A stretch of 63,044 nucleotides of DNA, filler included, from Lenisia limosa (Eukaryota; Protista; Breviatea): assembly GCA_001655205.1 (NCBI GenBank). It is 11 parts of 11 records of this genome, joined end to end, with 100 filler letters (N's around TTAATTAATTAA, not from the genome) between each part and the next. Parts side by side here need not be neighbours in the genome. Positions count along the whole stretch, not along the records: positions 54,529 to 61,023 come from LPNZ01006592.1; 10 more parts are not named here. The stretch is one strand, 5' to 3'. Under the pieces are notes generated by a model that was given only the letters and a program-made list of their open reading frames with translations, did not search any database and was not told where the DNA came from. The first letter of the stretch is position 1. Each line of letters starts with the position of its first letter. Position numbers and translations under genes: made by a program. Below, in pieces: positions 1-63,044 of this stretch.

Positions 1-1013
1 AGCACCACCCCAGCACTGCCAGCAAGACATTTCCCTCGACCACTTCCGACAGCGACCACGCACCGGCTTGATCTACGACCAACACGCGATACCTGCCACT
101 TCCGAATCTGTGCCGAAGGCTTTTAGGGGGTTGGTTGGGAGATAAATGAGAAATGAAAAATAAGGTTGTATCTGGCGGAAGCCGTCCGCACCATCATGCT
201 TATAAGAGAGATATTGGATTATAGTATTATGATTGGAAGATATTTAGGGCTTCACTGCGATCCAATGATTGAATTTCTCGATAAATCATTGATATTTTTT
301 TGATAATTAACCCATCTATTTCTTAGAGCCCTAAATGTATTCATAAATCCTGTTATATTCTCTGGGCGTTAAGTTTATGAAATACACTCATTTTTAAGCT
401 CGTTATATCAATATTAATCGAAAACTTTGATGTGGTAGGTTAGAATCCTTGCTCAAAACCCCTCCCCAAACCGTGTATGGGCTTTTTTGTTTCGTTGTTT
501 TAAACCTTCTGTGTTGCCCAAATATTTGCTTACAGAATTGATTCAGGGTACTGTGTTTCATGAATTCTCGTTTGTTCTCTCTTTTACCAGATTCACTTTC
601 AGTTCCAAAAAAGACTGGATATTTTTATCAGTCATTTAAAACCGAAAATTTAAGGTCGTAATCACGAACCGAATCATCTATATTTAGATCAATATCATAT
701 TAATAAAGGTCTAATCAAACTTAATAATCTGAATCTATAATTTGATTAATATCATATCAATAAAGCTCTATATTTACCCCGACGTAGGACCAAGCCTTTT
801 GGGTCGCAGCAGTCCGAGAGGGAGGTTAGACGAGCACAGCGGGCGGAACAGAAACGAAGCGCCGCCATGAGCTGTGGGGGGGGGGGAATATGAAGGGATA
901 TTTTATTTTGGTCTGTTTTTGTTGTAACCCNNNNNNNNNNNNNNNNNNNNNNNNNNNNNNNNNNNNNNNNNNNNNNNNNNNNNNNNNNNNNNNNNNNNNN
1001 NNNNNNNNNNNNN

Positions 1014-1290
1014 CTATGATCCTAGTTTCAATAGAGACTTTATCTTTTTGATCCTAGTTTCAATAGAAACTTTATCTCTATGATCCTAGTTTCAATAGAA
1101 ACTTTATCTCTATGATCCTAGTTTCAATAGAGACTTTTCTCTATGATCCTAGTTTCAATAGAGACTTTATGCTCCTAGTTTCAATAGAGACTTTATCCCT
1201 ATGATCCTAGTTTCAATAGAGACTATATCTTTATGATCCTAGTTTCAATAGAGACTTTATCTTTTTGACTTGTTTCAAAAGATACTTTAC
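1014..1290. repeat. 32-bp minisatellite (ctatgatcctagtttcaatagagactttatct), about 8.5 copies, starting at an N gap
   Basis: GATCC recurs at 1018, 1050, 1082, 1114, 1145, 1203 and 1235. One unit is shortened and the last is degenerate. Confidence 0.95.
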
Positions 1291-2989
1291 TCTCCTCAAA
1301 ATAATCTGCTATTTTTGTTTCAATTCTACACCCATATAATAACATAACCCCCCTCCAGTCCCCCCGGTCCGGGTTGGAGAGTCATCGCCAGACGTCACCC
1401 GCAGTCTGCACCTCCAGCAGGCCCGCCACCGCAGCATCACGGCCACCGACAAGGCCCTTGCCAAGAACCTGACGTCGGTGCGGGATAGCAGAGAGAACAC
1501 TACGGCGTGTTGACTTGGAATTCTTGTGAAAGTTGAGATTTTCATGATTTACACGGGGATCCCATCCCATTTAATTATATGCAAATTTGAAGAAATTTGT
1601 CGGATTTCCAAATGTTTCATGGGAATACAGAGTCGATGCGCTGTAGTGAACTAATATCGGAAGCAATATCGGAAGCAATAAAGGGGTTCTTCTTAAGCTC
1701 ATCTCTAAATAAAACAAAACTATAAATAATACTCTGGCTAAACGTTTTTGCTCTGTATTATTGTCATTTTTTTGACCTGCTAATACAGCTACTCTTCGCA
1801 ACAAAAGGGTCTCAAGAAGTTACAAGAACTCTCCCAGCAGCCGCGAATAGACTAGTTTGATGAAAACTGTTGAATGTGTTTTTTTGTACTAATGTTTCCT
1901 TTCTTTTTTGCTTTCTTGTTGATATATTTATGGATTGGCTAACGAGGAACTCTGCATATGTACTAGGGCTTCACTTCCGGTTCCAATAAAGATTGAATCC
2001 TCGATAAGTCCTCGATAAATATCGATATTTCCCTTGTCTTTGGGCCGAGTGAAGCTCAATGAAATGATTGAATTACACAACAAATATCATGTAATTCAAT
2101 CGAATTCAATATCTCTGGTGTTTCAGTAATCAGTTAACTTGGATAACAGCACGAGCACGAAACGTGAGTATTCATCTTTTTATGATATTCCCATATTATT
2201 GAAGGGTCACACAAGCGCCGCAAAACATAATTAGGGAATTCTCGCCGCAACGCTCGCTGAACTTACCCGGATGACAGTACCCGTCGGTAGGGACGGTCAA
2301 GATGCAGGGTAAAATAGGAAAATTTATGAAACAACAAAACAAAAAAAAGTCCAAAATCAGTAAAATTGTGAAAATTATGGAACAAAAAAGTCCAAATCAA
2401 CTCTGTTGGCTAACAACACAAGGGTTGGTAACAATAAAACAAACAAAGCCGGGGGATACTTGGGGCAGAGTTTGCGGCAAATTAACACTGTGACGCCTTG
2501 TCTAAGATCGAGTAAACTGTTATTCTGTTATTCTTCCCATAGCCAACACGAACCTTTCATTGCAGTTGTATATTATGTAGAAAGGAGAAATAACAAAGAA
2601 CACTTATATCTAATTTGTGGGCCTTCCTTCGGTCCCAAAAAAGACTGAATTTCTCGTGGTAGTGTCAACGCCAGCCTCCTTCTGTCAACGTGGCATTCAA
2701 AAATCCAAAAGTTATCAAAAAGTCAAGTTATTGTTATTGTAAATTTGTTTTTATAATTATAATATTATTATTAGTCAAACAGTCAAACAGTCAAACACTC
2801 AAGCCTAAAAACAACTTGAAAAGAGTAGTTAAGAGATGAACACCGATCTGGGCGAAGGCGGGCGCTGGCGCCAAACTTGTTGCGTAACAATGGCCGTTTA
2901 TTTTTTTTGGCCTTTTTGGCAGCAATCTTACAAGCCAAATACAATCATCCATCATCACAATGTAATAAACGCTTTTAAAAACTAGTTGT

Positions 2990-3990
2990 CATTTCATTTC
3001 CTCTTCCTCTCCTCTGAAATCGCTAACACTGAACAAGTTACATGCCCTCCAATCACAAGTGATCTGAAGTCTGTTATGTCGATTAACACTCCGTTGTTGG
3101 AGGCTGTGAAGGAAGAGCTTCACGACCATGATCACACCATCGGTAGAGGTTTGTCATTGGTTATTTGGGAGGTTTGAGAGGCTTTGGGTTGGCGTGTTGT
3201 TGGTTATGTTTTTGTTGGTATGTTTTTGTTGTTGGTTGTATTTTCGTTGTTGGTTGTATTTTTGTTGTTGGTTGTATTTTTGTTGTTGGTTGTGTTTTTA
3301 TTGTTGGTTGTATGGGGAATCTTAGGATCAGGATGAATAGTTTTTTTTTGTGGAAACGTTAATTTATTAAAGAAAAGAGGAAACGAACAAAACAAACAAA
3401 CAAAAAATCCATAGTTGAACATAAAACCGGGTGTTTCGCATGAATAGTTGAACATAAAACTGAATTTTTCTTAACAAACAGAAATAGTTGAGTTATCCCC
3501 GAATATTTCTTATTTGTGATAAAGGTTCAGATATCAGTGGCGCTCTTCTGCATTTACCAGCTGAGAGAACTCAGGTACTTGGGATTTTGTCTTGAGGGGT
3601 TTTTCTGGTATACTATGTTAACACATATCCACTAGTGATCTGCATATGACCGACTTTTGAGTCAAAATAATGAACGAAGATAGTACGAGGGTTCATTACG
3701 AGTGTATCAGAGTATCACAGGACTTATCGGTCAATTATCATTCGATTATTCATATTCAACCCCATTTTTAGACAAGCCATATTTAATCTCTCCCTCTCAG
3801 CCGCTTTTCGATGTGGTAACGGAGTATTTACGGTCTCGGACCCTTGCGATTCTCTTTTTTCTGATGCCTTTCGTCTTTGCTATTGCAGGTTTGTGATGGG
3901 GTGGCATTTTCGGGTGGGGGTAACTGATGTTGACTCTGCTATTTCAGGATTGTTTTTTTTTGTTTTTAGTAAAAGAACACCTGTCTGGGG
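2990..3990 (+). CDS. Uncharacterised multi-exon probable membrane protein (fragment)
   Basis: Exons with GT-AG borders join in frame, e.g. PLFDVVTEYLRSRTLAILFFLMPFVFAIA|GLFFFVFSKRTPVW (hydrophobic). No family recognised. Confidence 0.35.
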
Positions 3991-4826
3991 GTGAGTGGAT
4001 GGGTGATTTTTGTGTTTGTCTTGAAAATCTACAATTGCTGGTTGTNNNNNNNNNNNNNNNNNNNNNNNNNNNNNNNNNNNNNNNNNNNNNNNNNNNNNNN
4101 NNNNNNNNNNNNNNNNNNNNNNNNNNNNNNNNNNNNNNNNNNNNNNNNNNNNNNNNNNNNNNNNNNNNNNNNNNNNNNNNNNNNNNNNNNNNNNNNNNNN
4201 NNNNNNNNNNNAGGTCTTTTTCGGGCCGTAGGGAAGCCCTAGACATATTTGAATGAAAGCTCCATTTCATATTCTGAAATTTCAAATTTTGTCGAAAAAA
4301 ATTAAATAAATGCCTCCAAATAATTGCAAGAGTCATAGAATGCTGTGGTGGAATGGGGGTAATTTTAGAATGGCGGGTGGTTGTTGGGATTTCTTTGATT
4401 CAAACATATTCCTATAAGGCTTCACTTCTTCGGGAAAATATTGATAGATTTCGAGGATTCATCGAGAAATGCAGTCTTTTTTCGAACCGAAGTGAAGCAC
4501 AAAAGAAAACCCGTTTTTTTCTGGGAGTGGTTTTCTGATTTGTACAAGGAGTTTTCCTCAACAGAAAACTCCGAGTAACAAAAGGAAGACAACCATCAGC
4601 AAATAAACGAAGGGGAATTTGATTGGAAAACACTTGAGTCGGGATTTTCCCACTTTTCCTCCCCATCGTAATCCCCCAGTACTCCTTCCTGCTATGGTTG
4701 TCGACCCCAGGCGCTCAGATGGATCGAATTCTGNNNNNNNNNNNNNNNNNNNNNNNNNNNNNNNNNNNNNNNNNNNNNNNNNNNNNNNNNNNNNNNNNNN
4801 NNNNNNNNNGAAGAGGAAACACTTAC

Positions 4827-4947
4827 GGTCAACAAACTCAGTGCAGTTTTCCTTTACGTTTTCCGCGGATGAGAACCTTTCTTCATCAAGAACACGGATT
4901 CTGTTGTTGGAATCAAACACTATGTCCTTGGCCCTTTGCTGCTCCAT
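4827..4947 (-). CDS. IFT20: IFT20-like protein, first exon only
   Basis: MEQQRAKDIVFDSNNRIRVLDEERFSSAENVKENCTEFVD followed by a GTAAGT donor resembles the IFT20 N-terminus (LHFDELNKLRVLD...LKEECKDFVD). Downstream exons were not found and may lie in the N gap. Confidence 0.6.
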
Positions 4948-5013
4948 TCTTGAAGATGTTTCAGAAAAAAATTGCACTTTGTAATATTTTAACATTTGGA
5001 TACATATACTATA

Positions 5014-5091
5014 CAGTGACCAGTATAAGTCCTAACCGATTTGCTCTGTGATTTCCCAAGGAAAATAGGTCAAGACTTATCCCGGTCACTG
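5014..5091. mobile_element. Tc1/mariner(pogo)-type MITE, 78 bp, TA-flanked
   Basis: TA|CAGTGACC..ATAAGTC...GACTTATCCCGGTCACTG|TA. Other copies at 11570-11631, ~17938-18016, ~22833-22890 (partial), 29216-29293 and 62337-62414. Confidence 0.85.
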
Positions 5092-6141
5092 TATATTTAG
5101 TGATAATACTTTGATTAGGTGTTTCCTACGGTCCCAAAAAAGACTGAATTTCTCGATAAGTCCTCGATAAATATCGATATTTGACAGGTCTTTTTCGGAC
5201 CGTAGGGAAGCTCTAATCATAGGTAAGGGAAGCTAAATGTATATTTGAAGATCACCCAGTATTATACACTATTCTTAAAAGTGATGGTGTAGACGGCTTC
5301 GTCCAGGTACAACCTTATTTTATTTCTCAGACATATTGGATGACCGCGTGTAGATTGAGTTTTTGCATGCAATGCCTTCCTTCTCCGTCACGGGCAAAAT
5401 TATTAACTCCGAATCGCAAGTGCCTATTAGGGTGGGTATAGAGGGTGGGGGGGGGGTAGCGACTATATGATGATTTGGAAGGATGATTTAGTTTGAGGAT
5501 TAAGATGTATGGCTAGTGCTTCACTTCGATTCAAAATGGACCGGTTAAATATCATTAATTTACGAAAATTAATCGAGAAATTCAGTCTTTTTTTGAACCG
5601 AAGTGAAACCCTTGGTATGGCTTCAGTTTGGTTCGAAAAAAGACGGCATTTCTCGATTAATCCTCGAAAATTATCGATAAGAGCAGATAAGAACGGATAG
5701 CAGGTGGTATGTCTGACCATTCTTTTTTTTGACCCTTCCAATAATAATGTCGAGTCTCAGATCCCGCCATTTTTTTTGAGATCCAAATGAATCCCTAAGG
5801 TTTCTTTCTCAGTTCTCTGTTTATTTCTTCTAGCTTTTTTAATTCCTCTTCATTTTCATACTTATTTCCCCTAGCTTTTGGTTCGAAATGCGAAAGGCCA
5901 TGCAGTTGCAAACGCCAACGTCACAGCCTCACTAGTAATGCTATCGCTCTTCAATTCCGACTCTTTTGCTCGGTGTAACTACTTCCTTCCCGATCGCCTG
6001 AATGTTTATGGTACGAAAAAGACCAGTAAAATACCCGAGAAATATCGATATCATTTCTTCCGTGTTTAAATTTTCAATCACAAATTGTTTTCAACCCTTG
6101 TGTTTTGCGAACTAACAGAGTTAATTTTGGGCCTTTTTTAA

Positions 6142-6241
6142 NNNNNNNNNNNNNNNNNNNNNNNNNNNNNNNNNNNNNNNNNNNNTTAATTAATTAANNN
6201 NNNNNNNNNNNNNNNNNNNNNNNNNNNNNNNNNNNNNNNNN
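6142..6241. other. Assembly spacer (100 bp, N-TTAATTAATTAA-N)
   Basis: Identical 100-bp spacers at 6142, 8186, 10864, 18881, 32900, 42508, 45110, 48029, 54429 and 61024; the core gives stops in all six frames. Confidence 0.97.
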
Positions 6242-6292
6242 TGATATAGTATTATATTAACAAGAAATAATGACCAGATCCACGGTCCCAAC

Positions 6293-8089
<1,797 letters not shown>

Positions 8090-8285
8090 TTATCTTTTTC
8101 TGGTTTTATGCAGAACATGAAATTATTCCCTCCCCACCTTAGCAAGAAGAGTTTTCCCTCCCCACCTTAGCAAGAAGAGTTTTCCNNNNNNNNNNNNNNN
8201 NNNNNNNNNNNNNNNNNNNNNNNNNNNNNTTAATTAATTAANNNNNNNNNNNNNNNNNNNNNNNNNNNNNNNNNNNNNNNNNNNN

Positions 8286-10787
8286 GTAGCCTTTGCGAGG
8301 ACCTGAAGTTCAGCAATCTTGGTTTCAGCAGAGAGTAGATCCTGGATTGTGAGAGGCTTATAGCAAACCAAAACCATAAACAGTGAACAGAATAACAATT
8401 TGCTCAATGGCATCAGAATGAAGACCAACTCTTAAGTGTTCTACGCCCCACCTTAAACGCTTGGTCAGCCTCCTTCGACTCCACCGCTGTTTCCATTCGT
8501 GTGGATGACAACTAAAGGGTTATGGCAACGACTTCACTTCGGTTCAAAAAAACACTGAATTTCTCGATATATCCTCGAAAAACTATCCATAATTTACCGG
8601 TCTTTTTCGAACCGAAGTGAAGCCCCAATCATGGCATTGTGTCAACGTTACTTATTAGTATTGAGTCCAAAATGCCCTCCCCACTTCATCAATAGCACTC
8701 TGCTGTGCCTCTCTCGCGAAGTAAACCTCATCCGTCATGCGTTCCACCTCAGCATTGGCTCTATCCAGTTTGGCTTGTAAACTCGATATCGTGGCGTTTA
8801 GGCTTGCCATCTGGAGGGGAGGGGGTAACGTGGTGTTAATATGTCATGTGTAGATGATGTATCTTCTTGAACCCCAACTGACACAAAGGACTGAACCCTT
8901 AACATAAAGAAAGAGCAATGATAAACACAATTATTGTAAATATTACTCAACATACGCCACATAAAGTCCCTCATCCCACCACTTGCGCTGTTGACAACTG
9001 AAGATCGTCAAGCTCCTTCTGAAGCTCTTGTTTCGACTAAAGAGTGAACACTCCCAAGATTCGTGTTCTTTTTCAATGTTATTGAACCATGTTCGTATAC
9101 AATGGAGAGAAACACGGCGCTAAGGTGCAAGTGTGTAGCGATTTAAGCTAGAAAGAAGGAGAAAACGAAGAAGAAGAGAGGAGCAAGCTTCAAACCCCCC
9201 ACATTTACAGCAAGAACGGAGCGTTTTTCAAGGGACATTATTTCAGACTTCGCCGCCAAGGACTGTGAAGAGTTAGTGCAATTGACAAGGCAGTAAAATA
9301 GAAGTAATATAAAAAATATAACAAAACACTTCTGAAAAGTTGTCCTAAAAGGCATATTTTAGCTCTATTTGAATCATCTGTGCGCAAATTACCATAAAAC
9401 AGTCCCCACCTGGTCAGTGAGTCGTGCCACTTGACCTTCATTGAGAGCAATCTTCTTTTCAGCCTCGGTCAGGGCTCTGCGGAGGGTCGAAACTTCACTG
9501 TTGTGGCTAGGAAAATCAGATTTGAAAAACAATCAACAAATAACTTGAGACTGCGGATCTGGGAATGGAATATAGTATTCTATAAAAGGCATAATCGGTC
9601 CTAAGTAACCATTGATTCCTCCATGTACCCCTCCCTACGCTGTGTCAGACTGGGACACTTGACTCGAAAGTTCGTCAATTTCACTGGCAAGCTGTTCCGC
9701 ATACTCCTCCGCTGTCTGTTGGGGGGTAAGTTCTGTCAGTTTCCATTAAAACAAAATCAGTACCAAAAATACACACAAGTTCTCTTTGCATGGATATAGT
9801 ATGTAGCTAAGCTCAGCCCAAAAATAAAATCTAAAGACATAATGAGTTAATAAACTGAACCCCCCACTCACGAAAAGAGCAGTTTGAGCAGTGTCCATTT
9901 TTTTAATTGCCTGGGAAGTAAGTGCTTTGGATACACAATATATGAAATGATATAGAAGGCACTCAAATTACAGAAGAACGAGCGATCTGCAACAATATTA
10001 TAAAGTGTCTCCTTCACACCCCCCACTCTATCACGCTCCTCTAGAGCCTCGGCAACAGTTTCCTTATTCTCTTGTACTGTTGACAGGTGGCGCTGTATAG
10101 GTTAATCCAGCAAGCTGATTATAACAATACCATATAATGCACTGGATTAACACAATGACGTAAAATACTGCTCTCACATAATGAAATAAACACTGTCCAT
10201 GTAAAATGCTACGAATTATTATCCCATCTCTGTATATTACTATATAACGTTAAACGAAATTCAAGACCAAAAAAGAAAAGCAATCGGAAATGAGCATTAT
10301 TTGCTCAAACCATCTTACACCAGACCCCTCACTTGAATCTCCTGAGAAGCAAGGTCCTGGATCCGTGCAGTCTCATTGGAAAAGTCCAGCCGCGCTTGCT
10401 GGAAAGTGACTTGGTATGGTAGCAAAGTATGAATTTAGATTATGGTGAGAATAACAATATTCGTGATACGGCTAAACAGTATATATGCTCACATCGATTT
10501 CGGCCTTATGTGAGTCATGTTCGGCTTTCACTGCGTCCTTGAGCACCTTGTTCGTGAGAATAAAATCAAAAGGAACAAGAAATGCATATAATCTGAAACG
10601 TTGCACAATAAATTTCTGCTGAAACCCCCTCCCAACACCTTCACCCACTTGAATTTCATTTCTCAGGCTCTCATTGGTGTTGTTGGAAGAAGCCAAGTCA
10701 GATTGAAGGGCAGCAAGAGCCTTTTCTGTCTCAATACACGATGCACTTGCTTCTTGCAGTTCAGCCTCTGTGGATTGGAGCTTTTCA
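8286..10787 (-). CDS. Long coiled-coil protein, about 12 short exons (fragment between two spacers)
   Basis: GT-AG bounded heptad-rich exons, e.g. EKLQSTEAELQEASASCIETEKALAALQSDL, HNSEVSTLRRALTEAEKKIALNEGQVARLTDQ and MASLNATISSLQAKLDRANAEVERM. Confidence 0.7.
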
Positions 10788-11569
10788 CTGTGGGGGGAGG
10801 GGGGAGGTCAAAGTGAAGAGGAGGGGTGAGGTCAAAGTGAAGAGGAGGGGTGAGGTCAAAGTGNNNNNNNNNNNNNNNNNNNNNNNNNNNNNNNNNNNNN
10901 NNNNNNNTTAATTAATTAANNNNNNNNNNNNNNNNNNNNNNNNNNNNNNNNNNNNNNNNNNNNTAAAATTGGAAAATTTGGGGGGGGGGGGCTAAATCAA
11001 TACCTAGGGCTTCCTACTTTCCCCATAAATCCTCGATAATTATCGATATTTGACCGTTCTTTTTCGGATCAAAGTGAAAACCCTACCAATTCTCATAGCA
11101 ATAAAACACTCATCAAGACACCTCCACCAATAACAAACATAACACACTACATGTATATCAACAATACCCATACCAAACATAAAACAATCCCAATTACGTA
11201 AAAATGATTCTCATCCCAATAAATCACTAATAATCCAATCCCCATACCTATGCTGCTGCTGCTTCTCATTTCGCGCCGTCTGCGTGGAGGTTTCCTTCCT
11301 ACACCGTTAACTGTGTATTGAGAGTTTGAACAAATGTATATGATCTGTTCTAAAAGATTGAAAATGGAAAAGGACCACCCATATCTGTAATAGCATCACA
11401 TTATCATGTACACCCTGAAGACTGCATGCATATTATCCCAAAGAATTGTCTTGTGCTCCCCCGGATTTATGATTTGATACACACCAGCCTCGATAAGTTC
11501 TGGTATCGATTTTGAGTTTTATCTTTGGTCAATCGTTAAACTCTTCATCCCCTCTCTAACTTTCCAATA

Positions 11570-11631
11570 CAGTGACCGGGATAAGTCTTGACCAATTTGC
11601 CGAAAACGGTCAATACTTATCCCGGTTACTG
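11570..11631. mobile_element. Tc1/pogo-type MITE, shorter internal variant
   Basis: TA|CAGTGACCGGGATAAGTCTTGACC...GGTCAATACTTATCCCGGTTACTG|TA. Confidence 0.85.
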
Positions 11632-13645
11632 TACTATATTTTATAGTTCAAAAGCAAAACGCGGTCACTGTACATATATTCTTTCTTGAAGCATGTTATA
11701 GTTCCAAAACCTGGTTCAGTCGAAGGACAAAAAGAACCATAACCGACAGAGCGCACCTTGCATGATTTGATTTAGTTTTAAAAAGGAAATTAACATTTAA
11801 GAGGCCCACCTCTTGAGATTTCATCTAGTTCACGGTCCGGGCTGGCACCTGGGGATGCAACCGTTGGTACTGCAAACGTCGATAAACTACACAAGTGAGG
11901 GAGGATTGTGACTATGGCTTCACTTAGGTTCAAAAAAGACCGAATTTTCCGATAAATCCTCGATAGATATCGATACTTTATCGGTCTTTCTTGGACCGAA
12001 ATGAAGCTCTACTGGTGCCACAATATGTATCAAAGTGTTAATGATTGCTACGTTGTTGCTGACAAAGGACAAGCCCGCTCGCAGGTTGAAACAGGTAAAT
12101 GGTAATTTTTGCTTTATGTTATCGCAATATGTTATTGTGTATACCTAGAATTGTTTTTTAAAAAGTGAGTTATAAACAGGACTGATGCCATATGCAAAAC
12201 AAGGCCGGATTGTGAGATGCGAAATCGCAGATGGTGCCTTGGAGTAATCATATGACTTGGGCTTAAAAAAGACAGCTCAAAAACTAGATTGACTTAACAT
12301 ACGCATTGATTCAGTAAATAAAAAGTAGTATTTGTCCGACCCAGAGGGAGTGACATTGGAGCAAGTGGCAGAATCGCCGTGAGTTGGTGACAAGACCTCT
12401 GTCACAACACAACGACTGACAAAGTCCACCAACACAAGGTAATAACTGATAACAAAAATCCGTTTCGCAGATTTGTTGCAAAGTTGTGTTCCTTTCAAAA
12501 ATCACCCCTCAACACAACGTCCATCTATCGGTACAATGTTTCAGGAGTGAAATGTTACGTGAGCTCTTACAGCACAATAAAGCTCAAACTTGTCACTTCA
12601 ACTCAGCAAACAAAGCCCTCAGATGACGTTTATTACAAAACAGCTCCTCGGAAATCCCACCTGTTTTCTGGGTCAGCGCTCATAATGAGAGGGTTGTGCA
12701 CTTGTCAAATCTGAATAGTGTCAACATGACTAAGAGTACGCTTTACGAATCACGGCTTTTGGCATCTTAAATTAAGATTAATAGAGACTGTTAAGGGTTA
12801 AGGACAGGGAGCAAAGGTCAAAGGTGGATTACAAAGCGACTTAGCTTCACCAAAAGAGGGGGGAGAGATTGTGGCTCCCATAAAACGCCGTTTAGACAAG
12901 TCAAAAAGGCATATCTTCTATCACTCTCGTAGAGAAATCATGTAAACCAGGAAAAGGAAGCTTCTCCACCCCACCTACACAGGTAGGCCGATTAGAGGTC
13001 ACTCAGCATTGTTTCTCTCTATCTCTGTCTTAATATTTAAACAACTAAACACCAACTATCCAAAAAACTGAAGCCTTCTTTCCAAAAACACTTGGATTTC
13101 AAAAAAATGAAAAACCCTGATCGGTGAACCGATCATCCGAGTCATGGGTTCAACACTGGGGAAGCCTCGGAAAATTGTAGGATTATTGTAGGATTATAGG
13201 AGGAGGAACATTGGAACATTGTCTGACTTTCGGTCTCAGACGCTTTCAGTGTTGGCCAGATGGCCATAGAGCAATTGTGCAATTACCACTTTGCTTGGTG
13301 ATATACCATCACCGCCTTGACTCATCATGTATTACCGTGATTTTCCAACTAGTATGATTCTGATCAGGATGATTTCGGTTTGTCTTCGTCATATAACTAA
13401 ATCACGTGGACATGCCAACATATATTTGAACCTGGTACTTGCATGCTTGCATGCCCTTGCTTACCCTCAGATAAAGCAACCTTACATCTGATATGGTGGA
13501 CAAAGAAGATCTACGATATTACTTCAACCCCATGCCTTCCACAATTGGTAGGATAATACAACAATTACATCTCAAATAACAACTAGAAACACAAACCGGG
13601 TACCATGGACTAAGAAACAAAGAAAACATCACACAGCGGCAGCGG

Positions 13646-15767
13646 CTAGAGGAAGTGACTCATTTTGAGGCGCCGCCGAACCGCATTTGTCAGCCCCTCG
13701 TTGAACTTAAAGTAAACCTGGGGTGGGGGTAAAATTGGAAAATTTATGTAACAAAAAAAAGCCCAAATCAACTCTNNNNNNNNNNNNNNNNNNNNNNNNN
13801 NNNNNNNNNNNNNNNNNNNNNNNNNNNNNNNNNNNNNNNNNNNNNNNNNNNNNNGGCGAAAAGGAAATAATCACGAACCGAATAACAAAAAAAAAACAAA
13901 ATAAAAAAATCCAGTAACTATGGAAAACTTAAGAAAATAAAGGACAACATACCCCTCTCCCGTCATAACAAAGCTCTGATTTCTCTTATCATATTTAAAG
14001 ACAATAATACTTTGATTTCTCTTACCTGGGCGCCCGTACGGGTTCCGTCTTTTCGTTCCTCGTTTGCTTCTAAAAGATCAGATGGTTAAATGGTAAAACG
14101 GTAAAATGATCAAATGGTCGAACGGTCAAATGGGCAAAGCACAAGGGTATTCATTGGTATCGTCCTGCGGTATCGAAATGATGACAATAGCGGATATGGG
14201 AATTAATGTAGAGGTGAAAAAAAAATAGTTAGGATCTGGCTAAAGCCGTCCACATCATCACGCTTATACACGGGAACTCCGAAGTGAAGCCCCAGGGATA
14301 GTAATTGACTCATAACTATACACCATAAGGCAAATAATTGGGTAATTTAATCCTATACTATATTTCAATGTCTCTAATAAGCATGATGGTGTGGCGGCTT
14401 CGGCCAGATACACCCCTGTTTTATCATTTCTATATATCATGTACCCCCTCCAACCCTGTGTCGAAACAGGAATGATTTGGCCAAAGAAGTCTCTTTTGAC
14501 TTTGGTTGTTTGAGGAGGGAGTCGGATCTTTAAGGGTCACAAAACGGTACAGCGATTGAATGGTCACAAATAAAGCTTCACTTCAGGTACTGATAAGGGT
14601 GGCATGCCCCCCCCCCCCCCNNNNNNNNNNNNNNNNNNNNNNNNNNNNNNNNNNNNNNNNNNNNNNNNNNNNNNNNNNNNNNNNNNNNNNNNNNNNNNTT
14701 ATTATACTTGTTTTTTTTGTTTGGTGTTTCAGATTACACGATTCGTGATAAGTATCGAAATTTCCTTCGCTTTACACTCAACCCCCCAACCTGGTTTTTC
14801 GCGCCGCCAGTAGAGGCGCCACCGCCAAGGGTAGTAGCCTGGGGGAAGAGCTTTCTTTTCGCTGGAGAGGGCGTGGCAAGTTCGGTAGCTGGTCTTTTGC
14901 CTATCTGGTCAAAGGAAGACAGAAAGTATGTTAAGCAAATGGGTGTGGAGGTAATTTGTTTATGGTATCCCTATTAATTTATTTATTTGTTTGCCAAGAT
15001 TAGTAATGTATAGTATATTATTACTCTTTTTTTTTTGGAAAATATTTGAATAAAAATAAAAAAAGGCCCAAATCAACCCAGATAGCGAAACACACAAGGG
15101 TTGAAACCAACAAAAAAGACAGGGATAACAAGGATTATGTGNNNNNNNNNNNNNNNNNNNNNNNNNNNNNNNNNNNNNNNNNNNNNNNNNNNNNNNNNNN
15201 NNNNNNNNNNNNNNNNNNNNNNNNNNNNNNNNNNNNNNNNNNNTCACGAACCGAATTATCTGAAACTCCAAAAAAACAAAAAAAAACAAGCAAAAGCAAA
15301 CGCTAGCATGGGGAGGGGGATAATAAAGGTTTCATGGGGGCCCACCCTTGAAAGGGGATGCAAGGATGTTGCTTTGTCGCGGCGATAAGGGGGTCAATCG
15401 CTGCTCTGGAGCTGGGAGGGTCAGGGCTACTGCGAATTAGGGTTACACTCGGAAAAGAAAATGATCAGTAAACTATCAAAATATATCGAGGATTTATCGA
15501 GGATATGTCGGTTCGAAAAAGAGTGGCAAAATATCGATAGTTTTCGATGATTTATTGATGAATTCAGTAATTTTTCGAACCGAAGTGAAGCCCTAGTGCC
15601 CCCTCATCCCCCACCGTTGCCTTCGTTGGGGTTGGCCCCGAAGAGGTTGGTTGCCTTTGGGAGGGACTTTTTGACGAACGTCTCATGTTGGCGCATCGCA
15701 AGGGACTCCACCTGGAACATCATTTTTTGTGTAGTACACCACATCCCATCGCTTCAGTGTACGAGGA

Positions 15768-15814
<47 letters not shown>

Positions 15815-18782
15815 AAATGGGAAATTTTATGAAACTAAAAACAAGGAGCCCAAATCAAATCTGTTGGCTGACAACAAATGAACAACAAAACCGCATCCGG
15901 TTATTTAATAATAATAAAATAAGTCTCTATTGGAACAGATCATAAATTGAAAAAGCCTCTATTGAATAATCATTTTTACGAACTAATTTCGGCATACAAA
16001 ATCCCCCCAATCCCCCACCTCCTTCATCAGGGTCTGCTTGAGATGTTCCGGGAGGGGTCGAACGCCAGGCATGTTTGGCGAAACCGTCAGATGTGGTATG
16101 AATGGCTCGAGGTAGTACTTGTAGCCTCCTTCTTTGGTCTTCTGCTGATTGTATTGCAGGCTGATAGAGAGTAAGAGCCGTGGTAAAAAAAGCGTGATAT
16201 ATACACATATGTTATTTAGCAATGAGAGAAAAAAAAAATAAGGTTGTATCNNNNNNNNNNNNNNNNNNNNNNNNNNNNNNNNNNNNNNNNNNNNNNNNNN
16301 NNNNNNNNNNNNNNNNNNNNNNNNNNNNNNAAATATCGATATTTATCGAGAGTTATCGTAACAACAGGGACTGTTTGCACCCCTGGCACCCACCCGAATT
16401 GATGCATGACCTTTGCCGCATGTCTCAGAAGAGCCCTTTCTTCAGGTTTCAAAATGGACGCTGTAACCTGCAAGATCAACGGCTATGCGGGGTTGATTTT
16501 TTTCGAACCGAAGTGAAGCTCTATTGATATCATATCGGCCAAATAGTTTGACGGGATTTATCTCGTTAAAGCACATCGGGTGGATTTCTAAATATGATAT
16601 AATATATACAATTCGGCAAAATTCAGTGGAATTCAACTATGAGCAAGCTTCACGCAAAACCCCGTTTAATCTTGGGATACAACAATAATACAAAGGGATA
16701 CGCTGAAACAAAATTACACCATACCTTTGCGTCTGAACCTCATTCAATTATTCATGTAGTGTATTTCTCCCTCCCACGTTTCTGACAGCAGGCGAGATCT
16801 CTCGGATCACAGTGTAGAGGTGTGTGGGTAAGGAGTCGCCCGAATAGATGTTCTCTGCAAGGTAATTGGAAAAATAATGAAACAAAAAAAGCCCAAAATT
16901 AACTCTGTTGGCTGACAACACACGAGGGTTGATACAAACAAACAAAGCCTAAGCCAGAGTGGGGGGCTTTTTAGGTTTGTAATAAATTCCCGGGTATTGG
17001 CATGATGGTGTGGAGTGGACGTCTTCACTTCGGTTCGAAAAAAGACTGAATTTCTCGATAATTCCTCGAAAACTATCGATATTTTACCGGTTATTTCTGA
17101 ACCGAAGTGAAGCCCAAGGTGTGTATTACTACTCCGATCTAGTGATCACACTTACCCCCCCCCCCCNNNNNNNNNNNNNNNNNNNNNNNNNNNNNNNNNN
17201 NNNNNNNNNNNNNNNNNNNNNNNNNNNNNNNNNNNNNNNNNNNNNNNNNNNNNNNNNNNNNNNNNNNNNCGACTAAAAGAGTGAATTGATGTTTTCTAAA
17301 TTTATACTTGTAATAATCAATATTCTAATTACAGTATCTCTGATAAGCATGATGCTATGGATCATATTCCAAAAGCCCACAGTTTTGCCGAGAGACGGGA
17401 AGGTGAACTTTGGAGGAACCGCGACCGCACAGCAGAGATGCGTAGTCAAAATGGCTAAGTCCTGGTATGGCAGCAGCGAGTAGTTCTGAGTGGTGAGAAG
17501 CACCGAGTAAATGACTGTTAAAAGGCAAAGGGGGCACTGTTGACAAAAGATAACGCTCAATTATCAATGTTAGGACTTATCGCGGTCAATGTATCTCATA
17601 GAGATAGTCAATTGTTTGGGACCTCAGCGAAGGATAATTTATAAATGCTGTTTTTATTAGGATGGTATGTCGGGGGGGNNNNNNNNNNNNNNNNNNNNNN
17701 NNNNNNNNNNNNNNNNNNNNNNNNNNNNNNNNNNNNNNNNNNNNNNNNNNNNNNNNNNNNNNNNNNNNNNNCTTTTCCGACACGTTGATGCAAGAGATGA
17801 CTGCCGAGCATTTCAATGGACTGGGAAGTGAAAAGAATCGTTTATATTGTAGTGCCCTCAATACCTCCTTGCCCCTGAGCAGAGTATTGCCTCCCCAAGT
17901 ATAGAGGCCTTCTTTTCAGATAGTATAGGGTTGTATACACTGTGACCTGGATAAGTCTTGACCGATTTTCCTTGGGAAATCACATAGCAATTCGGCCAAG
18001 ACTTATCACGGTCAGTAGAATTGTCTATAGGACTATACGTAGAGATAAGAAATAAACATACTAGGTGTATTTGGCCGAAGCCGTCCAAACTATCACGCTT
18101 ATTAAGAAATCTGATATTGGATTAAAGTAGTAATAATTCACCCAGTTTATTGCCTCCGAAGCATATTCATCCACCCAATCATTTTCCTTGGATCGTAGCA
18201 AATATATATATCATATACTACTACTATATCTAGCAATGAGACATAAAAATAAAGGTGTGTCTTCCCGAAGCCGTCCACGCCGTCGGAGTATTGGATTATA
18301 GTATTATAATTAATTCACCCAATCATTTGCCTTACAACTCTGTGCACACAGCTTTCTGCATGCCTCGAAATATTACAGTTTTAGTAGTATTATAATAATT
18401 GGTGATATTTGAATATCCCTCCCTACCTTCTTCTTTCCAGGGTCATGGTACTGAACTTCAATAGCCAACTCCGTCAATTGCTCACATAGTCGGTCCGTGT
18501 CTACAAGGTGAGGAGGGATGAGAGGTGAAGGGATTGTGTTTTTTGATAGGGACGAGATTTAGTCTTTATTTATTGTAATTTGTTTATGGTTTCCCTCCCC
18601 CAATGATTGATTTTGCATCCAGAGGTTTGTATACCACATGTACAATGTATATTTTACAAATACTGGCCCCAAAAAAGCTCACCAGCAGTGCGCACTGCGC
18701 GCGAAATGGCGTCAAACCAAGGCGCCACGACGTCGTGCTCTTTGTAAGTTTGGAAGATCAGCTTCCACATGTCAAACATCGA
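13646..18782 (-). CDS. CTF18: CTF18 (RFC-like clamp loader large subunit), C-terminal half
   Basis: Exons SMFDMWKLIFQ, EISPAVRN|VTASILKPEERALLRHAAKVMHQFG|LQYNQQKTKEGGYKYYLEP..LKQTLMKE, KVKRDFFGQII and terminal VYFKFNEGLTNAVRRRLKMSHFL* match the order and the C-terminal motif of Ctf18. Confidence 0.9.
13720..13915 (+). repeat. Dispersed repeat family D/E (GGGGTAAAATTGGAAAATTTATGAAACAAAAAAAGCCCAAATCAACTCTGTTGGCTGACAAC...; AATCACGAACCGAATAATCTGAAACTCC)
   Basis: Similar copies at about 2307-2450, 6060-6140(-), 7375-7465, 15060-15300, 15810-15890, 16860-16950, 24050-24135(-), 25975-26130(-), 43535-43630 and 51175-51280(-). No TIR or TSD identified. Confidence 0.85.
18228..18400 (+). repeat. Dispersed repeat family C (~190 bp; TAGCAATGAGAAATAAAAATAAGGTTGTATCTGGCCGAAGCCGTCCACACCATCACGCTTATAAGAG...)
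   Basis: Copies at about 143-240, 5250-5330(-), 14215-14270, 14330-14430(-), 18040-18150, 19240-19340(-), 22900-23020(-), 23636-23705, 27255-27430(-), 28590-28640, 42608-42710 and 43850-43910(-). Confidence 0.85.
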
Positions 18783-18980
18783 CTAAGTGGTAAGAATCAA
18801 ATGTAGGGCTTCCATATGGTCCGAAAAGCACCCCCCACCATACATTCTCTCTTCACCACATTTTCTCTCTCCATCACCCCNNNNNNNNNNNNNNNNNNNN
18901 NNNNNNNNNNNNNNNNNNNNNNNNTTAATTAATTAANNNNNNNNNNNNNNNNNNNNNNNNNNNNNNNNNNNNNNNNNNNN

Positions 18981-21900
18981 GGCCACATCGCATCCCCCCC
19001 GACAAGTCGCCTCAAATGTGTTCCCGAAGAGGGGTGGACCAACTACCCCAATTGCCGTGAATGTTGGATGGGTTTTCACTTCCGTTCGAAAAAAGACTGT
19101 ATTTCTCGATAAATCCTCAAAAACTCTCGATATTTAACCGGTATTTTTTGAGCCGGAGTGAAGCCCTAGGGGGGGGGGTAGATGGAATGTGGGTCCGCTT
19201 TCATTGTCCCCTGTGCTGATATTTCAATTGTGTGTGGATAGAGTTGTAAGGCAAATGATTGGGTGAATTAAATTTTTTACTATAATCCAATATCTCTTGT
19301 ATTCGGCCAGATACAACCTTATTTTTTTTATATCTCATTGATAGATAAAGGATGAAATTTGCCAGTTCAACAATTTTCACGGAAGTACCCATTTGTAGAC
19401 TGTCTCAATTTCAGTGGAGACCCCGATTCTAACCCCCCCCCCAGCGCGCATTTTTGCGTGTGGTACCAATGTGTACCGACAGAAGACGTCGTCCTTCATC
19501 GACACGCAAAACATGACAATCGCCACGTCTCTGATGGCTAATTCCACCGTCTCTCTCATTTCCCCTCGAAAAGACGGGCTTTGTCTTGTTAGTATTCGTA
19601 GGAGGGTTCATGGCGTATTAATCACTTTTTCAGTGTTATCAGCATAGTGAATACATATTATACATGTATATAGTATGCTAAAGTGTAATAAATGCTCATA
19701 TACATAATATAAGTACCTTCAAGATTGTCCTCCTGAAGGCTCTTTTTTAATTGAGTCTGATGATAGGGGGAGGGGTGATTGATTCAGACTCATTTCTAGG
19801 GCTCCGTGCAATTATTTAATTGACAAAATTTGAAATTAAAGTGTCTGAAAAGGGGTTCTGGTTGCACTATGTCCACTTCAAATTGTGCAATTAATTTTTC
19901 AATTTAGTGCACGGAGCTCATTTCTAACACCGCAGATGGCCACCTTTTTTGCGCAGGCGACAATGAAAATGGTGCCAATGGGTCTGGTACGGATAGTGAG
20001 TACCCGGGCACCCTTGTTCAGGTCTTCCCGTCCCCCGTCTTGGTGGAGGGTGAGGTTGTCCTCAAAATCTCGTCCCTGCAATACTCGACAATTTTCATCA
20101 CATGTTAGCTGGGCTAATCTATCAAGGATTGTCGGCTAATATTGTTGTTTACAAGCCCAATGCTTCCACAAAATAATCCTGATCTTTAAACCAGGAGCAA
20201 CAACCATCTCCAACTAGGGCTTCACTTCGGTTCGAAAAAGACTGAATTTCTCGATCAATCTTCGAATATTATCGATATTTCCGCGGTTTTTTCGAAACGA
20301 ACTGAAGCCCTATCCCCAACCATCTCTCGTTAACCCTCCACAGCGAGCCAGCGAGTGTACTGTTTTGGTCTCAACGATTTGGGGCAGTGTCTGTTGAGTC
20401 GTCAGAGCCCATCAATCCAACGCCCAGCTAAGGTGAAGGGGGCTTATCTAAAAAGGGGATGGCATCGTCTGAAGTTAAAAAATAAAAAGTGATAAAAGTG
20501 GTATCTTTATGAACAAAATTAAAAAATAAAAGGTTATTTTTTGCAAACACAGACGTTTTTTTAAAGAGCCGCCCCATTTTTAGACAGGCCGTGGAGGGGT
20601 GTGTGGTTCTAGTGTTTATGTGGTATGATTGTGAAGTAGGGCTTCACTTCAGCTCGAAAAAAGACTGAATTTCTACTCTTTTTATAAGATGGTTTATCTT
20701 GCCATATATAGTTCTTTTTTAAAATCCCCATTATTTTACATGGTATTCAATTTTATCATCTCGTATGTAATTAGTGACTTTGCTATTAATCTGCTCTCAC
20801 ACATCCTTTTTATGTTACTAAGCTGACATTGTAAAAGTTGAGCAACAGGTCGTTGTGTTTTTTCATCCCCCCCCCCCCCNNNNNNNNNNNNNNNNNNNNN
20901 NNNNNNNNNNNNNNNNNNNNNNNNNNNNNNNNNNNNNNNNNNNNNNNNNNNNNNNNNNACTTACAATTTAACGCTTGTCTTGTCATCGCTGTCCTTTGAA
21001 ACGACCACTCTAAACCAGACACAAACTAAATTAACCGTTGCTCCTTGATGGGCCAGAGATGAAACGTGAAAACAATGAGCCCCCAAGTTGGTCTGTTCCG
21101 AGATGACAAAATATTAACATCGCATGAAAGCTAACAATCGTCGTCAAAAAACTAGCAACCATATAGAAGTCAACCAAAAAAAACATTTAGTATAAGGTCG
21201 GGGGTATGAGGTAACCTGGAGCACGACGAAAACGGGTTCCTTCCAACAAGGGCTTCTTTTGATCATTGAACAAGAATATTACGCAATCGTAGCTGGGAAA
21301 ATATAATAGTATTTTTTTATTATTTTGTTTGCATTTATCATATTTAATATTTCCAAAAGGAAAAGAACCAGTACAGAGCCAGCGTCAACTGCGGCGGGCT
21401 CATTTTGGTTCGCGTTCTGTTCGACCTGTTCATCAATCAATTAGTTCAACAAAGAGAGGCAAGAACAATGAATTCTAAGTAATTGAGCTTACAACGCCAG
21501 CGTCAACTCTGGCGGGCTCCTAGTTCGCGCTCTGTTCGATCTGTTCATCAATCAATTAGGTCGCAAGGGCTCGATAAGGCACCATGTCAGCGTCGTTGGG
21601 CGATTGAGGCTAAGAAATCAGAAGAAACCCTGGGGGGGGAGGGGCTCACCTTCACATACTGGCTTTGGAGGATGCGCTGCTGCCAGCGTGCCCCCTCCCC
21701 CGCTCAATTCAGCTGGATTGAAGACGTAGGCCTGGAGGCTGGCGGGTGGAAGCAACTCCAGGACAAGGCTTAGTAAAAAACAAAGAAAACAGAAAAGGAT
21801 AGTGACAGAATGTTGGGGATTCTATCCTGAGTCAACAAGAAAATCAAGAGGTTACTCGAGTTAATTACCCTAGCATAAGAGTTTTCAGTCTGTATACGTA

Positions 21901-24721
21901 CCCATCCTAACAGAATGGAGTCAGACACATGGAAGTTGTTATACATTGACGTGTCGCTGCCAGGCTCAGCATCGCCAGGAAACTAGATGCGATTAGAATT
22001 CAGAAGAAGGGCAAAATAAAAAAGAGGACGATGCGAGGGAGTGGGCGATGGGGGTTGGAATATTTTCCCGTTTCTTTGTTTTTCGATTCGTGACGGTTAA
22101 CTAATTCTATATCTGGTTGTAGCTAGGCATCACTTCGGTTCGAAAAAGACTGGTACAATATCGGTATTTATCGAGGATTTATCGAGAAATTCAGTCTTTT
22201 TTTTAACCGAAGTGAAGCCCAAATTGTAGCTAATCCTTCAGATCCGCCTGCCCGCCAAGAAGACACCGGTGGAGGTCATTGCGATGCAGGAGTCTTCTAT
22301 TGTCCTAATGAGTTTGAGGGGCGAAATCAGAAACAAGCAAGTCATCGAAATAAGAACTATTTTGTTCGGAGATCTCAATACTATGTGGTATGTTTTTTTT
22401 TTACTTTAGTTTTAGCCACAGAGTAGATTCGGGGTTTTTTTTTAAAAAAAATATTTCATAAATTTCCTTGACCCNNNNNNNNNNNNNNNNNNNNNNNNNN
22501 NNNNNNNNNNNNNNNNNNNNNNNNNNNNNNNNNNNNNNNNNNNNNNNNNNNNNNNNNNNNNNNNNNNNNNNNNNNNNNNNNNNNNNNNNNNNNNNNNNNN
22601 NNNNNNNNNNNNNNNNNNNNNNNNNNNNNNNNNNNNNNNNNNNNNNNNNNNNNNNNNNNNNNNNNNNNNNNNNNNNNNNNNNNNNNNNNNNNNNNNNNNN
22701 NNNNNNNNNNNNNNNNNNNNNNNNNNNNNNNNNNNNNNNACCTAGGTGTGGAGTCCATGTTCCTGGCACCTCGCACGCTCCAGTCCTCAATGGAGTCCAA
22801 AGCAATAAAGTGAGACTTTGGAAATATACGTGTACAGTGACCGGTATAAGTCTGACCGATACCCCTTGGGAAATCAAAGAGCAAATCGGCGTGCACAGAT
22901 TTATAAGGCAAATGATTGGATATACATGTACATATATACTATAATCCAATATCTCTTGTATGCGTGATGGAGTGGACAGCTTCGGCCAGATAAAACCTTT
23001 TTTTTCTTCTCATTTCTAGATATCATATTAAGAAGCTGTTGTCAAATCGATCAAATACAAGAGTTGTTCATGTTTTATTTCGGTGTCATTTGAGTGGACT
23101 TCTAACCCAATAGATTTGGCCATTGTGCGGGTTCCACTTTAGTGGTAATTGATGGTAGGATGGTTTCTGGAGTTTTGTGAATAGTAGAGGGGGGGGGGGC
23201 AAGCAGTTTTGTTCNNNNNNNNNNNNNNNNNNNNNNNNNNNNNNNNNNNNNNNNNNNNNNNNNNNNNNNNNNNNNNNNNCTCGTCTCCTTCTTTCATTAT
23301 GTTGCAGGAGATAGTATTATATTTATGATTTTGGTGAGGAAGATTAAGATGGTTCTGACACAGAATTATGATGTGATTAAGGGTTTATTAATTACATTTA
23401 ATTTCACCAGTGATTAGTTATTTAATTAAAACAAGAAAGATTAAAGATTTGTCAACAATGCCAGCGATTAACACCATGCAGACGAGCAATCCGCCTTCAT
23501 TAGAGGCCGAAATGACTTCAATCAGCTGTGCAAGTCTGACATATCTGTTGTCACCGAATTCCACAAAGTGAGTCCTTGAGGGACTGTGGACTTCTGCTTC
23601 ATTATTTTTCCTCTTTGAGTTGATCATAATATATAATGTAGCAATGAGAAATAAAAAATAAGGTTGTATCAGGCCGAAGCCGTCCACGCCATCACGCTTA
23701 TAAGACCATAATAATAGCCTTTAAATTCTGAGAAAAGTGCCAGTATTGCCTCATGATCAGGTGGCGCATAAGGCCCTTCGGTACAACATTATGGACGCCG
23801 CGTGCACGGAAGACAATTGCGCTTTCCTGTCATGTGGGCTTTATAAAAAATCATATATCTCAAAAGGTTTGTAGTGCATATCGATGCGTACATCGATTTG
23901 ACATACTCTACATGTAAATGCTCTCTTTGGGGCTTTTAAGGGTGATTTGTACAAGACATGTATAGTGTGTATATGTTTTAAAAATAAATTCTAAATTCGA
24001 TTGTTTTCGAAAAGCACAGAATCAAAGAATGTAGTGCTGAAGCGACTGGCTGGGCTTTATTTTGTTGTTTTCAACCCTTCTGTGTTTCTAGTTAACAGAG
24101 TTGATTTTTGTCGTTTCAATTTTGCATTTTTACACCCCACCCCCCACCCCCATTGACACAACAGTGGACGGACATGTTCTAATGTGCGGGAGGAAGGAGG
24201 GTATTTCAGCGGAACATGAGGTTTGTTACTTCAAATACATGATAAACTTGAACTTGGAATGTTACTCGTGTATTATATCTTTGATGTTGAGCAACGATGG
24301 AGAAATTGCTCTAATATGTATCTCATAACATATACTTTGAGCTTCCATCGATATTTTTCAATAATTTATCGAGAAATTCAGTCTCATTTGGGACCATTGG
24401 GAAGCCCTACATCTACTATTATATGTATATCGATATATATTAGTTTAATCTAGGAATACAAATGAAACATTGGTTATTAATGGGGGCTTCCATCCGAAAA
24501 AGACCTGTAAAATATCGAATATTTTTGAGAGTTTTTTTCGAAATTTTCTACCTCTTCCAGATCGAAGTAAATTCTAGTTCTTATTGTTATTGTTATTTAA
24601 TAATATCCTCTCCAGGAACACGAATTTGTTCCGACGGATGTGACAAGTCGAGTGGCAAATTGTCCCGTAGGATCAGTATCCAGTATACAGGCCTCGCCGT
24701 CGTCGCTGTTCTTCACTTCAA
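18981..24721 (+). CDS. RCC1/BLIP-II-like repeat protein (fragmentary model)
   Basis: Exons DGHLFCAGDNENGANG, SQRVYCFGLNDLGQCL..QRPAK|IRLPAKKTPVEVIAMQESSIVL, FIRGRNDFNQLC, IMDAACTEDNCAFLS and DGHVLMCGRKEG resemble RCC1 repeats. Confidence 0.65.
20215..20312. mobile_element. hAT-type MITE (~99 bp)
   Basis: TIR TAGGGCTTCACTTCGGTTCGAAAAAGAC; flanks TCTCCAAC / TCCCCAAC (8-bp TSD, 1 mismatch). Confidence 0.9.
20960..21975 (-). CDS. Putative small multi-exon gene nested antisense in an intron of the RCC1-like gene
   Basis: Minus-strand GT-AG exons, e.g. MYNNFHVSDSILLGW|gtacgt, LVLELLPPASLQAYVFNPAEL..SQYVK|gtgagc and VEQNANQNEPAAVDAGS. The model needs one weak donor. Confidence 0.35.
22124..22222. 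mobile_element. hAT-type MITE
   Basis: Same TIRs; flanks GTTGTAGC / ATTGTAGC. Confidence 0.88.
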
Positions 24722-24837
24722 GTGGGAGGGGAACTGCGTTTCTTATTGTATTATTCGCGTTTGTTGCTTTGTCGTTTGTTCTTTAGCTATATCTCTTTTT
24801 CTCTTTTGTTCAACTCTCTCAAATGTTTAGTCATCAG

Positions 24838-24936
24838 TAGGGCTTCACTTTGGTTCAAAAAAACCGGTAAAATATCGATGGTTTTCGAAGATTTATCGAG
24901 AAATTTTGTCTTTTTTGGAACCAAAGTGAAGCCCAA
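24838..24936. mobile_element. hAT-type MITE, 99 bp, perfect 8-bp TSD
   Basis: GTCATCAG|TAGGGCTTCACTTTGGTTC...GAACCAAAGTGAAGCCCAA|GTCATCAG. Further family copies at about 245-333, 1964-2059, 4405-4502, 5119-5215, 5512-5615, 8528-8628, 11005-11084, 11915-12011, 15470-15596, 17016-17117, 19068-19168, 27654-27752, 28282-28370, 32642-32739, 44740-44838, 61783-61878 and 62043-62130. Confidence 0.93.
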
Positions 24937-25774
24937 GTCATCAGGGTTGATTATGGGGCTGTTTCTATTTTGCTTCTTAATTTTCCATTAACAACTCCCC
25001 CCCCTTATGTTCTCTCAAATGTTTAATCGATAATAAAAAAAAAATCATTTAACCCCCCCCCGTACGCTGGGGAGTAAATGAGATGCGGTGCCGCAGAAGC
25101 GACTGGCCTGGACTTTGTTTGTTTTGTNNNNNNNNNNNNNNNNNNNNNNNNNNNNNNNNNNNNNNNNNNNNNNNNNNNNNNNNNNNNNNNNNNNNNNNNG
25201 CTTTGTTTTTGTTTCATAACTTTAATTTACTCCCCCCCCCCCAGCGTGTGACCCTTCATTAGTGCTCGGTCTGGCCTCAACGCCTCAAGACCATAAATGC
25301 GGCCCTTTACGACCTGGCGTGGTGGGAGGAGAGGGGGGGGGGTGGAGTTGAAGGAAATTTCGATGAATAATATTGGTGTAAATCACTGAAGAGTGTTGGC
25401 GTAAAGGTACTATTCACTAATGTAAAACTTTGGGGTGTTGACGGAAATTTCGCAAAACGAAGGAAATTTCGGTGAATATTGGCGTAAAGGTAATAATCAC
25501 GAACCGAAAATCTGAAACTGGGGGGAGGGGTGGAGTAAAACTAGGGAAGTTTCGATGGAGAATATTGGATAATACAGCATCGAGGAGATAAACAATCAAA
25601 AATGGAGAGGGAGAAATAAGCAGTCCGCGCGGCCGGATATGTATTATTTTTCCCCACTCCATTTTTGATTCTCTCCTCGATGCTGTATTATCCACTTGTC
25701 AAAGAGTATGAGTTAAAGATTGCAGATAGCAATTTAGAGAGTATTGTTGAATAGAAGAACATAATAATCAGCTG

Positions 25775-25980
25775 GCCTGGGGTTTGTTTGTTGGAGTGAT
25801 GGGATGCGGTGCTTCAGAAGCGACTTGCCTGGGCTTTGCTTGTTGGAGTGGTGGGATGCGGTGTTGCAGAAGCGACTTGCCTGAGCTTTGCTTGTTGGAG
25901 GGTGGGATGCGGTGCTTCAAAAGCGACTTACCTGGGCTTCGTTTGTTGGAGTGATGGGATGCGGAGCTCCTGGGCTTTGT
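25775..25980. repeat. 52-bp tandem repeat, about 4 copies (sub-unit of family D)
   Basis: Unit gcctgggctttgcttgttggagtggtgggatgcggtgcttcagaagcgactt; single copies at about 25080-25125 and 62745-62760. Confidence 0.9.
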
Positions 25981-26728
25981 TTGCTTTGTTTTCAACCCTC
26001 TTTTTTCTCACAGTTATCAGTTAATTCGGGGGGCTTGTCAACCGGTTTTTGTCTAGTTTCTGTGTTGGTTGCTCGTGTTTGTTAGGGCTTGTTTTTTGTT
26101 TGTTTGGAGTTTCATATAATATTGTTCCCAATACGGCCGCGCGGACTGCCCTCTTTTTATTTTTCGCTAGATTTCTGCAGGCTCGCCGATTCCTCGCACA
26201 AAACTTGGACAAGAAAAAGCCAGAAAAATGTTTTAAGCTTTTCTGCAAGGAATCGTCGAGGCTGTAGAAAACTTGCGAATGAAAAGAGGGGCCCATGTTG
26301 AGGGGAAATATTCTGTATCCGCCTTGTGGCCATCATTATCCATCTTTAGGAACTCTCTTCGTATCAAAAAAGGATGGGGAAATAAAGAGAGCATNNNNNN
26401 NNNNNNNNNNNNNNNNNNNNNNNNNNNNNNNNNNNNNNNNNNNNNNNNNNNNNNNNNNNNNNNNNNNNNNNNNNNNNNNNNNTGGATGTTATCTATTCCT
26501 ATGTAGCCCAGCCTAGACTGTAGCGTTTCTCTATATTATTCAATGTTTCCCCCTTTTCCATTATTCCTTTCCATCCCCACTTAACTTATCATCTCCCTTT
26601 TAAAAAAAGGAGAGTTTGCAAGCCCTTGATAAAATCACAGAAAATAGATACTGTTACACAATAATTTAAGGACAACACATAGAATTAGTTTTTGGGTCCA
26701 TACAAACAGGGAAGGAGGAAGGAGGGTC

Positions 26729-29700
26729 ATTTCATCTCCCAATTTGCATTCCAAGGCCAGAAGCGACCTGCAGAATAAGAAGAATCAAGTAATTTGTTTA
26801 AAAAACAAAAAAAACACAACGAATTAATGAAAGTGACGGAATACCTTGGCAGCTGACGCCTTGATGCGCGTCTTTTCTTCATCGGAAAGCAGTGAAGCAA
26901 CCTGCAGTCGATCAGCAACATTTAAAACGGTAATATCACAAATTTCTACTCCCGAATCATAATTTGTGTTAAAATACAAAAGCAAAAGTTGTATCCACAT
27001 AGGCATCTGGAAGAACTTTCAAAAAACAAAATGCAATTGCTTCAATTCAGCCCTTACTCCCGTAACATAATGCCCTGAGCCCACCCTTTTGAGCAGGGTT
27101 GTTACCCGGCTGAAGGTGCCAACTTCAAGGCATTTTTCCATCACGTCTTCGAACACCACACATATCAGGAGCACTGCGATTGTCAAGAAATACATATGGT
27201 ACTATAATTAATTACATATCGATATGGTATGTCAGATCAGATCATATAATATATTATATTATTAGAGGCAGGCAGAAAGCTGTGTGCACAGAGTTGTAAA
27301 GCAAATGATTGGGTGAATTAATATTATATACTATAATACAATATCTCTGATAAGCGTGATGTTGTGGACGGCTTCGGCCAGATACACCTTTATGTACTAT
27401 TATCTATCATATTATCTCTCATTGCTATAAATACGTCTTCTATGATGCGAAAATATTACTACACGATATACTAGTTGTATATCATAGTACATAACATATA
27501 TATGGTTTCCACAACCAACCAGGTAGGCCCCTTAGTAAGTCTTCTGCAGGAGATAGACTGGCGTGCTATGAAGTAAAGAAAGAGTAGTAACTGCGAGCTT
27601 TCTCGATCTGCCGTCAACTTATTGATAGAGACAACTTATTGATAGATACAGGTGGGGCTTCATATCGTTTCGAAAAAAGACTGAATTTCTCGATAAATCC
27701 TCGATAACTATCGATATTTTACAGTCTTATTCGAACTCAAGTGAAGACCCAGATACAAGGAACAATCATGCCCCTCCCATGCGATAGTCCCCTCTAACAC
27801 ACGGTTGGAATTTTCATGAGATAGCTCCCCCCCCATCATCAATGATTTGAGGATCCCCTCACCTGAGAAAGGAGAGTGTATACACAGAACGAAATATGAG
27901 AACGTAATTCAGGAATATTGACGGATTTCCACGGCAGGTTCTCCAGCTAAATCATCAGAATGACAACGCCAATTATTACATACAAATAGGGCATCCCTCC
28001 GGTCCAAATAAAGTATCCTTGGTAAATAGATATTTTACTGGGCTTTTTGGGACCGTAGGGAGTCCTACATACAAACCAAACATAACAACTTCACACCGTC
28101 ACTGCCACTCACATCCAAGCCTGAAAGAAATGAAATTTTGGTCATCTTAAGAATTTCGGCAAGGCGCCATGGAGGGGACATTATGAGGGACGTACTGGAG
28201 CGATGAACCGGGGTGTGTATGAAATAATGCCATATTTATATGAAAAACGTCATAGTTAATTATATGAGAGAAAAAAAGCCATTGGGCTTCACTTCGGTTC
28301 GAAAAAGTCCATTAAATATCGTTTATTTATCGAGAAATTTAGTCTTTTCCGAACCGAAGTGAAACCTTTGGGGTGTGGTGATAAGTTTGCATTATTCAGA
28401 GGGGACAGTGCGCGATAAGAGCCCTGTGGACAAAAAAAACAGTGTTTTGAGGGAATGCTTAAGTAAAATCCCTCTCACCAAAACAGTTCTATTGCTTCTG
28501 TGGGGACTGTGAGAATGTCTTTTGTGTTGTTTAGTGCCTCGATAACAGTACAGAATGGCCTGGGGTGAGCAGTCAATGTGAGCCAAACTGTAAAAAGCAA
28601 TGATAAATAAAAAAACAAGGTTGCATCTGGCCGAAGCCAAACTAGGTAAGCTAGAGATTTGGAGAATTCGAATAAAATTGGCCAGGAAACAAAGAATTGT
28701 GTTATAATAGTAATAACTACAGCGGCACATTCTCATTACTCAAGCATTTCCATTTCCAAAAGGGGCCCTTTCCCTGCTCGCAATCCCTACTAGGGCTTCA
28801 CTTCGGTTCAAAAAAACTTGGGAAAATATCGACAGTTTTCGAGGATTTATCGAGACATTCAGTCTTTGTTCGAACCGAAGTGAAGCTCTAATCCCAACAT
28901 ACTCCTCGGAAGTGACCGGGCCTTCTGACGACAAAATAAACTCAATACACGGGTTTAAGATATCAGAAATGATGGAGACGCCGTCCGAACCGTCATAAAG
29001 CCAATTAGACTTGTGACTCTGGGCGGTTAGTGTTCGCATTCACACACCATCAATATGCGGACAGATTATCAAACTTTATGTGATTCTTTCCTGATTGATT
29101 CAGATGCACAAAGCTGTGTATATTGAGATGACTTAGTATAGCTTTATAGTTAGTTAATACTAAAATCTAAACCCTTATTACTGTGGTATTTCAATGGCCT
29201 TGGTTCAAATACATACAGTGACCGGGATAAGTGTTGACCTATTGTCCTTGGGAAATCACATAGCAAATCGGTCAAGACTTACTCTGGTTACTGTTCATAG
29301 ACTTGTGTACTATTCCTTCTTTTACCCCCCCCCCCACCATTACNNNNNNNNNNNNNNNNNNNNNNNNNNNNNNNNNNNNNNNNNNNNNNNNNNNNNNNNN
29401 NNNNNNNNNNNNNNNNNNNNNNNNNNNNNNNNNNNNNNNNNNNGAATCTCACTCAGGTCTGGGACCAGGTGGGCAGGAAGAAGGTACTCCTCGATCTCAG
29501 TGATCTTGGATGTGATCTACGAAGTGAGGAAAATCAAAGCAAGGCATGCTGCTGATATATGCAAATCGCTTCTAGCACTTCTTATTGTAAGCAAATGCAA
29601 ACAATAACTAATGGAGAGTAAAGACTGGAATGCTAGTAGGTGTACTATTTCTGATTTGAAGTAATAAAGTGAATGAAACACCAGTTAACCCCACTGAATC

Positions 29701-31000
29701 GGGTGTCATATCCAGAAGATGAGTTGAAAGCACCATTGTAATCAGCAACACAGTGTTTGTCGCCAAGTCCAAATCTTCGGTCATAACATTTAGTATCGTC
29801 TTAAACGAGGCGTCTGATTGGAATGAACAGAAGAACAACAACTACAAAAATACAAAAAAAAAAAAAAAGAAAANNNNNNNNNNNNNNNNNNNNNNNNNNN
29901 NNNNNNNNNNNNNNNNNNNNNNNNNNNNNNNNNNNNNAAGGTGGAAGAAGATGGGGGTCTAATTAGTTCGGTACCAACCAGGGTGCAGCACCACAGCGAC
30001 AAGATATGACCAAATGATGTCGTTGATTCCGAGGGATGACGGTGTCTTCACCTCCAAACAGTACTTCTAGAGTGGTAAAATGAAGGAGATGAAGAATATT
30101 GCATAAAGGTACGAACAATCTGAAACTCAAAAAAAACAAAAACAAAACAAACAGTAGCAAACATGAGGAGGGAAGAATGTCAATCATTATTAATACAAAG
30201 TGAAAGAGAATTACTGAATATTTGGTAAAAGTGGAAGGTGAATGTTATCACAAAAATCATTCTTTCACATCCTGGACGTTGGAAGAACCGAAGTCCCCAC
30301 CTCGGCAATTGTCAGAGCAAACGCGATTGCATCAGGGTTCTGATCGTCCAGCCCGGACTGGAGGACTTCAAAGGACTCTAATAGCAGCTACATTCATGTA
30401 AGAAGGACTCTAATAGTGAATTCATATAAGAAGCAAAGGACTCTAATAGCAGCTGAATTCATGTAAGAAGCAAAGGCTATTTAGTCTAAATGTTAAAGCA
30501 GGGTGGTAATTCAGAAAATTCATGAACTGTGTGTTAAACTCCAGCAGGCCTTGGTAACACACAGTTCATGAATTTCAGTTCACTCGTTTTCTCGCTAGAT
30601 AAGAAGATGGATCATAACAAAACTCACAAGAGCAGACCTGACTCAAAACAGTGTCCCCATTCTCAATATGGAGAGTGATGAGATCATCTAACGCTTCCAT
30701 AATAGCCGCACGCGATTGTGTTTTTGGCTAAAAGAGGACAATAAGAGTCAGGTTTAAAGGAATGTGGTAGGACGGATTATAATATCAACTCACCCAGTAA
30801 AGCTTCCAAATACATTTTCATACCTGTAGAGCGTGGGAGAACAGCAAGAGAGGCAGTCAAAGAAAATGTTTTGAATAAAAGCAGAACACTGGTCCAACAC
30901 CCAAAACCTGATGAAGTGATTGTTTTGACAGGTCATGGCTTTGTTGGTTAGTATGATGGCTTTTGCAAGTAGAAATAGGGTTAATGGGTTCAGATTTCAG
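26729..31000 (-). CDS. Uncharacterised multi-exon, probably alpha-helical protein
   Basis: Series of GT-AG exons, e.g. SGLDDQNPDAIAFALTIAE, ASFKTILNVMTEDLDLATNTVLLITMVLSTHLLD, ITSKITEIEEYLLPAHLVPDL, LENLPWKSVNIPELRSHISFCVYTLLSQ and VASLLSDEEKTRIKASAAK|VASGLGMQIGR*. Confidence 0.5.
28791..28890. mobile_element. hAT-type MITE
   Basis: Flanks ATCCCTAC / ATCCCAAC. Confidence 0.88.
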
Positions 31001-31581
31001 TGCCATTAATTAAATTAAGAAAATAAGAGTAATTCGCCATTAATTTCGGGATGTCTTGGTTTGATGAGCCAGGAAGCGCGCTGTTGGGGTCCTCAAGCTC
31101 CCTTGAACCCGGAACAGTGATTGAATTTGAAACTAATGGCTTTGACTATGGAGATGCGCTTGAAATTAGCTTCCCCGATGACGGACTTCGTAACGATGAG
31201 GGAGTGATCTCAGCAACCCAAGTCAAGTCTGCTTTCCCCCAGGAGAACTTCCTCAAGCCAAACGGTGTCACTGGTAGGCCAGATAGGCGCTTATGATGTC
31301 TGAAATTGTGGGACTATTTGATGTTTTTTTTTTTGTTTTTTTTTTCTCGAAGTATTGGGATAGCTTTCAACGTCTTTTTCTGGAGCAAAAACCTATGTCA
31401 GGAGAGCGTTTTTTTTTTTATATAGTGGTGAGACCATCCATAAAAAAGAACCCAGAGACATTTATTCGTGTTCATTTTGGAAATAAAACTACTCTCAAGG
31501 ATAACCTTGATTTTCCCCCAACCTTCCCCGCAAAATCCAGGCGTTTTATTTCCGTAAGATATCAGCAATGTGAGCCCTACC

Positions 31582-31671
31582 TGGGGCTTCACTTCGGTTC
31601 GGAAAAAGAATGAATTTCTCGATAAATCCTCGAAAACAATCGCTTTTTTTCCGAACCGAAGTGAATCCTTA
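31582..31671. mobile_element. hAT-type MITE, perfect 8-bp TSD
   Basis: GCCCTACC on both sides (31574-31581 and 31672-31679). Confidence 0.9.
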
Positions 31672-33589
31672 GCCCTACCTCGTGTTCCTTTGTTTATTTT
31701 TACCAGTATCACGTTGGTGACTTTGGGTTTATTCCTCCCCCATACTAATGTGTGATATGAAGTGCACAGAGTTTATCGACCCCCATCGTTCTCTTCCTTC
31801 ACTTTTGGAAGAAATGGAGGCAGAGCTTTAGGTTTTCTTCAAATAACCCCCGCAGCAATGATGATGAAAGCGCCGGTACCCGAATCCAAGCCTGCCATCT
31901 CTGCTGTCAGTGGACGCACAATGCTTCTTGCCAGCATGGAGATCCAGCGGATGATCGCGAAGCTGAGCACAGAGGCTGTGGCCCGGTCCAATAAGTTCAT
32001 GCTGTCAGCCCCGAGCCNNNNNNNNNNNNNNNNNNNNNNNNNNNNNNNNNNNNNNNNNNNNNNNNNNNNNNNNNNNNNNNNNNNNNNNNNNNNNNNNNNN
32101 NNNNNNNNNNNNNNNNNTTCTCTAATAAATCCTGTTCAAGCCCTAATACTAAAGCAGAAATGGCAGAAGGAAAAAGGGCAATAGTATTATATCGTTTATA
32201 ATATGATGGCTTCTGCCTGACACAAAATCCACTGTTATCGATTCTACTTTCTCACACACATGGTCAATTTGAACAAGACTGACAAGACAGCGGTACCAAC
32301 GTATGCCCGGCCCGGCTCGCAGATGGCTGAGTCGGAGGGGTGACGTGTCACTTACCGCCCTCTGCAGCCTCGGATATGACGCCGTCATGGACGCTGTGGT
32401 TGCCAAGAGAATGCAGAGAGAGGTGTGTTGGCTGTGTTACGATTCTTTGCAGGGGATTAAATTTGGCCCATCAGGGTTGTTTAGTGCTAGATCGGACTAA
32501 TTGACTGACATAACAGGACAACAGTTTGGCCAGTAAATTGCCGCGTGGTGTTGCCCAAGCCCTTGTAGCTGAGGGTCCGGACGGATGGAAACTGCTGTGG
32601 AGCTTCCAGGGAGGTTGGAGGGATCCGTGGTGATAGCCAAGTTGGGCTTCACTTGGGTTCGACAAAGATGAAAAATATCGATATTTGTCGAAGATTTATC
32701 GAGGAATTCAGTCTTTTTTTGAACCGAAGTGAAGCCCTACAGTCCATTTGGTTTGTGATTATTATCTTGTTTTCAACGCACATCCGCTTCTCAAATGCTA
32801 AGACAACAGAGTTATTTTGTTTCATAAATATTCCCATTTTACCGCCCGCCCCCCCTCAATATTCTTCATCTAAATTTCTTTGTTTTACATGCAGTGCTGN
32901 NNNNNNNNNNNNNNNNNNNNNNNNNNNNNNNNNNNNNNNNNNNTTAATTAATTAANNNNNNNNNNNNNNNNNNNNNNNNNNNNNNNNNNNNNNNNNNNNG
33001 TCATAGAGAATCACACCAGATTTTGAAGGGTTTTTTGAAATAATTCCTACGAGAAAGTTGTGCGTGGAAAAATAAATTTAAAAGTTTTCAATTTTATGAA
33101 TATTTTTTAAAACTGTATTGTAAAGTTAGGTAAAACACCCACTTAACTTCAGTTAAACTCGAATAAAATTCAACTGAACAGGTATAATATGATATATATT
33201 AGATTCTATTCCTATCTTATAGTATGTATGCCTGGGAGGCACGTAGAAAGCCCAATACTTGAATAAATAGTAGACTAGAATCAATATCTGTTGTTATTGA
33301 TATACAGCTGAATATAATCTTTCAAATATGATCATTTATTTGTCATGTCTAAACGATGTTATATTTTATCAATTGTTTTAAGAGTAATAATGACCTCCTC
33401 TACCTCAAGTTATTCACAATGGTTCACATTATAGTCTTCTTTCATCAACCAAACATTTGCTCCTGCGTTTGGACAGTGCTGAAGGCTTACCGTCTCCACG
33501 ACAATGCCTCTCAGGCAATTGTGCCTGAGATTGCTCTTTGTAGCAATGACAAGAAAGCCGAAGTTTGCTCAGTGTTACTTTCTTTGAAG

Positions 33590-35060
33590 ATGTTGCTTGA
33601 TATTCACTTACTTATGCACCAAGCCAACTGAACGAAGTTTCTCGATGTCAGCAAAAAGATTGCCGAGAAGTCCCCTCTGCAAAAGAGTGAGTGCGCGGCC
33701 TTACATCCCCACCCCTGCCCTTGACGTCTTCACTGTAGCAATTCTGGCACAGGCTGACGATTCCCCTCAGTCACCAAGGCCACCTTACTGTCTCTCCCCT
33801 CTCACACGCCTACTACAGAGTATGTTATTTCATACTTGGAAGTATGACCAGTTGTTTCAACTTTTTTTGATCACTCTCGTACTGCTTATAAATGTGATCC
33901 TTTTAGTTTATGGTTCTCTTCATGGACTCAACTGGAACTCGGTTTAGTGCCCTTAAGGGTTTGGCCGTTGCTGACCTGGAGGAGGTTGAAACTGAAGATG
34001 GGCGGTTTATCGAGGTCACATTTCCCACCCTTCCGTCATTCGACCAAGGCAGCCGAAAGACTAGCGGCCTCACTAATAGAGTTATTTCATAAATCAACTT
34101 GGCTTTCTTTTTTTATCACAGCAATTTATCATATGAATACTAATATATCGATATGAATGTTACAATATCATGTGTATAGGTTGGTGTTTAAAACCGCGAA
34201 CATGATTAAAACCGCGAACAAGCCAAAAGTCAACATAAATCGCTTCAACAACACCCTTTTTAGTGTGAAATTTGGCAGTTTTGAGTACTTGACTATCAAT
34301 AACATCAAAACAAAGAAATTTTGAGCAAAAAGAAGAAAAAAAAATGAGGAGATAAAAAAATCGAAAAAAAAGATCTTTTGATCAGAATCGAACCCGGCCG
34401 GGGTCCCCAGTTTCAATATATAATACATCATATCTGCATATCATATCATATGGAATATTTTATTATGTATCGATATAATTGAGAATTTGTATTAATTTAC
34501 AATGATATTTTTTTGTTCACTGATTTTGTCAGAACAATTTTCTAAAAAATGTGTTGTATTCCGATTTTTTGTTTTGTTATTCTTCCGTTTTCCTTTTTTT
34601 TCTGTTTCTTCCATTTTCCTTGTTTCTTCAGTATTTGTTTATTAACATCATGCCCAGTGGATGCTGATTAGGTGGGGGGGATTACAAAAAGGTATCTTTT
34701 TTTATTACTTTGTTTTTCATCCGAACCTATCACCAACATGCTCACGTGGCGCACTGAACTATCTCACCGGTTATGCAGTAATCTTGTACCAACATTTAGA
34801 GTCTGTAGCCAGATGCATTGGAATCCCTGAAAACTTTGCTCTGGAATTTTTTCGGGGAAATATCCCAAACTGTGGCGAGTATCGAGACAGAGATGCATCT
34901 GGGCAGAGCTGTATGTAGGCAGTTAAGTTGGCTTCAATGGCAAGCTGATGAGCGCGACAGTGTGGAAAGGATTGCGGTCAAAGTGGTATAAAATATAACT
35001 CCCTGAAGAAGAGATAATGTACATTATTACTCAGTGGAAAACCTATACCATATGAATTAA
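33590..35060 (+). mobile_element. Candidate intron-containing tyrosine recombinase gene (Crypton-like), probably decayed
   Basis: Frame-preserving introns at 33687-33738 and 33820-33906 give ..SHAYYR|FMVLFMDSTGTRFSALKGLAVADLEEVETEDGRFIEVTF..GSRKTSG (R and K motifs). Downstream are HPNLSPTCSRGALNYL (CPV-AL-YL-like) and HLGR at 34896-34907 (HxxR). One frameshift is needed and the catalytic Y is not clearly placed. Confidence 0.45.
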
Positions 35061-35221
35061 GGGCCTCAGGGTTGATGTTATGTTGCACCTCAAGTCATGG
35101 TACTGCAAGTGGATGGCGTCGATGTCGGTGAGATTGATGCGCGGGGCACGGTCTGAGAAGGATGCACAGATGGCTAAGCGGTGGCGCTAGAGAGACAAGA
35201 GGGCCGTGGGATTTGGGCGGA

Positions 35222-35830
35222 GATATAGGTTCATCGCGACCAGGTTACCAAGTTTCCACCGTCCGTGGTCGGCAATCTGATCCAATAGGTACTCCATATC
35301 TGCGAGGAGGGTGGCTGTGCCGGCGCGAATGAGTGGCCGGAGATTAGGGCTTTCTGCATATCTGGGGTCAAGGCCGCCGTTAACAGCTTCAGCAAATCAC
35401 GGTTGAATTGCGTGGTAGTGTAGGGCGTGCCATCAGGGTGGTGTAGCAAGGGTAAGTCTCCCATGAGGGAAATCCGGGAGACCAATCCACATCAGCCCGG
35501 GGCTCATGGACTCTCTCATGACAGAAATGGCGAACTATTGCCGAAGACGATCGGCGATTTTTCTCCATCGCGCTTTCCCACCACGAGTGACATCAGCCTC
35601 ACTCAACACACCGACGCTCACTACGGCCCCCTGTCCTTCCTCGACGTACGACTTAAATGGTCTAAAACTCAGAAGAAACCATTCCTGGTTACCGTCCCCT
35701 ACTTCAAACACCACATTTCTGGAAGCAGTTCAATTTGTTCTCTACGTGACCCGTCCCTTTCTATGGTTTCCTTGGAGGGGGGCCAAGGGTTATGTGCAAG
35801 TGATTTGCACAAGTGGACGTAGTGGCTAGC
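35222..35830 (-). pseudogene. YR domain of the Ngaro-type element, with its central segment (35490-35750) inverted onto the + strand
   Basis: Minus: HYVHLCKSLAHNPWPPSKETI (35830-35765) and the HSFR/GRW/Y region (35485-35225). Plus: GAHGL..RNGELLPK..DFSPSRFPTTSDISL..VRLKWSKTQK..ICSLRD. Confidence 0.8.
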
Positions 35831-36099
35831 GACGTTATTGTATTGGTGTTGAGAGGCGTGGCGACGGCGTTTGAAGACAGGTGTTTCTGATAGATGCTTC
35901 AGCGGGGGACTTCCCGACGAGAGGGGGGAGTTGTTTGGCTGAGTTGAAAGATTCCCGCGTGAGGAATGAGTCGACGCGGTGACCCGGGGGGGCTCGAGCG
36001 GGTCTGTCGGGGGCAGCGGCTAAGCGAAGGAAGGTGGGAGCCATGGTAGAGGGTCGATATCTATGATTTTGAGGGACAGAAGTCGACTCTGTTTACCAC

Positions 36100-37400
36100 G
36101 GGACACGGCGCAATTCAGTGGAGATCCAGCAGATGGTGAGGTCAATCTCGTATCGGATGGACGGCTACAGGGCTTGGTGTATGATCTCGTTGAGGACCGG
36201 GTCACGGGCCTGGCGCTTCTTCCACGCTGCGACAACTGCAACGTTGTCGCATGCCAGGCACAAATGTTTGCCCTTGAAGATGTGGCCCCAGAGGGAGATT
36301 GCTGCGAGGACGGCCAGAGACTTTTTGATGGCGACGCTTTAAAAGCGGATTTCGTGTTTTCAGTGCATTAGGACACAACCAAGAAGGCCACGGCCGGCGG
36401 CGTCAGTGCAATTGTCAGCGTCACATTGGTTCGAGATGTTAAACGATGTGGCGGACAGAAGGCGCTGTTCGAACCACGAGGGTTTGGACAGGAAGTCGTG
36501 GAACGTTTCGCGATCTTTTATCGCTTAGGGGGAAGTTTGACTGCGGACTTAGAGCGACCAGAGACTGCCAGCATGGAGAAAACAGACGTAAGAGTGTGTT
36601 TCAGGTTTGGAGCCACAGTGACCGCCCAGTTCATTTGACCGGCGACCGTTTGGAGCTTGTTACGGGAGACTAACTCAGTGGAGAGAGTCTCGCAGGTGGG
36701 TGTATTTTAAGCAAGAAGCATTGGGGAGGAAAAAGATAGTTTTGTTGACAGTGGTAGTGTCGTGTCCGACGCCAAGGAGGGTGAAGATGTTAGTAGGTGG
36801 GGCCACCTTCTGTGGCTTGGTGGGGATGCCAATTGCAAACAACGTCATAAGTAAAATGCGGATAGCGATCTTATCGGCGAGAGACGATGTTTGAGCGGTG
36901 AAGAAGTCATCCAGGTAGCAGCCCAAGATGTCAATGATGGTGAGGGAAAAGCGGTGGAATGATTCGGAGCTGCGCGTGTGGCCGAAGGGGAGGCGTAATT
37001 AACGGCCGATTGTACCCTTGGGGGTTTCGAAGCCCAGAGCGAAGGATTGTAGATGAGTCATCAGAAAGTTGAAGTCCGCGTCTTTCATGTCGACGGAAGC
37101 CATGGATCGGAACCGTCTGTCTCGAGTCCAATCGCTGAAGAGTTGTCCCCTGAAGAGGGAGTATGTGGGTGCAGTGTGAGACGGTCCCTGGTGTTTGCAA
37201 TCAAGGATGACGCGGACACCGAGGCCTTTGGGGACTGTCCCAAGAGGGTTTTTGTAAGCCCGGGTGATCGCCCAGAGCGACGAAACCCTTACTAGCAAAG
37301 TTTTGGATTTCGGACTCGATGTCGTCGGAGTGGTCGGTGGCATTAGGCCAATTTTGGCGCTAAGGGAAGTTACCGACCGCATGGTAAAGGACAAGCCGTT
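36100..37400 (-). pseudogene. RT-RNase H of the Ngaro-type element (frameshifted)
   Basis: YLDD motif near 36915; RNase H CDN motif near 36245; motifs are spread over different frames. Confidence 0.88.
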
Positions 37401-40397
37401 GTAAAAGTCCACACCATGTAGCCAGTTATCTTTAATCATGTTGGCTAGCGGGAAGCCGCCGAGGAAGGCTTCGAGGGAAGGACCTCGCAGAAGCATCGAT
37501 GCCCCAGCGAGGCAAGAAAGCCGCTTGTTGGCGTGGCGGTCGTTGGGACTTGGCAGATGTCGCAGCAATGGAGGCGGCCGCAGTTGCCGGGACAGACGTC
37601 ACTCTTGAACCGAAAGCAGGCGTTATTGGCGTGGCGGGGGTGGTCGAAGCGTTGGGGTGTTGAGGCTTGTTGCTAGTATCGCGGCGGCACTTGACCGTGA
37701 GAGCGGAAATGGCTGCCTGGTCCTGAATGGAGTCCGAGGAGGCAACCAAGATAAAGTCTGCGGCTAGCTTGGTCATGGATCGGTCAGATAGGGGTGACAA
37801 AAAGACGCGATGCCCTTGTTTGTCATAAGACGGGGACCGGCGGAAGGACTGTTATCGGCGAAAACGCTGAAGGGCGGAGATGACGTCATTGAGGACTCGG
37901 AGTCGTCAGAGTCGGAACCGGAGTCAGAGGAGGAAGGGTCGCGGCGCCTCTTGCAGGTCTTCCTCTTCTTAGTTTTGATGCTCTTCTTGGCGGCCGACTT
38001 CTGTTGGAGGAAGGATGAGATATCCGCAACGGGGATGACGAAAGTTGCGGCAAGTTTCTCGACTGCATCGAGGTCGGAGACCTCGGGTCTAGAGGGTCTC
38101 TGGCTTCCAGGGACAAAAGGGGAAGCGGTGACTCTCGGGGGGCTGGGAGATGCAGGGACATTTCGTGCGGTAGGTGACGGTTGGGGCTACGGGTGGGGCT
38201 GGCTGAGGTGACTTAGGGGAAGCAACCGAGTTCAAAAATCTCAAACAGGCCTTTTGATTCTTTTTCACTGGAGAACTCTCCAGCTATATATCTTCCATGT
38301 CTTTTCGTATTTTCTCATTTTGTATTTTTCAGACTGCGGCAGCATAATTCTAAGATGCCTGGAGGAGCCAAGTTCACCACACGCCTGCCCCCCGGTTCAT
38401 GGATTCCTGCTTTGTGAGTACGCCTACTAATGCCACTCACGCCCATGAGGTTGAAGGATAATGTCACTGCATGCAACAAACCCAGAAGGGAAATGAACTA
38501 TTTTCTATTCTGTGTGGTCGGTGCTCATTTGCGTGCAGTTACTGTATCTTTTTTGTTTTGCTCTTGGTTTAACGGTCTCAGCTTACTTGTTAATCTTCTT
38601 TTTGATGATGAGGTTGCCCAGTATTAATGTGTGCAAGGTGTTACGTATCGGAACATGTTTCTCATATTGTTATAAACGAATAAAGAGTTTCACAAGGCCA
38701 TTTCTTGCACTTGAACCGACAAGTTCTTCTCATCACACATAAACCAAAAACAATTAGAAGAAACCTTCACAACCTGAGTTGTCAAATTTTCTGCAACTTT
38801 TTAAACAACAATCACATGAGAATGCAACAGTTTAAACCAACTTCATCACTTCTTGATGATGGCAAGAGAAGCCTCCAGGTCCTTAGTTTTGTTGAAGTGA
38901 GAACTAATTTGGTGAGAATTGAAGCAGTACGTACTGCTCATCTGACATTCAACCCCACATACACAAGAACAAGGATCTTTTAGAGAGAAAGCGCTTCTCT
39001 TGGGGGCCAGGCTTCAACACCGGTTTGACTGACCACTCTCTTATACTCTCAGAATCGGACTCCATCAAAAACCCAAGCTCAAGCGTCCCCGTGAGCAGCT
39101 AAACAGGTTGGATTTGCTTACTCTCCAGTTCAAGAAGGATTTGGCTTTGTTTCACTATTAACCGTTCTTGAGATGCATGATGATTGATTTTCCGTAATGC
39201 CGCTAACTAAGTGGCAGCCCGTTCGATCGACAAGTCTTCTTCCATCTACGAGCTCGCAAACAAGAGAACCCGCCTCCCCGCTTGGTGACATGCTCCGACA
39301 TGAAGTTCCTCAGCTGGGCCACTTTCCCACACCCGAAGGTGGAAAGCAACTCGCCTTCATCGCTGTCGCTGAAGAGGAAGCCGACGTTTGTTGGGGTGAG
39401 AGGTATGATATTAGTGGTGAACGATTGCAATATTTATACTACTCTCTCTTTTCCTACCCTTAATTATCTCTATTTCCTTCATTTAGCCAAGCTTAAGCTA
39501 GTGTTTTGAAAGAAAACAAAGAAGAAATTTTTTGACTAAAACTGTCCACACCTCACAATCGTAAAATTTTGTCACAGAATTTAAGTACAACTGCCTCAAA
39601 ATTTTGTTCCACAGAAGAGCTTGTACATGGTTAATAACAACGATGTATTGAAGTGTTTAATTGATAAAACTGGCATCAAATAGATGTAGAAAAAGCTGAC
39701 AGAATTTCCAATTATCATTGATTTTGACTGACATTTCAACACAGAGCTTAGGGTAAAACTCTTGCAGTCTGGTTAAATATTCAAGAAGCAAAACTGCATC
39801 AATTCATAATATCTCAATAAAACTCTAGAATATCGCAACAAAGATACTATCTTTGATTCGCAAGAGGCTGAGTGTTCAATTTGCTAAACAATAACGGACA
39901 CAGTTCCACAAATGACATGCCTTGATAAGTACGAACTGATTTTTACTCATTATTACACTCTTGATTCTATAATAGAGTATATATCATATTCATATGATAT
40001 GATACTGCTAGCTATATACTAGTATATCATATGTATACATACTACATATTTATCGAATAATATAGCATACTATATGGCCAAAACCGCGACCATGATTAAT
40101 ATAGTGAACAAAAAATGGGGCTTTTCTTTCACTTTTATTCACTTTCTTTGAAAATTACCACCAACTTTCATAATGCTGCAATATTTCTTTCAAAATACAA
40201 CAAAACAGAGTATGAGCACAAGACTGCTAGTGTGGTAAAGCAAAGACATGATCTTGATTTTCACCACTCCAGGGCAATCTACAAGCAGGAGCTGATCAAA
40301 AACACTGAAATATTCGTGCAATTTTATGAAATACTATTAAGAATTGCAAAATAATAATAATAAAAATCCTAAAAACACAAAAGCTACATTCATCTTA

Positions 40398-42480
40398 TTT
40401 CATGAGAGTTTTGCGACGGCGAGTTTGTGAAGCCTTGATCTTGACAGGGGAGGCAAGGTGAGGTCCCTGGATAGATCCGCGCTTCGTTTTGTTCTGAGTT
40501 TTCCTCTCACTCTTCAACTCTTCAGGGTTGGCGATAACCTAAAAGAGTTAGTGTGAAAGCTATAAATCATGATACGCCAATTTCAAAACATACCTGTCCA
40601 GGCTTAAGTGCTACCAGTTTCTCCCCTGGTTTGGTAACGTAGAACTGGCAGGGACGCTGCACGTCATCAATTGTAGGTCCAACTTGGCAGGTGCGCAAAA
40701 CAACCTTATTTACAATGTTTCGATTTACATCACTTTCAATAAGTGCACGTGTATAGAGTGAGGATGACTCAAAGACGCGTGGGTTCCGCAGGGACACGGA
40801 AGAAATGGTGGCCGCAACACCCTCCAAAAAGCTGCGATCTTCAGAGGAGAGCTCTTTTGTGTGGGGGTCATTCTTGAGGAAGGTTCTGGCACGGAGTCCA
40901 AGTGCCTGTTCATACGCAAGGTCTCCATCTTCTTTAACTGCTTGGATAGAGCTGCGGAATTCTGCAGTTTGTCGAATTGAGGGAGTGTTGAGGAATGTTG
41001 GTTCAGAGGTAAAGGTTGGGTGCATTTGGAGGTGCATGGATGTTGGAATGTGTGAAGAGTGCACGGAGGTAATTGTGGGAAACCAGTGGGTAATCAAGAG
41101 GACGGTATGTTTCTCCACGGGTCATATCCATCAACGATGTACCCACATGCCTTTTGTGAGGCCCAGATGGCGTCATATGAGGGATGCTTCATTGCCTTGC
41201 TTACAATCTCGGTCACTTCGTGAGGGCGCATATCACTAATGTTTAAAAAAGGGGGAGGAAAGTTGTAAAAATTACGCAAAAATGTAATGCTGTGTGAGGC
41301 ACGGTATTTCAATATTTAATCTTGGGAGGGGGGGAGGGGTCGAAACCGAGGGAAGCGAGATGGGTATTTATTATTCAACACATTGAATGTATTTCATAAG
41401 ATCCCCCCCTACCGTCTGAAGTTGACAGTAAGCCATGAGGATAGAAGCTTTGGTTGTTATTCACCAGTGCGTGATTGTAAGAATCGGCAACCTGCGAAAG
41501 GGATTATTAGGTATGACTCAAAGCAGGAATTAGCAAATATGAGGAGGTGGGGGAGTAAAATTGATGAAACAAAAAAACCCAAATGACTCGGGGAGGGCAG
41601 GCGCCATGGAGCTTTGACGCGAAAGTATGGTAATCTGTATCACGGCATCCCTATGTATTTATTTGTTTCCCTAGATTTTTAATGTTTATTATTTCTCTTG
41701 TTCCCAAAAAAAAAAACCGGATCCTACCTGGAGAAAGTGCGATGTAAACGAGGGTTCAATTACCAAGGCGGCACCAAGCTCAATAAATGTAGGTTGAGAC
41801 TTGGTGAGAATATCATCTCCGCCAATGATGATGGGTGACTTGATGATTNNNNNNNNNNTTTTGACACTGAGATGGCAGATGCAAGTGGCTTGTTCTTGAC
41901 ATTTTCCCATTTACCAAGCATGAAGGCTATCTCATCAAAGTAAAGTAGTCTTGAGTTGTCGAGCTTAATGGCCGGAGTTGAAGCTTCAAGCATGTTAACC
42001 GAGTCGACAGCAAATGAGTGGGGGAGAGTTTCTTGTGGGAAAGTGCCTAGATCAATCATCATTGCACATCGCCATAGTCTTATTCAAATTTGAGTATTAT
42101 CAAGACCCTACTTCCATTTTTCAATTCGTTTTCTGCATTTTGGCGCCTGAACAGCTTTCTTCTTGTGTTGAGCGGAAACTCCAAGGTCTTCGTTGAACTT
42201 CTCATTTGCTAAATATGGTGAAAAAATTCAAGGTCATATTTTCTGTCACATAGTTTGGATAGTTACCAACCTGCTTCGAAATCCTTGTCACATATTGCTC
42301 GATATACTTCCAAATGTCGTGAGATAAGAGCCTCCTTTGTCGTACTTATCAGAAAGGCTTTAATTGCTCGCTTCTTTGTGACGTGGACAGAATTTGAAGC
42401 CTTGGCTTTTGCATTTGCCCCCAATACATCTGAAGTTGTACGCATTGGGAGTTGGTGAGACGGGCAAGTTGCATGGTATT
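40398..42480 (-). CDS. Uncharacterised multi-exon gene, possibly disrupted
   Basis: Exons such as FNEDLGVSAQHKKKAVQAPKCRKRIEKW, LLYFDEIAFML, HPSYDAIWASQKACGYIVDGYDPWRN, a 183-codon ORF and terminal VIANPEEL..RRRKTLMK*. The frame breaks near 41100-40980. Confidence 0.4.
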
Positions 42481-43142
42481 TTCAGGCTATAGGTGTTATG
42501 ATATTTTNNNNNNNNNNNNNNNNNNNNNNNNNNNNNNNNNNNNNNNNNNNNTTAATTAATTAANNNNNNNNNNNNNNNNNNNNNNNNNNNNNNNNNNNNN
42601 NNNNNNNTCACGCTATAAGAGATATTGGATTATAGTATAATATTTATTCACCCAATTATTTGCCTTACTACTCTGTGCGGCTTCGGTCAGATACAACCTT
42701 TTTTGTTTGCTATATATATATACTATATAGTAAGAGGGGAGGGGGTATTGAATTAGTCAACACATTGTGTTTAAAGGAGGGGGGGGGGGCAGTTGCTTTA
42801 AAACAGCAGGCTCTCAAATCAGAACATTTTATCGGATGCTTCGATTTCTAATGTTATTTCTCTTTTTTTAAAAAAGGATGCTGTTAGAAAATTCAAGCAA
42901 TTAAACGTGAGTCAGCAAGAAACCTATATTTTTTTCTACTTTTAAAATTGAGATAAGAGTGTTCAACTCAATTATAAAACAGAACAATAAACATACTTGA
43001 TCTCAAGGAAAGACTGTCAAATAGATTTTGTCATCCGACCGAGCGAATATTTTGATTTTGCTGATAGATACTCCCGTGTTATTTCAGATTTCTACGTCTT
43101 TGTTAATTTCTCCGTACCACCTGATTTGCTTACCGCCTGCAG

Positions 43143-45049
43143 ATGATGATGCCATTGAACCCGAACAAGATGCACACGATGGCCCTGAGAATGTCCCGGA
43201 CAACAGTCCGGTGGCGGGCGGTGATGAGCTTGAAGTTATTGAGGACGAGCCCGTGCCGGAGCTTTCCGCCGGACCAGAGTGGGTCTGGTTTCACTATAAT
43301 TGAGGGAAATATTATTGTAAATAGGGATACCAGGTTTTTATTTGTAATGTTTTTTCTGTATTCTAGTATTTGGTTAATTATTATTGTACTGTTGTTCAAT
43401 ATATCAGCATTTAACAGTTCTCACCCCCAGGTACCTCCCCTTGAAGCACCCCGACGATTTCGACCCCTCAACGCTCTTTCCCGGCACGGATATCCACGCC
43501 TACGACAACCATGTTATTGCTCTTCATGGTGGATGGGGGTAAAATTGGAAAATTTATATGAAACAAAAAAAATACCCAAATCAACTCTGTTGGCTGACAA
43601 AACACAAGGGCAGATAACAACAAAACAAATAGTGGACAGAGAATATAGTGAAGTGCACTCTGATGGGTCAAAACTATAGTCCCACAAAGAATTGCAACAC
43701 CAGATCCTTCTCACAGTTCAGTTCACTCGGCTGATCGTATGCGTCCCGATATGCGATTGACACAGCCCTCAATACAGGTGCATATCATGGGTAAGCATGT
43801 ATAACTATGGCCCATATCACAGTATCATAAGTATAATATAATACAATATGTCTTATTATAAGCGTGTTAGTGTGGATGGCTTCGGCCAACCTTGTTTTAT
43901 TTCTCATCTCCAATACATGTGCATAATATATCATGAGTATGTTAGTCAACACATGTGCATATCAAGGCTGATATCAATATCAATAGGTCCATGAAAGTTA
44001 TTTTTTTTTTTTTTTNNNNNNNNNNNNNNNNNNNNNNNNNNNNNNNNNNNNNNNNNNNNNNNNNNNNNNNNNNNNNNNNNNNNNNNNNNNNNNNNNNNNN
44101 NNNNNNNNCCAAACCGGGCGCTACGTCAACAAAACGGACCCGTCGCGGCCGGCAGTAACCAACCTAGAGCAGGCCACGCGAGCGTCAGAACAAAAGGAAC
44201 TGGACTTCTTGCTTCCGCTTATGACCCAGGTGCGTGGGCGGAGGGGTTATACGTGCTGTTCTCTCCTCATTTAGCTATTTTCTCCTCATTTGGCAGTTCT
44301 CTCTCCTCATTTGGCTGTTTTCTTCCTAATTTAGCTGTTTTCTCTCTTATTTAGCTGTTTTCTCTCCTCATTTGGCTGTTTTCTCTCATTATTGTATTGT
44401 GTTTTCTCCCTCATTTGGCTGTTTTCTTTTCTTGTCTCAATTTCCTCCTTATTACGTACTAAGGGGGGAGAAATGACACCCACAAACAAAGAACAGTCAT
44501 TTCAAAAAAGTTTTGCATAAAATGGTCAGTTGACCATATTCTATCATATTCTACCAGATTCTATCAGGATTCTCTGAAGAATTAGACTATTTCAAAGTTC
44601 AGTTCATTTCGTTGTCCACTTATCCTAACCATCCTCAGCCCTACGATCTCAAAGGACTTATGGCCGCCTTGCCTTGCTGGGAGGTGAGAGGGGTGACTGA
44701 TGGAGGGGGGGACAGAGGGGTGATTTATAAGTACTTATTATGGGCTTCCCTATGGTCCCAAAACAGACTGCATTTCTCTATAAATCTTCGATACATATCG
44801 ATATTTTACTGGTCTTTTTCGGACGTAGGGAAGCCCTAGTAATATTTGATTGTACATATCATATGCATAATAGTAATTCAACCAGTCTTTTGTCTCCCAA
44901 TTGTTTTCAAGTCTAAGCTGTTTAGGAGACCATGATTGTGATTGAGGACTATCTCTACCTGCTGAATCCCAATGTGGTAGTTCTTTTCGAACTCAGAAAC
45001 TTCATAGGTCCCACTGAAGAACCAAAGTTTGCTCCTGGCATAATGAATG
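43143..45049 (+). CDS. AHI1: AHI1/Jouberin (ciliary transition zone), N-terminal/C2-like region; WD40 part missing beyond the spacer
   Basis: SVHSADRMRPDMRLTQPSIQ..QTGRYVNKTDPSRP..LDFLLPLMTQ|PYDLKGLMAALPCWE|ETMIVIEDYLYLLNPNVVVLFELRNF parallels AHI1 ([56 protein letters not shown]). Confidence 0.85.
44275..44450. repeat. ~21-bp degenerate tandem repeat (tttctctcctcatttggctgt), about 8 copies, intronic
   Basis: Direct inspection. Confidence 0.85.
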
Positions 45050-45825
45050 TCAAACCTTTCCATCTTCTTCTTTTTTTGTTTTATTATTTTTCATTCCCTT
45101 CTTGTCTTTNNNNNNNNNNNNNNNNNNNNNNNNNNNNNNNNNNNNNNNNNNNNTTAATTAATTAANNNNNNNNNNNNNNNNNNNNNNNNNNNNNNNNNNN
45201 NNNNNNNNNGACCTAAACTCCTCACTGTTGTATTTGGCGGTTGTGGGAATATTTAAGTTCAAATAATACAGTGATTAAGTTTTTAGTCTGAAGCGAAAGC
45301 GGAAGGAGGTGACACGTCATATGCCGAAATGACGAGAGTTGTGAAGAGGTTTGCAAGTCACATTACTGCAAGATTTTGACTTTTCTTGGAACCTTTAATA
45401 TTTTAGACATACACTTCGAGTTTCGCGAGCGTACGGATTGTTGCCGTAAGCTGGGGTATATTTTAACGAGGCTTTATTTTATGACACTTTTATGGGGGGT
45501 TTTAAAATGGGTTGTTATTAAAGACAGTANNNNNNNNNNNNNNNNNNNNNNNNNNNNNNNNNNNNNNNNNNNNNNNNNNNNNNNNNNNNNNNNNNNNNNN
45601 NNNNNNNNNNNNNNNNNNNNNNNNNNNNNNNNNNNNNNNNNNNNNNNNATTGCACAAGCAGAATAACCGTTTAGGCCCGCGGTTGATACGGCTGAATCTG
45701 TTACCTCGCCCCTTGCTGATATGGTGGGTTGTCTTTGGTGATTCTTTGGAAAGCGGAATATCTGATGATCTTCTTGTTCATGTTTTTTAACTCCGTTTGT
45801 GCTCTTGTTAAGTTTAACGCTTTAG

Positions 45826-47890
45826 TCAATCGAAAACACCCCTGTCGAACCCACTCCTCACGGTAAGCGAACAATTGGTTGCGTGGAAACGAAACTAGTA
45901 GAATAGGGCATTCTTGATACAGATTGACCATTCTGACTTCGCAGCTCCCTACCCCGAACCCGGCGCCATCGCCACTACCCCCTCTGACATTCCCGAGACC
46001 CCTGAGTCACCCGACGTACGTCCGCGCTCAAGCACTGAACAGTTCCCAAAGACCTCCCCCACTGCTGCTGGCAAGACCACACCCAGACGGAAAAGTGTAG
46101 ATGAGAGAGGGGTTTGTGGGAATATCGAACTGATACTATCATTTCTCATTTTCTCGTCATATATATACTGATCCTTTAGAAGAACAAGCAGGGAGACTTT
46201 ACGGAGTTCACCATCCCTCAGGTAATGCCATTGTGGATTGATTTTTGGTATCTGCTTCATGTGTATCAGAGCAAAATATGATACCAATTCCTTTTCTGAA
46301 GCAGTTTTGTAGATTGAAACGCTGCACCCAACTGGTGAGGTCTACAAATCTGGCATGTTATGGCGACAGAGCCGAATGACTGAGGTAGGCTCAGGTATAT
46401 TTCAGACCACAATGTAGCCAATATAGTTTTTTTTTTGTCTGTACTGTCCCATTTTCCAACTGTGTTCACTGACTTTACCAGGAATGGAAGCGGGTGTGGG
46501 TCGAATTGCGAACTTCAGGAGAGCTGACTTGGTCAGCACGAAAGGTACCTTGGATATATAGTGACCCGGAAAGTCCTGACACGGCCATCAGATGACTTTG
46601 TTGTTTGTATTGTTTGAACAGAGTGTAATATGCTTGTGAGATTGGCATTTGACTTGTTGCTATCTTTTATCATCCTTATAAACAGGGGATGATACCATTC
46701 CCCTTTCCCATTTGCTTCTTGTTACTTGCAAAATTTATCTTCACAAGACCTTCTCTGGTCAATCCTTACTCGTTAGGGCGGACGCTGTCGTGCTATCGTT
46801 ACGCTCAGTGACGCTTCAATAGAAGGGTATGCATGTAGTAATAAACCCTCAATATTATCGATAGTTTTCTGGACCTAAATGGAACCTACATCCTAATACC
46901 TTCAGAGTGGACGATGAACCGTCTGATGTTGAAACCCCACAGTCCGGCAGAAGAGGCTCATTAGCCAGCTACTCACTGTGAGTGTTGGAAATATGTACTT
47001 CTGGTGGCTATTTTCACTACAGTTGGGCTTGGCAGCTTGCCGCTGTGTGTGGTACTCTCTTCATACCCCTGTCTCGGACATTTTTTCTGTTTTTGTTTTT
47101 TGTATATTGATATTTTGTCGCTTCCAAAAATTTCTGCAGGTTTCCCTTACCATCTTCAGGGACGCGCCAGAGACCGACCACGTGATGACTATTTCGAGTC
47201 TCTCCTCGGGATCCCTGGTAATTGCTGGCAGGACTGCGCAGGAAACTCAGCTTTGGGTTGGGGGGGTAGTTTTAAAAAGTGATGATAAAAACAATTAGGA
47301 AATGGAAAAGAGAGCTGCCTCTTTTTTTGTCCTTCTGGGACCAGGGTAACCTTATCAAAAATACTAGTTCTAACCCGACGCAGTTAACTGCCATGGATGC
47401 TGTACTCGAGCAGATTAACGACGAAGATAACGACTCTTCTGACCCCATTCCCGCCTGTGAGTGATTCAAAGAGCTCCCTTTTTTACATCATATTCTTAAT
47501 ATTGTAGTGATATCATTTTCCATTCTTGGTATCTTCAAAAGCCTTATTACCTTTTTGTTTTGTTTTGTTTTACCAAATAGGCGGACACCGAGTGGCGGTT
47601 GTGGCTACGTCATCTATTGTTGGAGCCAAAAAAGGCAAAGTGCATACAGTAAGAAGAAATGGAGTGCCTTTTTCACAAATTATGAACACTGTCCAAATTA
47701 ATCCTATACAATGCTTCGGACTCAAATTTTGTAAACAATTCTTCCTTGTCAGAAATGCTGTCTTTTCGCTATCCTTTTTATCATCATTTAGGTCTACGAG
47801 GTGGAGGTGGAAGATAAGGTTGGGGCGATCAACCATGTGTTGCGCCGACTTGCTTCTTTCGAATACCTTCATCGCTCCTTGAAGCGCGAG
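45826..47890 (+). CDS. PH-domain followed by PX-domain protein (fragment)
   Basis: PH-like VYKSGMLWRQSRMTE|EWKRVWVELRTSGELTW..IAGRTAQETQLW|LTAMD; PX-like VHT|VYEVEVEDKVGAINHVLRRLASFEYLHRSLKRE. Confidence 0.7.
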
Positions 47891-48200
47891 GTAGGAAGGA
47901 GGAGGAGCCCCTGTTAGCATATACTAGATGTAGTACTTGCGGTGTTTAGTTTCAACCTTTAGCAGGTTGTTTTCTTGTTCCGAGGATTACTCAATTTTTA
48001 ACCGACAGAGTTGAATCTGTGTTTTTTTNNNNNNNNNNNNNNNNNNNNNNNNNNNNNNNNNNNNNNNNNNNNTTAATTAATTAANNNNNNNNNNNNNNNN
48101 NNNNNNNNNNNNNNNNNNNNNNNNNNNNATAGGTAAGGCTGGGAGTTGGGTTTTATTTGTTTTTCCACCTAACAATGATCTACTCGTGGTACATTGCCAG

Positions 48201-51200
48201 CAAGCTCATTAATATCTTGCTTGTCGCACATTCACGATTTAGGTTGACGGGCTTCTGAATGAGATTTCCACTGGCATTTACGACTACAACCATATAGTCA
48301 TTTGGTCTGCGTTTTTCAGCTCATTTTGGACTATTTCATTGCTTCATATTGGACCGATTATTTGCCCACTTCCATTTGCTCTTTGACGCAATCATCACTT
48401 CTTATCTCTTCACTGTACAGCTCCTCGAAACTGGCTGGCACGAAGTCAACCCCCGGTAAAGACCATGCCGTCCTCTTCCACCTCATGGCCGAGCCGATTA
48501 AGGGCGTCTCCACTCCCCTTTCTTGTGTAGGCTTTCGTAGAGATTGTTTTTTGTTTTTTATGTAGATTTCTGGAAGCACAGTGCGATCCCTCTTTTTTTT
48601 TTTGGCATAATGTACCCTTTTTGTTTACCCTCTCCCCGCCCAGGTTGTTGACTATCGTGGTCACCGTCTGTTGTGCCAAGCCCCTGTACCTGGCATTGCC
48701 TACAGCCCCAAACACGCCTATGGCATTTGCAATGGTGACAGTAGGAAGGGGGCTGTGGGATGTGTTAAAGCTTCCCCCATCAGGTCCAGAAGAATTGTAA
48801 AAGATTGGGTATAGAATGCTCTGTTTAAGAAAACAATAGCCTAATATTCTCATATTAACCCTACAAGCTACTTAACTTCTCTTACCATCGCAGAATTCTT
48901 CTACGACAAAACCTTTGAGGAGCAGTACAAGGCAATTGCCGAATCTGTATGTAAGGTTCCTGTAGGGCTTCAGTGCAAAACAAAAAAACCAAAAGGGGGG
49001 GGGGGTCAAGAAACATATTAATTGTCGATTGTTTTCTATGATCATAGCCATAGCTTTGGTACACTATCTCTCTAATTTTTCATCTCTAATCCTGGGTTTC
49101 CCACTTTACACAATTCAGTTCCAAACCCCCCTTTGTGCATTATTCTATCCCTTGTAAAGCATAGCCACAATAGTCCAAATAATCAATCAGTTCCGTCTGG
49201 AGCCCAGTGTGTGCGAGGGCCAGACCGTGCCCCTCCCTGCTGAAGTCCAAATTGTTCATGCCAACGACTCCAGGTACCAGGATTAGGCCTCTTTTTGACA
49301 TATTGCAACTCTTCTTGGATGGTTAATGTAATACAGGGGGTGCATTTTCAGAATATGACGTCTTGGCAATAAATGTTTACTCCAATTATCCGCGTTTATA
49401 GCTAAGATGCATAGTATTTACCTATGCCCGGAGGTGGTGGAATAATTCCAATACTCCAGGGCAATTTTTGTCTGCCACCCTTTTATTTCGTCTCCAAAAC
49501 CCCCTAATATTCCAAGGATCTACCCACTCGAGTCCCTTGCTCTCTTCCCTCGTGATATGAATTACCCTGAAGTTTGTGGGGTCCATCTTTTTCATCGGTG
49601 TTTCTAAAAATTTCGTAATCTTGATCAGCGGGGCCGATTGCCATTAGCATCTTCATTTTCCAGGACTCCTCCAAACGATTCCGCAGAGAGACAGTGAACT
49701 TCTTCTGCACCTCCCTGATTGACCCCGAACGTGTCGAGAAGAGAGCTAACGAGCTCAGAAAAGTTGGCAAATGGGTTATCTGGTCAAAAATTGTGATATA
49801 ATGAGGATTCCCGTCTCGTTCGCTTGTTCTCCTTGTTATGAACTTCTCAATATTGTTATTATTATGATTAAAATAACTCCCATTTCCTGTCTTCTTCCCT
49901 AACCCTCTTAGGAACTGGAAGAGAAGAAACAGAAAGAAGGTTGGAGGATTAATGAATGAGGGAAAGGTAAAATTCAACAAAGTAGCATTGATACGTATTG
50001 TTGATTACTTGGGTAGACTTTTTTTTTGGACTGTTTTGTACACAATGTGCATCGTCACTTGATATTTGCCGAGTTAACACACTCGTCTTTTTGACATTTC
50101 TTTACTGTTCACATCTTACTTGTTTGTCTTGTGAGAAGTTTCTGATGGATTCAGAACCAAAGGAAGAAACCGAAGATGAGAAGGAGAAAAGGAAGAAACT
50201 CGAAGACATCAATCTTCGTAATATTGTTGGGGGGGGGGGGATTGAACTAATTTATCTAAATACTATGTTACACTAACCCTGTAAGGCAATTGATGAGCAA
50301 GGCAGAGCTATCAAGGTATATGCCAACCCCCAGTCTAAGGAGGTAAGCTGTCCTATTTATTTAAATCAGTTATTGTTAAAAAAACAAAAAGTACGCTCAA
50401 AACCCTAATCAATACGGTGGTTTGATGATGTTTTTGACCCAGTCCAGGCAGAAGATCAGCTTGCAGCCATGGCACACTACGTTGCCACCACCTGTGTGGC
50501 CGGAACCGCACTTGACATGTCCAACTCTCTTGTAAATGGTGGCAAGTTGACCAACTCTCTTCATAATCACGGTGGGTAGGTTGCTTTTTATGTAATTTTC
50601 TCTCTCATATTCAGCATTAGAATACAATCATATTGCTTTTCGTGTCACACGAGTTTCCCATACGGCCATGCTATTCTGCCTAAAATCCTCAGCATTTCTT
50701 TGTCCGATAAAATCCCCAGCTCTAGATTTCTATCATTTATTCCCCTGTCATATGTTCTATTCCTTTGATAACCCAGGATTACCCATGCGCTATCTTGGCC
50801 GCCTTCACGCCGAAGCCGTGAAAATTGACAAGCCTCTTTTGGCAGCTTCTTGCATTATGGAGGGTGTTGCTAGGTAGGGGTAGAAGGGCTTCTCTTTGGT
50901 AAAAAAGACCGACTGTAAAAACAGTATGTTTTCTATGATAGACTTGAAAATAAAAATGAATTTTACTTTGCTACTATATATATACTATGTTATCCAAATA
51001 GTGTCTAAATGAGATGGCTTGCGTATTTTGCCCTTGATATCAGTTAATACGTTCAGGTGCACCAAGACAATTATGCGCAAGTATTTCACCGACCTCCCCA
51101 CCCAACAAATTGCCTCAGCAAGTGCTCATTTATTGAAGTATGAGGATTTTTGGCATCATGTATTTCTCATCGTTTTTTCTGTTTGTTTTGTTGTAATCAA

Positions 51201-53624
51201 CCCTTGTGTGTTGTCAGCTAACAGAGTTGATTTGGGCTCTTTTTATTTCATAAATTTTCCAATTTTACTCCCCCCCCCCCCCNNNNNNNNNNNNNNNNNN
51301 NNNNNNNNNNNNNNNNNNNNNNNNNNNNNNNNNNNNNNNNNNNNNNNNNNNNNNNNNNNNNNNNNNNNNNNNNNNTATTAATTTGGACTTTTTCAGAAGT
51401 GCACTATTAACAGTATTAATAAATATTAATAAGTTCAAAGTTTTCACAAAGTCAAGTTGTGAAGTGGAATTATTCTCAAAAACAATCAAATCAATGGTGC
51501 TATTATTTTATCGCTTTTTTCCATTTCCTATTTCTACATATCATATCATATGATATGATGTTATAATTATATTATTTCTTTTTTAACCTCCAGCATCCTT
51601 GTCAAGCCCAATGCAGCTGCCTTCACCATCAAGGGGCTCAAGAACGCTTTGTAAGTTTCGGATGGTGTTTAATTACGCGCTCAAATATCGAATGCAATCC
51701 CGAATAGCAAAAAAAAAACAGATATTATTCAGAACAAGTGCACTTTTTTTTCACTTCGCCAGCAACTTCATTCCTCGCACTTTCGAGGAAGATCTCTTCA
51801 AGCTCACGTCCGAATCACTTCGTGAAGGTACGGAGAAAAATATTTTTAACTGACGAAGTCCCCTTTTTTTGGTTTTGAAATGGTATTAGAATTTTCTGTT
51901 TTTCTTTATTACCTGACAACCGATTGTGAAATGTTTTCCAGGGGTGGATGGATAATTCAATGCTCATTACTTTCCTCACTTGCTCGGAAACTATTACCCC
52001 TTTTACTTTCTAGAAATCATTGAAGCTATGAAGCTCAAATTTGGTCTTGATGTTACGATTGAGGAAATTAAGTAGGGAGAAGGAAAAACAAATGGGTAGA
52101 CACTTGTGGTGTCTATTTCTGTCTTTTTAACTGTTTTCAGTGCTATCAGACGTCAGACCCTTGTCGTTCGAGTTTGTGAAGTCACTGGTATCAGAGTGGG
52201 GTCAGGGTGGAAGTGATTATCAATTACGCATAAACTATTCAAGGTTTCTTTCCTCCTTTTTTCTCCTTTTTTTTGGTAGGAGAGAAACGGGTTACGATCA
52301 ATATTTGAATTTTCAGCCAAAAGAATGGATATGTAGAGTTACCCCCCCCCCCCNNNNNNNNNNNNNNNNNNNNNNNNNNNNNNNNNNNNNNNNNNNNNNN
52401 NNNNNNNNNNNNNNNNNNNNNNNNNNNNNNNNNNNNTCCCCTTCAAATCCTCCGACATTGCAAGCCTGATGCCTGTTGTCAAGGCTTTCTCTAAGACTGT
52501 AGGGAAGGGTATTATTCGTCTATTGTTTGCCTTTGGAGAAACCTTCTTCTTTTTTTTTCTTTTTTTTTTTGTTTCACTGAATTACATATTACACTTAACA
52601 TATGATAAAGTATGAGTTCGCTCTTTTTAGCGCCTTATTTCTATTTCATCCTTCTTTCACTCTTTCAGCCGTCACGCCTCCAAGATGCAATTTTCGGTAT
52701 CAAGGCCCTCAGCAATGCTGGAGTACGCTCAGGTCTTTTGTCTTGGTTACAGAACCGTTGTTCTTTCAAGGCAGTTTTGCTGTCAGACTGCGGGTTTTAA
52801 CAGCATTTAGGACGACCAAAAGGCATTGAATGAAGCAACTGAGCTTTATGGTTCCAAGAAGGAGGAGTATGGTGATATGTCCCAGGTAAGTTTGGTACTG
52901 CTGCTATCCTTGTTCTATCGCCGGCTCGAAATTATTCACCACCCCAATATTTTGGAGAAGTTCCAAACAAAACTCACACTAATAGACTCATATTGATGTC
53001 GCCTCCATTTTCTCTCTTGTTCTTTCCTCCATCAGCCCTTCTCAATCCTACCAACTGCAGGTGAGTGAAGGGTATCAGCTAAACTCTCAGAACCACTGCT
53101 TGGGGATGCGTCAAAATCTATCCTCCTATTATATGAAAATAGTTTTGTCGTGTATGTAGTGTTATTTTTTCTTTTTTTTAATGTGTGCCTTCCTATGCAT
53201 GAGCATTATATTAATGATCACCTCCAGTCCATTGCCACCCTTCTTGTTGAGAGACGCTATGGTCTCACCCACATCCAAACACTGGAGTCCATTAAAATTG
53301 TATGGGGCAAACTTGGTTGAGATCTTTGTTTTCAAGAGCTATCTTCGGAAAATATTGTAAGTGTTCTTAAGCTATGTCTACCCGAGTAATTCTTATTCCA
53401 AATTGATTCTGCAATCTATACCGCTAATTAGCTTTAGCTTGCTGATTGTGCAGCCCAAACTAAAATGGTGCCCATTGCCGTGATTCTTTACATTAAGTAT
53501 GTTAAATGGTCTTAAAGCTTTTGTTATTCTGTTTGTGATTTAAATTCAACCCTGATTTTCCAGAGTGATTTATCTCCTGAACCTTCATTACGGCCCTCTT
53601 ACAAGTGAAGAACTTAGCTCAAGA
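48201..53624 (+). CDS. CLUH: Clueless/CLUH (Clu1) family protein: CLU, central and TPR regions
   Basis: VVDYRGHRLLCQAPVPGI, IYPLESLALFPRDMNYPE, LHNHG|LPMRYLGRL..IMEGVAR|CTKTIMRKYF..SAHLLN, TLVVRVCEVTGIR, FKSSDIASLMPVVK and VERRYGLTHIQT match the CLU family motif order. Confidence 0.88.
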
Positions 53625-54620
53625 GTAGGCTTCAAGAGGACTTCACGAATACACTTAGATAGCTTTTTTGCATAGTTAGATCGGTTAACTTGCTATTTTT
53701 TGAAAAGAAAAAAATTATCGAAAAATTTTAAAAGACAAAAATAGATTGTCAACAATTTTGAAAAGACAAAAATAAAATATATTGAAGTGAAATAAACAGA
53801 TATAAACAAAATACAATAGCAATGAACACGAAGAAGAGAAGAAGAGGGAAAACAAAGAAACATTAGTCTGACGTGGCAGCGGACCAGCATACCATGGGAC
53901 CAAAACCCCCCGACAAAATGCTGTTGGCATGCACTCATCAAAACCCCGGCCGCCAAGGCGGAAGCAATCAAACCCAAGCGGAGGTTTGGTCGCGTCAGGT
54001 CAGGAAGACGACGGCGCTCACCAAGACCAGACTGGCCCGGTGAAACATCTTGTCAGGATGTAATGGTACATTGGTAAACCCAAGGCAGGCGGTGGTGGGA
54101 GGCGATCATGTAGTGGCGGAGGCAGTAAGAGCAAAAGATGGCGGAAACGAGGCAGAGACCACAAAACGAAAAGACAAGACAGTTACGGCGGCGGCAGCGA
54201 CGACGAAGACGAGGACAGTCGACAAGAGAGCGAGGGGCAACAGGCAGTTGCGACGACGGAAACTTGAGAGGAGGTAACGTGTAGGTGGAGGCGGCGGCCG
54301 AACACACAGCAGACGGCAAGGGGCAACGAGGCAGTTCACAGCGGCAGATACAACGAAGATGTCCATTTTCGTTGTATCTGCCGTTGATCGATTGACGGGC
54401 GGATCTCATGAGACTGCATGGCGACAGTNNNNNNNNNNNNNNNNNNNNNNNNNNNNNNNNNNNNNNNNNNNNTTAATTAATTAANNNNNNNNNNNNNNNN
54501 NNNNNNNNNNNNNNNNNNNNNNNNNNNNGGGGGGGGGGGGGGGAATCGTATTTTCTTGGCAAAACCTTGTAAGATGACAGTTCAGTCCTTCATTTTCAGT
54601 CCGATAGTAACCCCACTCAG

Positions 54621-54862
54621 GAGAACTTTGATGCGGAGGAGGAGGAGGGCTATGTGCGGTATTGTAATGAGGCCATGTTCAGGATCCATATCCTCGAGCA
54701 CCGTCTGCAGAGGCACGAAGAGAACGCCCTTCAGAAGTGGGGGGGGGGGCAAATACATGCTTATCTTTTCTCATTTTCATATACATTTTCTGAGTTATCA
54801 GATACTCGGAAATGGATGGCCGACTTCGAAGAGATCCGCGGCTTGCCATTCTTTACCAGTAG
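54621..54862 (+). CDS. Last two exons of an uncharacterised protein
   Basis: ENFDAEEEEGYVRYCNEAMFRIHILEHRLQRHEENALQK|YSEMDGRLRRDPRLAILYQ*, joined in frame across a GT-AG intron. Confidence 0.65.
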
Positions 54863-55286
54863 TTTTTACTTTGTATACTATGTAATTATTCCCTTTGAAC
54901 ACTGGAGTTTAATTGTCTTATTGTAATATTATTAACAGATTCTGAGGATGGAGTTCTGCCGCTGAGGGTTGGAAATTTTCAGCACAGTTTAATTAGCCTT
55001 ATTTAACCTTTAATGAAGCACAGTAGTCGAAATTTTTCGTACCGAAGACGGATTGAGGAAGACCATCAGAAAATAAAAAGTCCTCGTTTTCCAAATCGCT
55101 TTTGAGAGTTCGGTCCAAGAGTCAATAAAAGTATTGTGTCGATCATAAAAAAAACTTAAATACCAGTGGGCTGGCTGATTTCAATGAAATCGTGAGATTT
55201 TCAGCTTTCTCGCTTTATTTTCGTTTTTTTTTTATTTTCCAGATGTTTATAACATATGATATCATATGTACTACATGTATGAAACA

Positions 55287-58200
55287 CTAAAGATAGTCAT
55301 AGAACGCAGGCATTGCTTGTCCCTGAAATGTGAGTAAAAAAAAGGTGGTCAGATTAGTTTCAATAGAGACTTTACTGCAACAAAAATGACAAATCCCCCC
55401 CTCCTCCCACGAGTTCCCATATGCCGACACCAACATCCAATTTCTTGGCCAAGGCCACACGGGCGGCAACTGAAGCGGGTGTCGGGAAAAAAGCCTGCAA
55501 AATGAGATGAACAGCTCAGCATACCCTCGCAGTGTACTCTGCCATTGGCGTCCATTCGATGCTGTGCTCCTTTGCCTTATCATTCCACATCAGCCTGACG
55601 CCCTCGTGCTGAAGCATTGGGAGGATCTCTGCTCTTTCTACCGTGCCTCCTCCCAAGTTATACACTCGACCTGGACATTCAATGCCACAGAGTTTCAATC
55701 GAACAAGACTACCCATTTATGAGAAAGTAGTGAGAACCCTCTCGCCCTCACCATAAAAGTTGATCCCGAGGAAGACCTGCATTCCAAGCCCAGTCAGTGG
55801 CTCAACACTCTTCTTGATCCAATTGGCGGGTGCGTTGAATCCTGATGACTGGTTCGGAAAGTCGTAGGTCATAACCTTGAAGAGTCACTATTGCTATGAA
55901 ACTGCATAAAAAAAAAAGACGAACTATTTATTTGTGACAAGCTAGTTCTTGAGGGCTATTCATTAAGGAGAAAAAAAGTACTCAGTATTAGTACGATTTG
56001 TTATGTGATTTCAAGCAAAGCTCTCATGACTCAACCACCACACGTGGACGGCTGCCACCGACGCTTTCATTATTTTGATGTCCTTTGGCTCCAGGTAGTC
56101 GGGCTTGACAACTACAATGACCTCGCGTCCATGTCGCTTGAGGAACGAACCCAACACTGTTGAGAACAAGATGCCCATCCTAAACCGGTAAAAAAAAGCT
56201 CTCCCTCAACTCAGTGTAAACATTATATTACTCCGGTCATGGGATGCTCCAATCTTAATGGAACGCCCAACGCCCTCAATCAGATATCATTTTGCAAAAC
56301 ATAAACAAAACAAGCAATTTTCGTGCGGGGAGAGTGTTAGAGATGACTTGGAGTCTAAACTTTTCGAGGGTCCACGGAAGAAGTTATTTATTGTTACAGC
56401 CGGAGTCCAGTATGAATTCGTTTGTGCCAGTGTAGATTGCGTATGTGGGGATCTGAAGTGCATTGAGAGGATAGCAAGCAGGGGCTCAGGGCTCTTGTGG
56501 ACATTGCCAAGGAGAGTTTGGGTGTCCGGGTTGTTGTTTGCTGAGGCCGAGAGGGGGTCGTTGATAGTTTCGCAGGTGAAGTAGCATAGCTTATCAGCAA
56601 TGGCATTGCCTTTGGCTTCTGGGTATTTCGTTTGCTGTTGGTGGGCCTTGATCCATTTAATTTCGGTGTTATTACCTAAAGTGCGTTGGATGGCGAGGGC
56701 TATGGCGTAAGCTTCTTCTTGGGGGTGTGGGGGGAGTACAGATTTATCTCTGTTAACGGTTTCGACCGCGGCCTTGTTGTCGCAGAAGATTGTCGCTTTT
56801 TCGTCTTGGGGGAAGATTAGGGTTGCGTGCAATATGGCTAGTAACTCTATCAGGAAGATTCTTTTCGGGAAGCTTNNNNNNNNNNNNNNNNNNNNNNNNN
56901 NNNNNNNNNNNNNNNNNNNNNNNNNNNNNNNNNNNNNNNNNNNNNNNNNNNNNNGGGTTGCCGGAGAGTGAGCCGTCAGTGAAGATTTTCAGTGTCTGGT
57001 CTCTGGCTGTAACTGCTCGGGGTGGGATTCTTGAGAGTTGCTGGGTTTCCGGTTTCCTGTAGTTTGCGAGGTCTGGCAGCCTGATGCTGGGCCCGTTCCA
57101 TTGGTTTGAGGACATAGTGAGGTTGTTTGCCGTGAGGAAGAGTAGGACACAAAGTTCTGTTTTCTGGGATCTCCTGGATTCAGCCTGGTTTGGGTTGTTA
57201 TGAGTTCCCCACCATTCAATGTTGTCGGGAGTTTGGACAAATCTTGTTTTTGAGTGTGGGTCTGGGGCTGATAGGAGGTCGGCTATTGTTTGGTAATTGA
57301 GGGGAATGAAGCTGTTAATTTCCTTGAGGTAGCGTTGGTTTTTCCGATGGTCCATTGTTGATATTTCTTGGCCATTTCATGTCGAGAGCTAGGGCTGCCA
57401 GCGGAAGGGGAGTTCTATCATGTCCGATGAGATGATGGCGATTCTGAACTGGAGAAGGATGGGGCAGATTGCCAGGTGCCAAATTTTTGAAGTTTGAAAG
57501 GACAAGAAATGTAAAACAAAGATAGAAAAGATACATAGGAGAGTGGACGGGGACGGACTGGAGGGAGGATGATCTCTTCTGGAGCGGGGCGGTGGGCGGT
57601 CTGGGCAGCGGGTAAACAGACTAGAGCGAGGCGGCGGGATGGTGATTACTTTTGTGGTGACGATCTGCAAACCGTTTTATGGTTTCACCTATCACATAAT
57701 AATGTAATAGGGATGATATTCAATTGTTGTAAATCGAATGGGTGGAGGTATAAGAGAAAGAAAAGGTAAAGTTGGTAGGGTGAGGTTGGAAGACAAAGGT
57801 GAGGTTAGTGAGGTGGTGGGAGGTGAGGTACGTCAGGTACTCCCGGAACGACGGATATGTGGGGCCATGGAAGGTCATGATCGGCTGGGCGGTGAGGTTG
57901 CCCGTGATGACCCCACTGGCGATGCAAAACAAACGCAAAAATGAGTTGTAAGATTTCACCTATCACTATCGGGTGTTAAATATGTTCACCTTTTTCTAAG
58001 CGGGTGCGTGGCCAAATGGAAAGGCGCTTGACTACGGATCAAGAGACTGCAGGTTCGATCCCTGCCGTGCTCGTTTTTTATGATATTTGGATTATTTTTC
58101 TTTACTTTTATGTTTCTTTTTTTTTTTTCTGTTGGATTTTTTCTTCTTTATGTTCTTAAGGTTTTTCTTTTCTTTTCTTTTTTGTTCTTTGGATTATTAT

Positions 58201-60869
58201 TTATGCTTTTATGTTCANNNNNNNNNNGAGTTTGAGATTGTTTTGTTGGATTTTTTTTTTTGGTCTATGATTTCTTTCCTTTTTTTTTAAAACAACCTAT
58301 TATATTTTGATTAATATTTCATGATAATATCGATTGGGTTTCGTTCTATTACTTGTACAAAAAACCAAAACGTAACAAGTCAGGAGGGGGGTAGAGAATA
58401 GAAAAATCTGTAATGCAGATCTGCAGATTTGGCTCCATTTTGTTCCAATAACCTTATTATATCAATTTCATGATTATGACAATATTTCATTTTTATGACT
58501 TATTGTTTAAAAAATGATGAGTGATCATATCATATGCAAAAATCCTATTTGCTCATATAAACATCCTTAAATAATCAATTAATAAAAAATTCACTTCGCC
58601 ATATCCACTCGTGACTTCTTCCACTCTTGGATATGGCATAACATATGCAAAATCCTAATAGTATTATATGGACTACGTAATACATAATATGATATTATAC
58701 TACTACTGTATAATACTAATATTATATACAGATAATAATATTAAGTATATAATATATAATATTGAATATATCAATATATTTACTATTACTACTATTAGAA
58801 AATAATATATAATATTGATATATTATATATCAATATACGATACTATATACTATTACTACTATTAGTATATCATATATACTAATACTATTACTACTATTAG
58901 TATATCATATATACTAATAGTAGTAATAGTATATAGTATCGTATATTGATATATATCATATGATATATATAATATGTGAATATTATATATTATATGTAAT
59001 AATATACTAGTATATAATATCATATGATATATTAATATTGTATGCATCATGTGTGTGCATAGAAAAATGTGCCCGGAGCATTTCTACATAAAACGATGTG
59101 ATATTAATCTCGATGTGATATTTTTGAATTTTGCAAGCCTCTCACTGTCTGCCATTCTTGCCAATTCCTGAGAACACATCAATCACAAGACCGTCAAAGC
59201 CAAAGTCCGAAACAAGCTGCGAAGATGAGCAAAACATGAATCTGGAGCTTTCCAATGAAACTACATGAGTAACACTTCAATTGGATCCATCCACTATACG
59301 ACCACACCCACCTTCAGTAATTGGGCACGGGTTTTTGAACTGTTTGGCTCAGCAAAAACATTCACCTTAAGAATGAGACCAAGGTAACAGGTCAAGGTTA
59401 ACAAAGGAAGGGTTGAAACTAAGCAATAGCTATGATTGAAAAACTAACAACGTAAAAACTGACCCGTTGTTTATCAGACACTGCAATCTCACCATCTCCT
59501 TGCCAGTTTGGAAGCCATCAATGGCAACACGGGGCATAATCTTAATATCTGTAAATTAGTTAAGATGGTCAAAGCTGAATTTAACTTTTTGACAAAATCG
59601 AGATTGTTCTGACACAAATTCCTTTGACCTGTTTTTTCAATATGTGTAAGTACCCCAAGAAAAAGAAATCAATTCTCATCAAAAACTAATATTGTCAATA
59701 TTCAAGTTTGAGTCTAAGGGTTATGTTTGCCAGCCCACCATTATTGGATGCCTTGAGGCTCTGAAGCCAGTCCATTGCAACATCATGCTTGCCATGTACA
59801 ATACCGTCAGGGCGGATAGTGAACCATGATGGAGACACTATGTCGACCTTCTTCGCAAATTTCTGGGAAATAAGATAAAATTCAAAATAAAATCTGTGAC
59901 ATTCATGTATTATTCATTTAAACCGTTACAATCAAGTTGATGTGTAATGACGGTAACTTTTAAAGTAATCGTCACATTATTAAATTGCATTAAATTTGTG
60001 AATTTCAAATGTTGTTCATTGCTCTACCCTCAACATTCCAACCTCAGCGTAGTCATAGCCAATGCTGTTCCAGGGCGTGACGTAGGCCAGGACGGGTTGC
60101 TTGTTCCTCCTCGGGCTGTCAGTGATGGACTGACCTGCCTCATACAGGTCATCAGAAGAGAGGCTTGTCATTTGCTTGAGGCGAGAGTAGCGGTCTTTCG
60201 TCTGGCCCAAGTGCTGGAAATCCGAGAAGGCCGGAGTGGGACGTGGAACTGACTCGATTTCAGCAGTAAACGGCAGGGACTCAACGTCAATTGTTGGAAT
60301 CTGGTTGTGCTCCACTTCAAAATGCTTGACATCCTCAAATTCTGGTTCAGGTTTCTTGGCATCGGCAGCTTGCTTCTCTAAATAGCAATGAATATATCAT
60401 ATTCAATGGGGTGAAGAAATTTGACAGATTTATCAAGGGGAATGGTATATTACCCTATCTAGAAATATTCAAGTGAATCTACCTGCTAAAAACAATTTAT
60501 TTTTTTAAAAAAAACAGGTTAAAAATCCTAATTTGTAGTGTTTTTTCCTTGAAGCGGACATTAACCATTCACTACCTTCCCCCAAATATGTTAATATTAC
60601 AAAATCATATGTTAATACAAAACAATAAAACTGTTTTAGCCTTATTTCAAAATACAATTGGACCCAGTTTGTATATCCCCTCCTAAAGCCCACAAACCAC
60701 TTGAATTAGATATCTTCTGAGAGGCAATGTACATGGACAACCCTCCAGACACTGTCAAAAGGAAAAAGCCAAGGATCACGTAGGTCAGCCATGACTTGGA
60801 GCCCTTATCCTTTTGTGGCTTCCGTCTTTTTGGAGCAAACGCAGCTAATGATGCTTCTCCTTTCACCAT
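55287..60869 (-). CDS. CHID1: Chitinase domain-containing protein 1 (GH18-like, CHID1/SI-CLP) with N-terminal transmembrane anchor
   Basis: WLTYVILGFFLLTVSG anchor; VLAYVTPWNSIGYDYAE|KFAKKVDIVSPSW; FGFDGLVID; MTYDFPNQSSGFNAPANWI..VFLGINFY; AFFPTPASVAARVALAKKLDVGVGIWEL|GQAMPAFYDYL*. The largest intron is 56180-59145. Confidence 0.9.
56287..57682 (-). mobile_element. Non-LTR retrotransposon fragment with RNase H and a C-terminal CxxC
   Basis: LKIFTDGSLSG..(gap)..RVTSHIAELLAILHATL..ATIFCDNKAAV..IKWIKAH..GNAIADKL (D-E-D-H-D RNase H pattern of non-LTR type), then ENCLFC. Intron-free; RT not present. Confidence 0.78.
57696..57953 (-). mobile_element. 258-bp 5'-truncated retro-insertion with 13-bp TSD and ATT-type tail
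   Basis: TTTCACCTATCAC at 57683-57695 and 57954-57966. The minus strand is open to a stop and then ends in ATTACATTATTAT immediately before the TSD. Confidence 0.7.
58002..58073 (+). tRNA. tRNA-Arg (anticodon ACG)
   Basis: Full cloverleaf; anticodon stem CTTGA/TCAAG with ACG at 58034-58036; T-arm GCAGG-TTCGATC-CCTGC; A and B boxes; three G-U pairs in the acceptor stem. Confidence 0.95.
58074..58079 (+). terminator. Pol III oligo-T terminator
   Basis: TTTTTT directly after the discriminator base. Confidence 0.85.
58650..59050. repeat. Extremely AT-rich low-complexity tract (TAT/TAC-like microsatellite decay)
   Basis: Almost only A/T with interspersed tac/gta units. Confidence 0.85.
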
Positions 60870-61159
60870 CTTAGTGGGTACTGGGAGTTTTGGTGGGAGA
60901 CTCCACGTGAAGGTGACTACTCTCTTTGACACTTCCAACCTTCTTCCAATTCATCAACAAAAAACACTTCTTTGTTGTTTTCTGTCGATTTGTTTGTTTG
61001 TTTGTTGTTTGTGAAAATTGGTTNNNNNNNNNNNNNNNNNNNNNNNNNNNNNNNNNNNNNNNNNNNNTTAATTAATTAANNNNNNNNNNNNNNNNNNNNN
61101 NNNNNNNNNNNNNNNNNNNNNNNAACAAAAACTCTGTTAATAACACACAAGTTTTTTAA

Positions 61160-62580
61160 ACCAAAACAGTTTCTGCGACACTGCAAGGGGGACAGGCAGT
61201 TTTAGCAAGATATCAAGATAACTGGCATCCAAGATATGACCCATCCCTCCCCGTACCTTTCAAGGGAAGACTCTACATGGTCGCGTATGCATGAAGTGTG
61301 AGCGAAGTGACCGCAAAACTGCGAGAAAACGTTGGTGTCCAATGTCATATCCTGGGGGGGGGGGGGGGGGNNNNNNNNNNNNNNNNNNNNNNNNNNNNNN
61401 NNNNNNNNNNNNNNNNNNNNNNNNNNNNNNNNNNNNNNNNNNNNNNNNNNNNNNNNNNNNNNNNNNNNNNNNNNNNNNNNNNNNNNNNNNNNNNNNNNNN
61501 NNNNNNNNAATATTGGAGTAAACGTAAAAATTACAAACCGAATAATCTGAACTCAAAATACACTTAAGAGAAACAAAAACAAAAATAGCAAAAACGAGCA
61601 AGTTTATAGGAAAGATGAACTTTTAATTCTGAAAAATCAGGGATGAATTTGAGATAAATTAATCACAAAGACCAATTACTACTTCACTTCCAGTTGCACA
61701 GACTATAGTTCTCGATAAAACCTAAAATTCTCTCGTATTTTGGATATCGAAAGTGAAGTTCTTCGATTTTCTCATCCATGGGTTTCCCTAGGGTCCGAAA
61801 AACAATCGGTCAAATATCGATATTTATCGAGGATTTATCGAGAAATTCAGTCATTTTTGGGACAGAAGGGAAGCTCAATCCCTAACATTCTAACCTTGTA
61901 GACGCATAATATTCTATGATCCAGCAACCTCCCTCAAACCTGGGACAGAGCAACATGAGGCTGTAGACTCTCCTGGCCTAAAGTATCAGAGAATGCCTTC
62001 TACCTGGAACATTCTTTGTTGATGGCACGCTCATGTAATTGCTTCAGTTCAAAAAACACCAGTAAACAAATCGACAAATTTCGACGATTTTTTATCAAGA
62101 AATTCAGTCTTTTTTCCAAATGAAGTGAGTCACTACAGGACTGTCTATCCACATCATCATGTTTTAAGACATATTGCAGAGTGGGCTCACAATTCACACC
62201 ATCACCCTCCCCCCTCATCAAAAGGCAAACAATAAACCAAAATGATAAGATCCCCCTCTACCATGGTTGTTTCGCTATTTTGACTCCTATAGTTATAGTA
62301 CACGATGCATGATGTGGTATATCATACGTACATGTACAGTGGCCGGGATAAGTCTTGACCTATTTGCTCTATGATTTTCCAATGAAAATATGTCAACACT
62401 TATCTTAGTCAGTGTAGATACATATACATGAATGTACATGTACATCTACATGGGATGATCACCCCAATACCACACCCCCCCACCTTGCGGGAGTTCCGGA
62501 CGAATAACGTCGACTTTCGACCCGGAAGATGACTCGATATCTTTGATGACGTCGATTTCGTCGAAGTAGCTTGTTGGCTT
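61160..62580 (-). CDS. Uncharacterised multi-exon gene fragment
   Basis: Exons YFDEIDVIKDIESSSGSKVDVIRPELPQ and DMTLDTNVFSQFCGHFAHTSCIRDHVESSLE with GT-AG borders. Confidence 0.4.
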
Positions 62581-63044
62581 AGGCTTTGCTAGGACAATTA
62601 GAGGATGGGGAAAAGAATGGATGATATACTTTGGTTCCGAAAGACGTGTAAAATATCAATATTTATCGAGGACTTTTCGAGAATTAAGTCGGAACCAAAA
62701 GTGAAGGTCAAATGGTGGTGGAATGTGGGAAGATGGGGTTCTACAGAAGCGACTTGCCTTTTCTGTTTTTAATACTCTCAGTTTCTTCAAATGTTTAACC
62801 AAAGTTGGGTTTAGGTTTCATTAATGTCCATTTACACGGTAACCCCCCCCCCCCAACCTTTCAGAGAAGGCACGGCAATCATGGCATCTGGACTCTCTAA
62901 GGGGGGACTGACAACTGCTTGGATTAGTTTTGGGGGGAAGAAGGACTAGTTTCCCACACTTTTAAAAACAAAACAATCGAATATGACACCCAGACAGACC
63001 GATGGGGGGAAAGCTTGGGGAATCGTGGGGTTTGGATGTAACTA

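Follow-up and report, generated by a model that had tools for sequence, protein, structure and literature searches.

A 258-bp segment bracketed by an exact 13-nt direct repeat lies 48 nt upstream of a tRNA-Arg(ACG) gene in Lenisia limosa, and behind it, on the opposite strand to the tRNA, follows a decayed retroelement remnant with a probable RNase H domain. Our best, still tentative reading of this arrangement, to which we assign a probability of roughly 45%, is a short retro-insertion at position -48 that displaced an older copy of the same orientation, as under Pol III-guided integration. The locus occupies part of LPNZ01006592.1, at positions 54529-61023 of the window, by which we mean the whole stretch of 63,044 nucleotides that was analysed, filler included. 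All coordinates given here count along this window. The present evidence, coming from one decayed locus, is suggestive.

The tRNA-Arg(ACG) gene is the one tRNA gene in the piece 54529-61023 and was placed at 58001-58074 by ARAGORN and at 58002-58073 by Rfam (RF00005, 59.6 bits, E 2.4e-11). It has a regular cloverleaf and a canonical T-loop/B box, with G-U at three of the seven pairs of the acceptor stem, and its discriminator base is followed by a T6 terminator (58074-58079); gene and terminator together span 58002-58079 on the plus strand. Counted from the tRNA +1 at 58002, the bracketed segment is separated from the gene by 48 nt (57954-58001), including the second copy of the 13-mer. The 35-nt spacer that follows this copy (57967-58001, plus strand) contains a TATA-like TTAAATAT at 57976-57983 (-26 to -19) and is free of C-skew.

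The repeat, TTTCACCTATCAC, is exact at both 57683-57695 (distal copy) and 57954-57966 (tRNA-proximal copy, -48 to -36 relative to the tRNA +1), with the 258 bp of 57696-57953 between the copies. The first-pass annotation had described this segment, its perfect 13-bp repeat and a tRNA-Arg(ACG) gene 48 bp away, all of which were recovered at the same coordinates. Speaking of an insert already interprets the segment. It is treated here as a candidate short retro-insertion on the minus strand, with the sense taken from its composition and the neighbouring ORF only, and the 13-mer as a candidate target-site duplication. In the 6.5-kb piece TTTCACCTATCAC is the sole exact 13-mer direct repeat with copies less than 1 kb apart, low-complexity sequence excluded, and the match grows leftward to 19 of 22 nt (57674-57695 against 57945-57966). 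Past this extension, similarity between the sequences that follow the repeats drops to the level of shuffles. A tandem duplication of a 271-nt unit was rejected, as the units resemble each other outside the 22-nt match only as shuffles do and an apparent MAFFT alignment failed the shuffle test.

How much weight the repeat can carry depends on where it is looked for. Anywhere in 3.5 kb, an exact 13-mer direct repeat with a spacing of 50-1000 nt appeared in 5% of dinucleotide shuffles; as about one such repeat is expected per 61 kb, the repeat by itself is unremarkable. The local chance test asked for one copy no more than 60 nt upstream of the tRNA and a partner within the adjoining 1 kb. On these terms a repeat of at least 13 nt was present in 0.14% of shuffles and one of at least 11 nt in 2%, and the 19/22 extension makes pure chance even less likely than the 0.14% figure. 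It counts against the best reading that a coincidence of p ~0.001 will turn up now and then if many tRNA genes are inspected. With regard to the flanking duplication of variable length that characterises non-LTR elements and target-primed reverse transcription, what was found is the exact 13-nt direct repeat with its local chance of 0.0014.

The segment itself offers few further clues to its origin. At its minus-strand 3' end it reads CATTATTAT, in which an ATT-type tail had been seen before. Because this end comprises 8 nt only and ATTATTAT is found three times in the 6.5-kb piece, it provides no evidence of a retroelement tail. A comparison for a 3' end shared with an autonomous element showed no similarity, though the remnant is itself without a 3' end and the tail of the segment is 8 nt long. 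The segment was also found to have no similarity over its length to the neighbouring remnant or to P0001, a relative of the remnant described below, and the protein word search found no homologue of its 79-aa ORF. Word search, exact look-ups and a scan of JGI metagenomes yielded no other copy of the 258 bp. A tRNA-derived SINE or known RNA family was rejected as well, since ARAGORN and Rfam gave no tRNA or SINE signal in the segment and detected only the tRNA gene itself. So was a DNA transposon: the ends of the segment carry no terminal inverted repeats, and none was seen among the 25 longest inverted repeats listed.

The remnant adjoins the distal 13-mer on its far side from the tRNA and lies on the same minus strand as the proposed sense of the segment. 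It covers 56318-57376, contains the assembly gap 56876-56954, is frameshifted with one in-frame stop and has lost its 3' end; it likely extends to about 57682. In its minus-strand ORF system the RNase H signature D-E-D-H-D is found with the residues in the right order, namely D at 56975-56977 (motif IFTDGS), E at 56845-56847 (IELLAIL), D at 56779-56781 (FCDNK), H at 56641-56643 (KAHQQ) and D at 56593-56595 (NAIADKL). The Pfam RNase_H match has an E-value of 0.0038, under the curated cut-off, and in an ESM Atlas feature search RNase H accounted for 19 of the 30 nearest named clusters, with scores of 0.91-0.92. Neither phmmer nor a small profile returned a match in the PDB, and the AF2 model built on a three-sequence alignment had a pLDDT of only 34.8, too low for use. 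Judged from its motifs and these matches, the assignment as RNase H is probable. No RT or endonuclease (APE) domain was detected in any frame up to the tRNA. Between the RNase H ORF and the distal 13-mer runs a C-rich stretch (57377-57682, minus strand) whose frame 0 is nearly open and in which Pfam recognises no domain. It may belong to the older remnant as its 5' part, or else to a single contiguous one. This same-strand RNase H remnant behind the segment was missed by the first-pass annotation and gives independent support to its reading, which is partly supported.

Relatives of the RNase H ORF are extremely sparse, and all of them are found in ENA only. The sole word-search match is P0001, an ENA ORF fragment. 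Scanned by HMMER with the RNase H of the window, 1.84 billion representative proteins yielded three matches at E <= 0.001, two of which are unnamed ENA ORF fragments (P0001 and P0002) and the third a spurious repetitive protein; a named relative was not among them, and cluster look-ups likewise gave neither names nor accessions. P0001 covers 56586-56318 in two frames with 86% and 78% identity and one in-frame stop, whereas P0002 is 41-43% identical to the remnant. The homology to P0001 ends at 56318, where the 3' end of the older remnant is lost, and P0001 runs on beyond it with 71 residues that match nothing in the piece. These residues include a zinc-knuckle-like motif after the RNase H and give a weak zf-RVT match (E 0.0037), on the strength of which the remnant is probably of the non-LTR type. 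An 18-nt similarity between 56293-56310 and 57923-57940 was considered as shared zinc-knuckle coding and dismissed, as tblastn with P0001 residues 101-171 found nothing in the piece. A 47.6-kb ENA contig encodes P0004, to which the ORF upstream of the RNase H is 100% identical across 95% of the query. Reading across the gap 56876-56954, P0004 shows that the sequence at this point holds a poly-Pro (poly-C) tract and a frameshift. P0004 is also present letter for letter in the ESM Atlas, which together with the ENA-only relatives would suggest a metagenome-derived eukaryote. An ESM Atlas search with the N-terminal 135 residues of P0004 was uninformative, with every score below 0.9. By exact look-up, none of ten window ORFs was present in the protein collection, and no related loci were found in JGI metagenomes, IMG/VR or GTDB genomes.

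Strand composition links the segment with the remnant. On the minus strand the C-skew is +0.34 to +0.36 in the RNase H ORF, +0.43 in the 306-nt flank 57377-57682 and +0.51 in the 258-bp segment (C 0.36, G 0.12). It is about 0 or negative in the host exons, -0.35 in the native-looking intron end (56191-56317) and -0.29 in the tRNA spacer. The C-skew domain begins at 56318, where the homology to P0001 ends, runs to about 57900 and gives out at that end of the bracketed segment which is nearest the tRNA. An excess of T over A is common to flank and segment; in the RNase H ORF A exceeds T. The minus-strand C-skew hence ties the 258 bp to retroelement-type sequence, which would place the 5' end of the segment towards the tRNA. 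The result cuts both ways, as one contiguous remnant would look equally so.

The tRNA gene and both retroelement pieces lie inside a host gene. Human CHID1 (3BXW) is the best match of two minus-strand ORFs, at collinear positions, with 60016-60315 matching residues 78-98 and 55717-55872 matching residues 259-304; individually these matches are weak (E 0.053 and 0.014, respectively). Translation of the region revealed additional CHID1-like exons. Exon d ends at 59146 and exon e begins at 56179, separated by a 2,966-nt intron (56180-59145, minus strand) with the donor GTGAGA at 59145 and an acceptor TTTAG ending at 56180. As the two exons join in frame (...KNGRQ|MGILF...), the tRNA gene, which is antisense to the CHID1-like gene, and both retroelement pieces are all placed within this one intron. 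The same in-frame junction across 59146/56179, which does not include the segment, also led us to discard the segment as a host-gene exon. A tract of 67% A and a repeat block of 16% GC are found in the same intron. With neighbouring introns of roughly 150-250 nt, it is about ten times longer than these, which is consistent with colonisation by insertions.

In the best reading, the older element copy would have been joined by a later one, the 258 bp representing a heavily 5'-truncated or non-autonomous copy. Target-primed reverse transcription from nicks staggered by 13 nt, at about -48 and -35, would have placed it at the 5' junction of the earlier element, whose distance from the tRNA at that time would have been about 48-60 nt. 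A preference for the Pol III complex (TFIIIB/TFIIIC), of the type described for TRE5 and NLTR-B, may have guided both insertions; two successive insertions of the same orientation at one distance are what a Pol III-guided preference produces. From the arrangement we infer three things: a target-site duplication in the repeat, a common family for segment and remnant, and a part for TFIIIB/TFIIIC. The tRNA-targeting step rests on a single locus, and one locus fits targeting but cannot prove it.

The main rival, somewhat less probable, is that the region from about 56318 to 57953 is one contiguous decayed remnant whose 13-mer repeat is internal, small or incidental, and no target-site duplication, that no tRNA targeting took place and that the end near the tRNA is an accident of debris build-up in the intron. 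The near-identical minus-strand composition of segment and flank (C 0.36 and 0.37, G 0.12 and 0.15, T above A in both) agrees with such a remnant, as do the unbroken run of C-skew up to about 57900, the want of a convincing 3' tail on the 258 bp and the blank searches for another copy of the segment. Also in its favour, a 13-mer repeat of this sort is expected about once in 61 kb, and the other repeats in the intron mark it as a general insertion sink. The position of the repeat is harder to accommodate, because just 0.14% of shuffles had a repeat of 13 nt or more with a copy among the last 60 nt ahead of the tRNA, the 19/22 extension uncounted. Moreover, around the junction the stretch 57660-57719 dips to a GC content of 0.33 and has a C-skew of 0.00, as at the end of an element, and even a contiguous remnant would have its 5' end 35-48 nt from the tRNA +1 in the TRE5 orientation, for which the chance in a 2.9-kb intron is well under 1%.

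The same positional argument bears on an insertion that was real, with a real duplication, but had no preference for tRNA genes, such as a stray LINE-mediated retrocopy, a SINE-like insertion or repair filler DNA. In its favour are the exact flanking 13-nt repeat, the want of any relation that could be detected between the segment and either the RNase H remnant or P0001, and the tolerance of introns for insertions. Such an insertion would nevertheless have had to hit the 44-54 bp window by chance, correctly oriented and right beside an older retroelement of the same strand composition, and the poly(A) expected of an mRNA retrocopy is missing along with any tRNA or SINE signal; we regard it as improbable. 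An artefact of assembly or scaffolding, with sequence wrongly joined or duplicated around the repeat, appears very improbable. The piece, from a scaffold taken as metagenome-derived, does have two N gaps (56876-56954 and 58218-58227), and homopolymer tracts such as the poly-C tract revealed by P0004 break assemblies. Neither gap, however, falls at a junction, 13 nt is far below the k-mers of assemblers, and the part covered by P0004 is reproduced without a mismatch in an ENA contig. The short retro-insertion at -48 in front of an older copy remains our preferred reading at the probability given above.

For retrotransposons of compact genomes, insertion beside tRNA genes is a "safe-haven" strategy familiar from textbooks. 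The duplications of Ty3, Ty1, DGLT-A and Skipper-2 are made by an integrase and are short and fixed at about 5 bp, and the elements bear LTRs; in contrast, the repeat here has 13 nt, and there are no LTRs and no terminal inverted repeats. These LTR retrotransposons of yeast (Ty3, Ty1) and dictyostelids (DGLT-A, Skipper-2), whose hosts have compact genomes, are guided by the Pol III complex to sites beside tRNA genes (PMC5911963, PMC5006619). Our search of the open-access literature found non-LTR targeting upstream of tRNA genes reported only for dictyostelids (TRE5, TRE3, NLTR-A/B).

The geometry is comparable to that published for the TRE5 elements, which integrate 44-54 bp ahead of the mature tRNA coding sequence, oriented oppositely to the gene and with their 5' end turned towards it (PMC5911963, PMC3159450). 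The TRE5-like geometry claimed by the first-pass annotation stands for the distance, as the segment at this single locus is 48 nt from the tRNA +1 and within that range, and for the remnant, the RNase H ORF of which lies on the minus strand, opposite to the tRNA. For the 258-bp segment the orientation is a suggestion drawn only from C-skew and its 8-nt AT-rich end. In Dictyostelium discoideum, TRE5-A/B/C copies are frequently 5'-truncated and newer copies push older ones outward (PMC5911963, PMC3159450, PMC5006619). Unlike the locus described here, TRE5 elements end in oligo(A), where the segment ends in CATTATTAT, and their ORF2 has an APE-RT-ZF architecture without RNase H (PMC5911963). As the adjacent remnant carries an RNase H signature, membership in TRE5, or the relation to TRE5 itself that had been proposed, is unlikely. 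The broader proposal of a Pol III-tethered non-LTR family in this genome would be an extrapolation from this single locus.

An RNase H domain downstream of the RT is found in the non-LTR elements Pp_NLTR-B of Polysphondylium pallidum and Dp_NLTR-A of D. purpureum, the former of which prefers positions ~50 bp upstream of tRNA genes in a TRE5-like manner (PMC5006619). Pp_NLTR-B is therefore the closest known element in architecture, combining RNase H with the TRE5-like position, and as a precedent in nature it speaks for the best reading, although the remnant here differs in that the RT is absent. A zinc-knuckle-like motif follows the RNase H in P0001, whereas none is given for the NLTR elements (PMC5006619). 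The blank HMMER result for named relatives would argue against a close relationship to NLTR elements but not against a distant one. That a protist outside the dictyostelids has an RNase H-bearing non-LTR lineage that independently targets sites ~48 bp upstream of tRNA genes, head-to-head, is a possible but on balance unlikely generalisation. If true, it would add a further convergent case to the TRE5/NLTR-B solution, one from outside Amoebozoa and fungi. It would also mean that target-primed reverse transcription has repeatedly used the Pol III pre-initiation complex as a docking platform, and provide a second system in which to ask which element protein reads TFIIIB/TFIIIC. Targeting at this locus, if real, would be convergent or architecturally nearer to NLTR-B.

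On the minus strand of the part of the window that comes from the tRNA-bearing record (54529-61023), a CHID1-like gene (chitinase domain-containing protein 1) extends across the whole piece. One of its introns, at 56180-59145 on the same strand, has a length of 2,966 nt, compared with ~150-250 nt for the neighbouring introns. A tRNA-Arg gene lies antisense within this intron, together with remnants of retroelements and AT-rich repeats.

The tRNA-Arg(ACG) gene, at 58002-58073, has a canonical B box, and its cloverleaf is likewise canonical outside the acceptor stem. Three of the seven acceptor-stem pairs are G-U (G2-U71, U4-G69 and G5-U68), and the gene may be slightly degenerate. Directly 3' of its terminator lies a tract (58074-58290) in which A makes up 67% of the minus strand, the plus strand being T-rich; it holds runs of T12 and T11, four copies of the motif AATCCAA(C/A) and a gap of 10 N at 58218-58227. 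This tract could represent stacked A-rich tails or else plain low-complexity DNA. Within the same intron, a tandem-repeat block at 58641-59050 with a GC content of 16% is built from units of 35 and 67 nt and includes inverted-repeat arms of 70 nt (58818-58887 and 58892-58961) with 91% complementarity. The block may be what is left of a hairpin-forming repeat, or else a MITE-like element.

Long homopolymer runs recur in this genome, here as G15 at the edge of the piece (54529-54543), G12 (54739-54750) and T12 (58114-58125), and they seem to break its assembly. The 79-N assembly gap at 56876-56954 is located at a poly-C (poly-Pro) tract and is bridged by P0004, an ENA ORF from a different assembly of this sequence, whose read-through reveals a frameshift in the RNase H ORF at the gap.

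A 98-aa ORF on the minus strand (60642-60938) is predicted to form one hydrophobic helix, and its match to a CrgA-like Pfam entry is weak (E 0.0034, below the cut-off). It probably belongs to an adjacent gene for a small membrane protein; this would point to a genome with densely packed genes.
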